Below, one piece after another: positions 1 through 64,000 of a DNA stretch of 64,000 nt. How positions within the stretch are numbered: position 1 is the stretch's first letter; each line of letters opens with the position of its first letter. The notes beneath the pieces were generated by a model that made no database searches, was not told where the DNA came from, and worked only from the letters and a program-made list of their open reading frames with translations. Origin of the DNA: Escherichia phage ES19. The stretch is taken from sequence record MN508616.2; one strand, given 5' to 3'. The position numbers were made by a program, and so were the translations under genes.

Positions 1-110
1 GGTGAACTAATTTTTGAAATTCTACCTGAAATTTTAGTTGAAGGTTTTCTGGTAAATCGAAAAGTGTTTCTGTTGCAGAAAGATTATATTTTTCTTTAAG
101 AGACGCCATG
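1..110 (-). CDS. 5'-partial ORF of unknown product, runs off the window start
   Basis: ATG at 110..108, 27 nt after the regA stop; frame open to position 1 (MASLKEKYNLSATETLFDLPENLQ...). Sits where T4 has gene 43, but the N-terminus does not resemble T4 gp43 as I recall it. Weak RBS. Confidence 0.3.
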
Positions 111-137
111 TATTCTTGCGGAGTTATAGCAGTCATA

Positions 138-506
138 TTAATTACCAATCGTATATTTAGGAACGAGTTTCCATTCATGTTTTTGTTTAAAAGAAATAAC
201 TCGGAAGTTATTAGTTAAATCTTTCATAAAAGTTCTTTGACCAGGAACGATTTCAATCAGTCCCCAATCTTCTAATAGCCATGCAATCGAATCACGACGA
301 ACTTCATCTTCTTCTGTCATTTCAACTTGGCGACCATCCATACGAAGCATTTCTTTAAAATGAACGATATAGTATAGTCCTTTTTTCTGAAGAATATGAC
401 AGGACTGATACAGAACTTTATCTTTATTATTAGCAATTCCCATACGAGTCAAAGTTTCTTTTACTTTCAGAAAATCTTCAGGTTTTTTAAGAGTAATTTC
501 AATCAT
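138..506 (-). CDS. regA: RegA translational repressor
   Basis: 122 aa, same length as T4 RegA; conserved position downstream of genes 44/62. Confidence 0.85.
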   Translation of the reverse strand: MIEITLKKPEDFLKVKETLTRMGIANNKDKVLYQSCHILQKKGLYYIVHFKEMLRMDGRQVEMTEEDEVRRDSIAWLLEDWGLIEIVPGQRTFMKDLTNNFRVISFKQKHEWKLVPKYTIGN

Positions 507-507
507 T

Positions 508-1071
508 TTACCATTCCAATGCTAGTTTTTTGAGTTGTTTCTGTTCTTTTACGTTCTTAGTCACTTCTTTCAAAAAATCATCCGTGACTAAACCTTTTAG
601 TTCTTTTAATACTAAAGGAAGTTTTCCATTTTTAGTAAGAATTGATTTATAGTTAATTGCATCATTTGTATTAACTTGATACCGCTTAGCAAGTAACTTA
701 ATAATCAATACTTCAGTAGAATCTTCGACCAGTTTTGCCCATTTACCATATCTTTTACCCCGAGGAACAGCAGCCATCAGATAATTAAAATGGGCTTCAT
801 CGCTTAAACCTGATCCAATTAAATTCATCGCATATACAGCTGGCATGCATTCAGGAAATTGTGATAATGCATTCTCAACCATGTATTTTGAATAATCTTT
901 TTGAGCAATAGAGCATTTAGTTTTATTATTAATAGCTCCAATTATTTCAAAAAACTCATTTTCAGCTTTTTCTTTAAAAGAATCAGCAGCGGATTGGACA
1001 GCTGTCCAATCTTTAGAATACCAAGCAACTTGATGCTCGTTTAATTGAATATCATCTTCAAATAAGCTCAT
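508..1071 (-). CDS. 62: clamp loader small subunit gp62
   Basis: 187 aa from first ATG (MSLFEDD...); the track start at 1092 is an upstream extension; start abuts the gene 44 stop. Confidence 0.85.
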
Positions 1072-1072
1072 A

Positions 1073-2032
1073 TCACTTCCACTGCATTTCACATGCTAAT
1101 TGAATGAAAAGATATGCTAAATGTAATTCCGTATTAGCCGCAATTCCGTGATACTGGTTATTTTCACCAACAATTTCATACATACGAATAATACTTTGTG
1201 GAGTTACGCGTGTATAGATTTCTTCGGCAAGTTTACCTACGAACCACGAATAATCAGCTGCATATTTTGGTGCTAAAGCTCTGAGCTGTTTAACATCTTT
1301 ATTTTTGAGAGATTCAAGAACATCATCAATAGCACCACGATCGTTAGTAACCAGTGATAAAATACCAGCATCCAAAACACCTTTAGACGAATAACTATCG
1401 AGCTCGCCAATAGTTTTACGAAAATCAGGAAAATTCTTTTTAACCAAAGCTGCTACAACTTTCATATCAGCTATAGCAATTCCTTCATGCTTACAGATTT
1501 CAGTCAATCGACGAATCATCTGCTTCATCATTTCAATTTTATCTTCATCGGTCGGTTGACCGAATGTAATAACTCGGCAGCGTGACTGAAGCGGTTTAAT
1601 AATACCATCAATATTGTTAGCAGTAATAATAATACTACAGTTTGAACTATAAGCTTCCATAAATGAACGAAGATGTCGCTGAGACTCTGCTAGCCCTGAA
1701 CGGTCAAATTCATCAATAACGATTACTTTTTGACGACCATCAAATGAAGCTGCACTGGCAAAATTAGTCAAAGGACCGCGAACGAAATCAATTTTACAGT
1801 CTGATCCATTTACAAACATCATATCAGCATTTACATCATGACACAATGCTTTTGCTACAGTTGTTTTACCTGTTCCTGGAGAAGGAGAATGAAGAATAAT
1901 ATGTGGAATCTTACCTTTACTTGTAATAGATTTAAAGGTTTCTTTATCAAAGGCGGGAAGAATACATTCATCGATAGTAGATGGACGATATTTCTGTTCA
2001 AGAATGTGTTCTTTTTCATTTACGGTAATCAT
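1073..2032 (-). CDS. 44: clamp loader ATPase subunit gp44
   Basis: 319 aa from ATG at 2032 ([17 protein letters not shown]...); Walker A GTGKTT, Walker B-like VIVIDEFD; RBS GAGGAAA; the track start 2047 is a TTG extension. Confidence 0.9.
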
Positions 2033-2064
2033 AATTTCCTCATTCAAGTTTTAGTGTAAATTAT

Positions 2065-2082
2065 AAAGGGCCGAAGCCCTTT
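2065..2082 (-). terminator. intercistronic stem-loop (7-bp stem, UUCG loop on the transcript) between genes 45 and 44
   Basis: aaagggc-cgaa-gcccttt read directly; the same element recurs at 6775..6792; may be a terminator/attenuator or RNA stability element. Confidence 0.4.
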
Positions 2083-2083
2083 A

Positions 2084-2770
2084 TTAAAAATCGTGGGTAG
2101 AATCAGCTTCAAGAGCTACCACATAATTCGCGTGTTCACCTTCAAATTTAGCAGCACCTTGTTTACCTTTTGCCCAGAGCAGAAGTTTATAATTTCCTGG
2201 TTGCATTTTCATATTTGCCATATTGATAATGAAATTAAATGTATTTTCACCATCATAATCACCAAGAGTCAAAGAATATTTAACACGGGTCAGAGCAGAA
2301 TCTTCTACTTTATTAAAACCGTTAATTACGATTTTACCTTCTTTTACCGTGATAGCAATTGTATCAATTTGCAGACCACGAGATACACGCAACAGTTGTT
2401 GAAGGTCTTCAGCTTTAATTTCAGTAACAACAGATGCTACCGGGAATGGAATTGGTTTATTAGGAGCAACTACTGTACTCGGATCGGCTGCTGGCCAAAA
2501 AATTGTTGAACGAGCATCAGCAATTTTAATATTTCCATCTTCTGACTGGGAAATTTCTGCGTCATCATTAACTAGAGACAGAATACCGAGAAAACCGTTC
2601 AAATCGTAAATTGCTACATCAAAATCAATAACGTCAGAAATATTTGCTTCCGCATAAGTTGTACCATTAACTGCGCGAGTCATAATAAATTGACCGGATT
2701 TAAGCATAATACCGGAGTTAATAGTAGCGAAATTTTTAAGCAGAGCAGTAGTATCTTTAGACAGTTTCAT
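2084..2770 (-). CDS. 45: sliding clamp gp45
   Basis: 228 aa, same length as T4 gp45; position upstream of 44/62. Confidence 0.9.
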   Translation of the reverse strand: MKLSKDTTALLKNFATINSGIMLKSGQFIMTRAVNGTTYAEANISDVIDFDVAIYDLNGFLGILSLVNDDAEISQSEDGNIKIADARSTIFWPAADPSTVVAPNKPIPFPVASVVTEIKAEDLQQLLRVSRGLQIDTIAITVKEGKIVINGFNKVEDSALTRVKYSLTLGDYDGENTFNFIINMANMKMQPGNYKLLLWAKGKQGAAKFEGEHANYVVALEADSTHDF

Positions 2771-2825
2771 GTAATTTCCTTCAATTCAAATGAGATTTAA
2801 TTTTATAACTAATTAAATAAAGCAA

Positions 2826-3215
2826 TTAACGATTAAAATCAGCTGCGATTGTTTCGGCAACAATTTGAGCAGCAACAATTAGACGTTCATCTGCATTACC
2901 GCAATATTCATCTTCAAGGCGTTCACCGCATGAAGTCATAATAAATTTAGCACCGGCGTTTAGGGATTCTGTAGTATGTTTGCGCATTAGTTCAATCCAT
3001 TTATTACTTACTTCACGATCGATAGCTTCATAATACGCATGACGAGCAGGTGCAGATTTAATTTTGTTCTGAATAACTTCCATTGCGTTATCAGAAAGAG
3101 ACAAAACCCATGCTCGACGAATTTTATTTTGGTTTTGTGAATTTGATTCAGAACGCACGTGTTTTGGCTGAATATCTTTTACATCAACAGTATAATTCAC
3201 AGTAATTTTAGTCAT
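2826..3215 (-). CDS. rpbA: RNA polymerase-binding protein RpbA
   Basis: 129 aa, T4 RpbA length; position between 46 and 45. Confidence 0.7.
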
Positions 3216-3224
3216 AATACACCT

Positions 3225-3413
3225 TTAGTCATAATAATCAGTAACAGTCCAAGCTTCATTTCTATTGGACATTATTTTTGTATATTCTGCTTTAAATGCA
3301 TTCCTAAGCATAGATTCAGTAACTATATGCTCTTCATTAGAAAAATTATTTCTCAGAATATATCGTTTTATTTCAGGAATAGTTAATAGATGCTGTCCAG
3401 TTGAATATTCCAT
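3225..3413 (-). CDS. hypothetical protein (T4 45.2 position)
   Basis: 62-aa ORF on the coding strand between 46 and rpbA. Confidence 0.5.
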   Translation of the reverse strand: MEYSTGQHLLTIPEIKRYILRNNFSNEEHIVTESMLRNAFKAEYTKIMSNRNEAWTVTDYYD

Positions 3414-3468
3414 GTTTTTCCTCCATAGAGATTATACTCTAATAAATTAAAGCATAATCTCTTATAAA

Positions 3469-5151
3469 TTAAACCATTACAGTAAATCGACCGACTTTCT
3501 TCATTTGAAGATGCTGACCATATTCTTGCGGGTCATGGTCTTTATGCGAAATTATAAAAACATTAGTGTTTTTCATTGAATTTATAATATTAGCTACACC
3601 TTTAATACCTTCGGCATCAAATGACCCATCAAACACTTCATCGAGTATTAACGTACTAATACTAACACCAGATACAATAGAAGCAATATCACGCCAAGTA
3701 AATAAAAGAGCAATATCAATTCGTGCTTTTTCACCTTCACTAAATGAAGCATAACTAAAATCTTCACGACCACGGGATTTAATTATCTCATTAAATTCTT
3801 CATCTAATGTAAACACATAATCCGCTTCCATTATTTTAAGATAATGGTTAATCTGCTTATTAAATAATGGAATGTACTTTTTAATAATAGCACCTTTAAT
3901 ACCAGAATCTTTGAGCATATCAGTCAAAATTCCTCGGTGGTATTTTTCCATTACTAAATTAGTTTTTGTCTTAACAATTTTATCAAGTTCTTCTTGAAGC
4001 AGTGCTATTTCATCAGCATGGTCAATAAACTCAGAAGATGCTTTTTCTATAGCTGCTTTAACTTTTTTAGCTTTATCTACCGTCGTGATTAGAGATTGCT
4101 TTTTATTGCGAATATCATTTGCCAACGACTGCTGAGTTTTAATATTATCTCGGTATTCATCAACAAGAACTTTTAAATTATCACGGTGTGTTGAAAGCTG
4201 TTCAAACGAATGCGTACATTCAGAAACTTTATCTTTAATTTTAGAAACAACTTTATCACCGGAACTTAATTGTGACAAGCAGGTTGGACATAATCCACCT
4301 TCGTGATACATATTAATGACTTTATTATACGAGTCAATTTTTGATTTAATTAAAACTGCTTCTTGACCGATTTTATTAAATGCATCAGTCGGGTCTTCAT
4401 CCAAAACAATATTAACTAATCTTTCGTTAGCTTCTTCTATTTCCGATTTTAGCATTCTAGCTTCTTTTGCCAAATCATCATACATATTTTGTAGACGTGT
4501 AAGGTTGTCACCCGTTAATTTTTTCTGGCGTTCAACGTTATCATTATATATTTTAATTTGTTGGATAATACTATCTTTTTTAACATCAAGCACTTGGTTT
4601 TGTGAATTTAATTCACGTATTAGTGCTTTATTAAGCTTATCCATTTCAGCTAATGTTCCTACCTCAAGCAGGTCTTCCACAAGCTTTCTTCGCGCAGGGG
4701 TCGACAAACCCATGAAAGGGGTATACCCTGCTGTACCAAGGACAACAATCTGCTTGAAACTGGCATATGACATTCCGATAAGCTGTTCAAATTCTGCTTG
4801 GAAATCTTTACTGCTGGCAGATTCATTAAGACGTGTACCGTTAACGGTGATTTCGAAAACGTTTGGTTTTTGTCCTCTTTTGATATAGTACTTTTTCTCA
4901 TCATATTCCATCCACAGTTCAACTAAAAGTTCTTTCTTATTTGTGCTGTTTATTAATTGGCCTTTCTTTACATCACGAAATGGCTTGCCAAAAAGCCCAA
5001 ATGTGATGGCTTCTAACATAGTAGACTTACCACCGCCATTTCGTCCAGTAATAAGAGTTTTTTGAACCTTATCTAATTGAATGTCAATAGGATTTCCACC
5101 TACTGACATTATATTTTGATACCTAACTCGGTTTAGTTTAAAATTCTTCAC
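3469..5151 (-). CDS. 46: recombination endonuclease subunit gp46 (Rad50/SbcC-like ATPase)
   Basis: 560 aa; Walker A GRNGGGKST near N-terminus, Cys pair CPTC in the coiled-coil region, C-terminal ABC signature region; T4 gp46 length. Confidence 0.9.
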   Translation of the reverse strand: MKNFKLNRVRYQNIMSVGGNPIDIQLDKVQKTLITGRNGGGKSTMLEAITFGLFGKPFRDVKKGQLINSTNKKELLVELWMEYDEKKYYIKRGQKPNVFEITVNGTRLNESASSKDFQAEFEQLIGMSYASFKQIVVLGTAGYTPFMGLSTPARRKLVEDLLEVGTLAEMDKLNKALIRELNSQNQVLDVKKDSIIQQIKIYNDNVERQKKLTGDNLTRLQNMYDDLAKEARMLKSEIEEANERLVNIVLDEDPTDAFNKIGQEAVLIKSKIDSYNKVINMYHEGGLCPTCLSQLSSGDKVVSKIKDKVSECTHSFEQLSTHRDNLKVLVDEYRDNIKTQQSLANDIRNKKQSLITTVDKAKKVKAAIEKASSEFIDHADEIALLQEELDKIVKTKTNLVMEKYHRGILTDMLKDSGIKGAIIKKYIPLFNKQINHYLKIMEADYVFTLDEEFNEIIKSRGREDFSYASFSEGEKARIDIALLFTWRDIASIVSGVSISTLILDEVFDGSFDAEGIKGVANIINSMKNTNVFIISHKDHDPQEYGQHLQMKKVGRFTVMV

Positions 5152-5411
5152 AAAAGATTCCTTTTAATGTATCTTTTAGACCATTCTATCATATCATCAT
5201 AATCTAAAAAGTATTCATCAAATTCAGCCATGCAAACAACGCCTTGTGCTGTTTTTGATGTAATATAAATTATTCCAACATATCTAGAATCTTCTTCGGT
5301 ATAATCAATGTTTGCTATGAATTCATCATTAATGTCAAATGTCGAAAACTTCACAGTATGCATCCTTAATACAAGATACGGCCATATCTCGCAATGATTT
5401 AGGTGTGTCAT
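5148..5411 (-). CDS. hypothetical protein (T4 46.1 position)
   Basis: ORF on the coding strand between 47 and 46; true start probably internal. Confidence 0.4.
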   Translation of the reverse strand: MTHLNHCEIWPYLVLRMHTVKFSTFDINDEFIANIDYTEEDSRYVGIIYITSKTAQGVVCMAEFDEYFLDYDDMIEWSKRYIKRNLL

Positions 5412-5598
5412 TATCTAAAATGTTGAAGTTAAAAGATACAGCCCAGTCAGTGCAGACCGTGACCTTTTTAATACAATTATCTTCAACCTCTAGCGGTTCA
5501 AACCAATATTCAATAATTTCTTTATGCCCAATATCATCTTTTACTTCGCATTCAAAATGCTGACTCATCATAACATTTTTAAATTCATCAAAAGTCAT
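5335..5598 (-). CDS. hypothetical protein (T4 46.2 position)
   Basis: ORF on the coding strand, overlaps the neighbouring ORF in another frame; start uncertain. Confidence 0.4.
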   Translation of the reverse strand: MTFDEFKNVMMSQHFECEVKDDIGHKEIIEYWFEPLEVEDNCIKKVTVCTDWAVSFNFNILDNDTPKSLRDMAVSCIKDAYCEVFDI

Positions 5599-6614
5599 TG
5601 TGTTGCCTCTACATATAACTGATTTGCATATTGAATAAGTGCTTCACGGTCAGAATCAGTGATGTCTGGAATTGCATTAATGTATTCTTCCATCAACGTC
5701 TGAAGAGATTGAACTTCAACTTCTTCACTGTCATCTGACTCGACAGAGTTATCAATCTTTGACACAACTCGTAATGAATGCACAACTTTTTCTAGTTCAG
5801 ATTCGAACTTCGTTAGATTTTTGTCTACTTCAGTTACTATAACACGTACTGATAGATTTGTAAAATCTTTATAGTCAATTTTTCCTTTAAATGGATAATG
5901 AATTCTACGATGCCAGGTAGTGTTGTTTGGAATAAATTCCATTCGTTCTGTTTCTGTATCAAACATCCAGAACCCACGAGGGTCATTCTCGTCACCTGCA
6001 GTTAGTGTCCATGGTGTCCCAATATATCTGACGTTAGCAGCCTCAGAGATAGTATGGAAGTGACCAGACCACACCTCTTTATAAGTCTTAAGGAAATCAG
6101 GTTCAAGACCGTGAGATTTCATTCCTTTATAAAAATAAAATCCATTCAGTTCCCAGTGACCAACACAAAAAGAAGCAGATGAAGTTTTAATATGTTCAAG
6201 AATTTCACCAGTATTTTCTTCGCACATCCAAGGAATTAAATCAATCAAACATCCGTCAAAATCTACTGTAGTAGGCTTATCATATACTTTAACATTAGGA
6301 TATTTAGCCAAAAGCTCAGTAGAAGCATTTGGATGCATTACATTTTTGTAGTGAAGATCGTGATTTCCTACAATAGTATGTAATGTGATTCCAGCACCAT
6401 CAAGTATTTGAACTATTTCACGGGCAAACTCCATAGTTTTATGCGTGATCGCTTTTCGCACATCAAAAATATCACCGTATTGAATCCATACCGTAATTCC
6501 ATTTTTCTTAGAATATTCTATCGCTTGCTTAATTCCATCAATTTGAATACCGCGAATCCACTCATCATCAGCTTTAACGCCTAAATGCCAATCACCTAAA
6601 TTTAAAATTTTCAT
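5595..6614 (-). CDS. 47: recombination endonuclease subunit gp47 (Mre11/SbcD-like)
   Basis: 339 aa; phosphoesterase motifs GDWHLG, GDIFD, GNHD, GHWE. Confidence 0.9.
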   Translation of the reverse strand: MKILNLGDWHLGVKADDEWIRGIQIDGIKQAIEYSKKNGITVWIQYGDIFDVRKAITHKTMEFAREIVQILDGAGITLHTIVGNHDLHYKNVMHPNASTELLAKYPNVKVYDKPTTVDFDGCLIDLIPWMCEENTGEILEHIKTSSASFCVGHWELNGFYFYKGMKSHGLEPDFLKTYKEVWSGHFHTISEAANVRYIGTPWTLTAGDENDPRGFWMFDTETERMEFIPNNTTWHRRIHYPFKGKIDYKDFTNLSVRVIVTEVDKNLTKFESELEKVVHSLRVVSKIDNSVESDDSEEVEVQSLQTLMEEYINAIPDITDSDREALIQYANQLYVEATQ

Positions 6615-6774
6615 ATATCAAGAACCGTCATTGAAATGCAAAATAAAATTATTGAAATAAACCCATCTGGTGTGCTAAAGAAACCAATCCAGCATGCTCT
6701 AGTGAATAGATAAAATGCAAGAAAAAGTATCACATATCCAAGAAATATCATTATATCAAACTCCGTATAAAGCT

Positions 6775-6792
6775 AAAGGGCCGAAGCCCTTT
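6775..6792 (-). terminator. stem-loop immediately after the a-gt stop
   Basis: aaagggc-cgaa-gcccttt, identical to the 2065..2082 element. Confidence 0.4.
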
Positions 6793-7993
6793 ATTTTGTA
6801 ATAATGTCAAACTGTTCTTTAAAGCAGAAGCTTGAATCTTGATGCTGATACAAAAATTCATATGCTTTTTCTCGCTCACGGTCATAAAGAGCTCGGTCAG
6901 ATGACAGTTCTTTAATACGTTCAAACGTTGATTCCATATCATTTTCATCAAACCAAATGATACCGCTATCATGCGAGGTCAAAGGAGTATTATCAACACG
7001 GAATTTTAAATTTTCGCCAGTAGATTTCCAAAATACCGGAATTGTTCCACATGCACCAAGCTCGAGATGAGTATATTCTAAAGAACGTTGTAGATATTTT
7101 TTGTCCAACTTACTCAGCTGATAACCAAAACCGGATTTACTCATGCGTTCAAGCATTTCGCTATTTACATAACGGTCAAGAATTTGCGTTGGCAAATTAG
7201 GAGCAATTTTAATTTGGTCTACTTGATGAAGACGATAATACTCGTATGGAATTCCCTTTTCTTTAATAGGAATGAACGCTGGAGAACGTTCCAGACCTTC
7301 CATAATAGTACTTAGTCCTGCAGGTTTAAGATGTTTTTCATGAAAATCAAACATCTGGTAAAAACCTTTCCATGTAGTAGTACGACCAATCCAACGGTTG
7401 ATATTCATGTTAATTTCAGAAACATCTTTCCAGTAGGTTGATCGAACCTTCGCAATATCCATAGGAGGCTGAAAGTTATATACGGTCGGTGCTTCTTCAA
7501 TATCATCAAACAGAGAAACGGTTTCTGGATACCATTCTTTCATCAGAACTTTATTAAAATCACCATTATCAGAATGGCTAAAAATAACATCAGCTCGACG
7601 AACAGTTTCTTCTAATCCCAAATTTCGGCGCAAAGAAAGAGAAGAATGGTCATGTTGATAAACTACAACACGAACAGAAGGTTTAATGTTATCAATAATT
7701 TTTTTATAGTTATTAATAGTGTCTTCTTCAACCGAAGTAGCAGGAACTGAATTGATAATTAGAATATCACAATCATTTACCAGCTTAAGTGTTTTATCAT
7801 ATTCTTTTGCCAATAAAACCGGAATTGAAAATGATTTATAATCATGCGCGCAATTACGAGTAAATGATTTATCTTTAGCATAAACCAAAGTTACTTCATG
7901 ACCATTCTTAATAAACCAATCACGTTGCTCAAGAGAAAATTTAGTTACACCACAACCTTCAAGACCTCGAGCCATAAAAATACATACTTTCAT
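6791..7993 (-). CDS. agt: DNA alpha-glucosyltransferase (HMC-DNA glucosylation)
   Basis: 400 aa; N-terminus MKVCIFMARGLEGCGVTKFSLEQRDWFIKNGHEVT and overall sequence match T4 alpha-gt as recalled; position between 47 and 55. Confidence 0.85.
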   Translation of the reverse strand: MKVCIFMARGLEGCGVTKFSLEQRDWFIKNGHEVTLVYAKDKSFTRNCAHDYKSFSIPVLLAKEYDKTLKLVNDCDILIINSVPATSVEEDTINNYKKIIDNIKPSVRVVVYQHDHSSLSLRRNLGLEETVRRADVIFSHSDNGDFNKVLMKEWYPETVSLFDDIEEAPTVYNFQPPMDIAKVRSTYWKDVSEINMNINRWIGRTTTWKGFYQMFDFHEKHLKPAGLSTIMEGLERSPAFIPIKEKGIPYEYYRLHQVDQIKIAPNLPTQILDRYVNSEMLERMSKSGFGYQLSKLDKKYLQRSLEYTHLELGACGTIPVFWKSTGENLKFRVDNTPLTSHDSGIIWFDENDMESTFERIKELSSDRALYDREREKAYEFLYQHQDSSFCFKEQFDIITK

Positions 7994-8045
7994 TTAATAT
8001 CCTCTTTATTTTGGTTTATTTTACCAAAAAATTTATAAAGCAATA

Positions 8046-8063
8046 TAGGAGCCGAAGCTCCTA
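8046..8063 (-). terminator. stem-loop taggagc-cgaa-gctccta
   Basis: 7-bp stem with CGAA loop read directly in the intergenic region upstream of a-gt. Confidence 0.35.
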
Positions 8064-8237
8064 TCCACATAATACGCCATACAGAGGCTCGTTAGAACTT
8101 TTAAATTTTATGCGCTTATATTTTATAGTTCCTTCTGCTTTAGCTTTATCATGAGACGCTTTAAAGAGTCTCATCATTTCCTCTTTAGAGGAACGAATTT
8201 TATTATAATCTATTTCAGAAGTCTGGGTGTTCATCTT

Positions 8238-8444
8238 TCATAACTGCCACCATTTTTTGACTTGATAAGAATCAACCCACACTTTCATATTAGGGTCTGC
8301 TCTTACAATAGGAGGATTAACTTCTTTAATTGAACTATCATGGTATTCTTTTTCAGAAATTTTCACACAAAGATGACCATTCAGAGATTCAGTAAATCCT
8401 GCATTAATTTTAAGACGCTTGAATTTTACGTGTGTAAGCATCAA
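8238..8444 (-). CDS. hypothetical protein
   Basis: 68-aa ORF on the coding strand between 55 and a-gt. Confidence 0.4.
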   Translation of the reverse strand: MMLTHVKFKRLKINAGFTESLNGHLCVKISEKEYHDSSIKEVNPPIVRADPNMKVWVDSYQVKKWWQL

Positions 8445-8727
8445 TCATATCCTCAATCTGCGATCTAGTAGTCTTCCAAAGAATACTAATGAGTTCATCG
8501 TTATATGGCTGTTTTAGAATATCCCGACTTTTCTTGATAGCATATTCGTATTGAGCAAAATTATTATTTTCAGCTGCGATCTGAGCGTGCTTATAAAGAC
8601 GATTCAGTTCGCGTTTGTTTTTAGACAATAACTTATTTGCTTTTCTTTCTGCTTCAAGACGGTTCTTTTCTTCAATAGAAGAAATAAGCTTTTCCACTTC
8701 ATCATTAATTTCGGGTTTATCAGTCAT
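8410..8727 (-). CDS. hypothetical protein
   Basis: 105-aa ORF on the coding strand; charged, coiled-coil-like. Confidence 0.45.
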   Translation of the reverse strand: MTDKPEINDEVEKLISSIEEKNRLEAERKANKLLSKNKRELNRLYKHAQIAAENNNFAQYEYAIKKSRDILKQPYNDELISILWKTTRSQIEDMIDAYTRKIQAS

Positions 8728-8728
8728 A

Positions 8729-8947
8729 TTATTTCTCTAATATAAAATAAAAATCATCATCTGTTAAATGATACCGATAGTTTAATTCTACACCATTAGA
8801 TTTAAAAGCGGTATCATACGGATTTTCTGGGTCAATATCAATGTCAAGAGCTAAAACTTCCCTGAGATACATTTTAAGTAAATAGGGAATAGCTTCAACT
8901 TCAGGTATTTCTTCCAAGAATCCGGAGAGGTTAATCGTTAGCCTCAT
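8729..8947 (-). CDS. hypothetical protein
   Basis: 72-aa ORF tightly packed downstream of gene 55. Confidence 0.45.
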
Positions 8948-9488
8948 ATAAAAAATCCAAACTAGGAGAATCGTCTACAACACTTTTCTTTTCAGCCCCC
9001 GGTGTTCTATAGGTTGATTCTTCGTAATGCGTCATTTTATCGTAGATGTCTTGAATAAAAGTTTCATCTACTAACGCAACCATATCGTCGTCACGACTGT
9101 CATAGACATTGTGAACGAAGTAACTATATTTCTTTGCAACTTCCTTACGTTCTTTTTTAATACGTTGGACGAATGCATTAAAACAAGCTTGAGTTATATA
9201 TGCATGTGGGTTTTTATATTTCGTTTCATCAAAATTATGAAGCCCCTTAATAGAAGCTTCTATACCATCTGCAATCATTTCTTGTTTCCAAGACTGGGTG
9301 TATCCTGAAAAGTTGAAACGTTTAGATAAGCCTTCTGCAATAAGCATAATGGCTAATCCGATAGTATCATTCTGACGAACTACTTTATTTGGGTCTTTAT
9401 TATTTGCTAATTCTGTTTTCCAATCAATAATAGCTTGTAAAAGCTCTTTATTGTTTACGTAATTATATTTAGGCTTAGTTTCTGACAT
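8931..9488 (-). CDS. 55: late-transcription sigma factor gp55
   Basis: 185 aa from ATG at 9488 ([24 protein letters not shown]...), matches T4 gp55 as recalled. Confidence 0.9.
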
Positions 9489-9566
9489 TTTCACCTCTTA
9501 GCTCAATTCATAGATCTATTATATCATAATATTTGAAGATCTATCTTAAAGCATAGAGGATATCAG

Positions 9567-9836
9567 TTATCTAAGTAAACAATATGCTTGGAATACTTTC
9601 TCCATCATCTTTTTAAATTCATGAATATCTATATAATGACTAGTTAAATCAGCATGATATAAAAAGTCTAAAAACTTTTCATGTGTGCTAACGTATTCAC
9701 TTTCATTTAATTCAGAAACATGACTTTCCCAATATCCAACACCAGTCTTATTTGGGAAAAATGAAATTTTCATGTATTGGTCAACATAGAAAATGCCATA
9801 ATTTTCAATAGTAATAGAAATATTAATAAATTTCAT
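9567..9836 (-). CDS. hypothetical protein (55.x position)
   Basis: 89-aa ORF on the coding strand. Confidence 0.45.
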   Translation of the reverse strand: MKFINISITIENYGIFYVDQYMKISFFPNKTGVGYWESHVSELNESEYVSTHEKFLDFLYHADLTSHYIDIHEFKKMMEKVFQAYCLLR

Positions 9837-10048
9837 ACATTCATCAACTTAGCAGCTTCAAGAGCTGCATCTAGTGAATCAAATTGGTCAACATATTCAA
9901 TCAATTCGCCGTAATTGGCATATAACCACCATTGGCTAAATTCATACTCAAGGATGAATCCGTTTCCTTCAATTTGAGTTAAACCAATGCCATTTGTATT
10001 TACTTCATATCCAGCAAGACGCAAATCGTTAATAAGAGCTTCGTTCAT
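9833..10048 (-). CDS. hypothetical protein (55.x position)
   Basis: 71-aa ORF, stop/start coupled with neighbours. Confidence 0.45.
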   Translation of the reverse strand: MNEALINDLRLAGYEVNTNGIGLTQIEGNGFILEYEFSQWWLYANYGELIEYVDQFDSLDAALEAAKLMNV

Positions 10049-10050
10049 AA

Positions 10051-10320
10051 TTATACCTTAGTAATTTTCAGGTCTGCAAATTTTTTCTTGCGTTGATTTT
10101 TCATGCGACGAATAGTTTTATCGGAAATTTCATGCTTTTGATAAGCTTTAGATTCTACACCAAAAGCTTTAACATCAAATTCTGACAAGATATATTGAAC
10201 CAACAATTCACGGACAGTATTGCGTCCAATCTTCTGATCATTCTGTTTCATCATCTGATGAAGCTCTTTTTCCCATTTATCCAAAATTTGAGGAGTTACA
10301 ATATCGCCTTTTTCTAGCAA
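10051..10320 (-). CDS. hypothetical protein (55.x position)
   Basis: 89-aa basic ORF. Confidence 0.45.
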   Translation of the reverse strand: MLEKGDIVTPQILDKWEKELHQMMKQNDQKIGRNTVRELLVQYILSEFDVKAFGVESKAYQKHEISDKTIRRMKNQRKKKFADLKITKV

Positions 10321-10416
10321 AGAAACTACTTTATCATATGCGTAAGAATTAATGACGTTTTTAATCTAAATAGTCATACATTATCCTCAATTACGTTAAA
10401 ATTTTATTATCCAAAA

Positions 10417-10432
10417 AAGGGCCGAAGCCCTT
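10417..10432 (-). terminator. stem-loop aagggc-cgaa-gccctt preceded by an A-tract (U-tract on the transcript)
   Basis: Read directly; overlaps the stop codon of ORF 10431..10631. Confidence 0.4.
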
Positions 10433-10631
10433 AGCTAAACTTTTTGGCACCCTTCCAGCCTTCGTACATCATTGCGACTGACAATGACAAAGCTCCTTCA
10501 CATGCTGCATACTTATTATTCCAGAACCAATTTAGAAAAACTTCATCCTCAATACCATTGTGTTTCATGTTCTGGAAAAATTTGGCGCGTTCTTCAGCAA
10601 TTCGCTGCGATAATTTAGATTCAGGATTCAT
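10431..10631 (-). CDS. hypothetical protein
   Basis: 66-aa ORF. Confidence 0.4.
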   Translation of the reverse strand: MNPESKLSQRIAEERAKFFQNMKHNGIEDEVFLNWFWNNKYAACEGALSLSVAMMYEGWKGAKKFS

Positions 10632-10847
10632 TTAAATTTCCCAATTACCATTTTCATCAATAAATTTAATCCAGTCATTTACTGACCACTTAGTTGTATC
10701 GCCTTTTGGAGTAGCATTTAAAGTATATAGCCCTTGCTTAAAAAGCATTCGTTTGATATTCATATTTTCCTCAGCTGTAACGATAACACTCGTTTGATTT
10801 GCGTTTAGCAACTCGTTGAGAAGTATTATAATCAAAATCATCGTCAA
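10632..10847 (-). CDS. hypothetical protein
   Basis: 71-aa ORF. Confidence 0.4.
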   Translation of the reverse strand: MTMILIIILLNELLNANQTSVIVTAEENMNIKRMLFKQGLYTLNATPKGDTTKWSVNDWIKFIDENGNWEI

Positions 10848-11103
10848 TGTAAACTGATTTTTTCAACTTTCTTACTTCACCACGTAATTGACGATTCAAT
10901 TCATTCTTAACCTCTGAATCAACACCTCGCATACGTCGCCATTTATCTGAGCGAAAAATGTTTTCAACCATATCTTTATGACTTACACCATCAGGAGCTT
11001 TACGCTTTCCGAAATAGTCATAATCACGCACTTTTAAGTCTTTACGACGATACGTTTTACCCATGGAGTTTAATTTCCTTAGCAACTGAACTAAATGCAG
11101 CAC
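10771..11103 (-). CDS. hypothetical basic protein
   Basis: 110-aa ORF; overlaps the downstream ORF, start probably internal. Confidence 0.4.
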   Translation of the reverse strand: MLHLVQLLRKLNSMGKTYRRKDLKVRDYDYFGKRKAPDGVSHKDMVENIFRSDKWRRMRGVDSEVKNELNRQLRGEVRKLKKSVYIDDDFDYNTSQRVAKRKSNECYRYS

Positions 11104-11239
11104 GATCGCAAATCATGCGTTTATGTAACTTGAGTATAATATAGCAAACTTCAAAACTATTTACATGAGTAACACGAACAGCATTACCATTAATGAGATA
11201 ATACTGTCCCTTTTTAATTTCTTTATCAACCATAACCAT
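11057..11239 (-). CDS. hypothetical protein
   Basis: 60-aa ORF directly downstream of an early-type promoter. Confidence 0.35.
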   Translation of the reverse strand: MVMVDKEIKKGQYYLINGNAVRVTHVNSFEVCYIILKLHKRMICDRAAFSSVAKEIKLHG

Positions 11240-11269
11240 ATCAATTCCTCAAAGGTAATTCATATGTTA

Positions 11270-11298
11270 ATAATACCACGGTTTGAACTTGTTGTAAA
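11270..11298 (-). promoter_or_regulatory. sigma70-type early promoter (TTTACA-17-TATTAT with extended TGG, A/T-rich UP region)
   Basis: Minus-strand reading of tgtaaa ... ataata; upstream ttttcacaaagttg matches the recurring T4 early-promoter upstream region. Confidence 0.45.
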
Positions 11299-11380
11299 CA
11301 ACTTTGTGAAAAATATTTTAGGGAATGATAAGAAAGGAACGATAGCTTAGAATGGTAATATACAGAATGTAAGAAAGAAA

Positions 11381-11393
11381 GGCCCAGAGGGCC
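11381..11393 (-). terminator. short GC stem-loop after the nrdH stop
   Basis: ggccc-aga-gggcc preceded on plus by an A-rich run. Confidence 0.3.
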
Positions 11394-11397
11394 CGTC

Positions 11398-11706
11398 TTA
11401 GTCTTCTATGATATCTCTATCATATCCAAGTGAAATGAGAGTTTCTTTGAAGTGTTTAATGTTCTTTTGTCTAGAATCATTAATGAAAATGACTGGATAA
11501 CGAATGTTAAGAGATGTGAATCCAGCGCGTTTAGCAAGAGATACAATCAGTGGACGATCATACTCAATCTTACCATTATTTGTAAGAACTTTATAGAAAG
11601 TAAAAGGAGCATTGAGCTCCTTTAGAAGTTTTGTAACTGATTGACATCCAGGACAACGACCAACTTCATCTGGAATTCCATAGACTTCAATCTTATTTTG
11701 TTTCAC
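11398..11706 (-). CDS. nrdH: glutaredoxin-like NrdH
   Basis: 102 aa; CPGC redox motif (GRCPGCQ); position next to nrdG/nrdD. Confidence 0.8.
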   Translation of the reverse strand: MKQNKIEVYGIPDEVGRCPGCQSVTKLLKELNAPFTFYKVLTNNGKIEYDRPLIVSLAKRAGFTSLNIRYPVIFINDSRQKNIKHFKETLISLGYDRDIIED

Positions 11707-11708
11707 AA

Positions 11709-11921
11709 CTATTCCTTACTAAGAGCAGCATTCAACTTATTAGTAATTTTATCCAAACGCTCATTAAACTCACTAGAAGATAAGCCCTTTTCTGGAGAAA
11801 TCAAACTAATTACGAAAAATATAACAATAAAAGGAATAAGGAAAATAGCTCCAACTGCCATAAACAGAAAGAATGTTACAGTTGTAAGAAAATCAGCTAA
11901 ACCTTTACGAAATTTATACAT
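11709..11921 (-). CDS. small membrane protein
   Basis: 70 aa with a long hydrophobic stretch (FLFMAVGAIFLIPFIVIFFVISLI). Confidence 0.4.
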   Translation of the reverse strand: MYKFRKGLADFLTTVTFFLFMAVGAIFLIPFIVIFFVISLISPEKGLSSSEFNERLDKITNKLNAALSKE

Positions 11922-11930
11922 ATTTTACCC

Positions 11931-12044
11931 TTAATTAATTAACCAAGCATTGATAAGCACTAAACTATATTGGGAATAAAATTCTGGACCAAAATGAAAA
12001 ATCATATCATTTATAGTATCCATAATATAATTCAATTTAATCAT
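11931..12044 (-). CDS. possible small ORF (37 aa) coupled to the nrdG stop
   Basis: ATG at 12044 overlaps the nrdG stop region; the track ORF 11931..12155 is an extension into nrdG. Confidence 0.25.
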   Translation of the reverse strand: MIKLNYIMDTINDMIFHFGPEFYSQYSLVLINAWLIN

Positions 12045-12507
12045 GTTTCCACACCCCATCGGTATTTGACCAAAGCCGCTGATTATCTGATCCTCGCCAC
12101 AGCTTTTTAGTCGGAAGATTTTTCTCATACTTCCCATCAATAATAACATCAACATATTTAAGCATTTCTAGTTGTTTAATATCTTCAAATTTATATCCTG
12201 TCCACAACCAAATGCTTTTATTGGGATAAAGATTTTTTACTGTTTGAACAATGCAATGAATAACATCTCGATTATCAGGATAGAGAGGGTCACCTCCGGT
12301 TATAGTCAATCCTTCTATATAATCATTATTCAAACATTCAATTAATTGCTCTAGTGTTTCACCAGTGAATGGAATACCATTTCTAGCATTCCATGTTGAT
12401 TTATTATAACACCCTTCACATTTATGCAAACAACCTGTAACGAAAAGAACGACCCTACAACCAGGGCCATTCACAAAATCGCAAGGATAAAATCTATCAT
12501 AATTCAT
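12037..12507 (-). CDS. nrdG: anaerobic ribonucleotide reductase activating protein (radical SAM)
   Basis: 156 aa; CxxxCxxC motif (CLHKCEGC). Confidence 0.85.
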   Translation of the reverse strand: MNYDRFYPCDFVNGPGCRVVLFVTGCLHKCEGCYNKSTWNARNGIPFTGETLEQLIECLNNDYIEGLTITGGDPLYPDNRDVIHCIVQTVKNLYPNKSIWLWTGYKFEDIKQLEMLKYVDVIIDGKYEKNLPTKKLWRGSDNQRLWSNTDGVWKHD

Positions 12508-14321
12508 TGATGCTTAACCCTATGCATGATTTCTTTATTTTTACCGAGATTAAATCCGCGTTCGTTCGGATTTCCCAAATAACCACATGTTCTTCTTATT
12601 GTGTTCATCTTTTTAGGATCAGTTTCTCCACAAATAGAACAAACAAATCCGTTTTCAGTAGGAGTCATTTCATGGGTGCTTCCGCATGTAAAACACTTAT
12701 CTACTGGCATATTAACACCAAAATAATCTAAATGCTGTGCAGCATAATCCCACACGGCCTCAAGACCTTTTAAGTTATTTTTCATATCAGGAAGTTCAAC
12801 ATAAGAAATGTGACCACCTGTCGCAATGAAATGATATGGCGCTTCACGAGAAATCTTTTCAAACGGAGTAATATTTTCTTCTACTGAAACATGGAAACTG
12901 TTAGTATACCAGCCTTTATCAGTAACATCCTTTACACTTCCATATTTTTCGGTATCAAGTTTACAGAAGCGATAACATAAGTTTTCAGCAGGAGTAGAAT
13001 ACAAACTAAAAGCAAATCCGGTTCTTTCAGTCCATTGTTTAAGATGAGTATTCATTTTAGTTAAAATTTCTTGTCCAATATCACGACCGACAAGAATATT
13101 CAATTCGTGAATACCAATGTATCCTAGAGACACTGAACTTCTACCGTTTTTAAATAACTCAATTATGTCGTCATCAGGTTTAAGACGAACCCCGAATGCA
13201 CCTTCTTGGTAAAGAATAGGAGCAACAGTCGCTTTAACTCCTTTTAAGGAACTAATTCTACACATCAAAGCTTCAAAACATAAATCCATTCGCTCATTGA
13301 ACAATTCAGTAAATTTCTGTTCATTGAACTGTGTTCCAATATAAGAATCTAATGCGATACGAGGAAGATTCAGTGTTACAACACCAAGATTATTACGTCC
13401 ATCAAGAATTTCATTGCCAGTCGAATCTTTCCATACGCTCAAGAAACTACGGCAACCCATCGGAGAAACAGGAACAGATGAACCAGTGATAGCTTTATTG
13501 TTCTTAGCTGAAATAATATCAGGATACATCCTTTTGCTTGCGCACTCTAGAGCAAGCTGTTTAATATCATAGTTCGGATCATCTTTATAAAGATTAACAC
13601 CTTCTTCAACAAACATAACAAGCTTAGGGAAAATAGGAGTTATCCCATCACGACCAAGACCTTTAATACGATTTTTCAGAATTGCTTTCTGAATCATTCG
13701 TTCAGTCCAGTCAGTTCCCGTACCAAATGTAATTGTTACAAAAGGCGTTTGTCCGTTTGAACTAAAGAGAGTGTTTACTTCATATTCATAAGCTTGAAAT
13801 GCATCGTATACGTCTTTTTCTGTTTTAGATTGAGCATAATTCAACGCATCAGCGATTTGCCATTTTTCTGCATCCTCAATATGTTTTGCATAGGTGCGTT
13901 TAACATAAGGAGAAAGTACTTTATCTACATTCGCAAAAGTCGTTCCGCCGTATTGATGGGAAGCAACTTGCGCAGTAATTTGCGCCATAATTGCAGTAGC
14001 AACGCCAATTGATTTAGGAGTTTCAATCTGTGCATTACCAAGCTTAAATCCGTTTTCAAGCATTCCTTTTAAATCTACTAAACAACAATTAGTAAATGGA
14101 AGAGCAGGGGAATAATCAATATCATGGAAATGAATAATTCCGCTTTCATGCGCTTTCATAATAAAAGACGGGACCATATTTTTGGCAATGTGTTTAGACA
14201 CAATACCAGCCATAAGGTCCCGTTGAGTTGGAAAAACACGAGAATCTTTATTAGCATTCTCGTTTAAAAGGTCTTTATTAGTTTTATGAATCAATCCTTC
14301 AATTTCTTTTTCAATTGTCAT
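12504..14321 (-). CDS. nrdD: anaerobic ribonucleoside-triphosphate reductase, intronless
   Basis: 605 aa continuous ORF; C-terminal glycyl-radical motif RRTCGYLG and Zn-ribbon Cys cluster (CFTCGS ... CSICG); T4 carries a group I intron here, absent in this sequence. Confidence 0.9.
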   Translation of the reverse strand: MTIEKEIEGLIHKTNKDLLNENANKDSRVFPTQRDLMAGIVSKHIAKNMVPSFIMKAHESGIIHFHDIDYSPALPFTNCCLVDLKGMLENGFKLGNAQIETPKSIGVATAIMAQITAQVASHQYGGTTFANVDKVLSPYVKRTYAKHIEDAEKWQIADALNYAQSKTEKDVYDAFQAYEYEVNTLFSSNGQTPFVTITFGTGTDWTERMIQKAILKNRIKGLGRDGITPIFPKLVMFVEEGVNLYKDDPNYDIKQLALECASKRMYPDIISAKNNKAITGSSVPVSPMGCRSFLSVWKDSTGNEILDGRNNLGVVTLNLPRIALDSYIGTQFNEQKFTELFNERMDLCFEALMCRISSLKGVKATVAPILYQEGAFGVRLKPDDDIIELFKNGRSSVSLGYIGIHELNILVGRDIGQEILTKMNTHLKQWTERTGFAFSLYSTPAENLCYRFCKLDTEKYGSVKDVTDKGWYTNSFHVSVEENITPFEKISREAPYHFIATGGHISYVELPDMKNNLKGLEAVWDYAAQHLDYFGVNMPVDKCFTCGSTHEMTPTENGFVCSICGETDPKKMNTIRRTCGYLGNPNERGFNLGKNKEIMHRVKHQ

Positions 14322-14791
14322 TTTAAACTCTTTCTAAGCTGCTTCTTAAATGAAGCTATTAATTGTGTTTTAGTGTCAGATTCATTATATTCAAATCCTC
14401 TTTGAAGCATCTCGGCCATCATTTCCTCTTTTCCTAAACGAGAAAATTCCTTTGATTTATCTCCAACAAAGTTAGGGTGAATATTATTTTGGGTGTAATC
14501 GGATTTTAAATAAGTAAGTAAATTTTCTAACCATTCAAGATAATCAACACCTTGCCCCTTTAATCCAGAACGATTAAATTTATGCTTCATTTGACCTTCT
14601 GCGGCATTGCAGAGATTACAAAGCAATCCACGTACCTTTCCTGCTTTTGGTCCATTTAATTCATGGTCATGATCAAGATGATTAGCTTGAACATCAGGAT
14701 TTAGTTCTCGTTGGCAAATTAAACATTTACCGTTTTGTGCATCATAAAATTTCTGTTTTTCTTCTTTATATAATTTGCCAGTCAATAACAT
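14318..14791 (-). CDS. 49: endonuclease VII (Holliday junction resolvase)
   Basis: 157 aa; CxxC pairs and His-rich HLDHDHE motif; matches T4 gp49 length and position after nrdD. Confidence 0.85.
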   Translation of the reverse strand: MLLTGKLYKEEKQKFYDAQNGKCLICQRELNPDVQANHLDHDHELNGPKAGKVRGLLCNLCNAAEGQMKHKFNRSGLKGQGVDYLEWLENLLTYLKSDYTQNNIHPNFVGDKSKEFSRLGKEEMMAEMLQRGFEYNESDTKTQLIASFKKQLRKSLK

Positions 14792-14832
14792 AATAAACCC
14801 TTACCTTAAATAGATAAGGGTATTTATTATTT

Positions 14833-15318
14833 TCAAGTATTGTAAAACATTTGATGCAATCGCTTATATTGCCGAATCTTTTGGTCAGAAAAAGAAATTT
14901 GAGTTTCAAGCCATTCAATATATTCTGCCGCAGCTTGCATCAAATTTCCTTCATAGCCATCGTTATTTTCTTGTGCAGCTAATTTAGCTAATGCATATGA
15001 AATACGTTCACCTTGAAAACCGGCTTTAGGCTTCTGAACAACTTGATTAGTTCGCTCTACAACTTCTTCAATTTCGCCATTTTCTACTGATTCAGTATTC
15101 CACAAGCACCAATACGTAATTGGCTTATCGTAGATGTTAATAATCTTTCCATCAGAAAGTTCAATTTCAATAATTCCAGTATCAGGCTCTATATCATCTT
15201 CACATTCTTTTGCAAGTTCACGAACTTTAAAGACAGTACCTGCACTAAGTTCCGGCCAGTAATTACACAGCCCTGTATCAGCACGATTAATTCTAAACCA
15301 CTTATCTACTGTAATCAT
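14833..15318 (-). CDS. hypothetical protein at the T4 pin (protease inhibitor) position
   Basis: 161 aa from the first ATG (MITVDKW...); assignment is by position and size only. Confidence 0.45.
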   Translation of the reverse strand: MITVDKWFRINRADTGLCNYWPELSAGTVFKVRELAKECEDDIEPDTGIIEIELSDGKIINIYDKPITYWCLWNTESVENGEIEEVVERTNQVVQKPKAGFQGERISYALAKLAAQENNDGYEGNLMQAAAEYIEWLETQISFSDQKIRQYKRLHQMFYNT

Positions 15319-15441
15319 GTCCCATCTCCATATCAATTAAGTCATTTATCGTTGGTTCATTATATATTGTTTCTTCATCAGTGTAAACCGGTTCTTCCGG
15401 CTCTGGCTCTACAGTTTCCCATCTAGCCGCCCACCAAGGTT

Positions 15442-15762
15442 TTATAGCGTAATCCATTCTCGTACTGTCTGAGTTACTACACGTTCATGGGGCTCGACTA
15501 GTTCAACAGTCGGAACTGCATAATACCAGTCAGAATGATAAGAACCTGACCGAGATTCATTTACAGCCACATGTACATTATGTTTTGGACTAAAGTAAAC
15601 ACACTGACGATATTGACATTTACCATCTTGCACCCAGTCTTCCATTTCGACAGGTTTAAGATAATCGGAAAAATCGAAATCATAGTTTTCCGAAAATGCA
15701 TCATGGTCTTCAATGATTTCGCTCAGAACTGCATCAACATCTAATTTATTTTCAATAGTCAT
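15442..15762 (-). CDS. hypothetical protein (49.x position)
   Basis: 106-aa acidic ORF. Confidence 0.45.
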   Translation of the reverse strand: MTIENKLDVDAVLSEIIEDHDAFSENYDFDFSDYLKPVEMEDWVQDGKCQYRQCVYFSPKHNVHVAVNESRSGSYHSDWYYAVPTVELVEPHERVVTQTVREWITL

Positions 15763-15772
15763 TTTTCACCAA

Positions 15773-15943
15773 TTAATTTCGCAATTTATTAAGTTCTTCA
15801 TAATCAATCCAGGATTCTAATCCTGATGGCAAATCAGATTCAATTTCCCAAAGAAGCTCTTCAATTTTCTGAAGACGATCTAGTTCTTCGGCTGGAATAG
15901 TAACCATTGACGGAGCTCGTGATACATTAATATCGTAAATCAT
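15773..15943 (-). CDS. small ORF (56 aa) below the track threshold
   Basis: ATG at 15943, translated by hand (MIYDINVSRAPSMVTIPAEELDRLQKIEELLWEIESDLPSGLESWIDYEELNKLRN); fills the gap between flanking genes. Confidence 0.35.
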   Translation of the reverse strand: MIYDINVSRAPSMVTIPAEELDRLQKIEELLWEIESDLPSGLESWIDYEELNKLRN

Positions 15944-15945
15944 AT

Positions 15946-16161
15946 TTACCCCAATTTAACCATACAATCGCCGTATTTCCACTTAGAAATAGACTTTTCA
16001 CCATTAGAATAATAAACTTCGAGTTTAGCACGATTATTTTTAATTTGAATAACCTTGGCTGTCATCAAAGTTCCATACCCATAATAAACTGCAACTTCAT
16101 CACCTACATATACCGCGCTTCCGCGGTAATCATGAATATAGTCAGTTCCTTCGAGCATCAT
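15946..16161 (-). CDS. hypothetical protein (49.x position)
   Basis: 71-aa ORF coupled to nrdC. Confidence 0.45.
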   Translation of the reverse strand: MMLEGTDYIHDYRGSAVYVGDEVAVYYGYGTLMTAKVIQIKNNRAKLEVYYSNGEKSISKWKYGDCMVKLG

Positions 16162-16421
16162 TTAAAATATTCTCGCAGTTGGTCAAATCCACCAATATGA
16201 CTTCCATCAGGAGCAAATACCTGAGGCATTGTCAAGCCGATTTGAGTATCACGACCTAGTTTAGTCAGAAGCTCAGCGATTTTCTCATCATCAAAAACAC
16301 CTTTTTCCGGCATAATGTTGATAAATTCAAACGGCTGTTTCTTCACAGTCAAAAGACGTTTTGCATTATCGCAATACACGCATTTATGAATGTTGCTATC
16401 ATAACCATATACTTTAAACAT
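16158..16421 (-). CDS. nrdC: thioredoxin/glutaredoxin NrdC
   Basis: 87 aa; CVYC active site; T4 NrdC length. Confidence 0.85.
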   Translation of the reverse strand: MFKVYGYDSNIHKCVYCDNAKRLLTVKKQPFEFINIMPEKGVFDDEKIAELLTKLGRDTQIGLTMPQVFAPDGSHIGGFDQLREYFK

Positions 16422-16422
16422 A

Positions 16423-16665
16423 TTATTCCTTAATTCCTAGTACTTGTTTAAAAGTCTCGTCGTAATCAAGACTTTGGCCCGTTTGTTCTTTATGTTTGTA
16501 TATAATATCACTTACTTCTGATAGCATATTTTTATATGAACGAGTTAAAGCAGATTTAAGCACGCTGTATCTATCAGGAAATTTACCGTGTTCATTATAA
16601 TAAGCTATTGCTAATTCACGGACTGCCTTTTCAGCAGCCTCCATATATTCTTTACGATTGGTCAT
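16423..16665 (-). CDS. hypothetical protein (nrdC.1 position)
   Basis: 80-aa ORF. Confidence 0.5.
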
Positions 16666-16667
16666 TT

Positions 16668-17057
16668 TTAATCCAAAATATTATTAGGCATTGGTTGAAC
16701 ACTCACAAGTTCTTTAAAGAACTCAGTAGAGTCAGGCAATTTAACCATTTCCGGAGCATGCTTACTGAATTTATGTTTACATTGACGGCATTTATATTCA
16801 AGCTCTGGTTTACGCCAGTTAATCAACTGAACTTGTTCAGTACCGCATTCAGGGCAATTAGGAACGTTTTTAGAAGCTCTTTCACGTCGTTCAACCATAG
16901 CCATAATAGCATCCCATGCTGGAGGTTTAAAATCTAAATCGTCGCAGCCGTGAATCTTTCCACGCATTTCCATATCATCTTCCTCACCAGCCATAATAAT
17001 TTTAATTAAACTGGAATTACTTGAAGCTGCAATGTCTTCTAATAAACGCTTTTTCAT
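16668..17057 (-). CDS. hypothetical Zn-ribbon protein (nrdC.2 position)
   Basis: 129 aa; CPECG ... CRQC four-Cys motif. Confidence 0.5.
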
Positions 17058-17983
17058 TTCAATACCTCAATAGCATTACGTAAACCATTTGCTTTTGCAT
17101 TAAGAGCTTTTAACAATTTGGTGTGTTCTGCAATTTGGGCTTCAACTTCAATCAAACGGGCATTGAGATATTCACGTTCTTCACTCAGATTATCAACCTT
17201 TTCTACTTTAGGCTCTTTTACAACTGTCTTATATGTATTAGGGTTCTTCAGTTTAATTAGAATGCGTGAACTGTATAACATTGAACCATTATCTTCGGTT
17301 TCGTCATACATTTCCACTACGTCCATAATTTTTAACATCATGCGGAGTTTATAAGACAACGAACGAATAGTTTTGTTGTGCTTATTAATTTCTTTAGCTG
17401 TCATGGTGCCAAGATTACGTGAGTAATAATAAGGAACCTGGATATTAATTAATACTGATGAACCACCTGGCTTGTGTGTTACTTCATCAGCAATAACCCA
17501 GTCCTTAACATGAACTGTATTTGTACGGTTATCGCCCGCGGTAAATAGTTTGCGAGCATGCTTAAAAAGCATATTCACTTGGTCATTGAATTGACAAGCA
17601 AATTTATCAGCAAATTTAGTTTCAGGAATGGTAGAAAACCAATCAGCCAAATGAGTCTTTTTAACATCATTAACAATAGTAAATTCAACCAAATCGGTTA
17701 TAGATGTCTCAGATTTAATGAAGCTCGGCTTCATAAAGTTTTTAATGTTCTCATGAGCTACAGTAGAAGATAACATACGAGAACGTTTAAACCATTCAAG
17801 CAAATTGCCTAACGAATGAGAATAAGCGTTTTGAGTATCTTTACAGATATGATTTTCCTGACCAACATATTGAAGGAAATCACGAAGAATATTATTGATT
17901 ACTGCTCTGTGTCCTATCTGATAATTACGATGTTTAGTAATAAGACTGTCAAAATAATCAATATAATGTTTACGAGTTTTCAT
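17054..17983 (-). CDS. hypothetical protein with C-terminal coiled coil (nrdC.3 position)
   Basis: 309 aa; heptad-like C-terminus. Confidence 0.5.
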   Translation of the reverse strand: MKTRKHYIDYFDSLITKHRNYQIGHRAVINNILRDFLQYVGQENHICKDTQNAYSHSLGNLLEWFKRSRMLSSTVAHENIKNFMKPSFIKSETSITDLVEFTIVNDVKKTHLADWFSTIPETKFADKFACQFNDQVNMLFKHARKLFTAGDNRTNTVHVKDWVIADEVTHKPGGSSVLINIQVPYYYSRNLGTMTAKEINKHNKTIRSLSYKLRMMLKIMDVVEMYDETEDNGSMLYSSRILIKLKNPNTYKTVVKEPKVEKVDNLSEEREYLNARLIEVEAQIAEHTKLLKALNAKANGLRNAIEVLK

Positions 17984-18035
17984 GTTCTTCTCACTTGGTT
18001 AATGGTTTATACTCCAAGCCATCCTTGGCTTTAAA

Positions 18036-19037
18036 TTACTTAATTAACTGTAAAGCTTGTTCAAGACGATCAAGACGATTAACGGATTCTTCCCAAATCT
18101 TTTTAGCCTGCTCATATTCTTTCTGCGCTTTATTAGAAATTTCTAGAACTTCTTTATAAGCTTTTTCTAGTGCAATAACTTCTGGACGAATTTCTACTGG
18201 TTCAGGCGAATCGTCAAGACATTCCATTAGTTCCTCAAGGGTAGTTTCTTCTTTAGGAGTATTCACAATTTCATCACATTTTTGTTGGTAAATTTCTTTA
18301 TCAGTCGGTGAGTACGCACACTTTACTTCACGGAGACTAACTACAATTTTATATCCTTCCCAACCGCATATATTCTTAAAAGGATAAGTATGAATATTTT
18401 CTACTGTTTCCATACAAAGTAATGCGGTCTCTAACTGACGAGTTATATCGCTAGCAATTGAGAAAAATTTATTAATGTTCTTTTGATTAGCTTCTGGTGT
18501 AAAAAATTCATAATTCACAAAAATAGCTGCTTTATTTTTATCAAGCTCATATTCTTTTATGATAATCATATCAGAAGCCCAAGGATGGATTTGACGATAA
18601 TCACCATAGCATAATTTAGAAGCTGATTTTAGAATTTGCTTCTTGAAAAGTCTAAAATTACTAATCCAACGACGAGTAAAAATATTCTCAGGGTCTTCTT
18701 TATTATTAAGATGATAAGAATTAACATCACCGAACCAACTGTATCCTACTACATCTTTAGTTCGTTTAATTTCTTTCCCAAATTTACCAAGAATATCTTG
18801 ATTAACTAAATATGAAAGAAGACGAGAACCTTTAAAAGTTTCCTTAATATCATCTTTATATTCGCGACTAGAAATTTTATGAACTTCATGAATAAATTTG
18901 CTTGAAGAAACAATACTTGCATCAATATTATTGAGCCATTGATTGATAATGGAAATAACACTATTCTGACTAAACACAGGTTTAACTTTATCATCAATAA
19001 CGCTATTGAATGATTTGATATATTCGTTACGAGTCAT
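18036..19037 (-). CDS. hypothetical protein with C-terminal coiled coil (nrdC.4 position)
   Basis: 333 aa from ATG at 19037 (MTRNEY...) with RBS GAGGAGA; the track start 19088 lies inside the upstream promoter. Confidence 0.5.
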   Translation of the reverse strand: MTRNEYIKSFNSVIDDKVKPVFSQNSVISIINQWLNNIDASIVSSSKFIHEVHKISSREYKDDIKETFKGSRLLSYLVNQDILGKFGKEIKRTKDVVGYSWFGDVNSYHLNNKEDPENIFTRRWISNFRLFKKQILKSASKLCYGDYRQIHPWASDMIIIKEYELDKNKAAIFVNYEFFTPEANQKNINKFFSIASDITRQLETALLCMETVENIHTYPFKNICGWEGYKIVVSLREVKCAYSPTDKEIYQQKCDEIVNTPKEETTLEELMECLDDSPEPVEIRPEVIALEKAYKEVLEISNKAQKEYEQAKKIWEESVNRLDRLEQALQLIK

Positions 19038-19065
19038 ATTAATCTCCTCAGTAGAAAGTAAGAAC

Positions 19066-19094
19066 ATTATACCACATCCTTGTGGCAAAGTAAA
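19066..19094 (-). promoter_or_regulatory. sigma70-type early promoter (TTTACT-17-TATAAT, extended TGG)
   Basis: Minus-strand reading of agtaaa ... attata between the two paralogous genes. Confidence 0.45.
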
Positions 19095-20117
19095 CTAGTT
19101 TAGTGCATTTAGTGCGTTGTTCAGTTTAGAACGTTGCTTCGTAAGATTTTTGACTTTTTCTTGAGCTTTTTCTAGCATCTTTTCAGCTTCTAACACTTCA
19201 TTAGTTGCTTTAACGAGTTCATCATCTACTGCCTTGATAGACTTCTCAATCGCATCCGCGTGCCATTTTTCAACAGGTTTAAGACTCGGATTTTCAACAG
19301 GAAGAAAATTCACTTTATTGAATTTCCATGTATCTTTATTACCTGAACTATACATCCAAAATTTAGGATCGTTTGATGAGTAATTGGATAAATTTAAGAT
19401 ATCTTGCACTTCCTGCTTTTTCTCTTGCGGGACTTCGTCCTTTCTCAAAAAATCGTATTTAAATGAAACGATCATATCAAGTTCATACGTTGTTGTATGT
19501 TCCCAATTTCGCTCAAAATGAGGTAAAATCTTAGACTGAACCGCGGCAACTACATCCATATACTTAAATGCTTCTGTCAACTGTGATTTAAGGCATTCAC
19601 AAATTGAAAGAGAATTTTTTGTATTAGGTTTAAAGCTAATTCGTGCAGTTCTGTTATTTTCTTTTAATGGTCTTACTTCCATCTGAAGAGTATAACCATC
19701 AAATTTCAGATTCTTTAAGTTAATATCAGAACCTTTTAATCGACTAGCAGTAGACAAAATTTGCTTTAATTGTTTACGGAATAGAGCAATAAATCTCCAT
19801 TCAATACGATAATGATTTGGATTGAAAAATCCAGATGATAAATCGACCTTACTCTGACCAACACCTTGAACAAATAGAGGATTTTTATAATCAATAGTTT
19901 TACAGAAATCGGTGAGCTGTTCACGAGCAGTCATTTGAGTAATATACCCAGCTTCATTAAAATTACGCACCCATTCACTGCTGTTCAGATGTTTAAAGGC
20001 GTGAATGGAACAATTAACTTTACCAAGGTCTAAATTATTTTCACACAAAAATGTCATAGCATCACGAGTATAGCTGGCATTACGAACCATATCTTCAATT
20101 TGAGAACGAGTTTTCAT
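19095..20117 (-). CDS. hypothetical protein, paralog of the preceding gene (nrdC.5 position)
   Basis: 340 aa; shares a motif (RIEWRFIALFRKQLKQILSTASRL vs TRRWISNFRLFKKQILKSASKL) and a C-terminal coiled coil with 18036..19037. Confidence 0.5.
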   Translation of the reverse strand: MKTRSQIEDMVRNASYTRDAMTFLCENNLDLGKVNCSIHAFKHLNSSEWVRNFNEAGYITQMTAREQLTDFCKTIDYKNPLFVQGVGQSKVDLSSGFFNPNHYRIEWRFIALFRKQLKQILSTASRLKGSDINLKNLKFDGYTLQMEVRPLKENNRTARISFKPNTKNSLSICECLKSQLTEAFKYMDVVAAVQSKILPHFERNWEHTTTYELDMIVSFKYDFLRKDEVPQEKKQEVQDILNLSNYSSNDPKFWMYSSGNKDTWKFNKVNFLPVENPSLKPVEKWHADAIEKSIKAVDDELVKATNEVLEAEKMLEKAQEKVKNLTKQRSKLNNALNALN

Positions 20118-20125
20118 AGTGTTCC

Positions 20126-21028
20126 TTAAGATTTAAGTAAATCAACAATTTTAATTAATTTTTCACGCTCAGATTTAGCTTTACTACTCAATCCAGATAG
20201 TCTGAAAATTTCATCGTCATATTGTTGAATAGAAATATTCAGCTCTTCAATTTGCTTATTAAAATAATCAATTTGTTCAGAATGTTTTTCGTTACTACGA
20301 ACTGGTACAGGTTTTGTAGGCAATTTAGTTGAACTGGATTCATCCGGGCGATAAATTAAAATACAACTTGAACCAATCGGACATTTAGCACCAGATGAAT
20401 ATTCTAATGTTCCGGCTTCTTTTAAAACTTCAAAAGCTAAACAGAGATGATGCCCCATATTAACATAATCTGTAGAGTGAGCTCTGATATAATAATCATC
20501 GCCACGAATACTAAATTTAAAGCATTTAAGGTCTTCTGTATTATTAGTTTTAAAAATCATCTGTTTATCTAAACCTTTAGCTAATCGAGCGCCTAATGCT
20601 AATAATCGTCGTTGATTTTCCCACAAATCTGCGATCATTTGGTCAAATGATAATTTCGGCATTAGTCGACCATAAAGGTCATATCCTTTATTATAATTGC
20701 GAAGGATTTCACTCGCATTAATACGAGACAACGCTCCAATTTTATTAAGGGCTTTCATGATGCGATTAGATAAACCCATTCCAGACCCATTTGTTCGTTG
20801 TAAATGTTTTTCTAATCCAAATCCAATATCAACTTTAAATTTATCTAAAATTTCAGCATGAACATCTCTGTCAATAACATTCAAATCCAAAGTTGGGTTA
20901 AATCTATGAAAAAATTTATCTGGCTCTCCACGACGAAGTACAGTCCATTCATTTAATTTTTTATTAACTAAAGATTTAATTACTGCATTGACATTATTAA
21001 TTACTACTGACATATTTTTCTCACTCAA
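20126..21028 (-). CDS. hypothetical protein with C-terminal coiled coil (nrdC.6 position)
   Basis: 300-aa ORF. Confidence 0.5.
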   Translation of the reverse strand: MSEKNMSVVINNVNAVIKSLVNKKLNEWTVLRRGEPDKFFHRFNPTLDLNVIDRDVHAEILDKFKVDIGFGLEKHLQRTNGSGMGLSNRIMKALNKIGALSRINASEILRNYNKGYDLYGRLMPKLSFDQMIADLWENQRRLLALGARLAKGLDKQMIFKTNNTEDLKCFKFSIRGDDYYIRAHSTDYVNMGHHLCLAFEVLKEAGTLEYSSGAKCPIGSSCILIYRPDESSSTKLPTKPVPVRSNEKHSEQIDYFNKQIEELNISIQQYDDEIFRLSGLSSKAKSEREKLIKIVDLLKS

Positions 21029-21429
21029 TTTTCAATTTTACTAAATACACAGAATATGATGGAAAAGACTATATAAGCACCGCATACAGATTGAACTAAT
21101 ACCATTCCAAAGAACCAAACAATATTATCAAACAATGTCTGTTTTACGTCGAAAGGACGTAAACTTACAGTAATATTATCGCCTTTTTCTATTGATGAAT
21201 ACATCTCTGGTGAAATATATTCACTAAATCTATAACCGTCTTTGAGTTCATATACGGCAATAAACGATAAACTAGACCCCTTTCCTTGAGTTCCTGTAAG
21301 GGTATTAACTACAGTAACATCATAATCTTTATAATGCATATAATCATTAATTGCATAATAACCATATGCAACTACTACACATAAACAACATATCAATAAA
21401 TTCAATCTTTTAATTATCAACTGTTTCAT
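21025..21429 (-). CDS. membrane protein (nrdC.7 position)
   Basis: 134 aa with N- and C-terminal hydrophobic segments. Confidence 0.5.
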   Translation of the reverse strand: MKQLIIKRLNLLICCLCVVVAYGYYAINDYMHYKDYDVTVVNTLTGTQGKGSSLSFIAVYELKDGYRFSEYISPEMYSSIEKGDNITVSLRPFDVKQTLFDNIVWFFGMVLVQSVCGAYIVFSIIFCVFSKIEN

Positions 21430-21484
21430 AATAATCTCAATTAAAAGGGCTTAGAACCATTATACCATCCTTGGTATAAAGCGG

Positions 21485-22012
21485 TTATGCGAGTACCGTC
21501 TTTAACCGTTCTTCAAATTTCCGAAGAGTGTTCTGGCGTTCAGCTCTTTGCTTTTTATAAGTTTCAATACGCTCTGAAATGAGAGTGTATCGTTCATTTA
21601 CTGATTCTTTCATAAAATCAGGAATTTCACGAGAAGCTTTAATCTCGTCAAATTTATCAATAACTGCTTGCTCTTCAGCAATTAAGTTATCATACATCAA
21701 AATATCTTTCTTGATGAACTCAATATCTTCTTGAGTTACACGAGATAATTTAGATGCTTTATCCTTTTTGTACTGTTCGTTAGTATCACGAGACCAGTGT
21801 AATGTACGATTTTTATTCGTATTCTTGTAAATTTCTACAATACCAATCTCATCGATAATAACGATCCAATTCCAACGAGATTTGTAAATTTGTCCTCCGT
21901 CAACCGTGATTTCACCTCCGATTGAGATGTCATTAAAGAACTTGCTTTGTGCTTCAGATTTAAATTTACCATCATTGTAGTTTACCAAGTTGAAAATATC
22001 TTTAGCATTCAT
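21485..22012 (-). CDS. hypothetical protein (nrdC.8 position)
   Basis: 175 aa from ATG at 22012 with strong RBS GGAGGAACAAAA; the track start is an extension into the promoter. Confidence 0.5.
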   Translation of the reverse strand: MNAKDIFNLVNYNDGKFKSEAQSKFFNDISIGGEITVDGGQIYKSRWNWIVIIDEIGIVEIYKNTNKNRTLHWSRDTNEQYKKDKASKLSRVTQEDIEFIKKDILMYDNLIAEEQAVIDKFDEIKASREIPDFMKESVNERYTLISERIETYKKQRAERQNTLRKFEERLKTVLA

Positions 22013-22039
22013 TTTTGTTCCTCCGTAGTTGATAGTTGT

Positions 22040-22068
22040 ATAGTACCACAGAGGAATGGTCTTGTAAA
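22040..22068 (-). promoter_or_regulatory. sigma70-type early promoter (TTTACA-17-TACTAT, extended TGG)
   Basis: Minus strand GGTTTACAAGACCATTCCTCTGTGGTACTATACAACTATCAACT; near-identical modules at 23479..23507 and 37574..37602. Confidence 0.5.
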
Positions 22069-22071
22069 CCA

Positions 22072-22386
22072 CTAAAAGAAACTTCTTTCACAATTTTTTC
22101 CACTGAACCAAGCGCTCACTGCTTTCTTAGTCTCAGGAGCAGTGTTATCCATAAACCATTCAAAAGCAGCCTTTTTATGATTCTGGAGGGCTTCTCGGGC
22201 TTTAATCTGCTCACGGTCTATTAACACTAACATATGAGCCTTTCTTGTCACCAAGGGCTTCTTATGATTCTTGGAGTATTCCCAGTCATTTGTCCAACGC
22301 ATTGTCGTTGCGAACTGATGAACCGCGTCTTTAATTTTAGTTTCGTAAATTTCACGAGCCTTTGAGTATAACATCACTACCTCCAT
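22072..22386 (-). CDS. hypothetical protein (nrdC.9 position)
   Basis: 104-aa ORF. Confidence 0.45.
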   Translation of the reverse strand: MEVVMLYSKAREIYETKIKDAVHQFATTMRWTNDWEYSKNHKKPLVTRKAHMLVLIDREQIKAREALQNHKKAAFEWFMDNTAPETKKAVSAWFSGKNCERSFF

Positions 22387-22475
22387 TTACCAGTTTAATT
22401 CTAATCATCTTTTTGATGGCAGTCCATATAATCTATTTCTGAACTGCCTTTTTGTCATAGAAGGCCTCTTATGAA

Positions 22476-23456
22476 TTATTTCAGAAGAGTAACCTCAGCG
22501 ATTTCTTCCCAACCGTTTTTGTCGGTCATAATAAAGTCAGCAAGATAAAGTGCAGTACGCAGTGAAACATTGCGTAAACGATTAACATTGACTTTCATCC
22601 ATGATAATGCTTTATAAGTTTCTTCATCAGAAAGACCGCGTTTTTGCATCATGTCAGTTGAAAGAATAACATCTTCAACCCTGACCATAATTTCTTCATT
22701 AGTGTGAACACCCAAATCTAAATAAACCGAGCGGGAAACTAATGCTTGTAAATGTGGAGCAAGTTTAGTACCACGGTCTAATTCGCGGTCAATGTCAACG
22801 TTTGTGATAAAAACAATCGTTCCTTTAAATTCAAACTCACGCTCAATGCCTTTTTCTTCTAAGTAAGAAGATGCAGTGCTCCAGCAGACTTTGCGGGTCT
22901 CTCCGGTGTCCAGAGCAGCTTTCAGAAGATTAAGAATGTCCATATCAGAGAAAACATCCACATCATCAATCAAAAGTACAGAATTCTCTTCACGATTATT
23001 CCAAAGCTGCTCATAAAGACCAATACCAGAGATTTTACCATTAATGCTTTTATATTCAATGTATCCAATATCATTTGCTTTATTTAAAGCTTTATCTAAA
23101 GAATACGTTTTACCAATACCCGCCGCACCAGAGATAATTAATGAACGAATGTTTCCGTTAATAATACCATTCGTCATCATTCCCATAACATTAAATCTTT
23201 TATTAATGCGGGTTTTCATATCTTCATACGATTCTTTAACTTCTTCAACTTTTACACCATCATATGAAATGTCTGATTTGTAAACCCAAACACCGCGACG
23301 CTTACCGTCAATTTCAACAAAAACTTTACCATCTCCTTGTGCATCTACCGGAGCATTATCTGGGAACCATTCACCTAAGAGCTCAAAAGTTCCAGAGATT
23401 TCTTTACCGAAGTAGATACCCTTATTGATAGTTACAGTTTTCATTTTATTCTCCAA
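22476..23456 (-). CDS. P-loop ATPase of unknown function (nrdC.10 position)
   Basis: 326 aa; Walker A GAAGIGKT and Walker B VLLIDDVD read directly. Confidence 0.55.
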   Translation of the reverse strand: MENKMKTVTINKGIYFGKEISGTFELLGEWFPDNAPVDAQGDGKVFVEIDGKRRGVWVYKSDISYDGVKVEEVKESYEDMKTRINKRFNVMGMMTNGIINGNIRSLIISGAAGIGKTYSLDKALNKANDIGYIEYKSINGKISGIGLYEQLWNNREENSVLLIDDVDVFSDMDILNLLKAALDTGETRKVCWSTASSYLEEKGIEREFEFKGTIVFITNVDIDRELDRGTKLAPHLQALVSRSVYLDLGVHTNEEIMVRVEDVILSTDMMQKRGLSDEETYKALSWMKVNVNRLRNVSLRTALYLADFIMTDKNGWEEIAEVTLLK

Positions 23457-23478
23457 ATCCGTATCAGTTGATAGTTGT

Positions 23479-23507
23479 ATAGTACCATAAAGCTTTATGT
23501 TTGTAAA
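23479..23507 (-). promoter_or_regulatory. sigma70-type early promoter
   Basis: tgtaaa ... atagta on plus = TTTACA-17-TACTAT on minus, with upstream A/T-rich region. Confidence 0.5.
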
Positions 23508-23540
23508 CCGTTTTGTGAAAAATTTTTGAAATAAAAAAAA

Positions 23541-23560
23541 AGGGAGCCCGAAGGCTCCCT
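23541..23560 (-). terminator. rho-independent terminator (8-bp GC stem, UUCG loop, U-tract)
   Basis: agggagcc-cgaa-ggctccct preceded on plus by A9; immediately after the stop of 23562..24575. Confidence 0.6.
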
Positions 23561-23561
23561 A

Positions 23562-24575
23562 TCATTTATAATAACTTCGGTGGTTTTCAAGATAGACCTT
23601 CTCAAGGAAGTCATCCCAGAAACCCATGTCTACTTTTTGCTGCATACCGTTCTTAGAAGCTTCAGTAGATGCTGCTTCTACTTGATCGACCACATCTTCC
23701 AAAAACTCTTGAACAGTTTTAAATGGATGTTTACCCAACTTCACGTCGAGAATAAATGGAGCGTCTTGAAGTGGATAGACTAAGTCACCAGTTTTGTAAA
23801 TTTCCAATAGTTGGAGTCCACCACGGCAAGCATGACTCAGAGCTTTCCAGTCAATGCCCTCATTCGCTTCAGCCTTACGAGCACGTTCGCCGTATTCAGC
23901 ATCAAGTTTATTCAAAGATTGCTTAAGCTCAATAAGAGAAAGTGTTGTTTGATATTTACGACCCAACACAGTGTAGAACGTTTGTGGGCCTGTTTTCTCA
24001 TGATTATGGAATACCCATTCACAGAATTCGTTCTCTGGAAGACGATGCTTAATATCTTCAACTTTAGTTCGACGCTGCTTAATGGAACCGTCTTCTTGGT
24101 AATCAACCCATTGCTCAGGGATTTGATTAACTACTTTCAATACATCACGTAATGCGGCCAAACGAGAACCCTTAACACCGTATTTAGAAGCTTGCTTGCG
24201 AACATATCCTAAATAGGATTTCATGTTAGTCGTATAAAAACGAGAACGATTATCTTGGATAAACTTCCATACATCAGGCAAATCAGATTTAACCACTAGT
24301 TCAGGCGGAGTGTGAAGCATATCCAATGCTACAGTTTCACCATCTGCCGCTAATTTAAAGAAATACTTAAGACTGTATAGTTCATGGTCAATATCATCTT
24401 TAGTGTTTTTAGATGATGTGTTGTTAGTGTTTTTGCTCATATGCTCTTTAACATTTCCGATAAGAATATCGCGAGCAGGAGGAACAAAAATTTCTTTAAA
24501 ATCTACATCAGATTCTGGAGTAGAAGTTCCATAAAGATGACTACCAAAATAGCTTTTCATTACTGTTTTCATCAT
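23562..24575 (-). CDS. predicted nucleotidyltransferase-fold protein (nrdC.11 position)
   Basis: 337 aa; N-terminal FGSHLYGTSTPESDVDF fits the Pol-beta-type NTase motif GS-x(10)-DxD. Confidence 0.5.
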   Translation of the reverse strand: MMKTVMKSYFGSHLYGTSTPESDVDFKEIFVPPARDILIGNVKEHMSKNTNNTSSKNTKDDIDHELYSLKYFFKLAADGETVALDMLHTPPELVVKSDLPDVWKFIQDNRSRFYTTNMKSYLGYVRKQASKYGVKGSRLAALRDVLKVVNQIPEQWVDYQEDGSIKQRRTKVEDIKHRLPENEFCEWVFHNHEKTGPQTFYTVLGRKYQTTLSLIELKQSLNKLDAEYGERARKAEANEGIDWKALSHACRGGLQLLEIYKTGDLVYPLQDAPFILDVKLGKHPFKTVQEFLEDVVDQVEAASTEASKNGMQQKVDMGFWDDFLEKVYLENHRSYYK

Positions 24576-25033
24576 TCAGCCTTATATTCAATAACAGGAC
24601 ATACTTTAGCTTTACGCGCTTTTAAAAATTCGACGATAATAGATTTCTTGGGTTGAATAGGAGGTAAACCTTTATACGCCCTATCAATATTTTCTACATG
24701 TAAAGCATAATCCTTTTTCCATTTATAATCTTTATATTTTTCATGCAGTTGTGCAGGAATAACAAATGAACCAATAATAAGTAAAATAAGCAAAATGGCA
24801 AGTATAAATGCTGATGGAATAAGAGTCCATAAACTACCAAAAATAAGCCATTTCTGTATGATTTCTGCGCAGATAATAGTTAGACCTGCGAGTATAGTAC
24901 ATCCGAAAAAAGAAACGAAAAATGTAGGGATAACAATAGACCAAAAGTATGCACACAGTGTCTTAGGTCGTTTCCATTCGTCGTTAAACAGTTTGAATAA
25001 TTTATAGTGCCAAGAGTTTTCATTAATAATCAT
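24572..25033 (-). CDS. membrane protein
   Basis: 153 aa with two long hydrophobic segments. Confidence 0.45.
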   Translation of the reverse strand: MIINENSWHYKLFKLFNDEWKRPKTLCAYFWSIVIPTFFVSFFGCTILAGLTIICAEIIQKWLIFGSLWTLIPSAFILAILLILLIIGSFVIPAQLHEKYKDYKWKKDYALHVENIDRAYKGLPPIQPKKSIIVEFLKARKAKVCPVIEYKAE

Positions 25034-25035
25034 AA

Positions 25036-25557
25036 TTATCCTTTCATTGAAGGTGTAACAGTTGTTAAATACTTAATCATAGCTTCAGCTTCTGATTTTG
25101 ATAATGAAATTTCTCCATTGTTTTGACGAATAGAAATAAAATCCGGATGACGGTCACCACCAGCTTTTAAAACACACATATAAGTATCAGTTTCATCTTC
25201 AATATCTGAAATGATTGAAGCAGTTCCACATGAATGTGGTTTTTGATAAATCAATACAGCTTTTCTTCCACCGTTTGACTGTTCATAAACTTTTAACACA
25301 TCAAACAAATCGCTTCTTTTATCAATAGCTAAGATGTTGTTTTCATCTTCAATATTAAATCCTTCGGATACTTCATAAAGTGTCACCCATAAATCACCAA
25401 TATCAATAACAGCGTTCACTTTTCCATGACTTTCAAGAGCATTACAAATTTTCTTAATTTCATCATAACTCATTTTAATAATATCATCTCCTTGAATAAG
25501 GAAGATGTCATTTTTAAATTCAACACGAATTAAACCACTTCCACTTGAAATAAACAT
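25036..25557 (-). CDS. hypothetical protein, tandem paralog A
   Basis: 173 aa; C-terminus (SEAEAMIKYLTTVTPSMKG) resembles that of the adjacent ORF. Confidence 0.45.
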   Translation of the reverse strand: MFISSGSGLIRVEFKNDIFLIQGDDIIKMSYDEIKKICNALESHGKVNAVIDIGDLWVTLYEVSEGFNIEDENNILAIDKRSDLFDVLKVYEQSNGGRKAVLIYQKPHSCGTASIISDIEDETDTYMCVLKAGGDRHPDFISIRQNNGEISLSKSEAEAMIKYLTTVTPSMKG

Positions 25558-25563
25558 ATTTCC

Positions 25564-26121
25564 TCACTTTGAAATCATAGTTGGAATGACAGAATCGAGA
25601 TAAGTCTTTAGCGCAATAGCTTCGTCTTTGGTAAATGTGACAATATACGATCGAAAATCATCAATTTGACGAATAGTTAAGACATCACCATCTTCATAGC
25701 ATTTTGATACGTTTAAAACAGTTTCATCATTCTGATTGCAAGCGTTAGTAATAATAGCATTGCAATTTTTGAGCCATTTTAAACTATGTTTTCTTTCATT
25801 AGAATAATAAAAATATTTAATCTTATCTATAAAACTATCCCAATGGATAACTGATAAACACATTGACTCACTTTTAATATTAAATCCTGGGCATGAAGAA
25901 TAAAAATGAATTTTGTGCTCATCATTGATGCTTACTATTTTATCAGTATAAGGATATTCAATTTGGGTTAAATGAATGATTTCACTAGGCGTAAAATATA
26001 GCATATCGTCTTCTTGTGTCAAACGATACATATTATTTACTTTTTCTATAGCTAATTCACCAAAAAGCGGACTAACTTCTAATACTAATCGTTTCATATT
26101 GATTCTCTTCGACTCACCCAC
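25564..26121 (-). CDS. hypothetical protein, tandem paralog B
   Basis: 185 aa; C-terminus KDEAIALKTYLDSVIPTMISK; start codon may be GTG. Confidence 0.45.
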   Translation of the reverse strand: MGESKRINMKRLVLEVSPLFGELAIEKVNNMYRLTQEDDMLYFTPSEIIHLTQIEYPYTDKIVSINDEHKIHFYSSCPGFNIKSESMCLSVIHWDSFIDKIKYFYYSNERKHSLKWLKNCNAIITNACNQNDETVLNVSKCYEDGDVLTIRQIDDFRSYIVTFTKDEAIALKTYLDSVIPTMISK

Positions 26122-26123
26122 AA

Positions 26124-26228
26124 TTACATACTCCTTTGAATAATATCAATAATGTTGTTCACCAGATTATAAGTAAACATTGGATAATTATATTGAATCA
26201 TCACATACACAACAAACAAAACTTTCAT
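26124..26228 (-). CDS. possible small hydrophobic peptide (34 aa)
   Basis: ATG at 26228 with RBS AAGGAGAAGAGA just downstream of the promoter at 26257..26285. Confidence 0.3.
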   Translation of the reverse strand: MKVLFVVYVMIQYNYPMFTYNLVNNIIDIIQRSM

Positions 26229-26256
26229 TCTCTTCTCCTTGGCAGTTGACAAGATT

Positions 26257-26285
26257 ACTATATCATAACCTTGCCAACTTGTAAA
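26257..26285 (-). promoter_or_regulatory. sigma70-type early promoter (TTTACA-17-TATAGT, extended TGA)
   Basis: Read on the minus strand. Confidence 0.4.
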
Positions 26286-26288
26286 CCA

Positions 26289-26462
26289 TTAAATGACGTT
26301 TTCAATAAAATTCTGAAGCTTTGTGTGAGCATCAACCATGATTTTCATTTCTTCCTTTGCGAAAGCTGTACCTCTTTCCCTAGCAGAATACTCATAGTCA
26401 GAAACTGCATTAGCATATTCTTCAATTAGCTTCATTAAAAACATCTGCTTTTCAGTTTTCAT
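26289..26462 (-). CDS. small ORF (57 aa) below the track threshold
   Basis: ATG at 26462 with RBS AGGTGG; hand translation MKTEKQMFLMKLIEEYANAVSDYEYSARERG... Confidence 0.35.
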   Translation of the reverse strand: MKTEKQMFLMKLIEEYANAVSDYEYSARERGTAFAKEEMKIMVDAHTKLQNFIENVI

Positions 26463-26646
26463 TATTCCACCTAATCATTTCAAGATATTGAACTAACTTA
26501 GCTTTGGATTTATCCAAATCCTTTTTAGCTGCTTCTATACCATCGTATGAGTATCCTTCACAATGCTCAACTGCTAATTGATATGAATCTATTTCAACAT
26601 CACGTGCTAATTTAATAATTTTTTCAAACTGTTCACGTGTTAGCAT
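26452..26646 (-). CDS. hypothetical protein
   Basis: 64-aa ORF. Confidence 0.4.
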   Translation of the reverse strand: MLTREQFEKIIKLARDVEIDSYQLAVEHCEGYSYDGIEAAKKDLDKSKAKLVQYLEMIRWNNEN

Positions 26647-26648
26647 AC

Positions 26649-26888
26649 TTAAACTCTCGTATTATGATCGATAATTTCATCAAGAAACATATCTAAAGCT
26701 TCTACAGCATTATCAACTTTAGCTTCAAATTTTTCAATACCTTTATTTGCAATGCCTGCCGAAAACCAAGCAAAGTCACTAAGTTCCTCATCTGCTTTGC
26801 GAATTAAAGCTACCAATTCTTTAATTTTATCTGCTTGTTCAATTCTAGTCATTATTCCACCACATATGAAAGAGAGAATATTGCACAC
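26649..26888 (-). CDS. hypothetical protein
   Basis: 79-aa ORF. Confidence 0.45.
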
Positions 26889-27040
26889 GCCATATGAGTT
26901 GCAGCTTCATCACACATATCATAACGTTTCTTAAGAAGTTCTACAAGTTCTTCACTAGTAACTTCATCCATGTCGACGAAAAAATCACCATTAATGATGA
27001 CGTAGATATTTCCTTCTTGATTGAGTGCTTCAATTTTCAT
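26852..27040 (-). CDS. hypothetical protein
   Basis: 62 aa from ATG at 27040 with RBS AGAGGAGAA; the track start lies within the promoter. Confidence 0.4.
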
Positions 27041-27068
27041 GATGTTCTCCTCTTTATCCGATGGTTGT

Positions 27069-27097
27069 ATAGTATCACAGCTCAAATTGAAAGTAAA
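27069..27097 (-). promoter_or_regulatory. sigma70-type early promoter (TTTACT-17-TACTAT)
   Basis: Read on the minus strand. Confidence 0.4.
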
Positions 27098-27114
27098 CTG
27101 GTAAAATGAAAAAA

Positions 27115-27130
27115 GTCTCCCGAAGGAGAC
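27115..27130 (-). terminator. stem-loop gtctcc-cgaa-ggagac with U-tract after the rI.-1 stop
   Basis: Preceded on plus by aaaaa. Confidence 0.5.
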
Positions 27131-27135
27131 TAATG

Positions 27136-27522
27136 TTATTCGAGGGAAAGAAGATATTTGCTCTGGTAAAACATCCCAGTAATATCATCTATCGTGCTTT
27201 GAATGGCTGGAGGCATTTCTTTATAAATGCTGTTAGATTGGTCTAGTATGTGATCAATCATTCTAATTGTGTCGGTAGGAAGTTTACTGGCATCTGGAAT
27301 AGAAGGCGTGTATTTTCTACCAGAATACCCCAAATATTGCTCACCAAATTTATCAATCAAATCTGGCAACTCAGAGAAAATAAAATCGTATGCTTTGTGT
27401 CTAGCATAACTTTTAGTTTCAAAATGCGCAGAATGAAAATAAGCTTGTGCAGCCATTAATAAACCTAAGTATTCATCTGCCTTTGAAGGTTTTCCACTTT
27501 GTGAAAAGTCGCTGAATTTCAT
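27136..27522 (-). CDS. hypothetical protein (rI.-1 position)
   Basis: 128-aa ORF immediately downstream of rI. Confidence 0.5.
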
Positions 27523-27812
27523 TCAGTCTCCAATTTAATGTTCATAATTCTAGCGTATGATTGTGCCATCTCCGCGCCTCGCTCTATACATTCAAAATCG
27601 GAAGAGCACGGGTCATTTTTATAAGTCGTTCGCATAAAACTATAGAACTGTTCAGATGATTCTACGCTTTTGTTTTCAAAAAGCATATAAACGTGTCTAA
27701 TACCAGATTCCATAAATTTATCAAAATGAGGATCGACATTCGCTTCAATTGGTGGAGATAAAGCAAACGCTAATCCTAGCATGGCAAATAGTGCCGTTGC
27801 TTTTAAGGCCAT
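27519..27812 (-). CDS. rI: lysis inhibition regulator RI
   Basis: 97 aa with N-terminal hydrophobic signal-anchor (MALKATALFAMLGLAFALS); T4 RI length and position upstream of tk. Confidence 0.8.
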   Translation of the reverse strand: MALKATALFAMLGLAFALSPPIEANVDPHFDKFMESGIRHVYMLFENKSVESSEQFYSFMRTTYKNDPCSSDFECIERGAEMAQSYARIMNIKLETE

Positions 27813-27824
27813 AAAGGCCTCCTA

Positions 27825-28037
27825 TCATTTTTGTCCTGTATTTACTTTATGCCGATGCACGGCCTTAACTTTATCAAGGTATTTTTCAAAATTTCGCAAT
27901 CTAGTATAGTCTGCCGGAGATTGGTTGAGTGATACTTCTCGACGCAAAGCTGAAATGATATTTCCAACTTCCCTACGAATTTCATCTAATTGAAGAACAG
28001 TAAGATTGCGAAGTTGCTTTTCAGTTAATTGTAGCAT
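27825..28037 (-). CDS. hypothetical protein (rI.1 position)
   Basis: 70-aa ORF. Confidence 0.45.
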
Positions 28038-28079
28038 ATATACCCCTTTAGTTAGATAAACCTATTTATAACTTTTGCA

Positions 28080-28661
28080 CTAACCGAGCTTTTTAGTTAA
28101 TTCATTCCAATGTTTTCTACACAAAGAAACATAAATTTCATCACCAATACAGATTTGATTACCTTCTTTAACTGGTGTTCCATCTTCCATTAATCGAGCT
28201 GTCATAATAGCTTTTTTACCACAATGACAAACTGCCTTTAGTTCAATAAGTTTATCTGCAATCGCCAAAAGTTCTTTAGAACCTTCAAATAATTTTCCAG
28301 CGAAATCAGTCCTTAGCCCATAAGCCATAACAGGAACATTATATGTATCAACAATTCGACTTAATTGATGCACCTGTTCAGTTTTTAAAAACTGAGCTTC
28401 ATCTACAAATACACAATGAATATCTTTTTGTGCTTCAGCCCATTTATAGAACTCAAAAATATCCATATCATCCGTAATAATATTCGCTTCCTGCTTAATT
28501 CCAATGCGAGAAACGACTTCACAGACAGAATCGCGAGTATCAATAGCAGGCTTAAGAACTAATACACCCATTCCGCGTTCTTTATAATTATGTGCAGCAG
28601 TCAAAAGAGAAGCAGATTTTCCAGCATTCATTGCTGCGTAAGTAAAAATTAAACTCGCCAT
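28080..28661 (-). CDS. tk: thymidine kinase
   Basis: 193 aa; P-loop NAGKSASLL; C-terminal Cys pairs (CHCGKK ... C..C) typical of type II TK. Confidence 0.9.
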   Translation of the reverse strand: MASLIFTYAAMNAGKSASLLTAAHNYKERGMGVLVLKPAIDTRDSVCEVVSRIGIKQEANIITDDMDIFEFYKWAEAQKDIHCVFVDEAQFLKTEQVHQLSRIVDTYNVPVMAYGLRTDFAGKLFEGSKELLAIADKLIELKAVCHCGKKAIMTARLMEDGTPVKEGNQICIGDEIYVSLCRKHWNELTKKLG

Positions 28662-28670
28662 ATCACCTTC

Positions 28671-28856
28671 TTAAAGCATATTCACATAAGCTATTAATTC
28701 GTTTTCTTTCTTATCAAACCGATCAGCAAATTCTTCTTGCTGTTCGGGAGATAGCGGGCCGTATTCATCATAAAAGGTGTTTGCTTCTGTATGCTCATCT
28801 AGAAGTTCATGGATAAGCTCAAACAATTTATCTTTTTGTTCTTTACTCAGACTCAT
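28671..28856 (-). CDS. hypothetical acidic protein (tk.1 position)
   Basis: 61-aa ORF; ATGA overlap with the upstream small ORF. Confidence 0.45.
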   Translation of the reverse strand: MSLSKEQKDKLFELIHELLDEHTEANTFYDEYGPLSPEQQEEFADRFDKKENELIAYVNML

Positions 28857-29026
28857 ATATTAATTTCCAGGAGTTTTAAAATAATTCGCTTTTGCTTAAA
28901 TATTTCCATAGTTAAATGACCAGTATCTTTTTGACCGATTCCAATGGCAAAACCTTTATTGACAGCGAGTTCAATTAAATTATCAAGCTCACGTAACACT
29001 TCATACTGTAACTCAAAACTATTCAT
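28853..29026 (-). CDS. small ORF (57 aa) below the track threshold
   Basis: ATG at 29026 forms ATGA overlap with the stop of 29023..29235, and its stop overlaps the tk.1 ATG; hand translation MNSFELQYEVLRELDNLIELAVNKGFAIGIGQKD... Confidence 0.4.
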   Translation of the reverse strand: MNSFELQYEVLRELDNLIELAVNKGFAIGIGQKDTGHLTMEIFKQKRIILKLLEINI

Positions 29027-29235
29027 TTCGGTTTACCTTCTTTAACGAAATCTGGATAAGGATAAAATCCCGAATAAAATCCTTCACCTTTATGATTGAT
29101 GCATCCTTTATTAGAACAATAGCACCAATAATCGAAATCACAAGCCATTTCATCGTTGCATAAAGCAAAAACAACTGGCCATTTACACTTTTCACAATGG
29201 GCATTTTTAAGAATACTAGTTTGGCTCATAACCAT
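29023..29235 (-). CDS. Cys-rich small protein (putative Zn-binding)
   Basis: 70 aa; HCEKC ... CNDEMAC ... CYCSNKGC; preferred over the overlapping frame 29019..29204 because of stop/start coupling with the downstream ORF. Confidence 0.4.
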   Translation of the reverse strand: MVMSQTSILKNAHCEKCKWPVVFALCNDEMACDFDYWCYCSNKGCINHKGEGFYSGFYPYPDFVKEGKPK

Positions 29236-29453
29236 GTAACCTTTAAGCAGTATTCTTCTACATGCTGTTTACGACCTTTCTTATCAATAAAGGTATATTC
29301 AACGAATGTTCCAATGTAGTCTTTATCTACATCATGCGGACTATTAATTGGACATTTAGTACGGCAAATGCGTTCCCATTGACGAATAATTACTGCCTTA
29401 TTCTTTGGGTCATATGGATGTGGATAATGTATATTCATAATAACGGTTCCCAA
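29226..29453 (-). CDS. hypothetical protein
   Basis: 75-aa ORF. Confidence 0.45.
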   Translation of the reverse strand: MGTVIMNIHYPHPYDPKNKAVIIRQWERICRTKCPINSPHDVDKDYIGTFVEYTFIDKKGRKQHVEEYCLKVTWL

Positions 29454-29902
29454 TCAACAATCACAATTTCTAATTTAGAGGAATATGTATCTAAAATCCC
29501 CTCAATAATATCCCAGTTCCCTTTACCTATGCCTGCACCAATCCTAGGCATATAGATTGTAGGTTTAATCAGTTTATTTTCACCAAACTCATTTAATTCT
29601 AACATACAATTCATTAAAGCGGAATACTCAAAATTTGGCCCTGGTTGAAATTGAGTATAAAGGTTGAAGCAATACGCTTTATGAGTCCTAAAGTATTTTT
29701 CATAGACTGAGTAAGAACCGAGTTTAGTTACATCACCCCATTCAGTCTGTAATTTATCAGCTTCCAAAATTTTAGGGAAAGCTTTGGTTAATTGACCCGC
29801 TACGCCTGAACCCATAGTATGAAAACAATTGCATCCATGCGCAATATTTTTACCTTCAGCGAAAAGGGTGACAATATCGCCCTTGATATATTTTACAATC
29901 AT
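29435..29902 (-). CDS. macrodomain-like protein (putative ADP-ribose binding/processing)
   Basis: 155 aa; motifs in macrodomain order: GDIVT, NIAHGCN, GSGVAGQL, IGAGIGKG; call rests on motif pattern only. Confidence 0.45.
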   Translation of the reverse strand: MIVKYIKGDIVTLFAEGKNIAHGCNCFHTMGSGVAGQLTKAFPKILEADKLQTEWGDVTKLGSYSVYEKYFRTHKAYCFNLYTQFQPGPNFEYSALMNCMLELNEFGENKLIKPTIYMPRIGAGIGKGNWDIIEGILDTYSSKLEIVIVDWEPLL

Positions 29903-30240
29903 CTAGTACTCAATCCTCGATTATAAGAATCTACCAAACGGTCAACCATTGAATGACAAGCGGCTTTATCTTTCTCCTCCGCAACTGAACATTCTAAGGT
30001 ATTCCACTTTTTAGCATATCGTTTTAATAATGTATCGTTTTTGTATCTGCTTGATTTATCTCTTTCTCCGTCTTTATATGCATATATTAATTTCTGCGCA
30101 AATTCAGCTTGGCATGCTTTATTTTTCCCACAATAATCCGCGGCAGTACGGTTTACATACTCTCTAATTTCAGTATATGATGTATCTGCTAACGCAGAAA
30201 ATGAAATTAATCCTATACATAAAACCAAAATTTTAGTCAT
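29899..30240 (-). CDS. secreted/periplasmic small protein
   Basis: 113 aa; N-terminal signal-peptide-like MTKILVLCIGLISFSALA; four Cys. Confidence 0.5.
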   Translation of the reverse strand: MTKILVLCIGLISFSALADTSYTEIREYVNRTAADYCGKNKACQAEFAQKLIYAYKDGERDKSSRYKNDTLLKRYAKKWNTLECSVAEEKDKAACHSMVDRLVDSYNRGLSTR

Positions 30241-30778
30241 TTACTATTTCCAAAAGTTTATTATTTTTAAGGTAATTAGCCTTTTCTAGGACTTCAGAAG
30301 CATATTTAGAACCAGCTTTAACATTCCATCCCGAATTATAAGAGGATATTGCTTTTCTTATATCGCCCTTATGTATATTTAACCAATAAGAAAGTTCAAT
30401 GTACGCCCAGGAAGCTGAATTGGATCGTTTATTCAACATTCTTTTTATTTCAGCATCGGTCATATTATAACCAAGTTCCTTAACTCTTGCTCGCATAGTA
30501 GGCAAATAATTTTGGAACATTCCATAAGCGTGATGCTTTGGTTTAGATTTTAAATTAACTCCGCCAGAGCTTTCTTGCCATAAAATGGCTGCCATTATAT
30601 GGCCTAATCCGCTCTTGTGGATGTTTTTGTGTGTTTTATATTTTCCATCCTTAGAAAATTGTTCCCCGAATTGATACGCGTAACGCATGTTATCGAGTTG
30701 GACATTACTGAAAGTATGCTCGGAGCTATGTGCCATCATTGAAATGGCCAATAGACCAGCGAGTAGTGCTTTTCTCAT
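30233..30778 (-). CDS. exported lytic transglycosylase-like protein (SLT domain)
   Basis: 181 aa; signal peptide MRKALLAGLLAISMMAHS; ILWQESSGG catalytic-Glu motif and YGMFQ motif. Confidence 0.55.
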   Translation of the reverse strand: MRKALLAGLLAISMMAHSSEHTFSNVQLDNMRYAYQFGEQFSKDGKYKTHKNIHKSGLGHIMAAILWQESSGGVNLKSKPKHHAYGMFQNYLPTMRARVKELGYNMTDAEIKRMLNKRSNSASWAYIELSYWLNIHKGDIRKAISSYNSGWNVKAGSKYASEVLEKANYLKNNKLLEIVND

Positions 30779-30785
30779 GCTTACC

Positions 30786-31247
30786 TCATTGAGTTTTAAT
30801 TACTGCTTTAGAAGCCTTTCCTGGTAAACGACGACTGTTGATAATTGCCATCCTGCATTGAAGTGACGGGTTTTTGAACTTCTCATTAGGCTTACAAACC
30901 GTAAATCCAAGCCAAAGATTTCCATCTGTGATTTCTAAACGTCCAGGACGATATTCAACCCCATCAATAAAATCCTCGTCAATGTCAGGACGCGGAGGCA
31001 TACTCAGGAATTCATTAACTTCTAAAACATGGTCTTTTATTTTATGGAATAATTCAAAAACATATGTCTCATCAATCTCCCGTTGAATTGCACGATCAAG
31101 AAGATGTTGAGAATATTTTAGATGAAACGATGAGACTCCTGCTGCTTTTGATGCCTCACGAATCTCATTGTTAATTTGACGAAACTCCGACTCAAAATGA
31201 CGACGAAGCTTATTTCGACGGATAAAAACTTCTGTATTGATAGTCAT
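30786..31247 (-). CDS. regB: site-specific endoribonuclease RegB
   Basis: 153 aa, T4 RegB length; downstream of an early promoter with RBS GAGGAGAA. Confidence 0.65.
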   Translation of the reverse strand: MTINTEVFIRRNKLRRHFESEFRQINNEIREASKAAGVSSFHLKYSQHLLDRAIQREIDETYVFELFHKIKDHVLEVNEFLSMPPRPDIDEDFIDGVEYRPGRLEITDGNLWLGFTVCKPNEKFKNPSLQCRMAIINSRRLPGKASKAVIKTQ

Positions 31248-31274
31248 GTTGTTCTCCTCTTAACTGATAGAAAA

Positions 31275-31303
31275 ATTATACCACAGTCAAGAGGAAAAGT
31301 AAA
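31275..31303 (-). promoter_or_regulatory. sigma70-type early promoter (TTTACT-17-TATAAT, extended TGG)
   Basis: Read on the minus strand upstream of regB. Confidence 0.5.
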
Positions 31304-31306
31304 CAG

Positions 31307-31627
31307 TTATTCTTTAAATCTAATCAATTTATTCATAGACTTTGAAACTTCTGCACGAACCTCATGTAGATTTTTGAGCTGTTCAAGACGCTGCGTATAG
31401 TAAGCAATTTCATCTTCTTCGAGACAGTCCTGTGAATCTTCTTTAAGATACCGTGCATAGTCCTGGAAAGCGTTACGGACTACTTCCTGGAAGTCATCAA
31501 GACTTTGAATTTTCTTAGGAGCAGCAGACACACGACGAGGGGCAGTATAATACTCATAACCAAACCCTGCGCTTAATTGAGCCATTAGTATTTTTCCTCT
31601 GGTTGGAACACAGCACGACAAGCCCAC
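31307..31627 (-). CDS. hypothetical protein (vs.x cluster)
   Basis: 106-aa ORF. Confidence 0.45.
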
Positions 31628-31887
31628 ATACTGGCTTCTTTGAGTTTCGTTTTAGCAATAGCTAACTGATCGAGGCTTTCAGCATAATTCTTCGCGAGTT
31701 CAAAGTCTTCGCAATTATCTAGTGCTTCCCAGAATTCATCATATAAAGCATCAAAGATAAGTCCTAAACGAACTTCAGCGTCTTTAATAGCATTTACTTT
31801 ACCGATTTTTTCGTCGGTATGTGGCTTATAACCTTTAATATCTTCAATCATATTTGACTTCCTCACCAGTACATAAATCGTATTCAA
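31585..31887 (-). CDS. hypothetical protein (vs.x cluster)
   Basis: 100-aa ORF; start may be the internal Met (MIEDIKG...). Confidence 0.45.
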
Positions 31888-32065
31888 CTAAACGAATAGG
31901 TTCATGAATGCCATATCCCTGAACAGAAATTTCTGTCGTAGGATAAATTCCACTAATATCACCCATATTCCACGCTTCATTAAATTGCTGTTCGCCTGAA
32001 TTACTAAACCATTCTGCGAAAGCATTTAACACATCTTTAGAACCTTCAATAATTATCTTTGCCAT
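31844..32065 (-). CDS. hypothetical protein (vs.x cluster)
   Basis: 73-aa ORF. Confidence 0.45.
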   Translation of the reverse strand: MAKIIIEGSKDVLNAFAEWFSNSGEQQFNEAWNMGDISGIYPTTEISVQGYGIHEPIRLVEYDLCTGEEVKYD

Positions 32066-32074
32066 TACAAGCTC

Positions 32075-32269
32075 TCAGTAAAGGTACGAGATTTTAACTG
32101 TAGGCTGTGGCTCAATTTCAATTTCACGGGCATGCAAACCGTAGAAAATTTCTGGGTCTACAAAAGAGTCCACTTTAAAGGTTTTAGAGACAATAATTCG
32201 TGCTTGAATACCATCTTCAAAATAAATAGTACCTTTATGTGTGCCTTCAAGAATTTGATATGCTTTCAT
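32075..32269 (-). CDS. hypothetical protein (vs.x cluster)
   Basis: 64-aa ORF. Confidence 0.45.
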
Positions 32270-32275
32270 ATAACC

Positions 32276-32656
32276 TCAATTAGAAAATAATTTTATCCAA
32301 GATTGTTCTTTAATTAAAAATGGCTCAGAATCATATGCCATTAAACTTTGAGTAATTAATCCTTTAAATGGTCCATCAATAAATTCCATGGTAAAATATG
32401 GAATTTTATTCATTAATCTTGCATTAGGAGCAGTGCACAAAACTCTGCATCCTTTGAATACACCTTTTTGTAATTTGTATTGCTTGGGATAAAATTCGCT
32501 CAAGACGTTGTTATTTGCCAAAATTTCAAAATGATTCACCAATTTATTTTTAATAGTTTTTGGCGAAAAATAAAGATATTCGAAAAGTTGCGTATCTGTC
32601 ATCATTGCATTCCAATTACGAAAAACTGCGGACGAGTAATACCGCCAATGCAGCAT
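32276..32656 (-). CDS. hypothetical protein (vs.x cluster)
   Basis: 126-aa ORF. Confidence 0.45.
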   Translation of the reverse strand: MLHWRYYSSAVFRNWNAMMTDTQLFEYLYFSPKTIKNKLVNHFEILANNNVLSEFYPKQYKLQKGVFKGCRVLCTAPNARLMNKIPYFTMEFIDGPFKGLITQSLMAYDSEPFLIKEQSWIKLFSN

Positions 32657-33189
32657 TTACTATTGCAGCAGTGTTGCACAGTTTCAATATGAATATCGTA
32701 AATCTTATCCATATCAGGAGATTTGACAGGCTCATCAATTATATACAAAATTCGCGAAAGCGATAAACCTCTGAACTTGCTTCCTTTATTACCAATAAAA
32801 CTGCGTACAGAATCAGTAAATAAACGAAAACGTATATCATCATTAGAATAACGTGAAAATTCCTTTTTAATGTTATTTGCAGAAATTTTAGCGTAAGCTG
32901 AAGTATTAGAAAGAACAATAACTGTTCCGCCATCATACAACCAATTAGCAGCAAAGTTAGTCACAGCAATTGATTTACCAGATTGACGTCCACCGTCTAG
33001 TCGAAGTGTGCAATACTGTTTAAGCAAGTCTTCAAATGGCAGGATATATTCGTTTTTACAAATTTCTTCTACTCTAGCATCAGAATGGTGTGTAAAAGCA
33101 TTCATCAGGGATAGATAAGGACCAGTTAAAAATGTTCTCATTTTATTCTCTCTAAATTTGGGCCATTCCATGGCGCATGAATTGTCCAT
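32602..33189 (-). CDS. hypothetical protein with P-loop-like motif
   Basis: 195 aa; GGRQSGKS resembles Walker A; start uncertain. Confidence 0.4.
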   Translation of the reverse strand: MDNSCAMEWPKFRENKMRTFLTGPYLSLMNAFTHHSDARVEEICKNEYILPFEDLLKQYCTLRLDGGRQSGKSIAVTNFAANWLYDGGTVIVLSNTSAYAKISANNIKKEFSRYSNDDIRFRLFTDSVRSFIGNKGSKFRGLSLSRILYIIDEPVKSPDMDKIYDIHIETVQHCCNSKCCIGGITRPQFFVIGMQ

Positions 33190-33286
33190 TTCTGTATTTA
33201 CCCATTACCGCACTTGGGCTCGACCTTATTACAGGTTGGTGGGAATCCCTCACAGAATCATGAGGTCCAGGTTATTCCCATGTTAT

Positions 33287-33703
33287 TTAAATGTAAATAT
33301 TTTTGCCGTAATACTTATACCAGTGTGGCTTCATTAAAATTTTTTCATCGAGTCGTTGTTGACTCAACTTAATAGCTGATTTGCATGGATTATAATCATT
33401 TTTCCATTCTACTGGAATATCGCTGATGTCAGGAACTTCAGTATCTTTTATACTGAACCCGCGTTTTAAGCATTCCGTTATAATGTCCGATTGACGCTTT
33501 CGCAAAAATTCTAACTTATCGTAAAAGAAAGTAACATGACCAGAACCTAAAATAAATTTAGAAGATATTTTAAAATCTTTAACGCGCTTACCGTTTGCCA
33601 CATGCTTACGAACTATACCAAAAACACGCGGCAATTCACGGTATTCTGCGATTAAATGTTGATCAGCAAGTTCAGATACTAAAGTCAAATTAATACGAGT
33701 CAT
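33287..33703 (-). CDS. denV: endonuclease V (pyrimidine-dimer DNA glycosylase)
   Basis: 138 aa; [17 protein letters not shown] ... [10 protein letters not shown] matches T4 DenV as recalled. Confidence 0.9.
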
Positions 33704-33728
33704 TTTATCCCTCCAAGTAACTGTGAAT

Positions 33729-33757
33729 ATACTATCACAATTCTAGGAGAAAGTAAA
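33729..33757 (-). promoter_or_regulatory. sigma70-type early promoter for denV (TTTACT-17-TAGTAT)
   Basis: Lies in the 59-bp gap between the e stop and denV start. Confidence 0.45.
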
Positions 33758-33762
33758 TAGCT

Positions 33763-34293
<531 letters not shown>

Positions 34294-34749
34294 TTAAAAG
34301 AGGCTGTTCATTATTCGGTAAAGTGAAGGACCCATCACATATTGCCACTGAGTACGAGGAATAAGAGCAAAAGCATCCATCTCTGGAATCATAACGCCAT
34401 CTTTATTTTCAAAATAAGACTCGCAATGGCAATTTCTAAACATCTCATGCTCTACTGGAATCGTATAATAAAATAACTGTAAGTCTTTATTACTAGAATA
34501 TTTAAATACACCTAAGTCTTCTAGAAGGTCTGGATTATAATCGATAAAACCAGTCTCTTCTGAGCATTCTCTTTTTGCAGCTTCCAGTGCATTCAAATCA
34601 GAACTTTCTACACGCCCCTTTGGAATATCCCAGCGATGTGCAATCATTCCAGGTTTACGAGAACCGGTAACTCGTCCCATAAATAAATCTTTATCTTCTG
34701 TCATAAAGATAATACCAGCTGATAATGTTTTCATTTTAATTTCCTGCAT
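34294..34749 (-). CDS. nudE: Nudix hydrolase
   Basis: 151 aa; Nudix box GRVESSDLNALEAAKRECSEETG. Confidence 0.8.
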   Translation of the reverse strand: MQEIKMKTLSAGIIFMTEDKDLFMGRVTGSRKPGMIAHRWDIPKGRVESSDLNALEAAKRECSEETGFIDYNPDLLEDLGVFKYSSNKDLQLFYYTIPVEHEMFRNCHCESYFENKDGVMIPEMDAFALIPRTQWQYVMGPSLYRIMNSLF

Positions 34750-35219
34750 TCAGTGATAAAATTATTTAATTTTTGAGCATATTTCTTTTCATCAAAAATC
34801 TTTTGTTGTCTGCGTAAACGCCATGGCATTTCAATGAACATACGCCATATTCCTGATAATACTGCTGCTGTAAAAATATTAACAAGTATAGTTAAAAGAA
34901 CCCAATCTCCTATTCTGTCCATTGGATTTTTTATAAAAAAGTAAAATACGAACGATGATATAGGAAGACTAATGATATACCACAGAAGAACCTTCTTATC
35001 TGTGAACCAATCAGCATTCGTTAACTTAGCGCGACCGTTTTGAATACATACGAACTTATCATCTGTTACAGTAAATGGCTTAGCTGCTTGATATCCCATT
35101 CTAAACTCCCTAATCAACAAATTTTTCATATCTTCGGAACAACCATTCCAGTCAACTCTATCAACTGAAATGCCATCATCCCCATCATCTAAATCATACC
35201 AGCGAGTTTTTAAAATCAT
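34731..35219 (-). CDS. membrane protein (e.x cluster)
   Basis: 162 aa with hydrophobic segments. Confidence 0.45.
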   Translation of the reverse strand: MILKTRWYDLDDGDDGISVDRVDWNGCSEDMKNLLIREFRMGYQAAKPFTVTDDKFVCIQNGRAKLTNADWFTDKKVLLWYIISLPISSFVFYFFIKNPMDRIGDWVLLTILVNIFTAAVLSGIWRMFIEMPWRLRRQQKIFDEKKYAQKLNNFITECRKLK

Positions 35220-35578
35220 TTAATTTTCCTACAATCACTCACAAACTCTTTCATTGACTCATTTTCAATATAAGACATGTAGCTATTATATTCTTTTAAT
35301 TGTATTTTGTAATCTTTTTTTCTTTGCCAATTTATTTTAAAATTATCATAATGAAAATATAAAATGATACCAAAGAATGAAAACAATGAAATAATTTTAG
35401 TATAACAAAGCTCACTCCAAACTTCTGTTATATTTACTGTGCCGTCGATGTTTAAAATAAGACAGTCAATTAACAATCCAAAAAGACTACCTGCAAGAGC
35501 TGCAGCCAACGCCACAGCAAAAATTAAAAATGACTCAGAAAACGAATATTTGACTTTATTTAGTTTTGGCTTTTGCAT
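35216..35578 (-). CDS. membrane protein (e.x cluster)
   Basis: 120 aa, two predicted transmembrane segments. Confidence 0.45.
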   Translation of the reverse strand: MQKPKLNKVKYSFSESFLIFAVALAAALAGSLFGLLIDCLILNIDGTVNITEVWSELCYTKIISLFSFFGIILYFHYDNFKINWQRKKDYKIQLKEYNSYMSYIENESMKEFVSDCRKIK

Positions 35579-35973
35579 CGTGATTCCTTAACAAATTTCA
35601 TAATTTCATCAAATTCATACGCAGCAAGTTTAAGCTGATGTTCCTTTTTAATCTTTTTACACTGTGCTTTCCAATCACGTACGCGTTTACGATAATGCCT
35701 TCCTTGATACCAGTATCCTACCCAATTTACGGGTACTAATAAAAGTGGAACTATTAATGGAAGAATTAGCATTAACACAAGTATTTCGCCAGAATCAATA
35801 TCAGTCATAACATCTAAAACACCTCCAATAATCAATAGAATTACAAATGATATGAGTATAACAGGACCTATTAACACATCAGTAGAAATTATCTGACGCT
35901 TTAATTCATACTTCAACGGTTTACTTGGAAGGTATAGTGATGGCTTTGACATATTCTCTACATTCCTTAACAA
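35560..35973 (-). CDS. membrane protein (e.x cluster)
   Basis: 137 aa, two predicted transmembrane segments. Confidence 0.45.
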   Translation of the reverse strand: MLRNVENMSKPSLYLPSKPLKYELKRQIISTDVLIGPVILISFVILLIIGGVLDVMTDIDSGEILVLMLILPLIVPLLLVPVNWVGYWYQGRHYRKRVRDWKAQCKKIKKEHQLKLAAYEFDEIMKFVKESRCKSQN

Positions 35974-36529
35974 ATTTTTCTAGTAATAAATCACTTTCAA
36001 AATTGGGATTTTCTACAAATTTATCAAAAAGATCATCAACAATAGTTAAGATATTCTTTTTACTAAGAATACGTTTATTTTCATGCTTCGTTTCAGAATC
36101 AACTATAAGAGTAAAGAAATATTTCTTGCCCTGAAATTTTACAGTAGTATCAATATAAAATAAATTTGACTTTTGTAAATTACGTTTAAACCATGCGTCA
36201 CTTAAACTATAAACACCGAGATAATCAAAATCGTCGTTTAAATAACAAACCGTCCATTCAGGAGAAATGAAATCAGTAAATTCAACATCAAAATCACACG
36301 TCAATGAATGAATTGATTCAATACTGTTAATGAGTATTCCAGGACGTATTAAAGACTTTTTACCTCTAGAAAATCTTCCGGAAAGGCTTTCATCAGTTTC
36401 ATATGAAGACCCCCAATAGTAATTACGTCCTTCTGCCATGCGTTTAAGAGCATTTAGTAATTGGTCTGGAACATCAACCTGTCTTTGAAACTCTTCAAAC
36501 ATTGAATTGAAATCACTTTGCATTTTCAT
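35921..36529 (-). CDS. hypothetical protein (e.x cluster)
   Basis: 202-aa ORF; start uncertain. Confidence 0.45.
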   Translation of the reverse strand: MKMQSDFNSMFEEFQRQVDVPDQLLNALKRMAEGRNYYWGSSYETDESLSGRFSRGKKSLIRPGILINSIESIHSLTCDFDVEFTDFISPEWTVCYLNDDFDYLGVYSLSDAWFKRNLQKSNLFYIDTTVKFQGKKYFFTLIVDSETKHENKRILSKKNILTIVDDLFDKFVENPNFESDLLLEKFVKECREYVKAITIPSK

Positions 36530-36549
36530 TCCTATTTACTCCAAGTAAT

Positions 36550-36566
36550 AGGGGCCCGAAGCCCCT
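36550..36566 (-). terminator. GC stem-loop aggggc-ccgaa-gcccct
   Basis: Read directly in the intergenic region; no clear U-tract. Confidence 0.3.
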
Positions 36567-36571
36567 TATCA

Positions 36572-37165
36572 TTATTTCAGAGAATTAATATATTCCTGAA
36601 CATCGGCAGAGGTAGTTTCAACCCCAGAAATATTACCATTAAAGGTTTCAACTCGAGCAAGAGTATCTTCAATATCAACCTTAGTCAGTGCTGCAATTTC
36701 AACTACATCATCAGCAGTACTAATTCCAAGGGCATTCGCTGCACGAGTTTCACGGATATATTCCAATTTAACCGCAAGTTCTTGACGAGCATCATCTAAC
36801 TCAACTACTTTCTTGGCGATTTCAATTCGCATTTCAGCATAACCGTCAGCCTTAGTAGTCAACTGCTCAGCTGTTCGACGATATAGTAAACCGAGTTTAG
36901 CATGCATTGTTACATCTTGGCCTTCGGAAAGAAGTTTACGAATTTCACGCTCTTTTGATTCGGCCTGTCGATTCTTTTCGATAACAAGTTCACGAATACG
37001 TTTTTCTTCGTTAATAGATTTAACAGAAGCAGTTTTTAGATCTTTAATTTTATCAAGTAGTTTTGCTGCTGCAGCAGTATACTGTTCTTCGACAGATAGA
37101 TTTTTAGCCATAGCAGAACCAAGTTTAGTGCGAATAAACTCAACAATTTTCTTCAGTGTGTTCAT
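36572..37165 (-). CDS. coiled-coil protein (e.x cluster)
   Basis: 197 aa, largely helical/charged. Confidence 0.45.
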
Positions 37166-37266
37166 AGTATTTCCTTAGGTTAATTGAGATTTAAAATCCG
37201 TAGGAGTATAATACTCTATCGTCAAATTATAGGCTCATAATATCTCAATCATGAGCCTGCGTAAAC

Positions 37267-37530
37267 TTATTTCATATTATTGAAATATTCTTCTGCGATT
37301 TCGTCGTTATCATGGTAAACTTTAGAAGACAGTTTAACATAACCTTCTGCTGTGAACATATTAATCACAACTTTTACAGTATACCACTGACCGTCTTCAT
37401 TACCCATTACTGCGTAAGTTTCAAACATCGGATGATCAGGACCGATAACTTTAATATCATTCACTGTACGACCGAAATCTTCTGAAACGCATTTCATAAA
37501 GAAGTTGAACAGTTCGCCGTAATTATCCAT
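37267..37530 (-). CDS. hypothetical protein
   Basis: 87 aa from ATG at 37530 with RBS GGAGAATGAA; the track start 37650 lies upstream of the promoter. Confidence 0.45.
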   Translation of the reverse strand: MDNYGELFNFFMKCVSEDFGRTVNDIKVIGPDHPMFETYAVMGNEDGQWYTVKVVINMFTAEGYVKLSSKVYHDNDEIAEEYFNNMK

Positions 37531-37573
37531 TTCATTCTCCAAGTTGTTTTCTGTATCAGTAGTTGATAGTTGT

Positions 37574-37602
37574 ATAGTACCATGGAAGAACAGAGATGTA
37601 AA
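37574..37602 (-). promoter_or_regulatory. sigma70-type early promoter (TTTACA-17-TACTAT)
   Basis: Same conserved module as 22040..22068 and 23479..23507. Confidence 0.5.
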
Positions 37603-37732
37603 CAGTTTTGTGAAAAAATTTTTAGGGAATTCTAGGGCAGGGATGGGCAATTAAAGGATAGGATAATATATTATAAAGGGTATAAACTAAATGATGCCTA
37701 GAGAGGTCCAGAAAGGCCTAGATACCAAAAAG

Positions 37733-37751
37733 CCCTATCATTTAGATAGGG
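37733..37751 (-). terminator. stem-loop ccctatc-attta-gataggg with U-tract
   Basis: Preceded on plus by aaaaag; directly after the stop of 37760..38323. Confidence 0.5.
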
Positions 37752-37759
37752 ATTTAAAA

Positions 37760-38323
37760 TTATTTACCTAGTTTACTTATTATAGCTTCTGCAGCAGCTT
37801 TTAGCTTAGATGCAGTGTTAATACGATTTTTAATTTCAGTATACGCATCGCCAAGAACATCAAGGCTATCAGAATAAACACTTACACTATTGCGTTCGCT
37901 ATTTGAAATAGAACCTTTAGTTTTGCGGTCAAAATCGGTGTACACGTCTTGAAGATCGCGGGCTGCCTTCTTTGCATCATCCAATGCATCAAGAGCTTTA
38001 TTCAAAGCATTAACGTATTTTTTAGTGTCGAACATATTCTTAGAAATTTTAACAGGTGCGCGTTCAGGAGTAGCTAACACAGATTTAGGAACCTGAGCGC
38101 CAGATGCCAATTTCTTAGAAATTTTGAAAAATGCTTTATTGAATTTATTTTCTTGACTCATTGTAAAAGAACTATTATCGATGTTGTACATTTCAATAGC
38201 TTTAGCTTTCCACTTAAGAAAATCGCCGCGGTCTTTTGGGTCCAATTGGAAGAATACTTTAGTAAGATCTGCTTCAGATGGTAATTTTGCTGCTTCGGTT
38301 AAAAATTCGGCATAGGTTTTCAT
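37760..38323 (-). CDS. internal-protein-like protein with capsid-targeting-sequence-like N-terminus
   Basis: 187 aa; N-terminus MKTYAEFLTE-A resembles the T4 IP leader MKTYQEFIAE with a gp21-protease-type L-x-E site; possible late-promoter-like AATAAATA upstream. Confidence 0.45.
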   Translation of the reverse strand: MKTYAEFLTEAAKLPSEADLTKVFFQLDPKDRGDFLKWKAKAIEMYNIDNSSFTMSQENKFNKAFFKISKKLASGAQVPKSVLATPERAPVKISKNMFDTKKYVNALNKALDALDDAKKAARDLQDVYTDFDRKTKGSISNSERNSVSVYSDSLDVLGDAYTEIKNRINTASKLKAAAEAIISKLGK

Positions 38324-38417
38324 TTAAAATCCTTGAAATAATTTATCGGTTGGTTATTAATTATTTATTACTTTGTTACTATCCGTAACAGCGTTATCCG
38401 AGTGATTCAAACTAAAA

Positions 38418-38441
38418 AGCCCCAACCTTTCGGTCGGGGCT
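38418..38441 (-). terminator. rho-independent terminator (10-bp stem, GAAA loop, U-tract); copy A of a 31-bp direct repeat
   Basis: aaaaagccccaacctttcggtcggggctaag at 38414..38444, identical to 38971..39001. Confidence 0.6.
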
Positions 38442-38448
38442 AAGAATG

Positions 38449-38922
38449 TCATTTGATTTGTTTAGCAGACCAAATGCGGTCTTTAATAATTTTTTGGATG
38501 TCTTCAACATACTCAAGAGAGTGAACATGTGGATTATCTTTGAAACTATAAGCACGGGCTAACTTTTGGCCTTCGGTTTTGATTACTAAAAGCTCTTTAA
38601 GGATAGCTTCATATTTAGCGATAATTCCTTTAACGATATTTTTTTCTTGTGCCGCTTTAGGATCTGCTTTAGGAGCAGGTTTACCCGAAGCCTTTGCAAA
38701 AGCAGCGCCAGTAGCAACTAAACTTTTCCAGGCCATACTAACTGCATTTCCCGTAAATCCTTCCGCTTTCATGTCGCGTGCAAACTGGAATCGTGATTCA
38801 TCAGAAGCATCTTTATAGGAATATTTACCCGCGGCAATGGCAGCTTTTGCAACAGCTTGAATTTCGGTGCTAGATGCTTCATTTAACACCGCTTCATTTA
38901 AAAATTGAGTATATGATTTCAT
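38449..38922 (-). CDS. internal-protein-like protein with capsid-targeting-sequence-like N-terminus
   Basis: 157 aa from ATG at 38922 (MKSYTQFLNE-A...) with RBS AGGAAATAAG; the track ORF extends upstream through the promoter and terminator. Confidence 0.5.
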   Translation of the reverse strand: MKSYTQFLNEAVLNEASSTEIQAVAKAAIAAGKYSYKDASDESRFQFARDMKAEGFTGNAVSMAWKSLVATGAAFAKASGKPAPKADPKAAQEKNIVKGIIAKYEAILKELLVIKTEGQKLARAYSFKDNPHVHSLEYVEDIQKIIKDRIWSAKQIK

Positions 38923-38960
38923 CTTATTTCCTGTTTTAATTTGTAGATTTAATATACTAA

Positions 38961-38968
38961 TATTTATA
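38961..38968 (-). promoter_or_regulatory. T4 late promoter motif TATAAATA (minus strand)
   Basis: tatttata on plus, about 39 nt upstream of the ATG at 38922. Confidence 0.5.
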
Positions 38969-38974
38969 CCAAAA

Positions 38975-38998
38975 AGCCCCAACCTTTCGGTCGGGGCT
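38975..38998 (-). terminator. rho-independent terminator; copy B of the 31-bp direct repeat
   Basis: Identical to 38418..38441; lies downstream of the non-coding RNA-like region. Confidence 0.6.
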
Positions 38999-39000
38999 AA

Positions 39001-39300
39001 GCCTTGCGGCAACCTTGTCGGGGTTCCACCTGCTAAGGCAAGTGTTTGTACGAAACGCCGGGATTCGAACCCGGTTATTAAGTAGTTGACGCTACTCAAT
39101 ATTTTTAAAAGGCCATATCTCGACCATATCCGAACGTTCCGTCAAAAACGCTACTCGGCTTACGGCAAAGATATTTCCTCGAATCGATAATTCGGTGCGC
39201 CGTTTCTGCTGTGATAGTAAAGAGCCAGAACACAGTAAAACTGTGGGAGGAAACTATACTCCAGGGAACATCAGTCCGACGACTTACCGGTAGCGACCCG
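39001..39300 (-). ncRNA. candidate small stable RNA(s) with tRNA-like 3' domain
   Basis: About 300 nt without a credible ORF between ORF 39306..39656 and the terminator; GC-richer than surroundings; canonical T-arm CCGGG-TTCGAAT-CCCGG on minus (plus 39058..39074) with possible acceptor pairing CGGAACG/CGTTTCG but no full cloverleaf. T4 encodes two stable RNAs next to its tRNA cluster. Confidence 0.3.
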
Positions 39301-39305
39301 GTTTC

Positions 39306-39656
39306 TTAATATTCTTTTAAAGAATCAATATATTCACGGCGTTTACGCCACAAATCAATTGCTTCATACGCGGATTCAGCATTTCGAATTAGCCGGCATT
39401 TATGTAAAGACTTATGATTTTGATATTGTGTAGATAACGGAATTGTATCTAAAAGGTCTTTACGATCAAAATATTCGTAACCATCTAAACCAAATGAACG
39501 ATTTTTGAGAAATTGCCAATGACCATATTCGTTTTCGACATAAACATAATCTGCATGCTGATAAAGCAAATTAATTACACGTTCAGAAATAACAGTATCA
39601 TTATGATTAAAATAGAATGTTAAATCATGAACTACTAAATAAACATTACCTTTCAT
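39306..39656 (-). CDS. hypothetical protein co-transcribed with the tRNA cluster
   Basis: 116 aa; ATG at 39656 is 18 nt downstream of the tRNA-Arg 3' end with RBS GTGAGGAAA; no recognisable motif. Confidence 0.5.
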   Translation of the reverse strand: MKGNVYLVVHDLTFYFNHNDTVISERVINLLYQHADYVYVENEYGHWQFLKNRSFGLDGYEYFDRKDLLDTIPLSTQYQNHKSLHKCRLIRNAESAYEAIDLWRKRREYIDSLKEY

Positions 39657-39674
39657 ATTTTCCTCACTTATAAT

Positions 39675-39750
39675 TGGTCGAGGCAGTAGGGATCGAACCT
39701 ACGACCTAGGACTTAGAAGGTCCTTGCTCTTCCTTCTGAGCTATGCCCCG
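39675..39750 (-). tRNA. tRNA-Arg (anticodon UCU)
   Basis: Cloverleaf folded by hand: acceptor CGGGGCA/TGCCTCG, anticodon loop CTTCTAA, T-loop TTCGATC, encoded CCA. Confidence 0.8.
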
Positions 39751-39754
39751 TAAT

Positions 39755-39830
39755 TGGGGTGACCGATGGGAGTCGAACCCATGACTACGAGAATCACAAT
39801 CTCGAGTTCTACCAACTGAACTACGGCCAC
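39755..39830 (-). tRNA. tRNA-His (anticodon GUG)
   Basis: Acceptor GTGGCCG/CGGTCAC, anticodon loop TTGTGAT, T-loop TTCGACT, encoded CCA. Confidence 0.75.
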
Positions 39831-39924
39831 ATTAATACCTACTCCAACAATCAAGATGTCTTCACACGAAATTAAGAGAAGAGTGATCAGTTCAACCCCT
39901 ATAATCGCGTCAAGTAGATATTAA

Positions 39925-39940
39925 TGTGACAGTTGTCACA
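39925..39940 (-). repeat. perfect hairpin tgtgac-agtt-gtcaca in the spacer between tRNA-Asn and tRNA-His
   Basis: 6-bp inverted repeat read directly; candidate processing site. Confidence 0.4.
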
Positions 39941-39944
39941 AATT

Positions 39945-40019
39945 TGGCGGACGTGATAGGATTCGAACCTATAACCAATCGCTTAACAGGCGATCGCTCT
40001 GCCATTGAGCTACACATCC
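39945..40019 (-). tRNA. tRNA-Asn (anticodon GUU)
   Basis: Acceptor GGATGTG/CACGTCC, anticodon loop CTGTTAA, T-loop TTCGAAT, encoded CCA. Confidence 0.8.
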
Positions 40020-40023
40020 AAAT

Positions 40024-40110
40024 TGGTGGGGAGTGGTGGAGTCGAACCACCCGAGTCGCAATGACAATGGATTTACAGTCCACACCGCTACCTCTACGGG
40101 ATAACTCCCC
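40024..40110 (-). tRNA. tRNA-Tyr (anticodon GUA), long variable arm
   Basis: Acceptor GGGGAGT/ACTCCCC, anticodon loop CTGTAAA, T-loop TTCGACT, encoded CCA; 87 nt. Confidence 0.75.
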
Positions 40111-40119
40111 AAATTAATT

Positions 40120-40194
40120 TGGTGGCCCTGGGTGGAATTGAACCACCATCTGGCGATTATGAGTCGCTTGCTTGAACCTTCCAGCTACAGGGCC
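40120..40194 (-). tRNA. tRNA with CAU anticodon (Met, or Ile if C34 is modified)
   Basis: Acceptor GGCCCTG/CAGGGCC, anticodon loop CTCATAA, T-loop TTCAATT, encoded CCA. Confidence 0.7.
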
Positions 40195-40195
40195 T

Positions 40196-40271
40196 TGGTG
40201 CTGATTGACGGAATCGAACCGCCGACCTTCTCATTACAAGTGAGTTGCTCTACCTACTGAGCTAAATCAGC
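40196..40271 (-). tRNA. tRNA-Thr (anticodon UGU)
   Basis: Acceptor GCTGATT/AATCAGC, anticodon loop CTTGTAA, T-loop TTCGATT, encoded CCA. Confidence 0.8.
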
Positions 40272-40276
40272 AAAAC

Positions 40277-40366
40277 TGGCGGAGGCGATAGGATTTGAAC
40301 CTATGAGTCGCCGGAGCGACTGCCGGTTTTCAAGACCGGTGCATTAAACCACTCTGCCACGCCTCC
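40277..40366 (-). tRNA. tRNA-Ser (anticodon UGA), long variable arm
   Basis: Acceptor GGAGGCG/CGCCTCC, anticodon loop CTTGAAA, T-loop TTCAAAT, encoded CCA; 90 nt. Confidence 0.8.
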
Positions 40367-40368
40367 AG

Positions 40369-40442
40369 TCTCCGTGGCAGGATTTGAACCTACGACATTC
40401 TGCTCCCAAAGCAGACGCTCTACCAAACTGAGCTACACGGAG
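40369..40442 (-). tRNA. tRNA-Pro (anticodon UGG), CCA not encoded
   Basis: Acceptor CTCCGTG/CACGGAG, anticodon loop TTTGGGA, T-loop TTCAAAT; only 2 nt separate it from tRNA-Ser (dimeric precursor arrangement as in T4). Confidence 0.8.
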
Positions 40443-40452
40443 TAAATTAAAT

Positions 40453-40526
<74 letters not shown>

Positions 40527-40531
40527 AAATT

Positions 40532-40618
40532 TGGTGCGAGAAGTGGGACTCGAACCCACAAGGAAATCATTCCGCAGCATTTTAAGTGCTGTGCCTTTAC
40601 CAATTTGGCCATTCTCGC
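40532..40618 (-). tRNA. tRNA-Leu (anticodon UAA), long variable arm
   Basis: Acceptor GCGAGAA/TTCTCGC, anticodon loop CTTAAAA, T-loop TTCGAGT, encoded CCA. Confidence 0.8.
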
Positions 40619-40619
40619 G

Positions 40620-40692
40620 CTGGGAATAAAGGACTCGAACCTTTGCATCCTGGAATCAAAATCCAGTGCCTTACCAACTTGGCTAATTCCCA
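40620..40692 (-). tRNA. tRNA-Gln (anticodon UUG), CCA not encoded
   Basis: Acceptor TGGGAAT/ATTCCCA (U1-A72), anticodon loop TTTTGAT, T-loop TTCGAGT; 1 nt from tRNA-Leu (Gln-Leu dimeric precursor as in T4). Confidence 0.8.
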
Positions 40693-40693
40693 A

Positions 40694-40717
40694 TTATTAA
40701 CAAAGGCTCTTAAGCAA
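40694..40717 (-). promoter_or_regulatory. possible MotA-dependent middle promoter for the tRNA operon
   Basis: Minus strand TTGCTTAA (near MotA box) followed about 12 nt later by TAATAAT ending just upstream of the tRNA-Gln 5' end; weak motif match. Confidence 0.3.
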
Positions 40718-40789
40718 GAACCCTTGATGATAGAGGGTATTAATCAGTGCGATATGAGTTAATAATAACAAATAATTCTTAAAGCATAT

Positions 40790-41077
40790 TTACCATTTAT
40801 AATAATACATATTTACGATGCATTCAAGACCCAAAGGATTCTTGAAAATATCATATTCAAGAGGACCTTTTTCTGTTTCAATAAAGAAATCAAAATTTAC
40901 TGTATTAAATTTACGTTCTTCCTTCACTAATTTAACTTGAGAAGATGAACGGTCAATGTAAACCTTTTCAACTTCAAAACATGTTAAAATGCCATAATCA
41001 TCAATCAAAGCTTTAGCCGCGTCTTGATCATATTTATATCCATTTTCAATGGATGATACTTTCGCATAAAGAATCAT
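40790..41077 (-). CDS. hypothetical protein
   Basis: 95-aa ORF upstream of the tRNA cluster. Confidence 0.45.
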   Translation of the reverse strand: MILYAKVSSIENGYKYDQDAAKALIDDYGILTCFEVEKVYIDRSSSQVKLVKEERKFNTVNFDFFIETEKGPLEYDIFKNPLGLECIVNMYYYKW

Positions 41078-41079
41078 TA

Positions 41080-41478
41080 TCAGCCTTCATCAACAATAGT
41101 GTGAGTATTAGCATTTACGATTTGCCACCAATCAAAGCGATTAGAATCCATCGGTTTGTTTTCATTTTCTTTGATAATGTCACGGAGTTCATCTTCAGAG
41201 AATGCTTTAGCAATTAAATCGGTATACCCACCACGGGGATAATAATTATCACCTGCAAACAAAAGGAAATTTACCTTCCCGGAAGCAACATATGCTTCCT
41301 TAGGATACTTGTTTCCTGCGTGGTCAACCACTTCAATATAACGGTAAGGAATATCGGTTCTTTCAGCCCATTGCCATGCCGCCGCAGGGGAATCGAAAGC
41401 ATCTACACCTAAACGATTATCTTCATCTTTAGACGGATTATTTTCGTAATCCGCATATACATAATATTCAACGTTCAT
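41080..41478 (-). CDS. hypothetical protein
   Basis: 132-aa acidic ORF. Confidence 0.45.
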   Translation of the reverse strand: MNVEYYVYADYENNPSKDEDNRLGVDAFDSPAAAWQWAERTDIPYRYIEVVDHAGNKYPKEAYVASGKVNFLLFAGDNYYPRGGYTDLIAKAFSEDELRDIIKENENKPMDSNRFDWWQIVNANTHTIVDEG

Positions 41479-41663
41479 TATTCACCTTTAGAAATTTTAT
41501 CCATAACAATAGCAATTAAACCAATTAAAAATGCTACTACAAGTGAAAACACATTTTCTGCTGTAGTCAATAATCCACATATAAATCCAACAAACATTGA
41601 AAAACTAAAAGCGGAAGCAGAAATTGCAATAGCAACATTTCGAATTAATTCACAACGTTTCAT
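41478..41663 (-). CDS. small membrane protein
   Basis: 61 aa, mostly hydrophobic; RBS GAGGAGAA; downstream of the promoter at 41692..41720. Confidence 0.45.
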   Translation of the reverse strand: MKRCELIRNVAIAISASAFSFSMFVGFICGLLTTAENVFSLVVAFLIGLIAIVMDKISKGE

Positions 41664-41691
41664 TTTATTCTCCTCAGTAGTAGATAGGGTA

Positions 41692-41720
41692 ATAGTATCA
41701 CTACCCTATCTAAAAGTAAA
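41692..41720 (-). promoter_or_regulatory. sigma70-type early promoter with -10 flanked by a perfect 9-bp inverted repeat
   Basis: TTTACT-17-TACTAT on minus; gatagggta (41683..41691) and taccctatc (41702..41710) bracket the -10. Confidence 0.45.
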
Positions 41721-41721
41721 C

Positions 41722-41955
41722 TTATTTTTTACGAAAAATTGATTTATTTTCTGCTGCCCATTTTTCAATAACTGCAGCAGGACCAGTAACAACAATTTTA
41801 TCACCGTAATCTTCTGCGGCGAGTTGACCGAAATTATCTAATGCATCACGAAGAACTCCATGAGGCATTTCACCCATTTTATCTTTCTTGCCAGTGTAAA
41901 TAAACTCAACTTTTACATCAGCAGTTTCAGCAATAAATTCTTGGTAAGTTTTCAT
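41722..41955 (-). CDS. internal-protein-like protein with canonical capsid targeting sequence
   Basis: 77 aa from ATG at 41955: MKTYQEFIAE-TADVK, identical to the T4 IP leader as recalled; the track ORF adds four upstream codons; rest of the protein does not look like T4 IPI as recalled. Confidence 0.55.
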   Translation of the reverse strand: MKTYQEFIAETADVKVEFIYTGKKDKMGEMPHGVLRDALDNFGQLAAEDYGDKIVVTGPAAVIEKWAAENKSIFRKK

Positions 41956-41989
41956 TTTGATTTCCATTTGGTTTTGTTTTGATAGGGTA

Positions 41990-42018
41990 ATAGTATCACA
42001 ACTAAAACCCTATGTAAA
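41990..42018 (-). promoter_or_regulatory. sigma70-type early promoter (TTTACA-17-TACTAT), degenerate copy of the inverted-repeat module
   Basis: gatagggta at 41981..41989 with only a partial right arm. Confidence 0.4.
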
Positions 42019-42031
42019 CAACTTTGTGAAA

Positions 42032-42289
42032 TTATTTTAAATCTTCTAATCGTTTCTTCATCTTAGAACCATTTTTAGCAATTTCTCCTGCATCGGAGCA
42101 TAATGCTAAAAGTGCTTTAACTTTAGTTTGGTCTCCTTTAAAAGATGAAGGATCGACCGCAGCAGCAAGTTCTTTAATACGAGAGAAAAGACGCTCAGCT
42201 TCAGCTAAAGCCATTCCAAGCTTTACTTCCATACCGTGGGAAGATTCAGTGATAGTAGTTTTTGTAGCAAACTCTTTGAAAGTTTTCAT
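42032..42289 (-). CDS. internal-protein-like protein with capsid-targeting-sequence-like N-terminus
   Basis: 85 aa; MKTFKEFATKTTITE-SS; RBS AGGAAAA; preceded by an inverted-repeat promoter. Confidence 0.45.
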   Translation of the reverse strand: MKTFKEFATKTTITESSHGMEVKLGMALAEAERLFSRIKELAAAVDPSSFKGDQTKVKALLALCSDAGEIAKNGSKMKKRLEDLK

Positions 42290-42320
42290 TTTTATTTTCC
42301 TAATTAATTTTGATGAGGTA

Positions 42321-42349
42321 ATAGTATCACTACCTCATCAGTATGTAAA
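42321..42349 (-). promoter_or_regulatory. sigma70-type early promoter with -10 flanked by a perfect 9-bp inverted repeat
   Basis: gatgaggta (42312..42320) - atagtatcac - tacctcatc (42331..42339); -35 tgtaaa at 42344..42349. Confidence 0.45.
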
Positions 42350-42362
42350 CAACTTTGTGAAA

Positions 42363-43047
<685 letters not shown>

Positions 43048-43048
<1 letters not shown>

Positions 43049-43773
43049 TATAGTACCTTTAGTGTATTTTTAATTTTAGAAAAAAGTTCTTCAAGAGAAC
43101 CATCGTTTGTAATTACTAAATCGCCATCACGAATTGGCAATCCAGCTTCTGTAATATGTGTATCATTGGATTTTTGACCAGGACGAACTACATGAATTAC
43201 TGTAGCACCCATCGCCCTAGCCGCATCCATTTCATGATCTTGACGGGTATCAGGAACGATATAATAATCATAACCTGAGTTAAATTTATCAAGATAATCT
43301 AAAGCAAATAATTTTACCCAGTACATGCGGTCGAAGTTATTAACAATCAAATCCGTACCTAGGGCTTGCATCAGACGACGGACTGACCATTGATCTTCAA
43401 TATTATTTATAACGTCAGTAATTTTGTTAAATGCTACGAAATTAACTGATTCTTTTCCTTCGTCATCAAAAACAAACACACCTTTAATTGGGCTTTTACC
43501 ATTAAGATAGCAAAATGCTTGTTCCATAATCATAATTACTTCTAATTTAGTCAAATTCAAATTAGTCTCACGATCATAGTCAATTCCTTCAAACTCTCTA
43601 CGAGTTAAGCAAGGATAGTCAGTGTTTGCTGCAAATACACCCCATGCATAAGCCAATGCATCTTTAATAGGACCAGCAAGTTGATATTTAACTGCAGAAT
43701 AATTATTCATGATAAAATCTGCAGTAGTATCTTTTCCACTACGCTTTACACCACTTAAAAAGATTAGTTTCAT
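43048..43773 (-). CDS. 1: deoxynucleoside monophosphate kinase gp1
   Basis: 241 aa; P-loop GVKRSGKDT; T4 gp1 length. Confidence 0.9.
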
Positions 43774-43822
43774 GTGTTTCTCCTCAAATTTAGTTAAGAT
43801 TATAACACATGAAACTGAAGCA

Positions 43823-44353
43823 TTAAACTTCTGCTATAATTTTGCCATCTTTTTCTACTTGAAAATACGTATAAGGAATCGTTGCTGTGCATACTAAAGC
43901 TGGGTCTGAATCTTCCGTGTAGCTAAATTCTACTTCAGACAGGTCAGAAACCCAAGGCTTATAAAAATTTATTGACATCACGATTTCAGTTTTACTATTA
44001 TCTAAAATGTAAAGCGTAATGTATTCAGGACCTGTTTTTTGGGCAGTATTTTCGCCTGTAAGATAGTTACTAGTTCCTAGCATCCATTCATACATTCCTA
44101 TCCACGACTTAAGCTCTTCGTCAACTATAAATCTCACGATGAGTGGATCGTATTCAAATGTAACTCCTGGACGTTGTGCTCTGCCTAGTCCAAACGGCCC
44201 AGTCACGGTATCAGTAACAGGTATCCTAATTCCTGGAATAGGAACTGACTGAGCATTTAAAGTAAAAGCAGATGTAGTATTACTATGTGGTATTGATACT
44301 ACAAAGTTAGTTGTATTTGCTTGGTTAAAAATTTGTTGCAGAGCTTGCGACAT
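43823..44353 (-). CDS. 3: tail completion / sheath stabiliser gp3
   Basis: 176 aa from ATG at 44353 (MSQALQQIFNQ...) with RBS GAGGAA; the track start 44434 is an extension. Confidence 0.8.
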   Translation of the reverse strand: MSQALQQIFNQANTTNFVVSIPHSNTTSAFTLNAQSVPIPGIRIPVTDTVTGPFGLGRAQRPGVTFEYDPLIVRFIVDEELKSWIGMYEWMLGTSNYLTGENTAQKTGPEYITLYILDNSKTEIVMSINFYKPWVSDLSEVEFSYTEDSDPALVCTATIPYTYFQVEKDGKIIAEV

Positions 44354-44459
44354 ATATTCCTCATAATGCTTTATAACTGTTGGTGGTATAATGGGTCTAA
44401 GTCCCTTCCATTCAATTCCATTTAGAACAAACAACAGAAAAGAATGGAAGATAATAGAA

Positions 44460-45284
44460 TTAAATATTTGACCAGACTTTGTTTGCAGAGAAACGTTTTC
44501 CTTTTGAAACGAACTGCTGAAGTGGCATCAATACAACGTTCGCCCAGTCTTTCGGGGCGATTTCAACAAGGCTACCCATAATATTACCAGGTATATATGC
44601 CTTAATCATTTGGTCTGCACCCCTAAATCCTTTCACTTGACTCCAATCAATTTTTAATTTCGTTTTATTAGTAATAGTAGGTGTATTTGAATATTGCTTT
44701 AAAAGCTCTTCTAGGAATTGCTGGCGAGCTTTAGGTGGAATATAGTGCAAGTTCAATCCGTACATTAAATTATGCTTACCTAAACCAAGGTAAATTATCA
44801 AAGGAAATTTATCCCAGTAAGGAAGAGTTTCCTTGTGTTTAGCATCATAAGCAAAAGCATATATTCGTCCCGGCTGCGGGCGAACAACTTTATGTCCTTT
44901 TACTTGCTTAATAGTTTCAGCAAACCACTTTCTGGTTTTATTATTAATTGCTGCGCCTTCATTACGAATTTTATCACGCAATGTTTGCCTGAATGAATTT
45001 ATCATAAGCAGTTGTCTTTCTTGCTTATTGAGTTTATTCATTGGTTTTGATTCAAGCTTTTGAATCTTTTCAGCTGTTTTAATTCCTGAAGCATATTTTG
45101 ACATTGCCGAAGTAAACGTAGAGTATTTGATTCCTCTTTCTTCAGCAAATTGCTTTCCTGTCATTCCTTTTGCTTTGGCCTTTTTATATTCAAGACCTAT
45201 CTGAATCCATTTCTTTTCGTTTAATGATTGCTTAACCTTTGGAACTTGGGGAGTGCTTTCATTAATTATTTGAAAAATAGCCAT
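44460..45284 (-). CDS. 2: DNA end-protector gp2
   Basis: 274 aa; T4 gp2 length and position. Confidence 0.85.
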
Positions 45285-45736
45285 TATGCCCCCTTAAAGC
45301 CAAGAGCTCGTAATCCATCTTCTGTCAGAATTCTAAATTTTATTCCACGCTTTTCAGCTAAAGCTTGAGCTGCTTTCCATTTGTCGGTATTAACAGAATA
45401 TGTATAAATTTCATTCATAAATCTTTTCTTCGCTGCGGTTGTTAGATGTGCTGGTTTAACTGGTGGTTGTGTTTCTTTTTTAGGTTTTATTTCAATAAAA
45501 AATTCTTGTCCAGAAGAATCTTTCATCCAAATATCCATGAAGTATCTACGTTTTTTCCCTTCTGCATTACAAAAATAAGGAATTACTGCTGTTTCACTAC
45601 CCCATGCAATAATTTCTGGATTTTTATCTAACCATTCAAAAAAGAATTTTTCCCAATTTGATCTATACGTAATTTTTTTAGGGTCACCTCTATACTTTGA
45701 TATATTTTTAGGAACCCATTTTCCAGAATATGCCAT
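45284..45736 (-). CDS. 4: head completion protein gp4
   Basis: 150 aa; T4 gp4 length; divergent from gene 53. Confidence 0.85.
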
Positions 45737-45747
45737 TGGATTCTCCT

Positions 45748-45755
45748 TATAAATA
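45748..45755 (+). promoter_or_regulatory. T4 late promoter TATAAATA for gene 53
   Basis: tataaata on plus, 29 nt upstream of the gene 53 ATG; RBS AGGAGGG. Confidence 0.6.
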
Positions 45756-45762
45756 GATAATA

Positions 45763-45770
45763 TATTTATA
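45763..45770 (-). promoter_or_regulatory. T4 late promoter TATAAATA for gene 4
   Basis: tatttata on plus, in the 47-bp divergent region between genes 4 and 53. Confidence 0.55.
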
Positions 45771-45783
45771 AACAGGAGGGCCC

Positions 45784-46374
45784 ATGCTCTTTACATTTTT
45801 TGATCCGATTGAATATGCGGCCAAAACGGTGAATAAAAACGCGCCGACTATTCCTATGACAGATATTTTTAGAAACTATAAAGACTATTTTAAACGCGCT
45901 CTTGCGGGATACCGATTACGTACTTATTATATCAAAGGTTCACCACGCCCGGAAGAATTAGCAAATACTATATATGGAAATCCACAGTTGTATTGGGTTT
46001 TATTGATGTGTAATGATAATTATGACCCATATTATGGATGGATTACTTCACAAGAAGCAGCTTATCAAGCATCTATACAAAAATACAAAAATGTAGGTGG
46101 AGACCAAATAGTATATCATGTGAATGAGAACGGTGAAAAATTTTATAATTTAATATCATACGATGATAATCCATATGTTTGGTATGATAAAGGTGATAAA
46201 GCTAGAAAATATCCTCAATATGAAGGAGCACTTGCTGCTGTTAATACGTATGAAGATGCTGTTCTTGAAAATGAAAAACTTCGTCAAATAAAAATAATAG
46301 CAAAATCAGACATTAATTCATTTATGAACGACCTTATACGTATAATGGAGAAATCTTATGGAAATGATAAGTAA
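45784..46374 (+). CDS. 53: baseplate wedge protein gp53
   Basis: 196 aa; T4 gp53 length and position. Confidence 0.85.
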   Translation: MLFTFFDPIEYAAKTVNKNAPTIPMTDIFRNYKDYFKRALAGYRLRTYYIKGSPRPEELANTIYGNPQLYWVLLMCNDNYDPYYGWITSQEAAYQASIQKYKNVGGDQIVYHVNENGEKFYNLISYDDNPYVWYDKGDKARKYPQYEGALAAVNTYEDAVLENEKLRQIKIIAKSDINSFMNDLIRIMEKSYGNDK

Positions 46375-48085
46375 TAACCTTAATTGGTTTGTTGGTGTTG
46401 TTGAAGATAGAATGGACCCATTAAAATTAGGTCGTGTTCGTGTTCGTGTGGTTGGTCTGCATCCACCTCAAAGAGCACAAGGCGATGTAATGGGTATTCC
46501 AACTGAAAAATTACCATGGATGTCAGTTATTCAACCTATAACTTCTGCAGCAATGTCTGGAATTGGAGGTTCTGTTACTGGACCGGTAGAAGGAACTAGA
46601 GTTTATGGTCATTTTTTAGACAAATGGAAAACTAACGGAATTGTCCTTGGCACGTATGGTGGAATAGTTCGCGAAAAACCGAATAGACTTGAAGGATTTT
46701 CTGACCCAACTGGGCAATATCCTAGACGTTTAGGAAATGATACTAATGTATTAAACCAAGGCGGAGAAGTAGGATATGATTCGTCTTCTAACATTATCCA
46801 AGATAGTAACTTAGACACTGCAATAAATCCCGATGATAGACCACTATCAGAGATTCCAACCGATGATAATCCAAATATGTCAATGGCTGAAATGCTTCGC
46901 CGTGATGAAGGATTAAGATTAAAAGTTTATTGGGATACCGAAGGATATCCGACAATTGGTATTGGTCATCTTATCATGAAGCAGCCAGTTCGTGATATGG
47001 CTCAAATTAATAAAGTTTTATCAAAACAAGTTGGTCGTGAAATTACTGGAAACCCAGGTTCTATTACGATGGAAGAGGCGACGACTTTATTTGAACGTGA
47101 TTTGGCTGATATGCAACGGGACATTAAATCACATTCTAAAGTAGGACCAGTCTGGCAAGCTGTCAACCGTTCTCGTCAAATGGCGTTAGAAAATATGGCA
47201 TTTCAGATGGGTGTTGGTGGTGTAGCTAAATTTAACACAATGTTAACTGCTATGTTAGCAGGAGATTGGGAAAAAGCGTATAAAGCTGGTCGTGATTCAT
47301 TATGGTATCAACAAACAAAAGGCCGTGCATCCCGTGTTACCATGATTATTCTTACGGGAAATTTAGAATCATATGGCGTTGAAGTGAAAACCCCAGCTAG
47401 GTCTCTATCAGCAATGGCTGCTACTGTAGCTAAATCTTCTGACCCTGCTGACCCTCCTATTCCAAATGACTCGAGAATTTTATTCAAAGAACCAGTTTCT
47501 TCATATAAAGGTGAATATCCTTATGTGCATACAATGGAAACTGAAAGTGGACATATTCAGGAATTTGATGATACCCCTGGGCAAGAACGATACAGATTAG
47601 TTCATCCAACTGGAACTTATGAAGAAGTATCACCGTCAGGAAGAAGAACAAGAAAAACTGTTGATAATTTGTATGATATAACCAACGCTGATGGTAATTT
47701 TTTGGTAGCCGGTGATAAAAAGACTAACGTCGGTGGATCAGAAATTTATTACAACATGGATAATCGTCTTCACCAGATAGATGGAAGCAATACAATATTT
47801 GTACGTGGCGACGAAACGAAAACTGTTGAAGGCAATGGAACTATCCTAGTTAAAGGTAATGTTACTATTGTAGTTGAAGGTAATGCTGACATTACAGTTA
47901 AAGGAGATGCTACCACTTTAGTTGAAGGAAATCAAACTAACACAGTAAATGGAAATCTTTCTTGGAAAGTTGCTGGGACAGTTGATTGGGACGTTGGTGG
48001 TGATTGGACAGAAAAAATGGCATCTATGAGTTCTATTTCATCTGGTCAATACACAATTGATGGATCGAGGATTGACATTGGCTAA
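46358..48085 (+). CDS. 5: baseplate central spike with lysozyme domain gp5
   Basis: 575 aa; internal T4-lysozyme-like domain MLRRDEGLRLKVYWDTEGYPTIGIGHL; C-terminal VxGxxxxx beta-helix repeats. Confidence 0.95.
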   Translation: MEMISNNLNWFVGVVEDRMDPLKLGRVRVRVVGLHPPQRAQGDVMGIPTEKLPWMSVIQPITSAAMSGIGGSVTGPVEGTRVYGHFLDKWKTNGIVLGTYGGIVREKPNRLEGFSDPTGQYPRRLGNDTNVLNQGGEVGYDSSSNIIQDSNLDTAINPDDRPLSEIPTDDNPNMSMAEMLRRDEGLRLKVYWDTEGYPTIGIGHLIMKQPVRDMAQINKVLSKQVGREITGNPGSITMEEATTLFERDLADMQRDIKSHSKVGPVWQAVNRSRQMALENMAFQMGVGGVAKFNTMLTAMLAGDWEKAYKAGRDSLWYQQTKGRASRVTMIILTGNLESYGVEVKTPARSLSAMAATVAKSSDPADPPIPNDSRILFKEPVSSYKGEYPYVHTMETESGHIQEFDDTPGQERYRLVHPTGTYEEVSPSGRRTRKTVDNLYDITNADGNFLVAGDKKTNVGGSEIYYNMDNRLHQIDGSNTIFVRGDETKTVEGNGTILVKGNVTIVVEGNADITVKGDATTLVEGNQTNTVNGNLSWKVAGTVDWDVGGDWTEKMASMSSISSGQYTIDGSRIDIG

Positions 48086-48095
48086 TATACTTCCA

Positions 48096-48614
48096 ATGAG
48101 CGCTGATTTAGGAGAATCCATGGAAGGTTCTTCTATCGACGTCACCTTTACCGCTCAATTAGAAACAGGTGAAACGTTAGTATCTATAAATATAACTAGT
48201 TACGAAGAAACTCCTGGGGTTTTAGTAGAAGAAAATCGCTTATACGGAACATATGAATCTGTGTTTGGATTTGGAAATGACGCGTTGAAATATCGTTTAG
48301 GCGATGAATTTAAAACTGCTGCTTCATGGGAAGAACTTCCTACTGATTCTGATACTCAGTTGTATTTATGGAAAGCTCCTCAAAACCTCCAGAAGACATT
48401 CACTTACGAAGTAACATTAATATATGACTACCAAGAACAAAGTGAATCTGGAGGTTCTGGCAGTAATTCTAGGTCATCTTCTGATACTACTGAACCGACA
48501 GATCCTCCTGCTCCAGTAAGAAAAACTCTCGTTAAAAATTATACTAAAACTATAGTTGGAAATTGGAGTCGTTGGGCTAATAAATTAAGAAGCTATGTGT
48601 ATGAGAGGTCATAG
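48096..48614 (+). CDS. hypothetical protein (5.1 position)
   Basis: ORF between genes 5 and 5.4; start uncertain (ATG at 48096 after the gp5 stop, or ATG at 48060 overlapping gp5). Confidence 0.4.
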
Positions 48615-48908
48615 ATGTCAGGATTAAGTTATGATAAGTGTGTTACTGCCGGCCATGAAGCATGGCCTCCAACAGTTGTGAATGCTACACAAAGTAAAGT
48701 ATTCACTGGAGGAATTGCTGTTCTCGTAGCAGGTGATCCAATTACAGAACATACAGAAATTAAAAAGCCATATGAAACACATGGCGGAGTGACACAACCT
48801 AGAACTTCTAAGGTATATGTCACTGGAAAGAAAGCGGTTCAAATGGCTGATCCAATATCATGCGGTGATACTGTGGCTCAGGCATCATCTAAAGTATTCA
48901 TTAAATAG
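48615..48908 (+). CDS. 5.4: PAAR-repeat spike tip protein gp5.4
   Basis: 97 aa, Cys/His-containing small beta-rich protein at the T4 5.4 position. Confidence 0.7.
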
Positions 48909-48916
48909 GATTTAAA

Positions 48917-50899
48917 ATGGCAAATACCCCTGTAAATTATCAATTAACAAGAACAGCAAATGCTATTCCCGAGATATTCGTCGGGGGTACATTTGCTGAA
49001 ATAAAACAAAACCTCATTGAATGGCTTAATGGCCAAAATGAATTTTTGGATTATGATTTTGAAGGCTCAAGATTAAACGTTCTGTGCGACCTTTTGGCTT
49101 ATAATACGCTGTACATTCAACAGTTTGGTAATGCTGCTGTGTATGAAAGCTTTATGCGTACTGCTAACTTACGAAGTTCAGTTGTTCAAGCTGCACAAGA
49201 TAACGGATATTTACCTACTTCAAAATCCGCTGCGCAGACCGAAATTATGTTAACATGCACCGACGCATTGAATAGGAATTACATTACTATTCCTCGCGGA
49301 ACTCGCTTTTTAGCATATGCAAAAGATACTTCTGTTAATCCATATAACTTCGTTTCTACCGAAGACGTTATTGCTATTCGTGATAAAAATAACCAATATT
49401 TTCCGCGTTTAAAATTGGCCCAGGGACGTATAGTAAGAACTGAAATCATTTATGATAAATTAACACCTATTATCATTTATGATAAAAATATTGATAGAAA
49501 CCAGGTTAAATTATACGTTGATGGAGCAGAATGGATTAACTGGACAAGAAAGTCAATGGTTCATGCTGGTTCTACATCGACAATTTACTACATGCGTGAA
49601 ACTATTGATGGAAATACTGAATTCTATTTTGGTGAAGGTGAAATTTCTGTTAATGCTTCTGAAGGAGCTTTGACCGCTAATTATATCGGAGGTCTTAAAC
49701 CTACTCAGAACTCTACGATTGTTATTGAGTACATCAGTACTAATGGCGCTGACGCGAACGGAGCAGTCGGATTTTCATACGCAGATACATTAACAAATAT
49801 AACTGTCATCAATATTAATGAAAATCCAAACGATGACCCAGATTTTGTTGGGGCAGATGGCGGCGGTGATCCAGAAGATATTGAGCGTATCCGCGAATTG
49901 GGTACTATTAAACGCGAAACCCAGCAACGCTGCGTAACTGCGACTGACTATGATACATTCGTTTCAGAGAGATTTGGTTCTATTATTCAAGCAGTTCAGA
50001 CTTTCACTGATTCTACTAAACCTGGTTATGCATTTATTGCTGCTAAACCTAAATCAGGTCTGTATTTAACTACTGTACAGCGTGAAGATATTAAAAATTA
50101 TCTCAAAGACTATAATTTAGCTCCTATTACGCCATCAATTATTTCTCCTAATTATCTTTTTATTAAGACTAATTTAAAAGTCACATATGCTTTAAATAAG
50201 CTGCAAGAATCCGAACAGTGGCTCGAAGGTCAAATAATTGATAAAATTGATCGTTATTATACCGAAGACGTAGAAATTTTTAATTCATCTTTCGCTAAAT
50301 CTAAGATGTTGACATATGTAGATGATGCAGATCATTCTATCATTGGCTCATCAGCGACAATTCAAATTGTTCGTGAAGTACAAAACTTCTATAAAACGCC
50401 TGAAGCAGGTATTAAATACAATAATCAAATAAAAGATCGTTCTATGGAATCTAATACGTTTTCATTTAATTCTGGACGAAAGGTTGTAAATCCTGATACT
50501 GGTTTAGAAGAAGATGTATTATATGACGTTCGCATAGTATCAACAGACCGAGATTCTAAAGGAATTGGTAAAGTTATTATTGGTCCATTTGCTTCTGGCG
50601 ATGTTACAGAAAATGAAAACATTCAGCCATATACAGGCAACGATTTTAACAAATTAGCAAATTCTGATGGACGCGACAAATACTATGTTATCGGTGAAAT
50701 AAATTATCCAGCTGATGTGATTTATTGGAATATCGCTAAAATTAATTTAACATCTGAAAAATTTGAAGTTCAGACCATCGAATTATATTCTGACCCAACC
50801 GATGATGTTATCTTTACTCGCGACGGTTCACTGATTGTATTTGAAAATGACTTACGTCCACAATACTTAACTATCGATTTGGAGCCTATATCACAATGA
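48917..50899 (+). CDS. 6: baseplate wedge protein gp6
   Basis: 660 aa; T4 gp6 length and position. Confidence 0.9.
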   Translation: MANTPVNYQLTRTANAIPEIFVGGTFAEIKQNLIEWLNGQNEFLDYDFEGSRLNVLCDLLAYNTLYIQQFGNAAVYESFMRTANLRSSVVQAAQDNGYLPTSKSAAQTEIMLTCTDALNRNYITIPRGTRFLAYAKDTSVNPYNFVSTEDVIAIRDKNNQYFPRLKLAQGRIVRTEIIYDKLTPIIIYDKNIDRNQVKLYVDGAEWINWTRKSMVHAGSTSTIYYMRETIDGNTEFYFGEGEISVNASEGALTANYIGGLKPTQNSTIVIEYISTNGADANGAVGFSYADTLTNITVININENPNDDPDFVGADGGGDPEDIERIRELGTIKRETQQRCVTATDYDTFVSERFGSIIQAVQTFTDSTKPGYAFIAAKPKSGLYLTTVQREDIKNYLKDYNLAPITPSIISPNYLFIKTNLKVTYALNKLQESEQWLEGQIIDKIDRYYTEDVEIFNSSFAKSKMLTYVDDADHSIIGSSATIQIVREVQNFYKTPEAGIKYNNQIKDRSMESNTFSFNSGRKVVNPDTGLEEDVLYDVRIVSTDRDSKGIGKVIIGPFASGDVTENENIQPYTGNDFNKLANSDGRDKYYVIGEINYPADVIYWNIAKINLTSEKFEVQTIELYSDPTDDVIFTRDGSLIVFENDLRPQYLTIDLEPISQ

Positions 50900-53800
50900 C
50901 AGTAAAAGCACCTTCAGTCACTAGTCTCAGAATTTCCAAGTTATCCGCAAATCAGGTGCAAGTACGCTGGGATGACGTTGGTGCTAATTTCTACTATTTT
51001 GTAGAAATCGCTGAGACAAAAACGAACTCGGGGGAAAATCTCCCGAGTAATCAATACAGATGGATTAACTTAGGATATACTGCAAATAACAGCTTCTTTT
51101 TTGATGATGCTGACCCATTGACATCATACATTATCAGAGTAGCTACAGCTGCGCAAGATTTTGAGCAGTCTGATTGGATTTATACCGAAGAGTTTGAAAC
51201 TTTTGCTACAAATGCTTATACATTTCAAAACATGATTGAAATGCAATTAGCCAATAAATTCATTCAGGAAAAATTTACTCTTAATAATTCTGATTATGTT
51301 AATTTTAACAATGACACTATAATGGCTGCATTGATGAATGAATCATTTCAATTCAGCCCATCGTATGTTGATGTTTCATCAATAAGTAATTTTATTATTG
51401 GTGAAAATGAGTATCATGAAATACAAGGTTCTATTCAGCAAGTATGTAAGGATATTAACCGAGTTTATTTGATGGAATCAGAAGGAATTCTATATCTTTT
51501 TGAGCGCTATCAACCTGTAGTTAAAGTATCCAATGATAAAGGACAAACCTGGAAAGCCGTAAAGCTCTTCAATGACCGTGTAGGATATCCTTTATCTAAG
51601 ACAGTATATTACCAATCTGCGAACACAACATACGTTCTAGGATACGACAAGATTTTCTATGGCCGTAAATCGACTGACGTTAGATGGTCAGCAGATGATG
51701 TCAGATTCAGTTCGCAGGATATAACATTTGCTAAACTTGGCGACCAGTTACATTTAGGATTTGATGTAGAAATCTTTGGTACTTATGCGACTTTACCAGC
51801 GAATGTATATCGTATAGCTGAAGCCATTACTTGTACGGATGATTATATCTATGTTGTTGCCAGAGATAAAGTTAGATATATAAAAACGAGCAATGCACCT
51901 ATAGATTCTGATCCATTATTTCCAACATATTCGGAAAGGCTATTTGAACCTGATACAATGACTATAACTGGAAATCCTAAAGCAGTATGCTATAAAATGG
52001 ATTCTATTGGTGATAAAGTTTTTGCTCTTATTATCGGTGAAGTTGAAACATTAAATGCTAATCCTAGAACGTCAAAAATAATTGATTCTACTGATAAAGG
52101 AATATATGTTTTAAATCATGACACAAAAACGTGGAAAAGAGTTTTTGGCAACACTGAAGAAGAAAGAAGACGTATTCAACCTGGGTATGCGAATATGTCA
52201 ACTGATGGTAAATTAGTTTCTCTATCTTCGAGTAATTTTAAATTTTTAAATGATAACGTTGTTAATGACCCTGAAACTGTAGCAAAATATCAGTTAATCG
52301 GTGCCGTTAAATATGAATTTCCTCGTGAATGGTTAGCTGATAAGCATTATCATATGATGGCATTTATAGCAGATGAAAAGTCTGATTGGGAAACTTTTAC
52401 GCCTCAGCCAATGAAATACTATGCAGAACCATTCTTTAACTGGTCTAAAAAGTCTAATACACGGTGCTGGATAAACAACTCTAATAGAGCTGTAGTAGTT
52501 TATGCTGATTTAAAATACACTAAAGTTATAGAAAATATTCCGGAAACATCACCAGATAGATTAGTTCATGAATACTGGGATGATGGTGATTGTACGATAG
52601 TAATGCCAAATGTTAAATTCACGGGATTTAAAAAATATGCGTCTGGGATGCTTTTTTATAAATCTTCTGGTGAAATAATTTCTTATTATGATTTTAACTA
52701 TCGTGTGAGAGATACAGTAGAAATTATTTGGAAGCCGACTGGAGTATTTTTAAAAGCATTTTTACAAAACCAAGAGCATGAGACTCCTTGGTCGCCAGAA
52801 GAAGAGCATGGATTAGCTGACCCTGATTTAAGACCATTAATTGGCACAATGATGCCTGATTCTTATTTGTTGCAGGATTCGAATTTTGAGGCATTTTGTG
52901 AAGCATATATTCAATATCTTTCTGACGGATACGGAACTCAGTATAATAATTTACGAAATTTAATTCGTAATCAGTATCCACGAGAAGAGCATGCGTGGGA
53001 ATATTTGTGGTCAGAGATATATAAAAGAAACATTTATTTAAATGCTGACAAACGTGATGCTGTTGCAAGATTTTTTGAATCACGTAGTTATGATTTTTAT
53101 TCTACTAAAGGAATTGAAGCATCATACAAATTTCTTTTTAAAGTTCTTTATAATGAAGAAGTTGAAATTGAAATTGAATCTGGGGCTGGTACTGAATATG
53201 ACATAATCGTTCAATCTGATTCTTTGACTGAAGATTTAGTAGGACAAACGATTTATACAGCCACAGGAAGATGTAATGTTACTTATATAGAAAGAAGTTA
53301 TTCTAATGGTAAATTGCAATGGACCGTAACTATTCATAATCTTTTGGGAAGATTAATTGCTGGTCAAGAAGTTAAAGCAGAAAGACTCCCTAGTTTTGAA
53401 GGCGAAATTATTCGTGGAGTTAAAGGAAAGGATTTGCTTCAAAACAATATAGACTATATTAATAGAAGTAGATCATACTATGTAATGAAAATTAAATCCA
53501 ATTTACCTTCTTCCCGCTGGAAATCTGACGTTATTCGTTTTGTTCATCCAGTAGGATTTGGATTTATAGCAATTACCCTTTTAACGATGTTTATTAATGT
53601 TGGTTTAACTCTTAAACATACAGAGACTATAATTAATAAATACAAAAACTATAAATGGGATTCTGGATTGCCTACTGAATATGCTGATAGAGTAGCTAAA
53701 TTAACTCCAACCGGTGAAATTGAGTATGATTCAGTAACAGGCGAAGCAATTTATGAGCCTGGCCCAATGGCTGGTGTAGAATATCCTCTTCCTGATGACT

Positions 53801-53994
53801 ATAATGCTGAAAATAATAATTCAATATTTCAAGGTCAATTGCCGTCTGAACGACGTAAATTAATGAGTCCCCTATTTGATGCTTCTGGAACAACATTTGC
53901 GCAATTTAGGGATTTAGTTAATAAACGTCTAAAAGATAATATAGGAAATCCAAGAGACCCTGAAAATCCAACACAGGTTAAAATAGATGAATGA
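50896..53994 (+). CDS. 7: baseplate wedge protein gp7
   Basis: 1032 aa; T4 gp7 length and position. Confidence 0.9.
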   Translation: MTVKAPSVTSLRISKLSANQVQVRWDDVGANFYYFVEIAETKTNSGENLPSNQYRWINLGYTANNSFFFDDADPLTSYIIRVATAAQDFEQSDWIYTEEFETFATNAYTFQNMIEMQLANKFIQEKFTLNNSDYVNFNNDTIMAALMNESFQFSPSYVDVSSISNFIIGENEYHEIQGSIQQVCKDINRVYLMESEGILYLFERYQPVVKVSNDKGQTWKAVKLFNDRVGYPLSKTVYYQSANTTYVLGYDKIFYGRKSTDVRWSADDVRFSSQDITFAKLGDQLHLGFDVEIFGTYATLPANVYRIAEAITCTDDYIYVVARDKVRYIKTSNAPIDSDPLFPTYSERLFEPDTMTITGNPKAVCYKMDSIGDKVFALIIGEVETLNANPRTSKIIDSTDKGIYVLNHDTKTWKRVFGNTEEERRRIQPGYANMSTDGKLVSLSSSNFKFLNDNVVNDPETVAKYQLIGAVKYEFPREWLADKHYHMMAFIADEKSDWETFTPQPMKYYAEPFFNWSKKSNTRCWINNSNRAVVVYADLKYTKVIENIPETSPDRLVHEYWDDGDCTIVMPNVKFTGFKKYASGMLFYKSSGEIISYYDFNYRVRDTVEIIWKPTGVFLKAFLQNQEHETPWSPEEEHGLADPDLRPLIGTMMPDSYLLQDSNFEAFCEAYIQYLSDGYGTQYNNLRNLIRNQYPREEHAWEYLWSEIYKRNIYLNADKRDAVARFFESRSYDFYSTKGIEASYKFLFKVLYNEEVEIEIESGAGTEYDIIVQSDSLTEDLVGQTIYTATGRCNVTYIERSYSNGKLQWTVTIHNLLGRLIAGQEVKAERLPSFEGEIIRGVKGKDLLQNNIDYINRSRSYYVMKIKSNLPSSRWKSDVIRFVHPVGFGFIAITLLTMFINVGLTLKHTETIINKYKNYKWDSGLPTEYADRVAKLTPTGEIEYDSVTGEAIYEPGPMAGVEYPLPDDYNAENNNSIFQGQLPSERRKLMSPLFDASGTTFAQFRDLVNKRLKDNIGNPRDPENPTQVKIDE

Positions 53995-54991
53995 TTCAAG
54001 TGTTATCTATCGTGCGATAGTTACTTCAAAATTTAGAACAGAAAAAATGCTGAATTTTTATAATTCAATTGGAAGTGGTCCGGATAAAAACACTATCTTT
54101 ATCACATTTGGAAGATCAGAACCGTGGTCATCAAATGAAAATGAGGTGGGCTTTGCCCCACCTTATCCAACCGATTCTGTATTAGGCGTAACTGACATGT
54201 GGACGCATATGATGGGAACAGTAAAAGTTCTTCCATCAATGCTTGATGCTGTTATTCCTCGCAGAGATTGGGGAGATACTAGATATCCGGATCCATACAC
54301 ATTTAGAATTAACGATATTGTAGTGTGTAACTCAGCTCCTTACAACGCTACTGAATCAGGCGCAGGCTGGTTAGTATATCGTTGTTTAGATGTTCCTGAT
54401 ACCGGAATGTGTTCAATAGCATCTTTAACTAATAAGGATGAATGCCTCAAATTAGGCGGAAAATGGACTCCTTCTGTTAGGTCAATGACTCCTCCTGAAG
54501 GTCGAGGAGATGCGGAAGGAACAATCGAACCTGGAGACGGATATGTTTGGGAATATCTTTTTGAGATTCCGCCCGATGTATCTATAAATAGATGCACAAA
54601 TGAATATATCGTAGTTCCTTGGCCTGAGGAATTAAAAGAAGACCCAACTAGATGGGGGTATGAAGATAATCTCACTTGGCAACAAGATGATTTTGGATTA
54701 ATTTACCGGGTTAAGGCAAATACTATCCGTTTTAAAGCATATTTAGATTCAGTTTACTTTCCTGATGCTGCATTGCCAGGAAATAAAGGATTTAGACAAA
54801 TATCAATAATCACAAATCCTCTTGAAGCTAAAGCTCATCCAAATGACCCAAATGTTAAAGCTGAAAAGGATTATTATGATCCAGAAGATTTAATGAGGCA
54901 TTCGGGCGAAATGATTTATATGGAAAATAGGCCACCTATTATCATGGCAATGGATCAGACAGAAGAAATCAATATTCTGTTTACATTTTAA
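53987..54991 (+). CDS. 8: baseplate wedge protein gp8
   Basis: 334 aa; T4 gp8 length and position. Confidence 0.9.
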   Translation: MNDSSVIYRAIVTSKFRTEKMLNFYNSIGSGPDKNTIFITFGRSEPWSSNENEVGFAPPYPTDSVLGVTDMWTHMMGTVKVLPSMLDAVIPRRDWGDTRYPDPYTFRINDIVVCNSAPYNATESGAGWLVYRCLDVPDTGMCSIASLTNKDECLKLGGKWTPSVRSMTPPEGRGDAEGTIEPGDGYVWEYLFEIPPDVSINRCTNEYIVVPWPEELKEDPTRWGYEDNLTWQQDDFGLIYRVKANTIRFKAYLDSVYFPDAALPGNKGFRQISIITNPLEAKAHPNDPNVKAEKDYYDPEDLMRHSGEMIYMENRPPIIMAMDQTEEINILFTF

Positions 54992-54996
54992 ATTAA

Positions 54997-55019
54997 GGGA
55001 GCCCATGGGCTCCCTTTTT
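54997..55019 (+). terminator. rho-independent terminator after gene 8
   Basis: gggagcc-catg-ggctccc followed by ttttt. Confidence 0.6.
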
Positions 55020-55022
55020 CTT

Positions 55023-55030
55023 TATAAATA
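55023..55030 (+). promoter_or_regulatory. T4 late promoter TATAAATA for gene 9
   Basis: tataaata on plus, 25 nt upstream of the gene 9 ATG. Confidence 0.6.
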
Positions 55031-55054
55031 CTATAAACTCATAAGGAAACCGCT

Positions 55055-55921
55055 ATGTTCATTCAAGAACCAAAGAAATTGATTGATACCGGCGAAATTG
55101 GTAACGCTTCTACTGGTGATATCTTATTCGACGGTGGTAATAAAATTAATAGTGATTTTAACGCAATTTATAATGCGTTTGGCGATCAGCGTAAAATGGC
55201 AGTAGCAAATGGCACTGGAGCAGATGGTCAAATTATCCATGCTACTGGATATTATCAAAAGCACTCTATCGCGGAGTACGCAACTCCAGTGAAAGTTGGC
55301 ACTAGACATGATATTGATACCTCTACTGTAGGTGTTAAAGTTATTATTGAAAGAGGAGAACTTGGCGATTGTGTTGAATTCATTAACTCTAATGGATCAA
55401 TATCAGTTACTAATCCTTTAACGATTCAGGCTATTGATTCAATTAAAGGTGTTTCGGGTAATTTGGTAGTAACTAGCCCATATAGTAAAGTTACTTTACG
55501 TTGTATTTCATCTGATAATTCTACGTCAGTTTGGAATTATTCTATTGAAAGTATGTTTGGCCAAAAGGAATCACCGGCCGAAGGTACATGGAATATTTCT
55601 ACATCTGGGTCAGTTGACATTCCATTGTTTCATCGTACTGAATATAACATGGCTAAATTGTTAGTTACATGCCAATCAGTAGATGGAAGAAAAATTAAAA
55701 CGGCAGAAATAAATATTCTTGTAGATACTGTTAATTCAGCGGTCATTTCTTCTGAATATGCTGTCATGCGGGTTGGAAATGAAACAGAAGAAGACGAAAT
55801 CGCTAATATTGCATTTAGTATTAAAGAAAATTATGTAACGGCAACTATAAGTTCTTCAACTGTCGGTATGAGAGCAGCAGTTAAAGTTATCGCTACGCAG
55901 AAAATCGGGGTGGCTCAATAA
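55055..55921 (+). CDS. 9: baseplate wedge / long tail fiber socket gp9
   Basis: 288 aa; T4 gp9 length and position. Confidence 0.9.
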   Translation: MFIQEPKKLIDTGEIGNASTGDILFDGGNKINSDFNAIYNAFGDQRKMAVANGTGADGQIIHATGYYQKHSIAEYATPVKVGTRHDIDTSTVGVKVIIERGELGDCVEFINSNGSISVTNPLTIQAIDSIKGVSGNLVVTSPYSKVTLRCISSDNSTSVWNYSIESMFGQKESPAEGTWNISTSGSVDIPLFHRTEYNMAKLLVTCQSVDGRKIKTAEINILVDTVNSAVISSEYAVMRVGNETEEDEIANIAFSIKENYVTATISSSTVGMRAAVKVIATQKIGVAQ

Positions 55922-57726
55922 TGAAACAAAATATTAATATCGGTAATGTTGTTGATGATGGTACCGGTGACTACCTGCGTAAAGGTGGTATAAAAATAAA
56001 TGAAAACTTTGATGAACTTTATTATGAACTTGGCGATGGAGATGTTCCATATTCAGCCGGTGCCTGGAAAACTTATAATGCTTCATCCGGTCAAACATTA
56101 AAAGCTAAGTGGGGAAAATCATACGCTATTAATACCTCTTCTGGAAGAGTAACTTTACAACTTCCTAAAGGAACTGTTAATGATTATAATAAAGTAATTA
56201 GAGCTAGGGATGTATTTGCAACATGGAACATTAATCCAGTTACTTTAGTAGCTGCTTCTGGGGATACAATTAAAGGGTCGTCATCGTCAGTTGAAATTAA
56301 TATTCAATTTAGTGATTTAGAGCTCGTTTATTGTGCTCCAGGACGTTGGGAATATGTCAAAAACAAACAAATTGACAAAATTATTAGTTCAGATATTAGT
56401 AATGTAGCACGTAAAGAATTTTTAGTCGAAGTTCAAGGACAAACAGACTTTTTAGATGTTTTCCGCGGAACTAGCTATAATGTTAATAACATCCGAGTAA
56501 AACACCGCGGTAACGAATTATATTACGGCGATGTATTTAGTGAAAACAGTGACTTTGGCTCTCCTGGGGAAAATGAAGGAGAATTAATTCCTCTTGATGG
56601 ATTTAATATTAGGTTAAGACAGCCTTGTAATATTGGCGACACTGTTCAAATTGAAACGTTTATGGATGGTGTATCACAATGGAGAAGTTCATATACAAGA
56701 CGCCAAATAAAAGTGTTAGATTCAAAACTAACATCAAAGACTTCTTTAGAAGGAAGCATTTATGTTACTGATTTATCGGCGATGAAATCAATTCCATTTT
56801 CAGCTTTTGGATTAATTCCTGGCGAACCCATTAATCCTAATTCTCTTGAGGTTCGTTTTAATGGAATTTTACAGCAACAGGCTGGAACAGCTGGGTATCC
56901 TCTGTTTTTGTGCGAAGGCGCTAATTCAGATACGCAAGAAGGATGTATATCTCTTGGTGGCGAATGGAAAGAATCAAATACAGATTATTCTATAGAATAT
57001 GAAGATGGAAAACCTACCAGTCTTTTATTTGATAGAAAATTTGAATCAGGCGATATAATCGTTATAACGTGGTTCAATAATGATTTAGGAACTCTTTTAG
57101 AAAAAGATGACATCATTGAATTGACTGATGACCGTTATGTTAGCAAAGGATCGTCTACCGAAGTTACTGGCGATGTAGCCTTAACAGATTTTGATAAAAT
57201 TGGCTGGCCAAATGTTGAAAAAGTTGATTCTTATACTAGAACGTATAATTCAATATCATCTATTTTCGATAGCATTTATCCTGTAGGTTCAATTTATGAA
57301 AATGCTATAAACCCAAATAATCCGGTGACTTATATGGGGTTTGGTTCGTGGAAATTATTTGGTAAAGGACAAGTTTTAGTAGGATGGAATGATGATGTTA
57401 CAGATCCAAACTTTGCATTAAACAATAATGATTTAGATTCTAGCGGAAATCCTTCACACACTGCCGGTGGAACAGTTGGAACAACGTCAGTAACGCTTGA
57501 AAATGCAAATCTTCCTGCGACTAAAACTGACGAAAGAGTTTTAATTGAAGATGAAAATGGATCAGTTATTATTGGAGGTTGTCAATATGACCCAGATGAA
57601 ACTGGTCCTATATATACAAAATATCGTGAAGACTATGCAACAACAAACTCTTCACATACTCCTCCTACTAATATTAGTAATATTCAACCGTCTATTACTG
57701 TATACCGTTGGATAAGGATTGCATAA
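55921..57726 (+). CDS. 10: baseplate wedge protein gp10
   Basis: 601 aa; T4 gp10 length and position. Confidence 0.9.
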
Positions 57727-58385
57727 TGAGTTTACTTAATAATAAAGCGGGAGTTATTTCCCGCTTAGCGGATTTTCTTGGTTTTAGAACTAAGAAAAAT
57801 GATATTTCGATTATGAATAATCAGCCAGTAGGCGCTGTAACAATTTCACAAATATCAAAAGGTTTTTATGATTCAAATGTAGAATCTGCTATCAATGACG
57901 TTAGAAATATGGCAGAGCAACCGGTTGGAGCTGTATTAGTTAATATAAGCGGCGTATCTCCTACTGGCGTGCAACAAACCGACTATTGGTCATTTGAAGG
58001 AACTGTTACTGATACTTCAGTCAAATCAGGTGACCCAGTTATTGTTAACATGTTTGGTATTCCAGTTAAAGCTACTAATGGAATGACTTCAATTGAATTT
58101 ACTAGTGCCGTTAGAATAGCTCTACAGGAAATGGTTGTAAAATTTATTGCAATTGATTCATTTGAAGACCATCCTACCATAGGAAATAAAATACAAGTTA
58201 AGTATTTAGATAACCAAGAACATATCTTAGAACAATACTCTGATAAAGGAATTACTTTCAAACAGGAAATAATTTCTCCTTCTAAACCTGGGTATGGAAC
58301 TTGGCAATTATTAGGTGCGCAAACTGTTACGCTAGATAGTCACACACAACCTACAGTATTTTATTATTTTGAGAGAGTAGCATGA
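57726..58385 (+). CDS. 11: baseplate wedge / short tail fiber connector gp11
   Basis: 219 aa from ATG at 57726 ([21 protein letters not shown]...), overlapping the gp10 stop (TAATG); the track start 57708 is an extension. Confidence 0.85.
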
Positions 58386-59932
58386 GTAACAATACATATC
58401 AGCACGTATCAAATGAATCAAAATATGTTAAATTCGATCCAGTAGGATCGAATTTTCCTGGCACTGTTACGACAGTACAGTCTGCATTATCAAAAATAAG
58501 TAATATCGGCGTAAATGGTATTCCTGATGCAACTATGGAAGTTAAAGGAATAGCAATGATTGCGTCAGAACAAGAGGTTTTAGATGGAACTAATAACTCT
58601 AAAATCGTTACACCAGCTACATTAGCAACAAGATTATTGTATCCAAATGCTACTGAAACTAAATATGGTTTAACGCGTTATTCAACAAATGAAGAAACAT
58701 TAAAAGGCTCAGATAATAATTCATCAATAACACCACAAAAACTGAAATACCACACTGACGATGTGTTCAAAAATAGATATTCGTCTGAGTCATCAAACGG
58801 GGTTATTAAAATATCATCTACACCTGCAGCTTTGGCTGGAGTTGATGATACTACTGCGATGACTCCGCTAAAAACCCAAAAACTTGCAATAAAATTAATT
58901 TCGCAAATAGCTCCTTCAGAAGACACTGCAACAGAATCGGTGAGAGGAGTAGTTCAATTATCTACTGTTGCACAAATTCGTCAAGGAACTCTCCGCGAAG
59001 GATATGCAATTTCCCCGTATACCTTTATGAATTCTGTTGCAACACATGAATATAAGGGTGTTATACGCCTAGGAACGCAGACTGAAATTAATAATAATTT
59101 GGGTGGTGTTGCAGTAACAGGTGAAACACTAAATGGTCGAGGAGCTACCGGTTCTATGCGTGGAGTAGTTAAATTAACGACGCAAGCCGGTATTGCCCCT
59201 GAAGGTGATAGCTCTGGAGCATTAGCATGGAACGCAGATGTAATTAATACTCGTGGTGGACAAACTATTAATGGTTCTTTAAATTTAGACCATCTTACAG
59301 CAAATGGAATTTGGTCACGCGGTGGAATGTGGAAAAATGGCGATCAACCTGTTGCCACTGAAAGATATGCGTCCGAACGAGTTCCGGTTGGAACTATTAT
59401 GATGTTTGCGGGTGATTCAGCACCTCCAGGTTGGATTATGTGTCATGGTGGAACCGTGTCAGGTGACCAATTTCCTGATTATAGAAATGTAGTTGGAACA
59501 AGATTTGGTGGCGATTGGAATAATCCTGGCGTTCCTGATATGCGGGGTCTTTTCGTCAGAGGAGCCGGCACAGGCGGTCATATTTTAAATCAACGTGGAC
59601 AAGATGGCTATGGAAAGGATAGACTGGGCGTAGGATGTGACGGAATGCATGTTGGTGGTGTTCAGGCACAACAAATGTCATACCATAAACATGCTGGTGG
59701 TTGGGGTGAATATTACAGAAGTGAAGGCCCATTTGGCGCGTCAGTTTATCAAGGATATCTTGGAACTAGAAAATATTCCGACTGGGATAATGCTTCATAC
59801 TTCACTAATGATGGATTTGAATTAGGTGGACCGAGAGATGCTCATGGTACACTTAATCGTGAAGGATTAATTGGTTATGAAACTAGACCATGGAATATAT
59901 CATTAAACTATATTATTAAAGTTCATTACTAA
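58382..59932 (+). CDS. 12: short tail fiber gp12
   Basis: 516 aa; position and size near T4 gp12; Gly-rich C-terminal region. Confidence 0.85.
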
Positions 59933-59941
59933 GGATTACAA

Positions 59942-61399
59942 ATGATTGAATTAAAAGAGTTACCTTTTGTTGATAGCGTTCCTGACGAAGGTCAGGAACG
60001 TATTTCATGGATTAAAAATGGTGAAGAAATATTAGGAGCTAGTACTAAGTATGGAAATGATGGATCAATGAATAGACCAATTGTTTCCGTGTTTAAAAAC
60101 GTCGAAGTTCTTGATGAAAATGTGGGAATTCTTAAAACTGCCATTGAAACATCACAGAAAGATATTAAAACAATTCAAGGAGTTTTAGATGTATCAGGAG
60201 ATATAGAAGCACTATCGCAGATCAGTGTTAATAAAAATGACATATCGAATTTAAAGACACTTACCAGTGAACACACTGATATATTAACTGGAACTAATAA
60301 TACAGTTGACAAAATTATTGCTGATATAGGTCCATTTAATGATGAAGAAAACTCTGTTTATAGAACAATTAGAAATGATTTATTGTGGATTAAACAGGAA
60401 TTAGGACAATATTCTGGCCAAGACATTAACGGTCTTCCTGTTGTTGGTAATGCTAGCACAGGAATGAAACACAGAATAATAACAAATAGTACATTATTAT
60501 CTTCACAGGGCATTCGTTTAAGCGAATTAGAAAATAAATTTACTGAATCTGACGTAGGATCATTAACTGTTGAAGTTGGTAAATTACGTGATGAACTTGG
60601 TAATAAACCAGTAGATTTTGGGCCAAATATTTATAATAGATTAAACACTATAGATGATAAACAAACTTTAATAAATTCTGATATAGCAGAAATTAAATCT
60701 TCTATTGGATACCCAGAAAATGTTTCTATAATAACAGAAATTAATAATAACAAAAGTAGCATTGAATCTATTAATAATGAATTAAATCAGAGTGAAGGTG
60801 TTAAACAGCGCTTAACGGCTATTGAAACTTCTATAGGTTCAGATGATATTCCTTCTAGTATTAAAGGAAAAATTAAAAATCACACAACTTCTATTGAGTC
60901 TTTAAACGGAATTGTTGGTGAAAACACTTCGTCTGGTTTAAGAGCGAATGTTTCGTGGTTAAATCAAATTGTTGGAACTGACTCCAGCGGAGGACAACCG
61001 TCTCCTTCTGGATCTCTATTAAATAAAGTTTCAGTGCTTGAAGGAGAAGTTTCAGTTTTAAACAATAATGTTCAAAATATACAAGTTGAAATAGGAAATA
61101 ATAGAACAGGAATTAAAGGTCAAGTTATTGAACTTACTTCACTTATAAATGGAAATAATCCTGACGGATCAACTGTTGAAGAACGAGGATTAACTAATTC
61201 TATAAAAACGAATGAAACTAACATTGCGGTAGTCACGCATGAAGTAAATACAGCTAAAGACAATATATCCTCTTTACAGAGCAGCGTTCAAGCTCTACAA
61301 GAAGCAGGTTATATTCCTGAAGCTCCAAAAGATGGCCAAGCTTACGTTCGTAAAGACGGCGAATGGGTACTACTTTCTACCTTTTTATCACCAGCATAA
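59942..61399 (+). CDS. wac: fibritin (whisker protein)
   Basis: 485 aa coiled-coil; C-terminal foldon [27 protein letters not shown]. Confidence 0.95.
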
Positions 61400-61402
61400 C
61401 AT

Positions 61403-61418
61403 GGGGCCGCAGGGCCCC
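61403..61418 (+). terminator. GC stem-loop after wac
   Basis: ggggcc-gcag-ggcccc; no clear U-tract. Confidence 0.3.
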
Positions 61419-61430
61419 AAAGGATTTTAA

Positions 61431-63132
<1,702 letters not shown>

Positions 63133-63173
63133 TAAATATTATAAACTAATTAAAGCCCAGATTAGGAGAAATC

Positions 63174-63992
63174 ATGTTTGGTTATTTTTATAATTCGTCT
63201 TTTAGACGATATGCTACCTTGATGGGCGATTTGTTTTCAAATATCCAAATCAAACGTCAGTTAGAATCTGGTGATAAGTTTATACGTGTTCCTATTACGT
63301 ATGCATCAAAGGAACACTTTATGATGAAATTGAATAAATGGACATCGATAAATTCACAAGAAGATGTGGCCAAGGTTGAAACTATTCTACCTCGTATAAA
63401 TTTGCATTTAGTTGATTTTAGCTATAATGCTCCATTTAAAACAAACATTTTAAATCAGAATTTACTGCAAAAAGGCGCAACTTCTGTAGTATCACAGTAT
63501 AATCCATCTCCTATTAAAATGATTTATGAATTGAGTATCTTTACTCGTTACGAAGACGATATGTTTCAAATAGTTGAACAGATTCTTCCATATTTTCAAC
63601 CTCATTTTAATACAACTATGTACGAACAGTTTGGAAATGATATTCCATTTAAAAGGGATATTAAAATTGTACTGATGTCTGCTGCTATAGATGAAGCTAT
63701 AGATGGAGATAATTTATCTCGTCGTAGAATCGAATGGTCACTAACATTTGAAGTAAACGGATGGATGTATCCTCCAGTAGATGATGCAGAAGGATTAATT
63801 CGTACTACTTATACAGATTTTCACGCCAATACAAGAGATTTGCCTGATGGCGAAGGTGTTTTTGAATCTGTTGATAGCGAAGTTGTTCCTCGAGATATTA
63901 ACCCAGAGGACTGGGATGGAACAGTAAAACAAACTTTCACTAGCAATGTAAATAGACCAACACCGCCAGAACCTCCTGGCCCAAGAACATAG
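63174..63992 (+). CDS. 15: tail sheath stabiliser / tail terminator gp15
   Basis: 272 aa; T4 gp15 length and position. Confidence 0.9.
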   Translation: MFGYFYNSSFRRYATLMGDLFSNIQIKRQLESGDKFIRVPITYASKEHFMMKLNKWTSINSQEDVAKVETILPRINLHLVDFSYNAPFKTNILNQNLLQKGATSVVSQYNPSPIKMIYELSIFTRYEDDMFQIVEQILPYFQPHFNTTMYEQFGNDIPFKRDIKIVLMSAAIDEAIDGDNLSRRRIEWSLTFEVNGWMYPPVDDAEGLIRTTYTDFHANTRDLPDGEGVFESVDSEVVPRDINPEDWDGTVKQTFTSNVNRPTPPEPPGPRT

Positions 63993-64000
63993 AGGTTATT

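Follow-up and report, generated by a model that had tools for sequence, protein, structure and literature searches.

The gene tk.4 of Escherichia phage ES19, now also called adfM, encodes a stand-alone macrodomain of the TARG1/ALC1-like class, in whose active site a glutamine, Q84, stands where DarG and TARG1 have their catalytic lysine. The best explanation of the whole, and one that we consider probable, is that this protein is made early in infection and removes ADP-ribose from DarT2-modified DNA by means of an active site of the kind found in SCO6735 of Streptomyces coelicolor. The gene is already known, named and annotated, and its role against DarTG2 was reported in 2025. To this we add the Q84-for-Lys active site, the likeness to SCO6735, and the distinction between Tk.4 and a second phage protein called AdfM, that of PhiKZ. 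The identity of the gene, and the fold, class and active-site residues of its product, are established by our own analysis; that T4 requires the gene for resistance to DarTG2 is shown in the literature. Enzymatic removal of ADP-ribose from DNA, Gln-based chemistry and early co-transcription are the inferred parts of the account.

The gene and its surroundings

The DNA that we analysed, ‘the window’, is a stretch of 64,000 nucleotides of phage ES19 (sequence record MN508616.2). The tk.4 coding sequence occupies positions 29435-29902 on the minus strand, starts with ATG, and specifies a protein of 155 amino acids that is a single-domain macrodomain. It is flanked on one side by vs (29899-30240), and on the other by tk.3 (29226-29438), which matches DUF7202 over its full length. 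The Pfam scan that located these neighbors also located tk, the thymidine kinase gene (28080-28661); vs.1, whose product has an SLT transglycosylase domain (30233-30778, minus strand); and regB, for RegB (30786-31247). An earlier note on this DNA had assigned the open reading frame (ORF) to the tk–vs cluster, and that is where it lies: between vs and tk.3, with tk and regB close by.

The gene overlaps both of its neighbors. Its start codon (29902-29900) lies on the stop codon of vs (29901-29899), the two sharing the sequence ATGA (29899-29902, minus strand; direct reading and ORF coordinates). Its stop codon (29437-29435) lies on the start codon of tk.3 (29438-29436) in a second ATGA (29435-29438, minus strand; direct reading), if tk.3 starts where the T4 annotation has it. 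The first overlap suggests translational coupling between vs and tk.4, and the two together show the tight packing that is usual in T4 early gene strings. A GAGGA sequence at 29914-29918 (minus strand), 11 nt from the ATG and within the 3' end of vs, is a possible Shine–Dalgarno sequence for tk.4.

The protein is identical to Tk.4 of phage T4 (NP_049723) at 154 of 155 residues. The sole difference, T here for A in T4 at residue 12, is conservative and falls outside the conserved positions. In T4, too, the gene sits in the slot between vs and tk.3, its start and stop codons overlapping theirs in the same way; near-identity and position alike thus identify it as the T4 orthologue. The surrounding 3.3-kb segment is 100% identical to that of Escherichia phage ES21, and at least 99.5% identical to the 25 matches listed, all of them T4-like phages (Tequatrovirus). 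Judged by its near-identity to T4 Tk.4 and by its abundant relatives, the ORF is a real gene and not a chance one. In the T4 reference record (RefSeq NC_000866), tk.4 is labelled ‘phosphatase; contains A1pp phosphatase motif’, and in other phage records ‘macro domain protein’ or ‘Poa1p-like family protein’.

Several features nearby, and elsewhere in the window, differ from T4 or from its annotation. The segment between tk and tk.3 (28662-29224, minus strand) is unlike the tk.1/tk.2 segment of T4, and not collinear with it: 181 nt align, with 68.5% identity, whereas the DNA on both sides is approximately 98% identical to T4. It holds three small ORFs, among them a Cys-rich ORF of 70 amino acids (29023-29235) that has no T4 counterpart in the slot. 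Farther away, at 39675-40692 (minus strand), are 11 tRNA genes, for Arg, His, Asn, Tyr, Met/Ile (CAT), Thr, Ser, Pro, Gly, Leu and Gln. In reference T4 there are eight, with the homing endonuclease gene, segB, between tRNA-Arg and tRNA-Ile; here segB is absent, and its slot (39755-40110) is occupied by the genes for tRNA-His, Asn and Tyr. The vs.1 product, which the T4 reference record calls only a ‘hypothetical protein’, has a hydrophobic N-terminus and scores 25.1 bits (cut-off 21.3) against the SLT lytic transglycosylase profile. NC_000866 also enters the product of tk.3 as ‘Tk.2’, an apparent annotation slip, and labels mobD.4 ‘molybdopterin-guanine dinucleotide biosynthesis protein MobD’, probably through a collision of gene names.

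The best candidate from a consensus scan is a tentative promoter of the sigma-70 type, directly upstream of regB at 31275-31303 on the minus strand; it reads TTTACT-17-TATAAT and has a TG upstream. This promoter could drive regB, vs.1, vs, tk.4 and tk.3 as one early transcript, and early co-transcription of tk.4 with regB, vs.1 and vs is plausible. Scanning for sigma-70 promoters and terminators between 28 and 33.5 kb returned 21 sites, against 21.4 in shuffled sequence, and provides no reliable transcription map; a pattern search of the same region found no MotA-box middle promoter. A terminator-like hairpin at 29864-29884 lies inside tk.4, on the opposite strand, and was taken to be due to chance. 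Over the whole window, the MotA-box pattern (TGCTTNA-N11-13-TANNNT) occurs 18 times, where 5.4 occurrences are expected; the minus strand carries 15 of them, and none falls between 14.4 and 39.5 kb.

Fold, class and active site

The earlier note had proposed from motif order that the ORF encodes a macrodomain. The three motifs are all present, in the order that it gave—GDIVT (residues 8-12), GSGVAGQL (31-38) and IGAGIGKG (121-128)—and the proposal holds when searched against profiles and modelled. The Pfam Macro profile, PF01661, matches with 27.7 bits (gathering cut-off 22; E 2.9e-6) over profile positions 2-113 of 118. The AlphaFold2 model, built from a purpose-made alignment of 77 homologous sequences, is confident (mean pLDDT 95.8; pTM 0.91), and displays the three-layer alpha/beta/alpha fold, with a central mixed sheet, by which macrodomains are recognized. 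The nearest structural neighbors belong to the TARG1/ALC1-like class, and not to the MacroD-type, PARG-type or viral macrodomains. Tk.4 is, then, a member of the TARG1/ALC1-like class.

Dedicated searches of two further collections each returned a single match, and in both cases this was DarG. PADLOC matched the N-terminal, macro part of DarG (1.1e-9), and NCBIfam matched antitoxin_DarG (NF048014) with 30.5 bits, against an equivalog cut-off of 250, over profile positions 2-146 of 338. We considered, and rejected, membership in the DarG family, for three defining features fail: the score, the C-terminal domain with its darT gene, and the catalytic lysine. In DarTG2 systems, DarG (Thermus aquaticus, PDB 5M31/5M3E; Mycobacterium tuberculosis, 5M3I) has a C-terminal DarT-binding domain and is accompanied by the gene for the toxin. 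Tk.4 has neither; it consists of the macrodomain only, and its neighbors are vs and tk.3.

The residue of most consequence is Q84. It lies in the motif Y82-T83-Q84 (codons at 29651-29659, minus strand), at the position occupied by Lys80 of T. aquaticus DarG, Lys84 of human TARG1 (OARD1), and the essential Gln85 of SCO6735. Aligned by hhalign, the Tk.4 family and TARG1 match with a probability of 98.4%, and the catalytic pair of TARG1, K84 and D125, falls opposite Q84 and G126. A MAFFT alignment of Tk.4 relatives, SCO6735, BT1257 of Bacteroides, TARG1, both DarG macrodomains and gp104 of PhiKZ, anchored by the DarG structures, gives the same division: the column contains Q in the Tk.4 relatives, BT1257 and SCO6735, and K in TARG1, both DarGs and gp104. 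The entire Y-T-Q motif is invariant among the 77 homologues, and Q occupies position 84 in all 260 of the relatives pooled from two database searches. Because Gln stands where DarG and TARG1 carry their catalytic Lys, the T4 AdfM is no orphan DarG.

The rest of the active site agrees with this assignment. The active-site loop, H22-G23-C24-N25 (codons at 29828-29839, minus strand), is highly conserved (H22 in 72/77 homologues, G23 in 76/77, C24 in 73/77 and N25 in 76/77), and its H22, G23 and N25 align with H24, V25 and N27 of SCO6735. Two glycine-rich loops are predicted from the sequence to hold the diphosphate of ADP-ribose. The first, G31-S-G-V-A35 (codons at 29797-29812, minus strand), contributes G31-x-G33, a GxG following the second strand; the GxG motif is conserved in Macro domains (PMC9503650). 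G33 and A35 are invariant among the 77, and G31 is present in 70. The second loop, I121-G-A-G-I-G-K-G128 (codons at 29519-29542, minus strand), contributes I121-G-x-G124; I121, G122 and G124 are invariant, and G122 and G124 align with G126 and G128 of SCO6735. Comparison of the Tk.4 profile with the PDB pairs H22, N25, Q84 and G124 with SCO6735 H24, N27, Q85 and G128, so that the Gln and its supporting Asn, His and Gly, by which the SCO6735/BT1257 site is defined, are all present in Tk.4.

SCO6735 (PDB 5E3B) and BT1257 (PDB 2FG1/2AFC) share with Tk.4 this Gln-type active site, at an identity of just 20-28%. SCO6735 strips DarT-made thymidine-ADP-ribose from DNA in vitro, and protects cells (PMC9411070). 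Replacing Q85 by A or E abolishes its activity, N27S almost does so, and G128E lowers it; the mechanism proposed is water-mediated, and employs no catalytic lysine (PMC9411070). The Gln-for-Lys active site makes SCO6735, and not DarG, the proper mechanistic model for Tk.4. The ‘orphan DarG’ model is wrong at the catalytic residue, and the targets for mutagenesis are therefore Q84, N25 and G124, and not a lysine.

The likeness has limits. The SCO6735/BT1257 subclass is defined by a positively charged mobile loop, five residues longer than the loop of DarG and TARG1, which is said to underlie the high activity of SCO6735 on DNA (PMC9411070). In our comparison, this loop is 5-6 residues longer in SCO6735 and BT1257, and carries Lys89, whereas Tk.4, like TARG1 and DarG, has a six-column gap in its place. 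Among the 77 relatives, the loop has the short length of 8 residues in 48, and 11 residues in 23. Lys34, which contacts DNA in SCO6735, is Ser in Tk.4, and the signatures differ too: H-G-C-N-C and Y-T-Q in Tk.4, H-V-C-N-D and I-G-Q in SCO6735. Going by these alignments, the best description of Tk.4 is that of a short-loop, ALC1-like macrodomain of the Gln type. It lacks both the lysine of DarG and TARG1 and the mobile loop of SCO6735, and extrapolation from either enzyme is therefore imperfect.

The database labels raise another candidate for comparison, yeast Poa1p, an ADP-ribose-1''-phosphate phosphatase. Poa1p residues H23 and S30, known only as the names of mutants in PDB entries, align with H22 and T29 of Tk.4; a literature search on Poa1p found nothing that defines its catalytic residues. 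If the label ‘phosphatase’ were taken at its word, Tk.4 would be a small-molecule enzyme that disposes of metabolites derived from NAD, whether as an ADP-ribose-1''-phosphate phosphatase or as an O-acetyl-ADP-ribose deacetylase. We judge this highly improbable. Such labels as ‘phosphatase’ and ‘deacetylase’ derive from the name of the domain and not from assays, and Poa1p has Ser where the Tk.4 family has its invariant Gln. Nor would small-molecule activity account for the finding, taken up below, that tk.4 is needed specifically in DarTG2 hosts and is dispensable elsewhere. To our knowledge, T4 has no enzyme of the Tpt1/KptA type, and so would have no source of ADP-ribose-1''-phosphate.

Resistance to DarTG2

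The genetic evidence for the role of tk.4 comes from a single preprint, and concerns T4 itself. In November 2025, its authors described HIDEN-SEQ, in which a T4 transposon library was screened on Escherichia coli expressing DarTG2, with phage T5 as the DarTG2-sensitive control (10.1101/2025.11.20.689424). The single significant hit was tk.4, the only T4 gene required on this host, and a clean knockout of tk.4 rendered T4 sensitive to DarTG2; the gene was accordingly given the new name adfM, for ‘anti-DarT factor, Macrodomain’ (10.1101/2025.11.20.689424). The suggestion in the earlier note that the protein might reverse DarT-type immunity thus has a genetic demonstration in T4. Enzymatic removal of ADP-ribose from DNA by Tk.4 ‘seems likely’ to the authors of the preprint (10.1101/2025.11.20.689424). 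We found no report, in the searchable literature, of hydrolysis of ADP-ribosylated DNA by Tk.4 in vitro, and no mention of Tk.4 in two reviews of viral ADP-ribose biology (PMC8120803, PMC9503650). Against DarTG1, which modifies guanine, T4 deploys a different enzyme: AdfN, a NADAR protein that is the product of gene 30.3 (PMC11825919).

The sequence of events that we favor is as follows. Tk.4 is probably produced early in infection, from within the packed regB–vs.1–vs–tk.4–tk.3 string. In a host with DarTG2, the toxin DarT2 places ADP-ribose on thymidines of single-stranded phage DNA, and blocks replication. Tk.4 most likely holds the ADP-ribose by its two glycine-rich loops, and most likely cuts the bond between thymine and ribose, restoring the DNA. 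The invariant Q84, kept in place by N25, would orient the distal ribose so that hydrolysis could proceed through water, a reaction that would need no catalytic lysine.

Protection could also be imagined to proceed mainly without catalysis, by stoichiometric binding that blocks DarT2 or its DNA substrate. The dead Q85A mutant of SCO6735, the closest characterized relative, inhibits DarT in vitro more than dead DarG or dead TARG1 does (PMC9411070), and the preprint evidence for Tk.4 includes no catalytic mutants (10.1101/2025.11.20.689424). Because dead SCO6735 inhibits DarT directly, protection by Tk.4 need not be purely enzymatic. We nevertheless think it unlikely that blocking is the main mode of action. 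The active-site residues tested in SCO6735 are invariant, or nearly so, in 77 to 260 diverse relatives of Tk.4, which argues for selection for catalysis. The 155 amino acids of Tk.4 include no equivalent of the DarT-binding, C-terminal domain of DarG. And the hosts of these relatives are many and differ in their DarT2 enzymes, which favors action on the product that these enzymes have in common.

An erasing activity might instead be directed mainly at other marks. Tk.4 might reverse or tune those of the T4 enzymes Alt, ModA and ModB, or strip ADP-ribose from RNA, and resistance to DarTG2 would then be a side effect; to this we attach very little probability. Alt, ModA and ModB modify arginine, and we know of no cleavage of the arginine–ADP-ribose linkage by macrodomains of the TARG1/ALC1-like class. 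The requirement for tk.4 was reported only with DarTG2, and not in standard conditions. The idea in the earlier note that the protein tunes the phage's own ADP-ribosyltransferases finds no support. Homologues of Tk.4, moreover, occur across many phage groups. What commends such a role is that T4 has three ADP-ribosyltransferases (cited in PMC8120803); that TARG1, DarG and SCO6735 also clear uracil-linked ADP-ribose from RNA (PMC13036486); and that SCO6735 acts on a protein substrate as well (PMC9411070). [quoted passage not shown]

Relatives, and a second AdfM

The name AdfM now covers two non-orthologous phage proteins with different catalytic residues. Gp104 of the chimallivirus PhiKZ (L003:12518-13006) was given the name independently (Cell Rep 2026), and removes ADP-ribose from DarT2-modified DNA in vitro (PMC13309987). 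It has in common with Tk.4 the name, the target system and the broad fold; in BLASTP, the two proteins barely match, with an E of 0.005 over 23 residues. Gp104 instead closely matches M. tuberculosis DarG (9.4e-25) and retains the catalytic Lys, in an FPTK motif. It is also imported into the phage nucleus, a structure that T4 does not have. A direct alignment of the Tk.4 family with gp104 by hhalign was poor around the catalytic residue, and the MAFFT alignment was used in its place. By these comparisons of sequence, the two AdfMs are not orthologous: gp104 is of the Lys type and DarG-like, and T4 Tk.4 is of the Gln type and SCO6735-like. If the Gln-type chemistry is borne out in a phage enzyme, phages will have arrived at the removal of ADP-ribose from DNA on at least two occasions within a single class of fold.

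Relatives of Tk.4 are numerous. By tblastn, they occur in 2,752 of 50,697 phage records, from many host genera. A profile search, in which each cluster at 50% identity counts as one representative, found 1,358 at E<=1e-30; with E<=1e-10 the number rises to 9,818. By this measure, Tk.4-type macrodomains appear as a large lineage of their own. We tentatively propose, as a possibility that we rate somewhat below even, that the T4-type AdfM is not a captured DarG but belongs to this separate, very large, phage-rich Gln-type lineage, with its SCO6735-like site and its short, DarG-like loop; that its recruitment against DarT2 was independent of that of the chimallivirus AdfM, which is of the Lys type, and that it works without a catalytic lysine; and that it may also erase ADP-ribose linked to other bases, for example to uracil in RNA.

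Some database relatives are fused to other domains. One, of 472 amino acids (P0214), joins a Tk.4-type Macro domain to NADAR and DUF4326 in one protein; another, of 302 amino acids (P0217), joins DUF4326 to Macro. The NADAR fold removes guanine-ADP-ribose from DNA (PMC11825919), and the presence of thymine-type and guanine-type erasers on the same chain is in keeping with a function in clearing ADP-ribose from nucleic acids. The domain content of the two proteins suggests that they are multi-eraser, anti-ADP-ribosylation proteins, and the Macro–NADAR–DUF4326 fusions hint at a broader anti-ADP-ribosylation toolkit.

Follow-up and report, generated by a model that had tools for sequence, protein, structure and literature searches.

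T4-like phages use internal proteins (Ips) to bring pre-made proteins into the cell before gene expression. They are now coming to be seen as a store of anti-restriction factors, and their capsid targeting sequence (CTS) is used for loading foreign proteins into T4 capsids. The question raised by the locus described here is whether a 187-aa open reading frame of Escherichia phage ES19 (record MN508616.2), named hypothetical in 164 of 164 near-identical phage records, encodes another such protein, and what that protein would be for. The DNA analysed, called the window below, is a 64,000-nt stretch assigned to Tequatrovirus. A first-pass annotation made from the letters of the sequence had placed the ORF at 37760-38323, where it was found on the minus strand (Table 1).

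The gene lies between rnaC and e.8, and the ipI and ipII/ipIII sites of T4 are elsewhere. Two Ip loci are named in the 2025 literature (PMC12373910); the rnaC-to-e.8 slot is a third. Its product matches Bas37_0243 at 100% identity, and RB14ncORF136c is the ortholog in RB14. The ORF is probably a previously unlabelled internal head protein of a T4-like phage, and its sequence indicates that the product is very probably packed into the head and injected with the DNA. Sequence features, conservation and synteny were observed, and the transposon phenotype of the identical protein is published; from these we infer the late transcription, packaging, cleavage, ejection and function of the 187-aa protein.

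Table 1. Features of the 187-aa gene and of the adjoining cassette, in window coordinates; a slash marks a predicted cleavage position within a leader.
Feature	Coordinates	Strand	Remarks
CDS, 187 aa, candidate internal head protein	37760..38323	(-)	translation starts MKTYAEFLTEAAKLPSE
Shine-Dalgarno AAGGA	38330..38334	(-)	6 nt 5' of ATG; read from sequence
Codons 1-10, MKTYAEFLTE, putative capsid targeting sequence	38294..38323	(-)	predicted gp21 cut LTE/A after Glu10
Conserved small helical N-domain, residues 17-73	38105..38275	(-)	family alignment; AlphaFold2 model
Pro/Ala/Lys-rich linker, residues 74-100	38024..38104	(-)	predicted disordered
C-terminal three-helix bundle, residues 101-186	37766..38023	(-)	variable domain
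Late-promoter-like box AATAAATA	38362..38369	(-)	7/8 match to T4 TATAAATA; end 38 nt from ATG
Intrinsic terminator of 187-aa cassette, CCCTATC-TAAAT-GATAGGG + CTTTTT	37727..37751	(-)	hairpin 37733-37751
Terminator after 157-aa gene, AGCCCCGACCGAAAGGTTGGGGCT + TTTTT	38418..38441	(-)	direct-repeat copy of rnaC terminator
157-aa CTS ORF, MKSYTQFLNE/AVLNE/A	38449..38922	(-)	= Bas37_0244
Perfect late box TATAAATA of 157-aa cassette	38961..38968	(-)	end 38 nt from its ATG
Terminator at rnaC homologue 3' end	38975..38998	(-)	first direct-repeat copy flanking 157-aa cassette

Mutagenesis of T4 IPIII showed that Tyr4 and Phe7 matter for targeting, since the head is reached only if position 4 is aromatic and position 7 is Phe, and that Leu8 and Glu10 matter for cleavage by the gp21 protease (PMC9026906). 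The ES19 leader, which had been called CTS-like with an L-T-E cleavage context, obeys these rules. It has Tyr4 and Phe7, and an (L/I)-x-E site at positions 8-10 with Glu and not Asp (Leu8-Thr9-Glu10), followed by Ala11. The mature protein is predicted to begin at Ala11, the first residue of the peptide AAKLPSEADLTK. No other [LI]xE site occurs in the 187-aa protein, and the same is true of IPIII. Eight of the first 12 residues are identical to those of IPIII (phrog_5341), which has its first 11 residues in common with IPII, and the 10-residue leader reads MKTY-EF-(I/L)-x-E, then Ala, in both the ES19 protein and IPIII. The genes for gp21 and for the core proteins gp22/gp67/gp68 lie outside the window. 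The corresponding machinery is found in Bas37, whose genome encodes the identical 187-aa protein and has prohead core proteins, the prohead protease and the scaffold at bas37_0006 to bas37_0009.

When the window was translated in six frames, the strict leader motif K[ST][YF]x[EQ]F[LI]xE matched three times, against 0.003 matches expected from composition. All three matches stand directly after an initiator Met, and belong to the 187-aa ORF, to its 157-aa neighbour and to a 77-aa ORF at 41722-41955. The window holds four CTS ORFs, one of them identical to Bas37_0260, out of the five CTS proteins per genome of this phage type. Across 12 homologues with identity down to 18%, Glu10 is invariant, position 7 is nearly always Phe, and position 4 is Tyr or Phe. 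The leaders from nine loci in eight genera all fit x-x-x-[FY]-x-[EQD]-[FI]-[LI]-x-E-[AST]. No positions in the family are more conserved than these critical leader residues, whereas identity between the bodies falls to about 20%.

Cleavage after Glu10 would leave a small basic protein of 177 aa and 19.6 kDa, with a pI of 9.54, 26 lysines and a net charge of +9. This is close to IPIII* (183 aa, 20.4 kDa, pI 9.65, +10), whose lysine content is nearly identical, and in each phage no CTS protein is larger. They differ in that neither sequence nor fold is alike outside the leader, and in that the IPIII locus runs from e to denV. T4 ipIII also has an early-promoter/stem-loop region upstream, whereas the 187-aa gene is a cassette with a late promoter and a terminator. 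The AlphaFold2 helices of the N-domain span residues 17-26, 35-45 and 55-73, and this domain holds all of the invariant body residues (T21, K22, R32, D34, K37, Y46, I48, A64 and F65). The linker has pLDDT below 50 at residues 80-90 and differs in length and sequence among homologues, among which the C-terminal domain is of two types.

Searches of Pfam, NCBIfam and PDB sequences with the 187-aa protein gave sub-threshold noise only (cytochrome b562, ALIX, TraA). The BFVD fold matches at E <= 0.001 were all uncharacterised, with no annotated Ip among them, and three were near-identical copies or fragments of the 187-aa protein itself. BLASTP against IPIII aligned residues 1-12 only. The PHROGs match was phrog_2280 (E = 2e-53), a family of unknown function, and not phrog_5341; the established T-even Ips are given there as internal virion proteins. 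By these sequence and fold searches, neither homology nor a fold match between the body and IPIII, or any other Ip, could be detected.

The body had also been described as unrelated to that of the neighbouring 157-aa protein, and the comparison bore this out. By BLASTP and hhalign of the family alignments, the two have only the leader and a Pro/Ala/Lys linker in common. Nothing further was added by a leader-stripped hmmsearch with global hhalign, or by AlphaFold2 models with a Foldseek search of each against BFVD. Their architecture is nevertheless the same, with a leader, a small helical domain, a PAK-rich linker and a helical C-domain, and PHROGs puts both proteins in phrog_2280. A toxin-antitoxin-like pairing of the two genes was considered and rejected, because RB14 carries the 187-aa gene alone and KIT03 the 157-aa gene alone. 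The T-even Ips (Ip1-Ip4, Bas37_0260) are likewise small basic proteins that have an N-terminal CTS and are otherwise unrelated; they occur several per genome and vary in presence among close relatives. One leader on unrelated cargo domains is already textbook for them (PMC3012670; PMC12373910), and so this aspect of the locus is not new.

The first-pass annotation had further claimed a near-consensus late promoter upstream of the gene and a hairpin with a U-tract downstream, and both are in place. The late-type box is AATAAATA. The motif by itself is no more frequent than chance predicts (six occurrences in the window, 15 expected); its spacing to the ATG equals that of the neighbour's perfect box, and in 9/9 homologous loci examined a NATAAATA box precedes the ATG by 25-38 nt. 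Counting against the box, RB14 has GATAAATA and Marfa CATAAATA. Among T4-like phages the first T of the late box shows poor conservation (PMC1524935). A sigma-70 promoter scan did no better than on shuffled sequence, and Rfam found only tRNAs near the locus. The downstream hairpin is modest (-11.5 kcal/mol, z = -1.5). A hairpin terminator follows the gene in all nine homologous loci, and this one is ARNOLD-annotated in phage D5505 and conserved in RB14 and RB69.

On its other side the cassette is bounded by the terminator of the 157-aa gene (-20.4 kcal/mol, z = -4.8). The terminator repeats (family D1) match at 93% over 40 nt. The 157-aa gene is flanked by 28-nt identical copies, and the RB14, KIT03 and T4/T2 junctions fall exactly in these; in RB14 a single terminator copy is joined straight to the 187-aa cassette. 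For the 187-aa gene, the shared 14-nt GGGCTTTTTGGTAT at its downstream terminator is the only link to the T4/T2 junction. In the junction alignment, the 3' flank GGGCTTTTTGGTATCTAGG of that terminator is the junction common to T4 and T2. The available parts of two papers on T4-type phages describe mobile PeSL cassettes, in which repeated promoter/stem-loop motifs stand on both sides of one gene, and which are gained and lost by recombination between the repeats (Arbiol et al. 2010, PMC2839356; Comeau et al. 2014, PMC4122927). The 157-aa cassette of ES19 resembles these in its flanking repeats and in the position of the junctions. The repeat unit differs: in ES19 it consists of an intrinsic terminator with a late box after it, and in PeSL cassettes, as described there, of an early promoter with a stem-loop.

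The locus had been taken for a hotspot of exchangeable effectors, and part of this idea stands. The 187-aa and 157-aa genes come and go independently among related phages, and the former is missing from T4, T2 and KIT03. The rest fits less well, as at least eight T4-like phage genera carry the 187-aa family in one and the same position, the tRNA/rnaC-to-e.8 slot, with hosts in Escherichia, Klebsiella, Enterobacter, Kosakonia and Yersinia. Together with the conserved N-domain and an Essential score for the Bas37 copy, the conserved slot suggests a conserved, possibly morphogenetic internal protein and not a freely swappable effector. The synteny of the family across genera also sets it apart from the genes of the ipI locus, which are highly polymorphic; polymorphic ip genes of T-even phages were reportedly described by Repoila et al. 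in 1994. The family is conserved more widely than IPI, IPII or IPIII. The records number 261 for IPIII, 471 for Ip4 and 164 for the 187-aa family, and these are counts of records and not of proteins per genome. The e-to-denV slot (ipII/ipIII/Ip4) is empty in the ES19 window and in Bas37. One-base deletions shift the frame of the 187-aa gene in RB69, G4500 and OE5505, the last two of which also carry Ip4. All three deletions may be sequencing errors. For the 187-aa protein and its homologues, the literature searched yielded no results from virion proteomics, N-terminal sequencing or ejection assays, and their locus tags were not found in it.

The phenotype of the identical protein comes from the HIDEN-SEQ preprint, the available part of which includes a supplementary table with essentiality calls made from the TA sites with insertions. 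According to that table, bas37_0243 was hit at one of 48 TA sites and scored Essential. The genes flanking it were hit at 23/23 (bas37_0242), 29/34 (bas37_0244, the 157-aa neighbour, scored non-essential) and 33/38 sites. T4 ipI, ipII and ipIII were hit at 24/24, 22/23 and 42/46 sites, and all three are non-essential there; IPIII inhibits ECOR17 GmrSD (PMC12373910). Dispensability on standard laboratory hosts is typical of T4 Ips without strictly defining them, and the score of bas37_0243 departs from it. The same source has six known non-essential T4 genes scored essential, and the hoc-to-uvsW block of Bas37 was also scored Essential. In the available passages the authors do not comment on bas37_0243, which, having no insertions that could be tracked, gives no conditional data. 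The same passages report that bas37_0260 scores as non-essential in the reference library of Bas37 but is depleted on BW25113, a pattern which suggests that the library host lacks McrBC, i.e. is a deltaRM strain. The absence of the 187-aa gene from T4, T2 and KIT03 and the three frameshifts mean that any requirement for it is context-dependent at most.

By the proposed explanation, the gene would act as a self-contained cassette, with late transcription from its own gp55-type box and a stop at its own hairpin terminator. The MKTYAEFLTE leader, as a capsid targeting sequence, would bind the scaffolding core of the prohead as it forms, and the gp21 prohead protease would cut L-T-E/A after Glu10. 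Left inside the head would be a 177-residue, 19.6-kDa, pI 9.5 protein, consisting of the N-domain, a flexible linker and the variable C-domain, and this mature product would be expelled into the cell together with the DNA. As for its role, the preferred reading, held tentatively and somewhat short of probable, is that the protein is a functional counterpart of IPIII, a major basic core protein which aids head assembly and is now indispensable in a phage with neither IPIII nor Ip4. Loss of IPIII in T4 halves head assembly, lowers the burst to 40% and gives polyheads (PMC9026906). Against such a role, every Ip of determined function in the available sources is anti-restriction and none is an assembly factor. 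A further-reaching version, in our view rather doubtful, is that the family is the ancestral major internal or core protein of enterobacterial T4-like phages: targeted by its CTS and processed by gp21, with an N-domain needed for the prohead core and a C-domain free to evolve, and truly essential where IPIII and Ip4 are missing.

The main alternative is a role in blocking host defence, as for Ip1, Ip2, Ip3 and Bas37_0260, and it may coexist with a role in assembly. That the protein does this only, being packaged and injected and then, as soon as it is inside, binding and blocking a nuclease or some other first-response defence of the host, seems unlikely to us, if far from implausible. All four of these Ips, the ones with known function, inhibit type IV restriction enzymes, namely GmrSD variants or McrBC (PMC12373910; HIDEN-SEQ preprint), and Bas37_0260 is an experimentally proven inhibitor of McrBC according to the available passages of the preprint. 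A variable C-terminal domain of two types is what an arms race would give, and close relatives differ in whether they have the gene. The DNA sugar modification of Bas37 also differs from that of T4 (alpha-gt + beta-alpha-gt), and so may expose it to a different K-12 activity. On this reading, bas37_0243 would score as Essential because E. coli K-12 carries a defence that the 187-aa protein neutralises. However, K-12 supports the growth of T4 and T2, which do without the gene, and the family and its N-domain are kept at one slot across five host genera, which is unusual for a strain-specific inhibitor. K-12 is also not known to carry GmrSD. In the available HIDEN-SEQ data, moreover, bas37_0243 is almost without insertions in a library on an apparently McrBC-less host, and has none in any condition.

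The phenotype itself could mislead. The 187-aa protein would then be an ordinary dispensable Ip, packaged and as cheaply lost as T4 ipI-III, and its score an artefact of the method or of dominant-negative truncated CTS fusions; we regard this as possible but on balance unlikely. The score of the hoc-to-uvsW block speaks for it, as do the natural one-base deletions, the phages that have no such gene, and the T4 IP0 triple mutant, which is viable (PMC9026906). But the depletion reported in the preprint's table is sharply limited to bas37_0243, with neighbours that tolerate hits, including a 157-aa cassette of the same architecture, and polar effects are unlikely because the 187-aa gene is a monocistronic cassette with a terminator at its end. 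The deletions of G4500 and OE5505 stand in Ip4-bearing genomes, besides the doubt noted above about all three. Far less credible is a cytoplasmic late protein that is not packaged at all, its likeness to a CTS being due to chance or to common ancestry of the 5' end. Such a protein would agree with the databases, which annotate it as hypothetical only. It would leave a leader motif about 1000-fold over chance, found at ORF starts only, and a family whose targeting and cleavage residues outlast the rest of its sequence; and ten residues of IPIII are enough to bring foreign proteins into heads (PMC9026906).

The 187-aa family is missing from current Ip inventories. Were its Essential score to prove artefactual, the gene would remain promising as the source of a novel anti-defence protein that is injected and has a two-domain design. 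If the score is real, this would be the first Ip that any T4-like phage needs, and the puzzle of the half-understood role of IPIII in head assembly would gain a tractable system in Bas37, since a transposon library and knockout tools exist for it. Should the family also prove to be the ancestral core protein, the T4 paradigm of Ips as cargo that serves against restriction and can be dispensed with would describe a special case, arising from redundancy among large basic Ips.

Strong sequence and comparative evidence suggests that the 187-aa protein is probably an internal head protein which would be targeted by a capsid targeting sequence (CTS) and processed by the prohead protease gp21, which cuts at (L/I)-x-E. 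The ORF was found on the minus strand at the position called by the first-pass annotation. Its first 12 residues match T4 IPIII (MKTYQEFIAEAS) at 8 positions, and IPIII and IPII have their first 11 residues in common. Translated in all six frames, the window holds the motif K[ST][YF]x[EQ]F[LI]xE three times against 0.003 expected, each time directly after the initiator Met, and a fourth leader-bearing ORF has a longer IPI-type leader (MKTFKEFATKTTITE/S). Amber-suppression mutagenesis of IPIII placed head targeting at residues 4 and 7 and processing at residues 8 and 10, and ten IPIII residues are enough to target foreign proteins (review PMC9026906). The 187-aa ORF has Tyr4, Phe7, Leu8 and Glu10, and its sole [LI]xE site is the LTE at residues 8-10; IPIII likewise has one. 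Across 12 homologues, with identity down to 18%, Glu10 never varies and Phe7 hardly ever does. The leader pattern is kept in all nine homologous loci, from eight genera, often with a second I-[NT]-E/A site, as in IPI.

As a bare motif, the late-promoter-like box AATAAATA is not above chance in the window (6 found, 15 expected). Its 38-nt spacing from the ATG is identical to that of the perfect TATAAATA ahead of the 157-aa gene, and 9 of 9 homologous loci have a NATAAATA box 25-38 nt ahead of the start codon, reading TATAAATA in JS09, IME08 and KMB19, GATAAATA in RB14, Kosakonia 305 and EcS1, and CATAAATA in Marfa. Poor conservation of the initial T of the late box is known from T4 relatives (PMC1524935). 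Downstream, all nine loci have a strong hairpin after the stop codon; the window's own hairpin is modest and conserved, and the D5505 record annotates a terminator there. Unlike the 187-aa gene, T4 ipI, ipII and ipIII and the window's ipI-locus genes have early-promoter/stem-loop upstream regions.

Coordinates of the features discussed, in the window unless a record is named
Feature	Position	Strand	Remark
187-aa ORF	37760..38323	-	N-terminus MKTYAEFLTEAAKLPSE
Late-promoter-like box AATAAATA	38362-38369	-	ends 38 nt before ATG of 187-aa gene
Hairpin 3' of 187-aa gene	37751..37733, then CTTTTT	-	-11.5 kcal/mol
157-aa ORF	38449-38922	-	own CTS-like leader
rnaD and rnaC homologues	about 39000-39305	-	nearly identical to T4 stable RNAs
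Missing 10-nt stretch TAAAACTTTT	37590-37600		just upstream of e.8 early-promoter region
e.6 orthologue	36572-37165	-	bas37_0240
e.5 orthologue	35921-36529	-	bas37_0239
Two perfect TATAAATA boxes	34271-34291	-	13 nt apart, just upstream of lysozyme gene e
e	33763-34257	-
e/denV slot	33703-33763		gap about 60 nt
denV	33287-33703	-
77-aa CTS ORF, ipI locus	41722-41955	-	MKTYQEFIAE/TADVKV...
85-aa ORF	42032-42289	-	IPI-type long leader MKTFKEFATKTTITE/SSHG
bas37_0146, 54 aa	MZ501089 93173-93337	-	MKTYKEFIKE/DMVAGDSGG...

The claim that the body is unrelated to the 157-aa neighbour holds at the sensitivity of the searches used: BLASTP, hhalign, leader-stripped HMM searches and Foldseek of each predicted model against BFVD found nothing in common beyond the leader and a PAK-rich linker. 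The two proteins do share an architecture of leader, helical N-domain, linker and helical C-domain. The AlphaFold2 model of the 187-aa protein (mean pLDDT 78.6) has a low-confidence leader, a small helical N-domain at residues 17-73, a disordered Pro/Ala/Lys linker and a confident three-helix C-domain at residues 101-186. The invariant body residues of the homologue alignment all fall within residues 21-65, and the C-terminal half is variable, with two types. PHROGs lists IPI, IPII, IPIII, Ip4 and both ipI-locus proteins of the window phage as internal virion proteins, and places the 187-aa and 157-aa proteins together in phrog_2280, "unknown function".

A close-homologue search returned nothing but fragments and proteins of 88% identity or more, and tblastn hits came from 164 phage records, none below 85% identity and every one annotated as hypothetical. 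An exhaustive HMMER search then reached a 204-aa relative, 31% identical and with its own CTS-like leader, which by tblastn matches 350 phage records from Escherichia, Klebsiella, Enterobacter, Yersinia, Serratia, Raoultella and Kosakonia phages. The homologues examined share one slot: they closely follow the tRNA/rnaC region and precede e.8 or e.6, as checked in Tequatrovirus, Mosigvirus, Dhakavirus, Karamvirus, Kanagawavirus, Kagamiyamavirus and Marfavirus.

The window phage is T4-like and belongs to the genus Tequatrovirus; 37000-39700 is 100% identical in Escherichia phages ES21, D5505, U115 and Paracelsus, with matches in 772 phage records. From high to low coordinates the minus-strand gene order agrees with T4: gene 1, 57A and 57B, two small ORFs at the ipI position, trna.4, trna.3 and trna.2, the tRNA cluster, a 116-aa ORF, the rnaD and rnaC homologues, the 157-aa and 187-aa ORFs, then e.8, e.6 and e.5, on to nudE, e and denV. 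In T4, e.8 directly follows rnaC, and the slot between e and denV is taken by ipII and ipIII; it holds Ip4 in T2, RB14, KIT03 and OE5505 and is empty in the window. Thus the two CTS-like ORFs fill a locus that T4 leaves empty, and the T4 ipII/ipIII slot is empty here. At the rnaD/rnaC region Rfam reported tRNAs only, and in most phage records the region has no annotation, or else small ORFs or a "tRNA-Lys". The stretch TAAAACTTTT is present in RB14, KIT03, T2 and T4.

Both genes occur in 127 records, the 187-aa gene alone in RB14, the 157-aa gene alone in KIT03 and slur03, and neither in T4 and T2. The rnaC terminator AGCCCCGACCGAAAGGTTGGGGCTTTTT recurs after the 157-aa gene. RB14 has just one copy, which directly abuts the upstream region of the 187-aa gene; in T4 and T2 the copy is joined to GGTATCTAGGCC..., which in the window comes after the 187-aa terminator; the gains and losses therefore appear to be indels in terminator repeats, reminiscent of the repeat-mediated modular shuffling outlined for T4-type phages. 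RB69, a Mosigvirus, has the 187-aa cassette in its Tequatrovirus form, promoter and terminator included, at a nucleotide identity of about 95% (locus L008, 3001-3563), split by a one-base deletion into ORF149c and ORF148c. The same slot in Mosigvirus JS09 (locus L017, 401-1027) holds a divergent 208-aa allele with leader MYTFNEFLAE, 37% identical to P0013, a distant homologue with about 30% identity to the 187-aa protein. This pairing implies that the cassette has been exchanged laterally between genera.

The HIDEN-SEQ preprint (10.1101/2025.11.20.689424) maps which genes are essential in phage Bas37 (KarlGJung, MZ501089; locus tags confirmed), and its Bas37_0243 matches the 187-aa protein at 100% identity. 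Its supplementary table gives bas37_0243 hits at 1 of 48 TA sites (saturation 0.02) and scores it Essential; the main text does not mention it. Scored Non-essential were the e.8 orthologue bas37_0242 (23/23 TA sites hit), the 157-aa gene bas37_0244 (29/34), the 116-aa gene bas37_0245 (33/38) and T4 ipI (24/24), ipII (22/23) and ipIII (42/46). The screen also scored as Essential a contiguous block from bas37_0015 to bas37_0019 (hoc, inh, a homing endonuclease, uvsW and a small ORF), and T4 hoc, inh, segE and uvsW, though these are known to be dispensable. This suggests that near the capsid genes the method has a locus-level effect, to be kept in mind with every Essential score. The depletion of bas37_0243 is limited to one terminator-bounded gene between well-tolerated neighbours. 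In the HIDEN-SEQ data the e.6 and e.5 orthologues, undiscussed in the main text, are strongly depleted, with log2FC of -6.49 and -3.62 (both q = 0), in one comparison of K-12 with a clinical isolate, probably CFT073, and a knockout plasmid is listed for bas37_0240; both are candidate host-range or anti-defence genes.

The Ips of determined function act against host restriction: Ip1, Ip2 and Ip3 each block a different GmrSD type IV restriction enzyme (PMC12373910), and a knockout in the HIDEN-SEQ preprint showed the CTS-bearing Bas37_0260, 100% identical to the window's 77-aa protein, to be an inhibitor of E. coli K-12 McrBC. A purely anti-defence role for the 187-aa protein and a Tn-seq artefact behind the Essential score are two alternatives, each less likely than not and about equal to the other. 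Somewhat more likely, though tentative, is that the large basic Ips are redundant, and that the 187-aa protein is indispensable when it is the sole one left. Redundancy would fit the mature protein (19.6 kDa, pI 9.54, +9) being a near twin of mature IPIII (IPIII*; 20.4 kDa, pI 9.65, +10) in size and charge, neither IPIII nor Ip4 being found in Bas37 or the window phage, and T4 without IPIII having head assembly halved and forming polyheads (PMC9026906). It would also fit one-base deletions in the 187-aa gene, at three different sites in G4500, OE5505 and RB69; G4500 and OE5505, the two of these surveyed for other Ips, both carry Ip4, as do RB14, KIT03 and T2. Record counts, which are not paired by genome, are 261 for IPIII, 471 for Ip4 and 164 for the 187-aa protein. 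These three readings overlap, and their likelihoods need not add up to certainty.

Among the five CTS ORFs of the Bas37 genome the 187-aa protein is the largest. A whole-genome scan for CTS-type N-termini found the fifth, bas37_0146, adjoining the primase gene. The 85-aa ORF has a near-identical T2 protein at the same locus, and its Bas37 counterpart is annotated ipI, with log2FC -2.09 in one clinical-isolate comparison.

A common leader on diverse injected cargo has been a known concept since the 1990s (PMC3012670, PMC12373910, PMC9026906), and two Ip loci are named in PMC12373910. What seems new or unremarked is that the phrog_2280-type 187-aa family may be an Ip at all, and that it would define a candidate third Ip locus of late-promoter/terminator cassettes. 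Also unremarked are the conservation of its position across many genera and the Essential score of an identical protein in a public dataset.

Follow-up and report, generated by a model that had tools for sequence, protein, structure and literature searches.

Directly after the tRNA operon of Escherichia phage ES19 lies a gene for a 157-aa protein that is missing from T4 and is enclosed on both sides by the same transcription terminator. What does this protein do, and why is its gene framed by identical repeats? The window analysed here, 64,000 nucleotides of sequence record MN508616.2, belongs to a Tequatrovirus, and its sequence across this region is identical to that of phages ES21 and Bas37. 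About 470 deposited genomes list the protein under no label other than 'hypothetical protein', and no mention of its leader sequence or accession numbers was found in the literature. In our view, the gene probably encodes a T-even internal protein (Ip) that has not yet been given a name, and is carried in a terminator-delimited module.

The module begins where the tRNA operon ends, and all of its elements lie on the minus strand. The final gene of the operon, a homolog of T4 rnaC (species 1 RNA; 39049..39187), aligns without gaps to T4 NC_000866 70908-71046 at a constant coordinate offset. The operon is ended by a 31-nt intrinsic terminator (hereafter T1, CTTAGCCCCGACCGAAAGGTTGGGGCTTTTT; 38971..39001). 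A putative T4 late-promoter motif, TATAAATA (38961..38968), is located 2 nt past the T-run of T1 and 39 nt 5' of the ATG, and an AGGA Shine-Dalgarno sequence is visible in the sequence 7 nt 5' of the ATG (38929..38932). The coding sequence of the basic 157-aa protein (38449..38922), which corresponds to bas37_0244 and to g140 of phage fD1, opens with the leader MKSYTQFLNE (codons 1-10; 38893..38922), which resembles the T4 capsid targeting sequence (CTS) by the criteria given in PMC9026906. An identical copy of T1 (38414..38444) serves as the terminator of the gene. The adjoining 187-aa gene (bas37_0243; 37760..38323) carries the leader MKTYAEFLTE|A and ends in its own terminator (hereafter T2; 37723..37751), which consists of CCCTATCTAAATGATAGGGCTTTTT followed by GGTAT; T4-like sequence picks up beyond T2. 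GGGCTTTTTGGTAT is common to T1 and T2, and Rfam reports only tRNAs between 37200 and 40800. The 157-aa gene is one of two neighbouring leader-gene-terminator modules right after the rnaC terminator. The initial annotation of this DNA had named the open reading frame, leader, late-promoter motif and flanking repeats, and all of them are present, the reading frame and the repeats at the coordinates it gave; it had omitted the strand of the gene, which is minus.

The two 31-mers are identical, and the match ends precisely at either edge. Allowing up to 3 mismatches, the 64-kb window contains these 2 copies and no others, where shuffles give an expectation of 0.00. The perfect direct repeat that had been noted on both sides of the cassette is a pair of identical stem-loop terminators. 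Read on the minus strand, T1 folds into a 10-bp stem that is closed by a GAAA loop and followed by U5, and its folding energy of -20 to -22 kcal/mol (-20.4 and -21.6; z = -3.8 to -4.8) was equalled by 0 of 200 shuffles. Rho-independent terminators are characterised by such a GC-rich hairpin with a U-run behind it on the transcribed strand, and T4 record X03016 labels the element a potential terminator. The sole copy in T4, T2, T6 and PST is the same terminator element. The repeat extends over 36 nt in genomes that carry the 157-aa gene alone, compared with the perfect 31 nt of the window.

The TATAAATA motif on the minus strand is kept in wV7, teqhal, phiD1, fPS-90 and Bas37, and the depositors of fPS-90 marked the site as a predicted late promoter. 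These observations agree with the initial claim that the gene has its own late promoter, which we regard as putative. At the corresponding site, Mosigvirus phages have AATAAATA. Since the octamer is not enriched in the AT-rich window (12 found against 11.1 expected), the significance of the motif is carried by its position and conservation. No sigma-70-like site was found on the minus strand at 38923-39001.

The N-terminus of the 157-aa protein is MKSYTQFLNEAVLNEA. Mutagenesis of IPIII has shown that Y4 and F7 drive targeting and that L8 and E10 drive processing by gp21, whose cleavage motif is L/I-x-E (reviewed in PMC9026906). While MKSYTQFLNE and the T4 leader MKTYQEFIAE are identical at 5 of 10 residues, Y4, F7, L8 and E10 are all retained, and the resemblance to a CTS that was noticed at the outset therefore holds at the positions shown by mutagenesis to matter. 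Both L8-N9-E10|A11 and a second site, L13-N14-E15|A16, match the gp21 motif in sequence. The four residues are also held in homologs of about 75% identity and in a more distant Yersinia homolog, and homologs from Mosigvirus, Klebsiella and Yersinia phages retain a leader of the F-L-x-E-A type. Only three open reading frames in the window begin with a strict MKxYxxFxxE, and every one of them lies in an internal-protein-type locus. Judged by these residues, the N-terminus is a true variant of the T4 CTS, and the 157-aa protein is likely packaged by it as an internal protein.

The protein is basic (pI ~9.5; mature form 9.5-9.6), and a dN/dS of 0.05-0.09 shows that purifying selection on its gene is strong. 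Its homologs show two separately conserved domains, and the predicted fold consists of six helices (pLDDT 73) with a low-confidence linker rich in Lys, Pro and Ala. The profile and structure searches suggested in the initial annotation were run and gave no informative sequence or fold match apart from the protein's own ortholog. Neither Pfam nor PADLOC holds a match, a sequence profile search of the PDB gave only a spurious designer-PPR match, and Foldseek against the PDB and BFVD found nothing below E = 1 except the ortholog. When 1.84 billion representatives were searched with a profile, 13 proteins were recovered, apparently all from T4-like phage relatives (sources are named for some of them), and the family is confined to T4-like phages.

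The 157-aa and 187-aa proteins both match phrog_2280 (E = 1e-53 to 1e-60), to which no function is assigned. We rejected the idea that they are tandem paralogs, since neither pairwise BLAST nor hhalign extends the alignment past the first ~12 residues, and treat them as unrelated proteins with a common leader. The 'IpIV' of PST, which is also 157 aa long and has the leader MKTYQEFITE, is unrelated and is not the same protein. A mutually exclusive replacement of IPIII was rejected as well, since Shfl2, EcNP1 and phiE142 have both IPIII and the 187-aa gene.

Published LC-MS/MS data on purified fD1 virions include g140, an ortholog with 98% identity, and do not include its neighbours g138 and g139 (e.8). 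Since 113 of 277 fD1 gene products were scored as particle-associated, this proteome is loosely specific and the detection of g140 lends modest support to packaging. The fD1 proteome takes in many non-structural proteins. The fPS-2/65/90 paper contains no proteome. In Bas37, transposons were inserted at 29 of the 34 TA sites of the identical gene bas37_0244, which was called non-essential, as were T4 ipI, ipII and ipIII with the same method. The neighbouring bas37_0243 (141028-141591 in Bas37) is labelled essential in the HIDEN-SEQ data, a call that may not be real. The fitness of bas37_0244 mutants did not differ significantly between K-12 and the clinical hosts CFT073 (log2FC -0.11, adjusted p = 1) and CFE299 (log2FC -0.30, adjusted p = 1), and the gene is absent from the highlighted conditionally essential genes for CFE303, CFE331, CFE336 and Mokosh; with these two hosts and the highlighted lists, the look-up covers a handful of hosts overall. 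The 157-aa sequence was not found in the accessible part of the supplementary files of Silas et al., who tested ip4-10.

A packaged protein might have no specific host target. The 157-aa protein could be a basic head filler that contributes to charge neutralisation or to the physics of packaging and ejection and is interchangeable with other Ips. Its basic mature form, its simple all-helical predicted structure with the Lys/Pro/Ala-rich linker and the lack of a phenotype of bas37_0244 mutants on the hosts tested would fit such a role. Between e and denV the window phage has neither ipII nor ipIII, and its head must therefore be filled by other proteins; a review (PMC9026906) states of related, CTS-bearing basic proteins that they 'may substitute' for the T4 Ips. 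However, all Ips with an assigned function (Ip1, Ip2, Ip3 and Bas37_0260) are specific restriction inhibitors, the low dN/dS over the whole length and the two conserved domains exceed the needs of a filler, and the protein is missing from many phages. We consider a mere filler unlikely. It is far less probable still that the protein is not an Ip at all and has a cytoplasmic late role, with its CTS-like start left over from recombination between the 5' ends of ip genes. The leader and the ribosome-binding region do form a DNA repeat (families D4 and D6) common to the ip genes of the window, which makes passive inheritance possible; half of the leader residues differ from MKTYQEFIAE, and many non-structural proteins are part of the fD1 proteome. 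On the other hand, the targeting and processing residues are held even in the ~75%-identical and Yersinia homologs, the ortholog was detected in purified virions while the adjacent gene products were not, and the putative late promoter suits a head component. We therefore prefer a packaged internal protein.

The terminator repeats bear on the second part of the question. The locus occurs in four states, counted from junction-specific matches: an empty state with one terminator copy and no gene, as in T4, T2, T6 and PST (at most 83 records), the 157-aa gene only (~354 records), the 187-aa gene only (~37 records) and both genes (128 records). Every breakpoint falls at the terminator T-run or in the terminator-plus-GGTAT segment. 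The exact junctions were read in 12 genomes (the window, fPS-90, Bas37, T4_ev151, RB69, wV7, teqhal, phiD1, T4, T2, T6 and PST), and none of these showed a natural indel with crossovers outside the terminator/GGTAT segment. The alignment to T-even phages proposed in the initial annotation thus shows the cassette to be an indel, with T4, T2 and T6 empty and others carrying the gene; it is not an ortholog conserved in all T-even phages without polymorphism at the flanks.

About 80% of the ~600 phage records that can be classified at this locus carry the 157-aa gene, and Mosigvirus shows it in synteny, again laid out between two terminators. Because of this prevalence and synteny, the T4-type empty site looks like a deletion, and it is more likely that the gene is ancestral and was lost from T4 than that it was recently acquired. 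The cassette had initially been described as acquired by recombination between terminator copies; the indel module is real and its junctions lie at the T-run, whereas 'acquired' probably names the wrong direction. Each record has the gene at one location, with no second locus seen, so that it can be called mobile only in the sense of gain and loss in place.

In our reading, the terminator repeats themselves likely mediate this gain and loss. The modules both end in terminators bearing GGGCTTTTT, the first of which repeats the rnaC terminator exactly, and homologous recombination could therefore delete or reinsert whole modules. Alternatively, the identical terminators could be irrelevant to gene flow and kept for termination, the differences between genomes having arisen by ordinary deletion or by exchange through long homology. 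Co-infecting T-even phages exchange efficiently through kilobase-long flanks, every genome has the gene at one and the same locus, with synteny reaching into a second genus, and the two terminator copies of wV7 and phiD1 differ by 1-3 nt, all of which would suit passive terminators. However, the junctions in all 12 genomes lie within the terminator-plus-GGTAT segment, and the forms with only the 187-aa or only the 157-aa gene are exactly those that would arise if T1 copies, or GGGCTTTTT tails, recombined with each other. The two stem-loops that flank the gene in Mosigvirus carry the same CCCCTTCC variant, which introduces two T-T mismatches into the stem. Selection for termination alone would not give a stem-weakening variant in both copies; that they share it suggests that the two Mosigvirus terminators have evolved in concert. 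Repeats of this size in PeSL cassettes yield deletions and mini-circles in T4-type phages (PMC2839356). We consider it quite improbable that the terminators are passive, and regard them as the likely sites of module exchange.

These observations suggest the following course of events. The 157-aa gene would be transcribed late, from the TATAAATA promoter directly past the tRNA-operon terminator, and the CTS would bring the precursor into the prohead core. The prohead protease gp21 would then cut the leader off after Glu10 and/or Glu15, and the basic mature protein of ~15.5-16 kDa would share the head with the DNA until its injection into the next host. There, it would most likely neutralise one specific defence, by analogy a type IV (modification-dependent) restriction enzyme, and the gene would be dispensable where the host lacks the target. 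Recombination between the short repeats would remove or restore whole insulated modules and leave their neighbours unharmed. An anti-defence role is plausible since Ip1, Ip2, Ip3 and Ip6 all inhibit type IV restriction; by this analogy, we tentatively regard the 157-aa protein as a possible specific anti-defence inhibitor, a proposal that falls somewhat short of probable.

A further-reaching proposal, which we regard as rather doubtful, is that the region past the tRNA-operon terminator is a third, hitherto undescribed T-even 'ip island', in which late modules are exchanged through repeats ending in GGGCTTTTT(GGTAT) as a late counterpart of PeSL shuffling, and that the 157-aa protein is an injected inhibitor of a defence other than the GmrSD variants and McrBC. 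If this is true, the empty site in T2, T4 and T6 would explain why the family has been neglected despite its carriage by ~80% of records. Since the Ips with solved functions all block modification-dependent restriction enzymes, orphan CTS proteins are top anti-defence candidates in therapeutic T4-like phages, and Bas37, with its existing transposon library, is a tractable phage for such work. With its four states and exact junctions, the locus offers a clean natural example of modules that come and go, probably by way of terminator repeats, and carries the PeSL idea to putative late genes. Our findings add to the known picture and do not overturn current understanding.

The 157-aa protein shares with the T-even Ips a 10-residue N-terminal CTS, predicted from sequence, that ends in L/I-x-E|A, as well as small size, basic charge and a dispensable accessory gene whose presence varies among T-even phages; the detection of the fD1 ortholog in virions adds a modest further likeness. 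Unlike the known T4 ip loci (e-denV and 57B-trna.4), the gene lies just after the rnaC terminator; its leader differs from that of T4 and is followed by a second LNE|A site, and its similarity to IPII and IPIII ends at the leader, with no fold match. Since the known Ips are mutually unrelated, homology to a known inhibitor does not discriminate. Ip1, Ip2 and Ip3 each block a different GmrSD enzyme (PMC12373910), and the CTS-bearing Bas37_0260 (Ip6) blocks McrBC (HIDEN-SEQ preprint 2025, 10.1101/2025.11.20.689424), which shows that non-T4 Ips can reach defences besides GmrSD. Ip6 is encoded in the same type of phage, and a 77-aa open reading frame of the window (41722-41955) is 100% identical to it. 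Like the 157-aa protein, Ip6 has only the leader in common with other Ips. However, their mature sequences are unrelated, and on K-12 BW25113 disruption of Ip6 lowers fitness, an effect not seen for bas37_0244 (mean 472 reads per TA site).

In its mechanism, the module resembles the PeSL cassettes (Arbiol 2010; Comeau 2014), in which short promoter/terminator repeats with GGGG...CCCC stems surround accessory ORFs and recombination between repeats takes transcriptionally insulated modules out of hyperplastic regions or adds them there. Here, too, an accessory ORF lies between direct composite repeats, with the late-promoter motif abutting the upstream T1 copy, and the four configurations are natural indels with crossovers inside the repeats. 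PeSLs carry a strong early promoter of the sigma-70 type, whereas the motif found here is the putative late TATAAATA and no sigma-70-like site is present; strictly speaking, the module is therefore no PeSL. Late promoters are not mentioned in either PeSL paper. The repeat unit also differs, being the tRNA-operon terminator itself, at 31-36 nt. The upstream copy is the same element as the T4 tRNA/rnaC operon terminator and is identical in T4, T2, T6 and PST, whereas in the ES19 phage the element is duplicated and its second copy serves the inserted gene.

All genes discussed here lie on the minus strand of the window, a Tequatrovirus sequence, in the same order as in T4: tRNA cluster, rnaD/rnaC, e.8 to e.1, and e. 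Over 38300-39100, Escherichia phage ES21 matches the window at 100% identity and many other phages do so at 99.9%, among them KarlGJung, which is Bas37 in the BASEL collection. The claimed 157-aa ORF is present at 38449..38922 on the minus strand (start MKSYTQFLNEAVLNEA, with an AGGA ribosome-binding site). It is flanked by identical 31-mers at 38414-38444 and 38971-39001, whose identity ends exactly at either end; the window contains no further copy even allowing 3 mismatches, and the expected number is zero. On the transcribed strand, each 31-mer reads CTTAGCCCCGACCGAAAGGTTGGGGCTTTTT and forms a hairpin (10-bp stem, GAAA loop) ahead of a U5 tail, at about -20 to -22 kcal/mol and with 0 shuffles folding as well; this bears out the initial annotation of one terminator on both sides of the gene. 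A late-promoter motif, TATAAATA, is located at 38961-38968; the T-run of the upstream terminator ends 2 bases ahead of it, and 39 nt separate it from the ATG. The octamer is not enriched in the AT-rich window (12 found versus 11.1 expected), and its position and its conservation in five other phages give it weight as the putative promoter of the gene.

The window and T4 are identical through rnaC and its terminator until ...GGGGCTTTTTGGTAT. In T4, the region upstream of e.8 (CTAAGCC...) follows directly. The window instead reads AAATATTAG... into the 157-aa gene and the second terminator copy, after which another leader, AGTTTGAATC..., precedes a 187-aa gene (37760-38323) starting with MKTYAEFLTE, which also resembles a capsid targeting sequence (CTS). 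A third terminator, CCCTATCTAAATGATAGGGCTTTTTGGTAT, follows the 187-aa gene, and T4-like sequence (CTAGGCC...) resumes only beyond it. T4 therefore precisely lacks both genes. The outer junctions of the two-gene segment have GGGCTTTTTGGTAT in common.

Alignment of the locus to T4-like phages showed that the cassette is an indel with four states, which we counted with junction-specific queries, each designed to be covered to <80% by a match on one side alone. Both genes are present in the window, fPS-90 and Bas37 (128 records). The 187-aa gene occurs alone, as terminator, AGTTTGAATC and gene, in T4_ev151 and RB69 (about 37 records, 41 minus four two-piece artefacts), and the 157-aa gene alone, as terminator, GGTATAAATA, gene, terminator copy and GGTATCTAGG, in wV7, phiD1 and teqhal (about 354 records). 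T4, T2, T6 and PST have an empty site with one terminator and no gene (at most 83 records). These counts are approximate, since neighbouring pieces are merged by the search tool and divergent copies escape short queries, and they agree with independent protein searches, which found the 157-aa gene at full length 469 times, the 187-aa gene 164 times and the two-gene segment covered completely in 127 records.

The 157-aa gene is always found at one locus, in a single place per record. The Mosigvirus SHSML-52-1 has an ortholog of 154 aa (about 75% identical) behind the same rnaC terminator; downstream of the gene come a terminator copy and then TTTTGGTATCTAGGG. In place of the Tequatrovirus CCCCGACC, the two Mosigvirus stem-loops both have CCCCTTCC. 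Since CCCCTTCC makes two T-T stem mismatches, it would not be favoured by selection for hairpin stability, and its presence in both copies points to concerted evolution via recombination or conversion. Klebsiella Jiaodavirus phages have a homolog of the N-terminal domain, likewise downstream of tRNA genes. The Mosigvirus synteny, the shared stem-loop variant and the Jiaodavirus homolog indicate that the module is old and not a recent acquisition. A deletion between the repeats is the simplest origin for the empty site of T4, T2 and T6, so the initial annotation, in which the cassette was acquired, probably has the direction wrong; reinsertion by the reverse reaction is possible in co-infection. 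A dispersed repeat of about 42 nt (64-77% identical), made up of the DNA for the CTS and the ribosome-binding region, also recurs at the 5' ends of all four ip-type genes (38288-38333, 38891-38932, 41920-41965 and 42254-42297), where it could serve, like the terminators, as a joint for recombination.

The sole family match of the 157-aa protein is PHROG 2280, of unknown function, and a Pfam search returned no family. A word-indexed search of 5.8 billion proteins found 13 proteins, and 13 were also found by a full HMMER profile search of 1.84 billion representatives; relatives with a named source come from T4-like phages. In the AlphaFold model (six helices, mean pLDDT 73), helices at about residues 20-78 make up an N-terminal domain, which a low-confidence Lys/Pro/Ala linker joins to a helical hairpin at the C-terminus, and Foldseek against PDB and BFVD matched its own ortholog and nothing else. 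The C-terminal half is almost invariant between Tequatrovirus and Mosigvirus, and Klebsiella and Yersinia phages keep the N-terminal domain with different C-termini; the two halves evolve separately. With dN/dS of 0.05 versus wV7 and phiD1 and 0.09 versus Mosigvirus, this is a functional gene. The linker contains an A7 run (CAAGAAAAAAATATC; about 38633-38645, T7 on the plus strand), at which the teqhal copy is frameshifted (annotated 97 aa). Two-piece tblastn matches of about 100% identity occur in several further records (OE5505, ECO07P3, ph0021). These disruptions could be homopolymer sequencing errors or a recurrent inactivation hotspot. PST IpIV (157 aa, MKTYQEFITE) is unrelated to the protein despite its equal length. 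In T2 (AP018813), a 474-nt ORF beside the lysozyme gene (62429-62902) is labelled 'valyl tRNA synthetase modifier'; it agrees in length, and approximately in position, with PST ipIV (62426-62899) and looks mis-annotated.

The first 10 residues of T4 IPIII suffice for head incorporation, as truncations showed, and amber-suppressor substitutions at individual leader positions assigned targeting mainly to positions 4 and 7 and processing to 8 and 10; the prohead protease gp21 cleaves after L/I-x-E (PMC9026906). The 157-aa protein has Y4, F7, L8 and E10 followed by Ala, with a second LNE|A at residues 13-16. Only three ORFs in the whole window have the leader pattern, each at an ip-type locus. The proposed resemblance to the T4 CTS is supported at the sequence level. 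In fD1, g140 (98% identical to the 157-aa protein) is listed as detected in ultracentrifuge-purified virions while its neighbours g138 and g139 (e.8) were not detected, in a proteome of limited specificity (113/277 products flagged). The identical Bas37 gene, bas37_0244, was hit at 29/34 TA sites in the transposon study HIDEN-SEQ and classed non-essential (10.1101/2025.11.20.689424), as were T4 ipI, ipII and ipIII by the same method. The leader, the virion detection and the dispensability together make membership of the internal-protein (Ip) class likely, and we infer that the protein is cleaved and injected.

The type IV restriction enzymes of the GmrSD group are blocked by Ip1, Ip2 and Ip3, each acting on a different enzyme; at least ten Ips are reported in related phages, and for Ip4-10 no hit on the tested GmrSD variants was reproducible (Silas et al. 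2025, PMC12373910). Bas37_0260 is a CTS-bearing McrBC inhibitor (10.1101/2025.11.20.689424). By analogy, the 157-aa protein would most likely inhibit a specific defence as DNA enters. The main rival to this hypothetical anti-defence role is a generic DNA-associated filler. The predicted mature protein has a mass of 15.5-16 kDa and a pI of 9.5-9.6. Relative to K-12, bas37_0244 mutants were unchanged on CFT073 (log2FC -0.11) and CFE299 (-0.30), and the gene is absent from those highlighted for the remaining HIDEN-SEQ hosts. The initial annotation is borne out in what it observed, and we consider its interpretation largely right in kind, with the anti-defence role a hypothesis. In the HIDEN-SEQ data, the 187-aa gene (bas37_0243) is called 'Essential' (1/48 TA sites hit, about 0 reads in every library), and yet T4, T2, T6 and some three quarters of related genomes lack it. 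The preprint passes over this call, which differs from that of T4 ipI-III; a lab-stock deletion, toxic truncated products or real dependence are possible.

Elsewhere in the window, lysozyme gene e (33763-34257) is directly followed by denV (33287-33703). T4's ipIII and ipII, which lie between the two there, are missing, and the CTS proteins of the window are therefore only the 157-aa, 187-aa, Ip6-like and Ip5-like proteins. The Ip6-like 77-aa ORF (41722-41955; start MKTYQEFIAETADV...) is 100% identical to Bas37_0260, and corresponds by position and length to the gene annotated Ip6 in T6. The 85-aa ORF (42032-42289; MKTFKEFATK), annotated ipI in Bas37, is by position and length the counterpart of T6 Ip5 and PST IpV; its leader is degenerate: F replaces Y at position 4, and position 10 lacks the Glu. 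In the stretches 39306-39656 (minus strand) and 39675-40692, a 116-aa RB69ORF150c-like ORF lies between tRNA-Arg and rnaD, and the segB homing endonuclease that T4 has beside tRNA-Arg is missing there. The window's tRNA genes number 11 against T4's 8, with His, Asn, Tyr and Met among the 11.

The accessory ORFs of PeSL cassettes in T4-type phages sit between short conserved repeats that combine a promoter with a GGGG...CCCC stem-loop, and repeat recombination deletes or inserts the insulated units and produces mini-circles (Arbiol 2010, Comeau 2014). At the ipI locus, three copies of a ~70-nt element (41679-41749, 41977-42047 and 42308-42378, minus strand; 61-86% identical; repeat family D2) flank the Ip5 and Ip6 genes with an early-promoter-like TTTACA...TACTAT and a TAGGGT...ACCCTA stem-loop, and look like classical PeSL elements. 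The 157-aa cassette matches PeSL cassettes in module logic. However, its repeat is the operon terminator itself, and the defining difference is the late TATAAATA motif in place of the sigma-70-type early promoter of PeSL. The 157-aa protein is most likely a new, unnamed Ip-class member in a terminator-bounded module rather than a new kind of system.

Follow-up and report, generated by a model that had tools for sequence, protein, structure and literature searches.

In the Escherichia coli thrU-tyrU-glyT-thrT-tufB operon, an mRNA is co-transcribed downstream of tRNAs and is released from them by tRNA processing. A protein gene also lies among the co-transcribed tRNA genes of the T-even phage T4, namely segB, an actively mobile gene for a protein of 221 aa with GIY-YIG and NUMOD3 motifs. 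When the tRNA region of phage T2L was sequenced, two ORFs of unknown function, trna.1 and trna.2, were described there (Brok-Volchanskaya et al., NAR 2008, PMC2330249). In T4 × T2L crosses, SegB homing replaced a T2L segment of ~1250 bp including trna.2, with 0.4% of the progeny keeping trna.2, and the whole tRNA region was reported as not essential for phage development (PMC2330249). Small phage proteins are also known from counter-defence: in the T5 family, tRNA-Tyr together with the protein Rad acts against a retron (bioRxiv 10.1101/2023.03.15.532788), and the T-even proteins Gp49.2 (anti-OLD), NrdC.1 (anti-Septu), bas37_0203 (anti-Druantia III) and TifA (anti-ToxIN) are small and non-essential, have no known domains and are encoded in variable regions.

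The window analysed here, a 64,000-nt stretch of Escherichia phage ES19 (sequence record MN508616.2), represents a T2/HP3-like Tequatrovirus. A first-pass annotation of its letters had noticed a 116-aa ORF with a ribosome-binding site 18 nt after tRNA-Arg, at what was taken for the 3′ end of the tRNA operon, and had suggested a tRNA-related function for its product. Below, this ORF is compared with the described systems in its position, conservation, gene order, predicted fold and transposon phenotype.

Position of the ORF between the tRNA genes and two stable RNA genes

The coordinates of the ORF and its Shine-Dalgarno site were confirmed (Table 1). Exactly 18 nt separate the encoded CCA of tRNA-Arg from the ATG of the ORF, and within this spacer GAGG occupies 39665-39662, 5 nt before the ATG; the product has a calculated mass of 14.2 kDa and a pI of 6.3. 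The ~300 nt 3′ of the ORF (39309..39049), in which an RNA-like region had been suspected, aligned nearly base for base with T4 rnaD and then rnaC, and so proved to be homologs of these two genes. The ORF is therefore internal to the operon and not at its 3′ end, since it stands between the tRNAs and two stable RNAs that precede the terminator. In alignment to the annotated T4 5′ end, its TAA falls within the first 4 nt of rnaD (presumptive mature ends) in Tequatrovirus and Mosigvirus alike.

Table 1. Features of the tRNA/ORF/stable-RNA locus in the window, and rnaC homologs in related contigs (prefixed L)
Feature	Position	Strand	Basis
Candidate T4-type middle promoter (MotA box TGCTTTA, 12-nt spacer, −10 TATTAT)	40762..40786	−	Pattern search
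11 co-oriented tRNA genes	39675..40692	−	ARAGORN, Rfam tRNA matches
tRNA-Arg(TCT), last of the 11	39675-39750	−	ARAGORN
18-nt spacer ATTATAAGTGAGGAAAAT, tRNA-Arg CCA to ATG	39657..39674	−	Read from sequence
116-aa ORF, ATG start; ortholog of T2L trna.2 ORF, bas37_0245, PHROG 3355	39306..39656	−	ORF listing of the window, homology
rnaD (T4 species 2 RNA) homolog	39194..39309	−	Alignment to T4 annotation; presumptive mature ends
rnaC (T4 species 1 RNA) homolog, tRNA-like stable RNA	39049..39187	−	Alignment to T4 annotation
Intrinsic terminator, 10-bp stem (7 G-C pairs) then TTTTT	38975..38998	−	Hairpin scan; annotated terminator in phage D5505
rnaC homolog, L018	3009-3162		nhmmer
rnaC homolog, L019 (metagenomic contig)	72-231		nhmmer
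rnaC homolog, L017	25336-25501	−	nhmmer
rnaC homolog, L005	2597-2669		nhmmer

The tRNA genes follow one another in the order Gln, Leu, Gly, Pro, Ser, Thr, Met(CAT), Tyr, Asn, His and Arg; the Met(CAT) gene carries the annotation Ile2 in related records, and the same set of 11 tRNAs is annotated in phages Pinarejo, Paracelsus and WilhelmHis. The candidate middle promoter lies ~70 nt upstream of tRNA-Gln, and its pattern, TGCTTYA-N11-13-TANNNT, matched 15 times in the window against 2.1 matches expected. The TGCTTYA-type consensus is that of T4 middle promoters, and the site would be the likely start of the unit of tRNAs, ORF and stable RNAs. Between tRNA-Arg and the ORF, no convincing terminator or promoter was found. 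Since the parts are co-oriented, with a promoter-like site at the head and a terminator only after rnaC, we infer a single transcription unit in the order promoter, 11 tRNAs, ORF, RNA D, RNA C and terminator. Co-transcription of the ORF with the tRNAs, as the first-pass annotation had assumed, is thus consistent with the shared strand, with the lack of a convincing signal at the junction and with the MotA-like site upstream of tRNA-Gln, the transcript itself being deduced from these features.

In such a unit the promoter upstream of tRNA-Gln would drive middle-mode transcription of a polycistronic precursor that includes the ORF and ends at the terminator after rnaC. The mRNA of the ORF would be the segment left between 3′ processing of tRNA-Arg and 5′ processing of RNA D, with the GAGG in front of the ATG serving for its translation. 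Since the stop codon is included in the first nucleotides of rnaD, expression of the ORF could be coupled to 5′ maturation of RNA D. This layout would resemble that of the E. coli tRNA-mRNA operons in having an mRNA downstream of tRNAs, but would differ from it in that the phage mRNA is followed by processed stable RNAs and ends with its stop codon inside the next RNA gene.

Several other signals in the region were examined and discarded. Inside the ORF, a terminator-like hairpin (39355-39332) lacks a real T-run and is not regarded as functional, and a MotA-box-like match (39568-39543), whose −10 is poor, probably arose by chance; two-piece matches of 1496 bp that resembled an insertion were an artefact of the duplicated terminator hairpin.

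Variation was observed within the RNA genes themselves. The central part of the rnaD homolog of the window differs from that of T4, T6 and Mosigvirus, both ends being conserved, and the window and T2 have an rnaD segment with the hairpin CACAGTTTTACTGTG in place of the T4-type segment. The 114-nt gap between tRNA-Asn and tRNA-His (39831-39944, minus strand) holds the inverted repeat TGTGAC-AGTT-GTCACA (39925-39940); in T2, tRNA-His is missing and tRNA-Arg follows almost directly after tRNA-Asn. In a Mosigvirus contig (L012, 3015-3108), ARAGORN called a 94-nt ‘tRNA-Stop (tta)’ in the rnaD/rnaC region 3′ of the ORF, which is probably a tRNA-like part of the stable RNAs and not a suppressor tRNA.

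Conservation of the ORF and its identity with T2L trna.2

The length of the ORF is by itself weak evidence for a gene, because shuffling a 64-kb window of the same composition would by chance leave ~1.7 open stretches of at least 116 codons over its six frames. The full-length ORF is kept in 425 phage records, and pairwise dN/dS values within the family range from 0.06 to 0.26, even between genera with dS >1.3. Judged by this comparative evidence, the ORF is a real gene for a protein and evolves under purifying selection. The 18-nt spacer and its Shine-Dalgarno site are nearly invariant between Tequatrovirus and Mosigvirus despite the differing alleles of the adjacent tRNA-Arg. An extra constraint at the RNA level on the first 18 codons was not convincing, with synonymous changes numbering 3-4 of 17 there against 8-12 of 26-27 in codons 19-53. 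In one T2 record (PV958097), codons 44-45 code for Phe-Arg in place of the family's Tyr/Phe-Gly; in the other members Gly45 is nearly invariant, and Arg45 of this record may be a laboratory-strain variant.

Sequence comparison linked the ORF to a gene already in the literature. Phages Pinarejo, YUEEL01 and others share the 1-kb region around it with 100% identity, the PHROG 3355 profile matched it with E=7.9e-53 (residues 1-115 of 116 against profile positions 1-116 of 117), and bas37_0245 of phage KarlGJung/Bas37 is 99.1% identical to its product. The T2L trna.2 primers #24 and #25 match the start and the C-terminal coding sequence of the ORF, primer #24 (GAAAGGTAATGTTTATTTAGTCGTTCATG) aligning to 39655-39627 on the minus strand with one mismatch, and the T2 genome record runs from tRNA-Arg through an 18-nt spacer and a 351-nt CDS into the stable-RNA region. 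By these matches the ORF is the ortholog of the T2L trna.2 ORF and has been known since 2008. T2L trna.2, bas37_0245 and PHROG 3355 represent the same gene in the same place between tRNA-Arg and the stable RNAs, with proteins 95-99% identical; T2 differs from the window in having neither tRNA-Thr nor tRNA-His, and T2L in having the second ORF, trna.1, which is absent from the window. Literature searches by PHROG id and by peptide string returned no mention of the ORF. No new biology is established by the present analysis, and the gene joins the many uncharacterised conserved genes of T-even phages.

The ORF-less junction of T4 and T6

The statement in the first-pass annotation that in T4 segB sits inside the cluster and that nothing codes for protein between tRNA-Arg and the stable RNAs was accurate, since 1 nt separates tRNA-Arg from rnaD in T4. 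Comparison of the locus across T-even genomes found the ORF in most sequenced T2-like and Mosigvirus genomes and its absence from T4 and T6, in which segB is present together with a non-homologous tRNA-Arg allele abutting rnaD. T4 lacks a coding sequence at this junction because the segB cassette replaced the ORF segment. The T4-type ORF-less junction occurred in 104 records at ≥80% query coverage, compared with the 425 records that have the ORF, which corrects the T4-centred view: the arrangement tRNA-Arg/ORF/RNA D/RNA C is the common one and that of T4 the minority. The segB gene can be regarded as an alternative occupant of the same variable segment, to which the ORF shows no homology; the ORF carries no nuclease motif and is displaced by segB homing. 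Bas37 has a putative homing endonuclease gene, bas37_0256, at the tRNA-Gln position at the head of the cluster (L022, 1415-2032) and keeps the ORF; since both are present, having such an endonuclease gene in the cluster is not enough to exclude the ORF.

Distribution and gene order of the family

The family is small and confined to T4-like phages, with 12 clusters among 5.8 billion proteins. An exhaustive HMMER search of 1.84 billion representatives returned 8 matches, the only one outside the family being a repetitive protein of 650 aa that aligned over eight short stretches, and a search for paralogs in the window and in the T4, T6 and KPV15 loci gave only a chance match to a helical, K/E-rich ORF at 8413-8736. 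Truncated versions of the family protein occur in some metagenomic contigs.

In 7 of the 7 lineages examined, the family gene lies inside the tRNA cluster and on the tRNA strand, and its flanking tRNAs vary (Arg, Leu, Trp, Pro/Met). It begins 18 nt after tRNA-Arg in Tequatrovirus and Mosigvirus, 16 nt after tRNA-Trp in a metagenomic contig (L019) and 107 nt after tRNA-Leu in Winklervirus CHI14; it follows tRNA-Trp and a small ORF in Mosugukvirus PM2, stands between 13 upstream and 4 downstream tRNAs in phage EcS1, and is a 121-aa CDS between tRNA-Pro and tRNA-Met in Jiaodavirus KPV15 (hmmsearch E=2e-9). A fit of the ORF with an expanded tRNA set, as had been proposed, was not upheld: Mosigviruses, which have two tRNAs only and in which two different tRNA-Arg alleles occur beside the ORF, keep it with its 18-nt spacer, and T6 has tRNA-Tyr and no ORF.

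The rnaC gene is conserved well beyond Tequatrovirus. By nhmmer, homologs were found near the family gene in EcS1, KPV15, the metagenomic relative and, in part, PM2 (Table 1), and none was found in the CHI14 locus, which has the family gene. In these four genomes rnaC is followed by tRNA-Trp and, further downstream, by the ORF, so that two orders around rnaC exist, tRNA-Arg/ORF/rnaD/rnaC and rnaC/tRNA-Trp/.../ORF. RNAalifold applied to the five rnaC sequences predicted a tRNA-like fold (closing stem, long arm, second arm, and a T-arm with a GGTTCGA loop), in which pairs changed on both sides at 19 of 44 positions and compensatory base changes occurred in other genera; the rnaC/rnaD region matched no Rfam family at E≤1. 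Because the family gene sits in the tRNA cluster, usually near rnaC, across genera, it is an old resident of the tRNA/RNA C locus, which is suggestive of a link between them, or of plain inherited synteny in a locus of 1-5 kb.

Sequence and predicted fold of the product

The protein and its family were searched against profile and structure collections, and no known motif was detectable, in agreement with the first-pass annotation. No Pfam family matched the 116-aa protein at E≤10, and none matched the 12 family members at this threshold except sub-threshold fragments of DUF2654; no nuclease family was among the matches. The DUF2654 candidates, partial matches in Mosigvirus members with E 0.003-0.03, lie below the 25-bit cutoff and were set aside, DUF2654 itself being of unknown function. 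A GIY-YIG, HNH or related nuclease domain was not detectable by profile in the ORF protein or in the 12 members, and the PADLOC anti-phage defence models gave 0 matching families for 11 members at E≤1. Homology of the tRNA kinase/phosphatase, ligase, methyltransferase, CCA-adding or Stp/Dmd type was likewise not found in Pfam, in PDB sequence and fold comparisons or in the HMMER search of 1.84 billion representatives. In neither sequence nor fold did the protein resemble any tRNA modification, repair or nuclease-inhibitor protein, and the suggested tRNA-related function is left without direct support.

AlphaFold2, run on the alignment of 12 sequences, gave a model of moderate confidence (pLDDT 74) with a predicted beta-beta-alpha-beta-beta layout, short helices and then a long C-terminal helix. 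No solved-structure relative of this model was found, and the proteins it matched in BFVD, of similar length and encoded by other T4-like phages, are all uncharacterised. The positions invariant in the family are mostly aromatic or hydrophobic, with the addition of N42, K51, R53 and R107, and nothing among them looks catalytic; the pI of the members is about 6-8. The ORF starts with MKGNVYLVVHD, which is not the MKTYQEF-type capsid-targeting N-terminus of the T4 internal proteins IPI-III.

Transposon phenotype of the Bas37 ortholog

Fitness data for the 99%-identical ortholog bas37_0245 come from a HIDEN-SEQ transposon screen of Bas37, in which fitness on five uropathogenic hosts is expressed relative to K-12 (bioRxiv 10.1101/2025.11.20.689424). 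In that screen 33 of the 38 TA sites of bas37_0245 were disrupted, and the gene is non-essential on E. coli K-12. Its log2FC was −0.20 on CFT073, −0.30 on CFE299 (a host with two Septu systems and a retron), −0.31 on CFE303, −0.02 on CFE331 and −0.31 on CFE336, with an adjusted p of 1 on every host. With values of this size, no host-specific fitness loss of the anti-defence class is recorded for bas37_0245 on those five hosts, and no anti-defence role is evident on them where several other genes scored. The phage tRNA genes, too, had no significant effect on CFE299, CFE303 and CFE336 in the same screen. By way of its ortholog, the 116-aa ORF is dispensable in the hosts tested.

Possible functions of the ORF

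We read the ORF as an ancestral accessory gene of T4-like phages that resides in a tRNA/stable-RNA transcription unit, its identity, architecture and evolutionary history being well supported. For its product, our best guess, made with low confidence (a probability of roughly 0.4), is a non-enzymatic protein that is useful under some conditions only, in host interaction or counter-defence, and that is expressed from the tRNA precursor. Such a protein, small, soluble, of alpha/beta type and devoid of catalytic motifs, would act by binding to a component of the host, as a factor of host takeover or counter-defence like those encoded in T-even variable regions, and not as an enzyme of tRNA metabolism. 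This guess is drawn by analogy with small T-even proteins of unknown fold that were later proven to be anti-defence proteins. Gp49.2, NrdC.1, bas37_0203 and TifA resemble the ORF product in the properties given above, but no sequence relationship with it was found; they gave host-specific phenotypes, whereas none was recorded for bas37_0245 in the same screen, and the 116-aa family is more widely and more syntenically conserved than they are. Against a host-binding protein stand the null transposon results and the retention at one locus in at least 6 lineages under strong purifying selection, which is broader than is typical of patchy anti-defence genes; nothing in the analysis points to a particular partner or target, and the predicted structure is a moderate one.

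Rather unlikely, in our estimate, is an RNA-linked function, in which the protein would work on or with the phage tRNAs or the stable RNAs C and D as an RNP partner, a chaperone or a shield against host nucleases that target tRNA; this extends the suggestion of the first-pass annotation to RNAs C and D. The constant place of the family on the tRNA strand of the cluster despite differing flanking tRNAs, the short distance of 16-18 nt that separates the ORF from the 3′ end of the preceding tRNA in Tequatrovirus, Mosigvirus and the metagenomic relative, and an rnaC homolog ~90-850 nt from the family gene in two gene orders would all fit such a function, and the invariant W47, F49, K51, R53, W103 and R107 could form an RNA-binding face. 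However, T4 and T6 make RNAs C and D and tRNA-Arg without the ORF protein, CHI14 has the family gene in a locus with no detected rnaC, the pI is near neutral with no RNA-binding or tRNA-enzyme domain detectable, the transposon screen gave no phenotype on CFE299 with its two Septu systems or on the four other hosts, and the shared location may amount to inherited synteny in one small locus. The T5-family pair of tRNA-Tyr and Rad is a precedent and the closest analogue of tRNA protection, being a tRNA and a small protein that counter a tRNA-directed defence; it belongs to another phage family, and no sign of anti-retron or anti-Septu activity was seen for the ORF. More doubtful still is the narrower proposal of a protein dedicated to RNAs C and D or to the phage tRNAs, which might form an RNP with RNA C or protect these RNAs against host nucleases directed at tRNA; if true, it would provide the first functional handle on RNAs C and D. 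What sets the ORF apart is that in several genera it has stayed within the tRNA cluster and mostly close to rnaC, and it is for this reason that the protein is a reasonable candidate partner of RNAs C and D or of tRNA-targeting defences.

The remaining explanations fared worse. That the ORF belongs to a selfish or mobility cassette, as a homing endonuclease remnant, a helper or an immunity factor riding with the tRNA-Arg segment, is improbable: its presence/absence polymorphism has tRNA-Arg and rnaD as exact limits, the region is known for contests between homing elements and the same cluster of Bas37 holds another putative homing endonuclease, but no GIY-YIG, HNH, other nuclease or DNA-binding domain was detectable, the ORF was the loser and not the driver in the T4 × T2L crosses, and the gene is old, syntenic across genera and under purifying selection, unlike recently invading endonuclease genes. 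Very improbable is a spurious or decaying ORF without function, with which its dispensability under every condition tested and the truncated metagenomic versions would agree, and with which the low dN/dS at dS >1.3 between genera, the 425 full-length records and the conserved Shine-Dalgarno site and spacer disagree. A cyclic-nucleotide-binding (CNB) sponge was considered on account of a single match of the family profile among PDB sequences, to the cGMP-dependent kinase CNB domain 5c6c_A (PKG II; hmmsearch E=0.006, residues 20-112). It was the only match among the many PDB CNB domains; hhalign against E. coli CRP gave a probability of 0.2%, Pfam cNMP_binding (PF00027) was unmatched in 12 of the 12 family members even at E≤10, the Gly-Glu of the phosphate-binding cassette (Gly-Glu ... 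Arg-Thr/Ser-Ala) is variable in the family, and the predicted 4-5 strands differ from the 8-stranded CNB beta-barrel. With CRP comparison, Pfam, cassette and topology all against it, the CNB sponge is effectively refuted.

Neighbouring loci

Just downstream of the operon lie two ORFs that are absent from T4, of 187 aa (37760-38323, minus strand) and 157 aa (38449-38922, minus strand), with the internal-protein-like N-termini MKTYAEFLTEA and MKSYTQFLNEA, respectively. The 157-aa ORF has a late-promoter motif, TATAAATA, upstream of it at 38968-38961 and is flanked by two identical terminator hairpins, one at 38998-38975 and the other at 38441-38418. In the HIDEN-SEQ study, bas37_0243, the ortholog of the 187-aa ORF, is classed as ‘Essential’, with insertions in 1 of its 48 TA sites; for a gene absent from T4 this class is odd (bioRxiv 10.1101/2025.11.20.689424). 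Homologs of e.5/e.6 are located at ~35921-37165 (minus strand) of the window; their orthologs bas37_0239 and bas37_0240 were strongly depleted on CFT073, with log2FC of −3.6 and −6.5 and an adjusted p of 0 (bioRxiv 10.1101/2025.11.20.689424), and are candidate host-specific factors near the locus.
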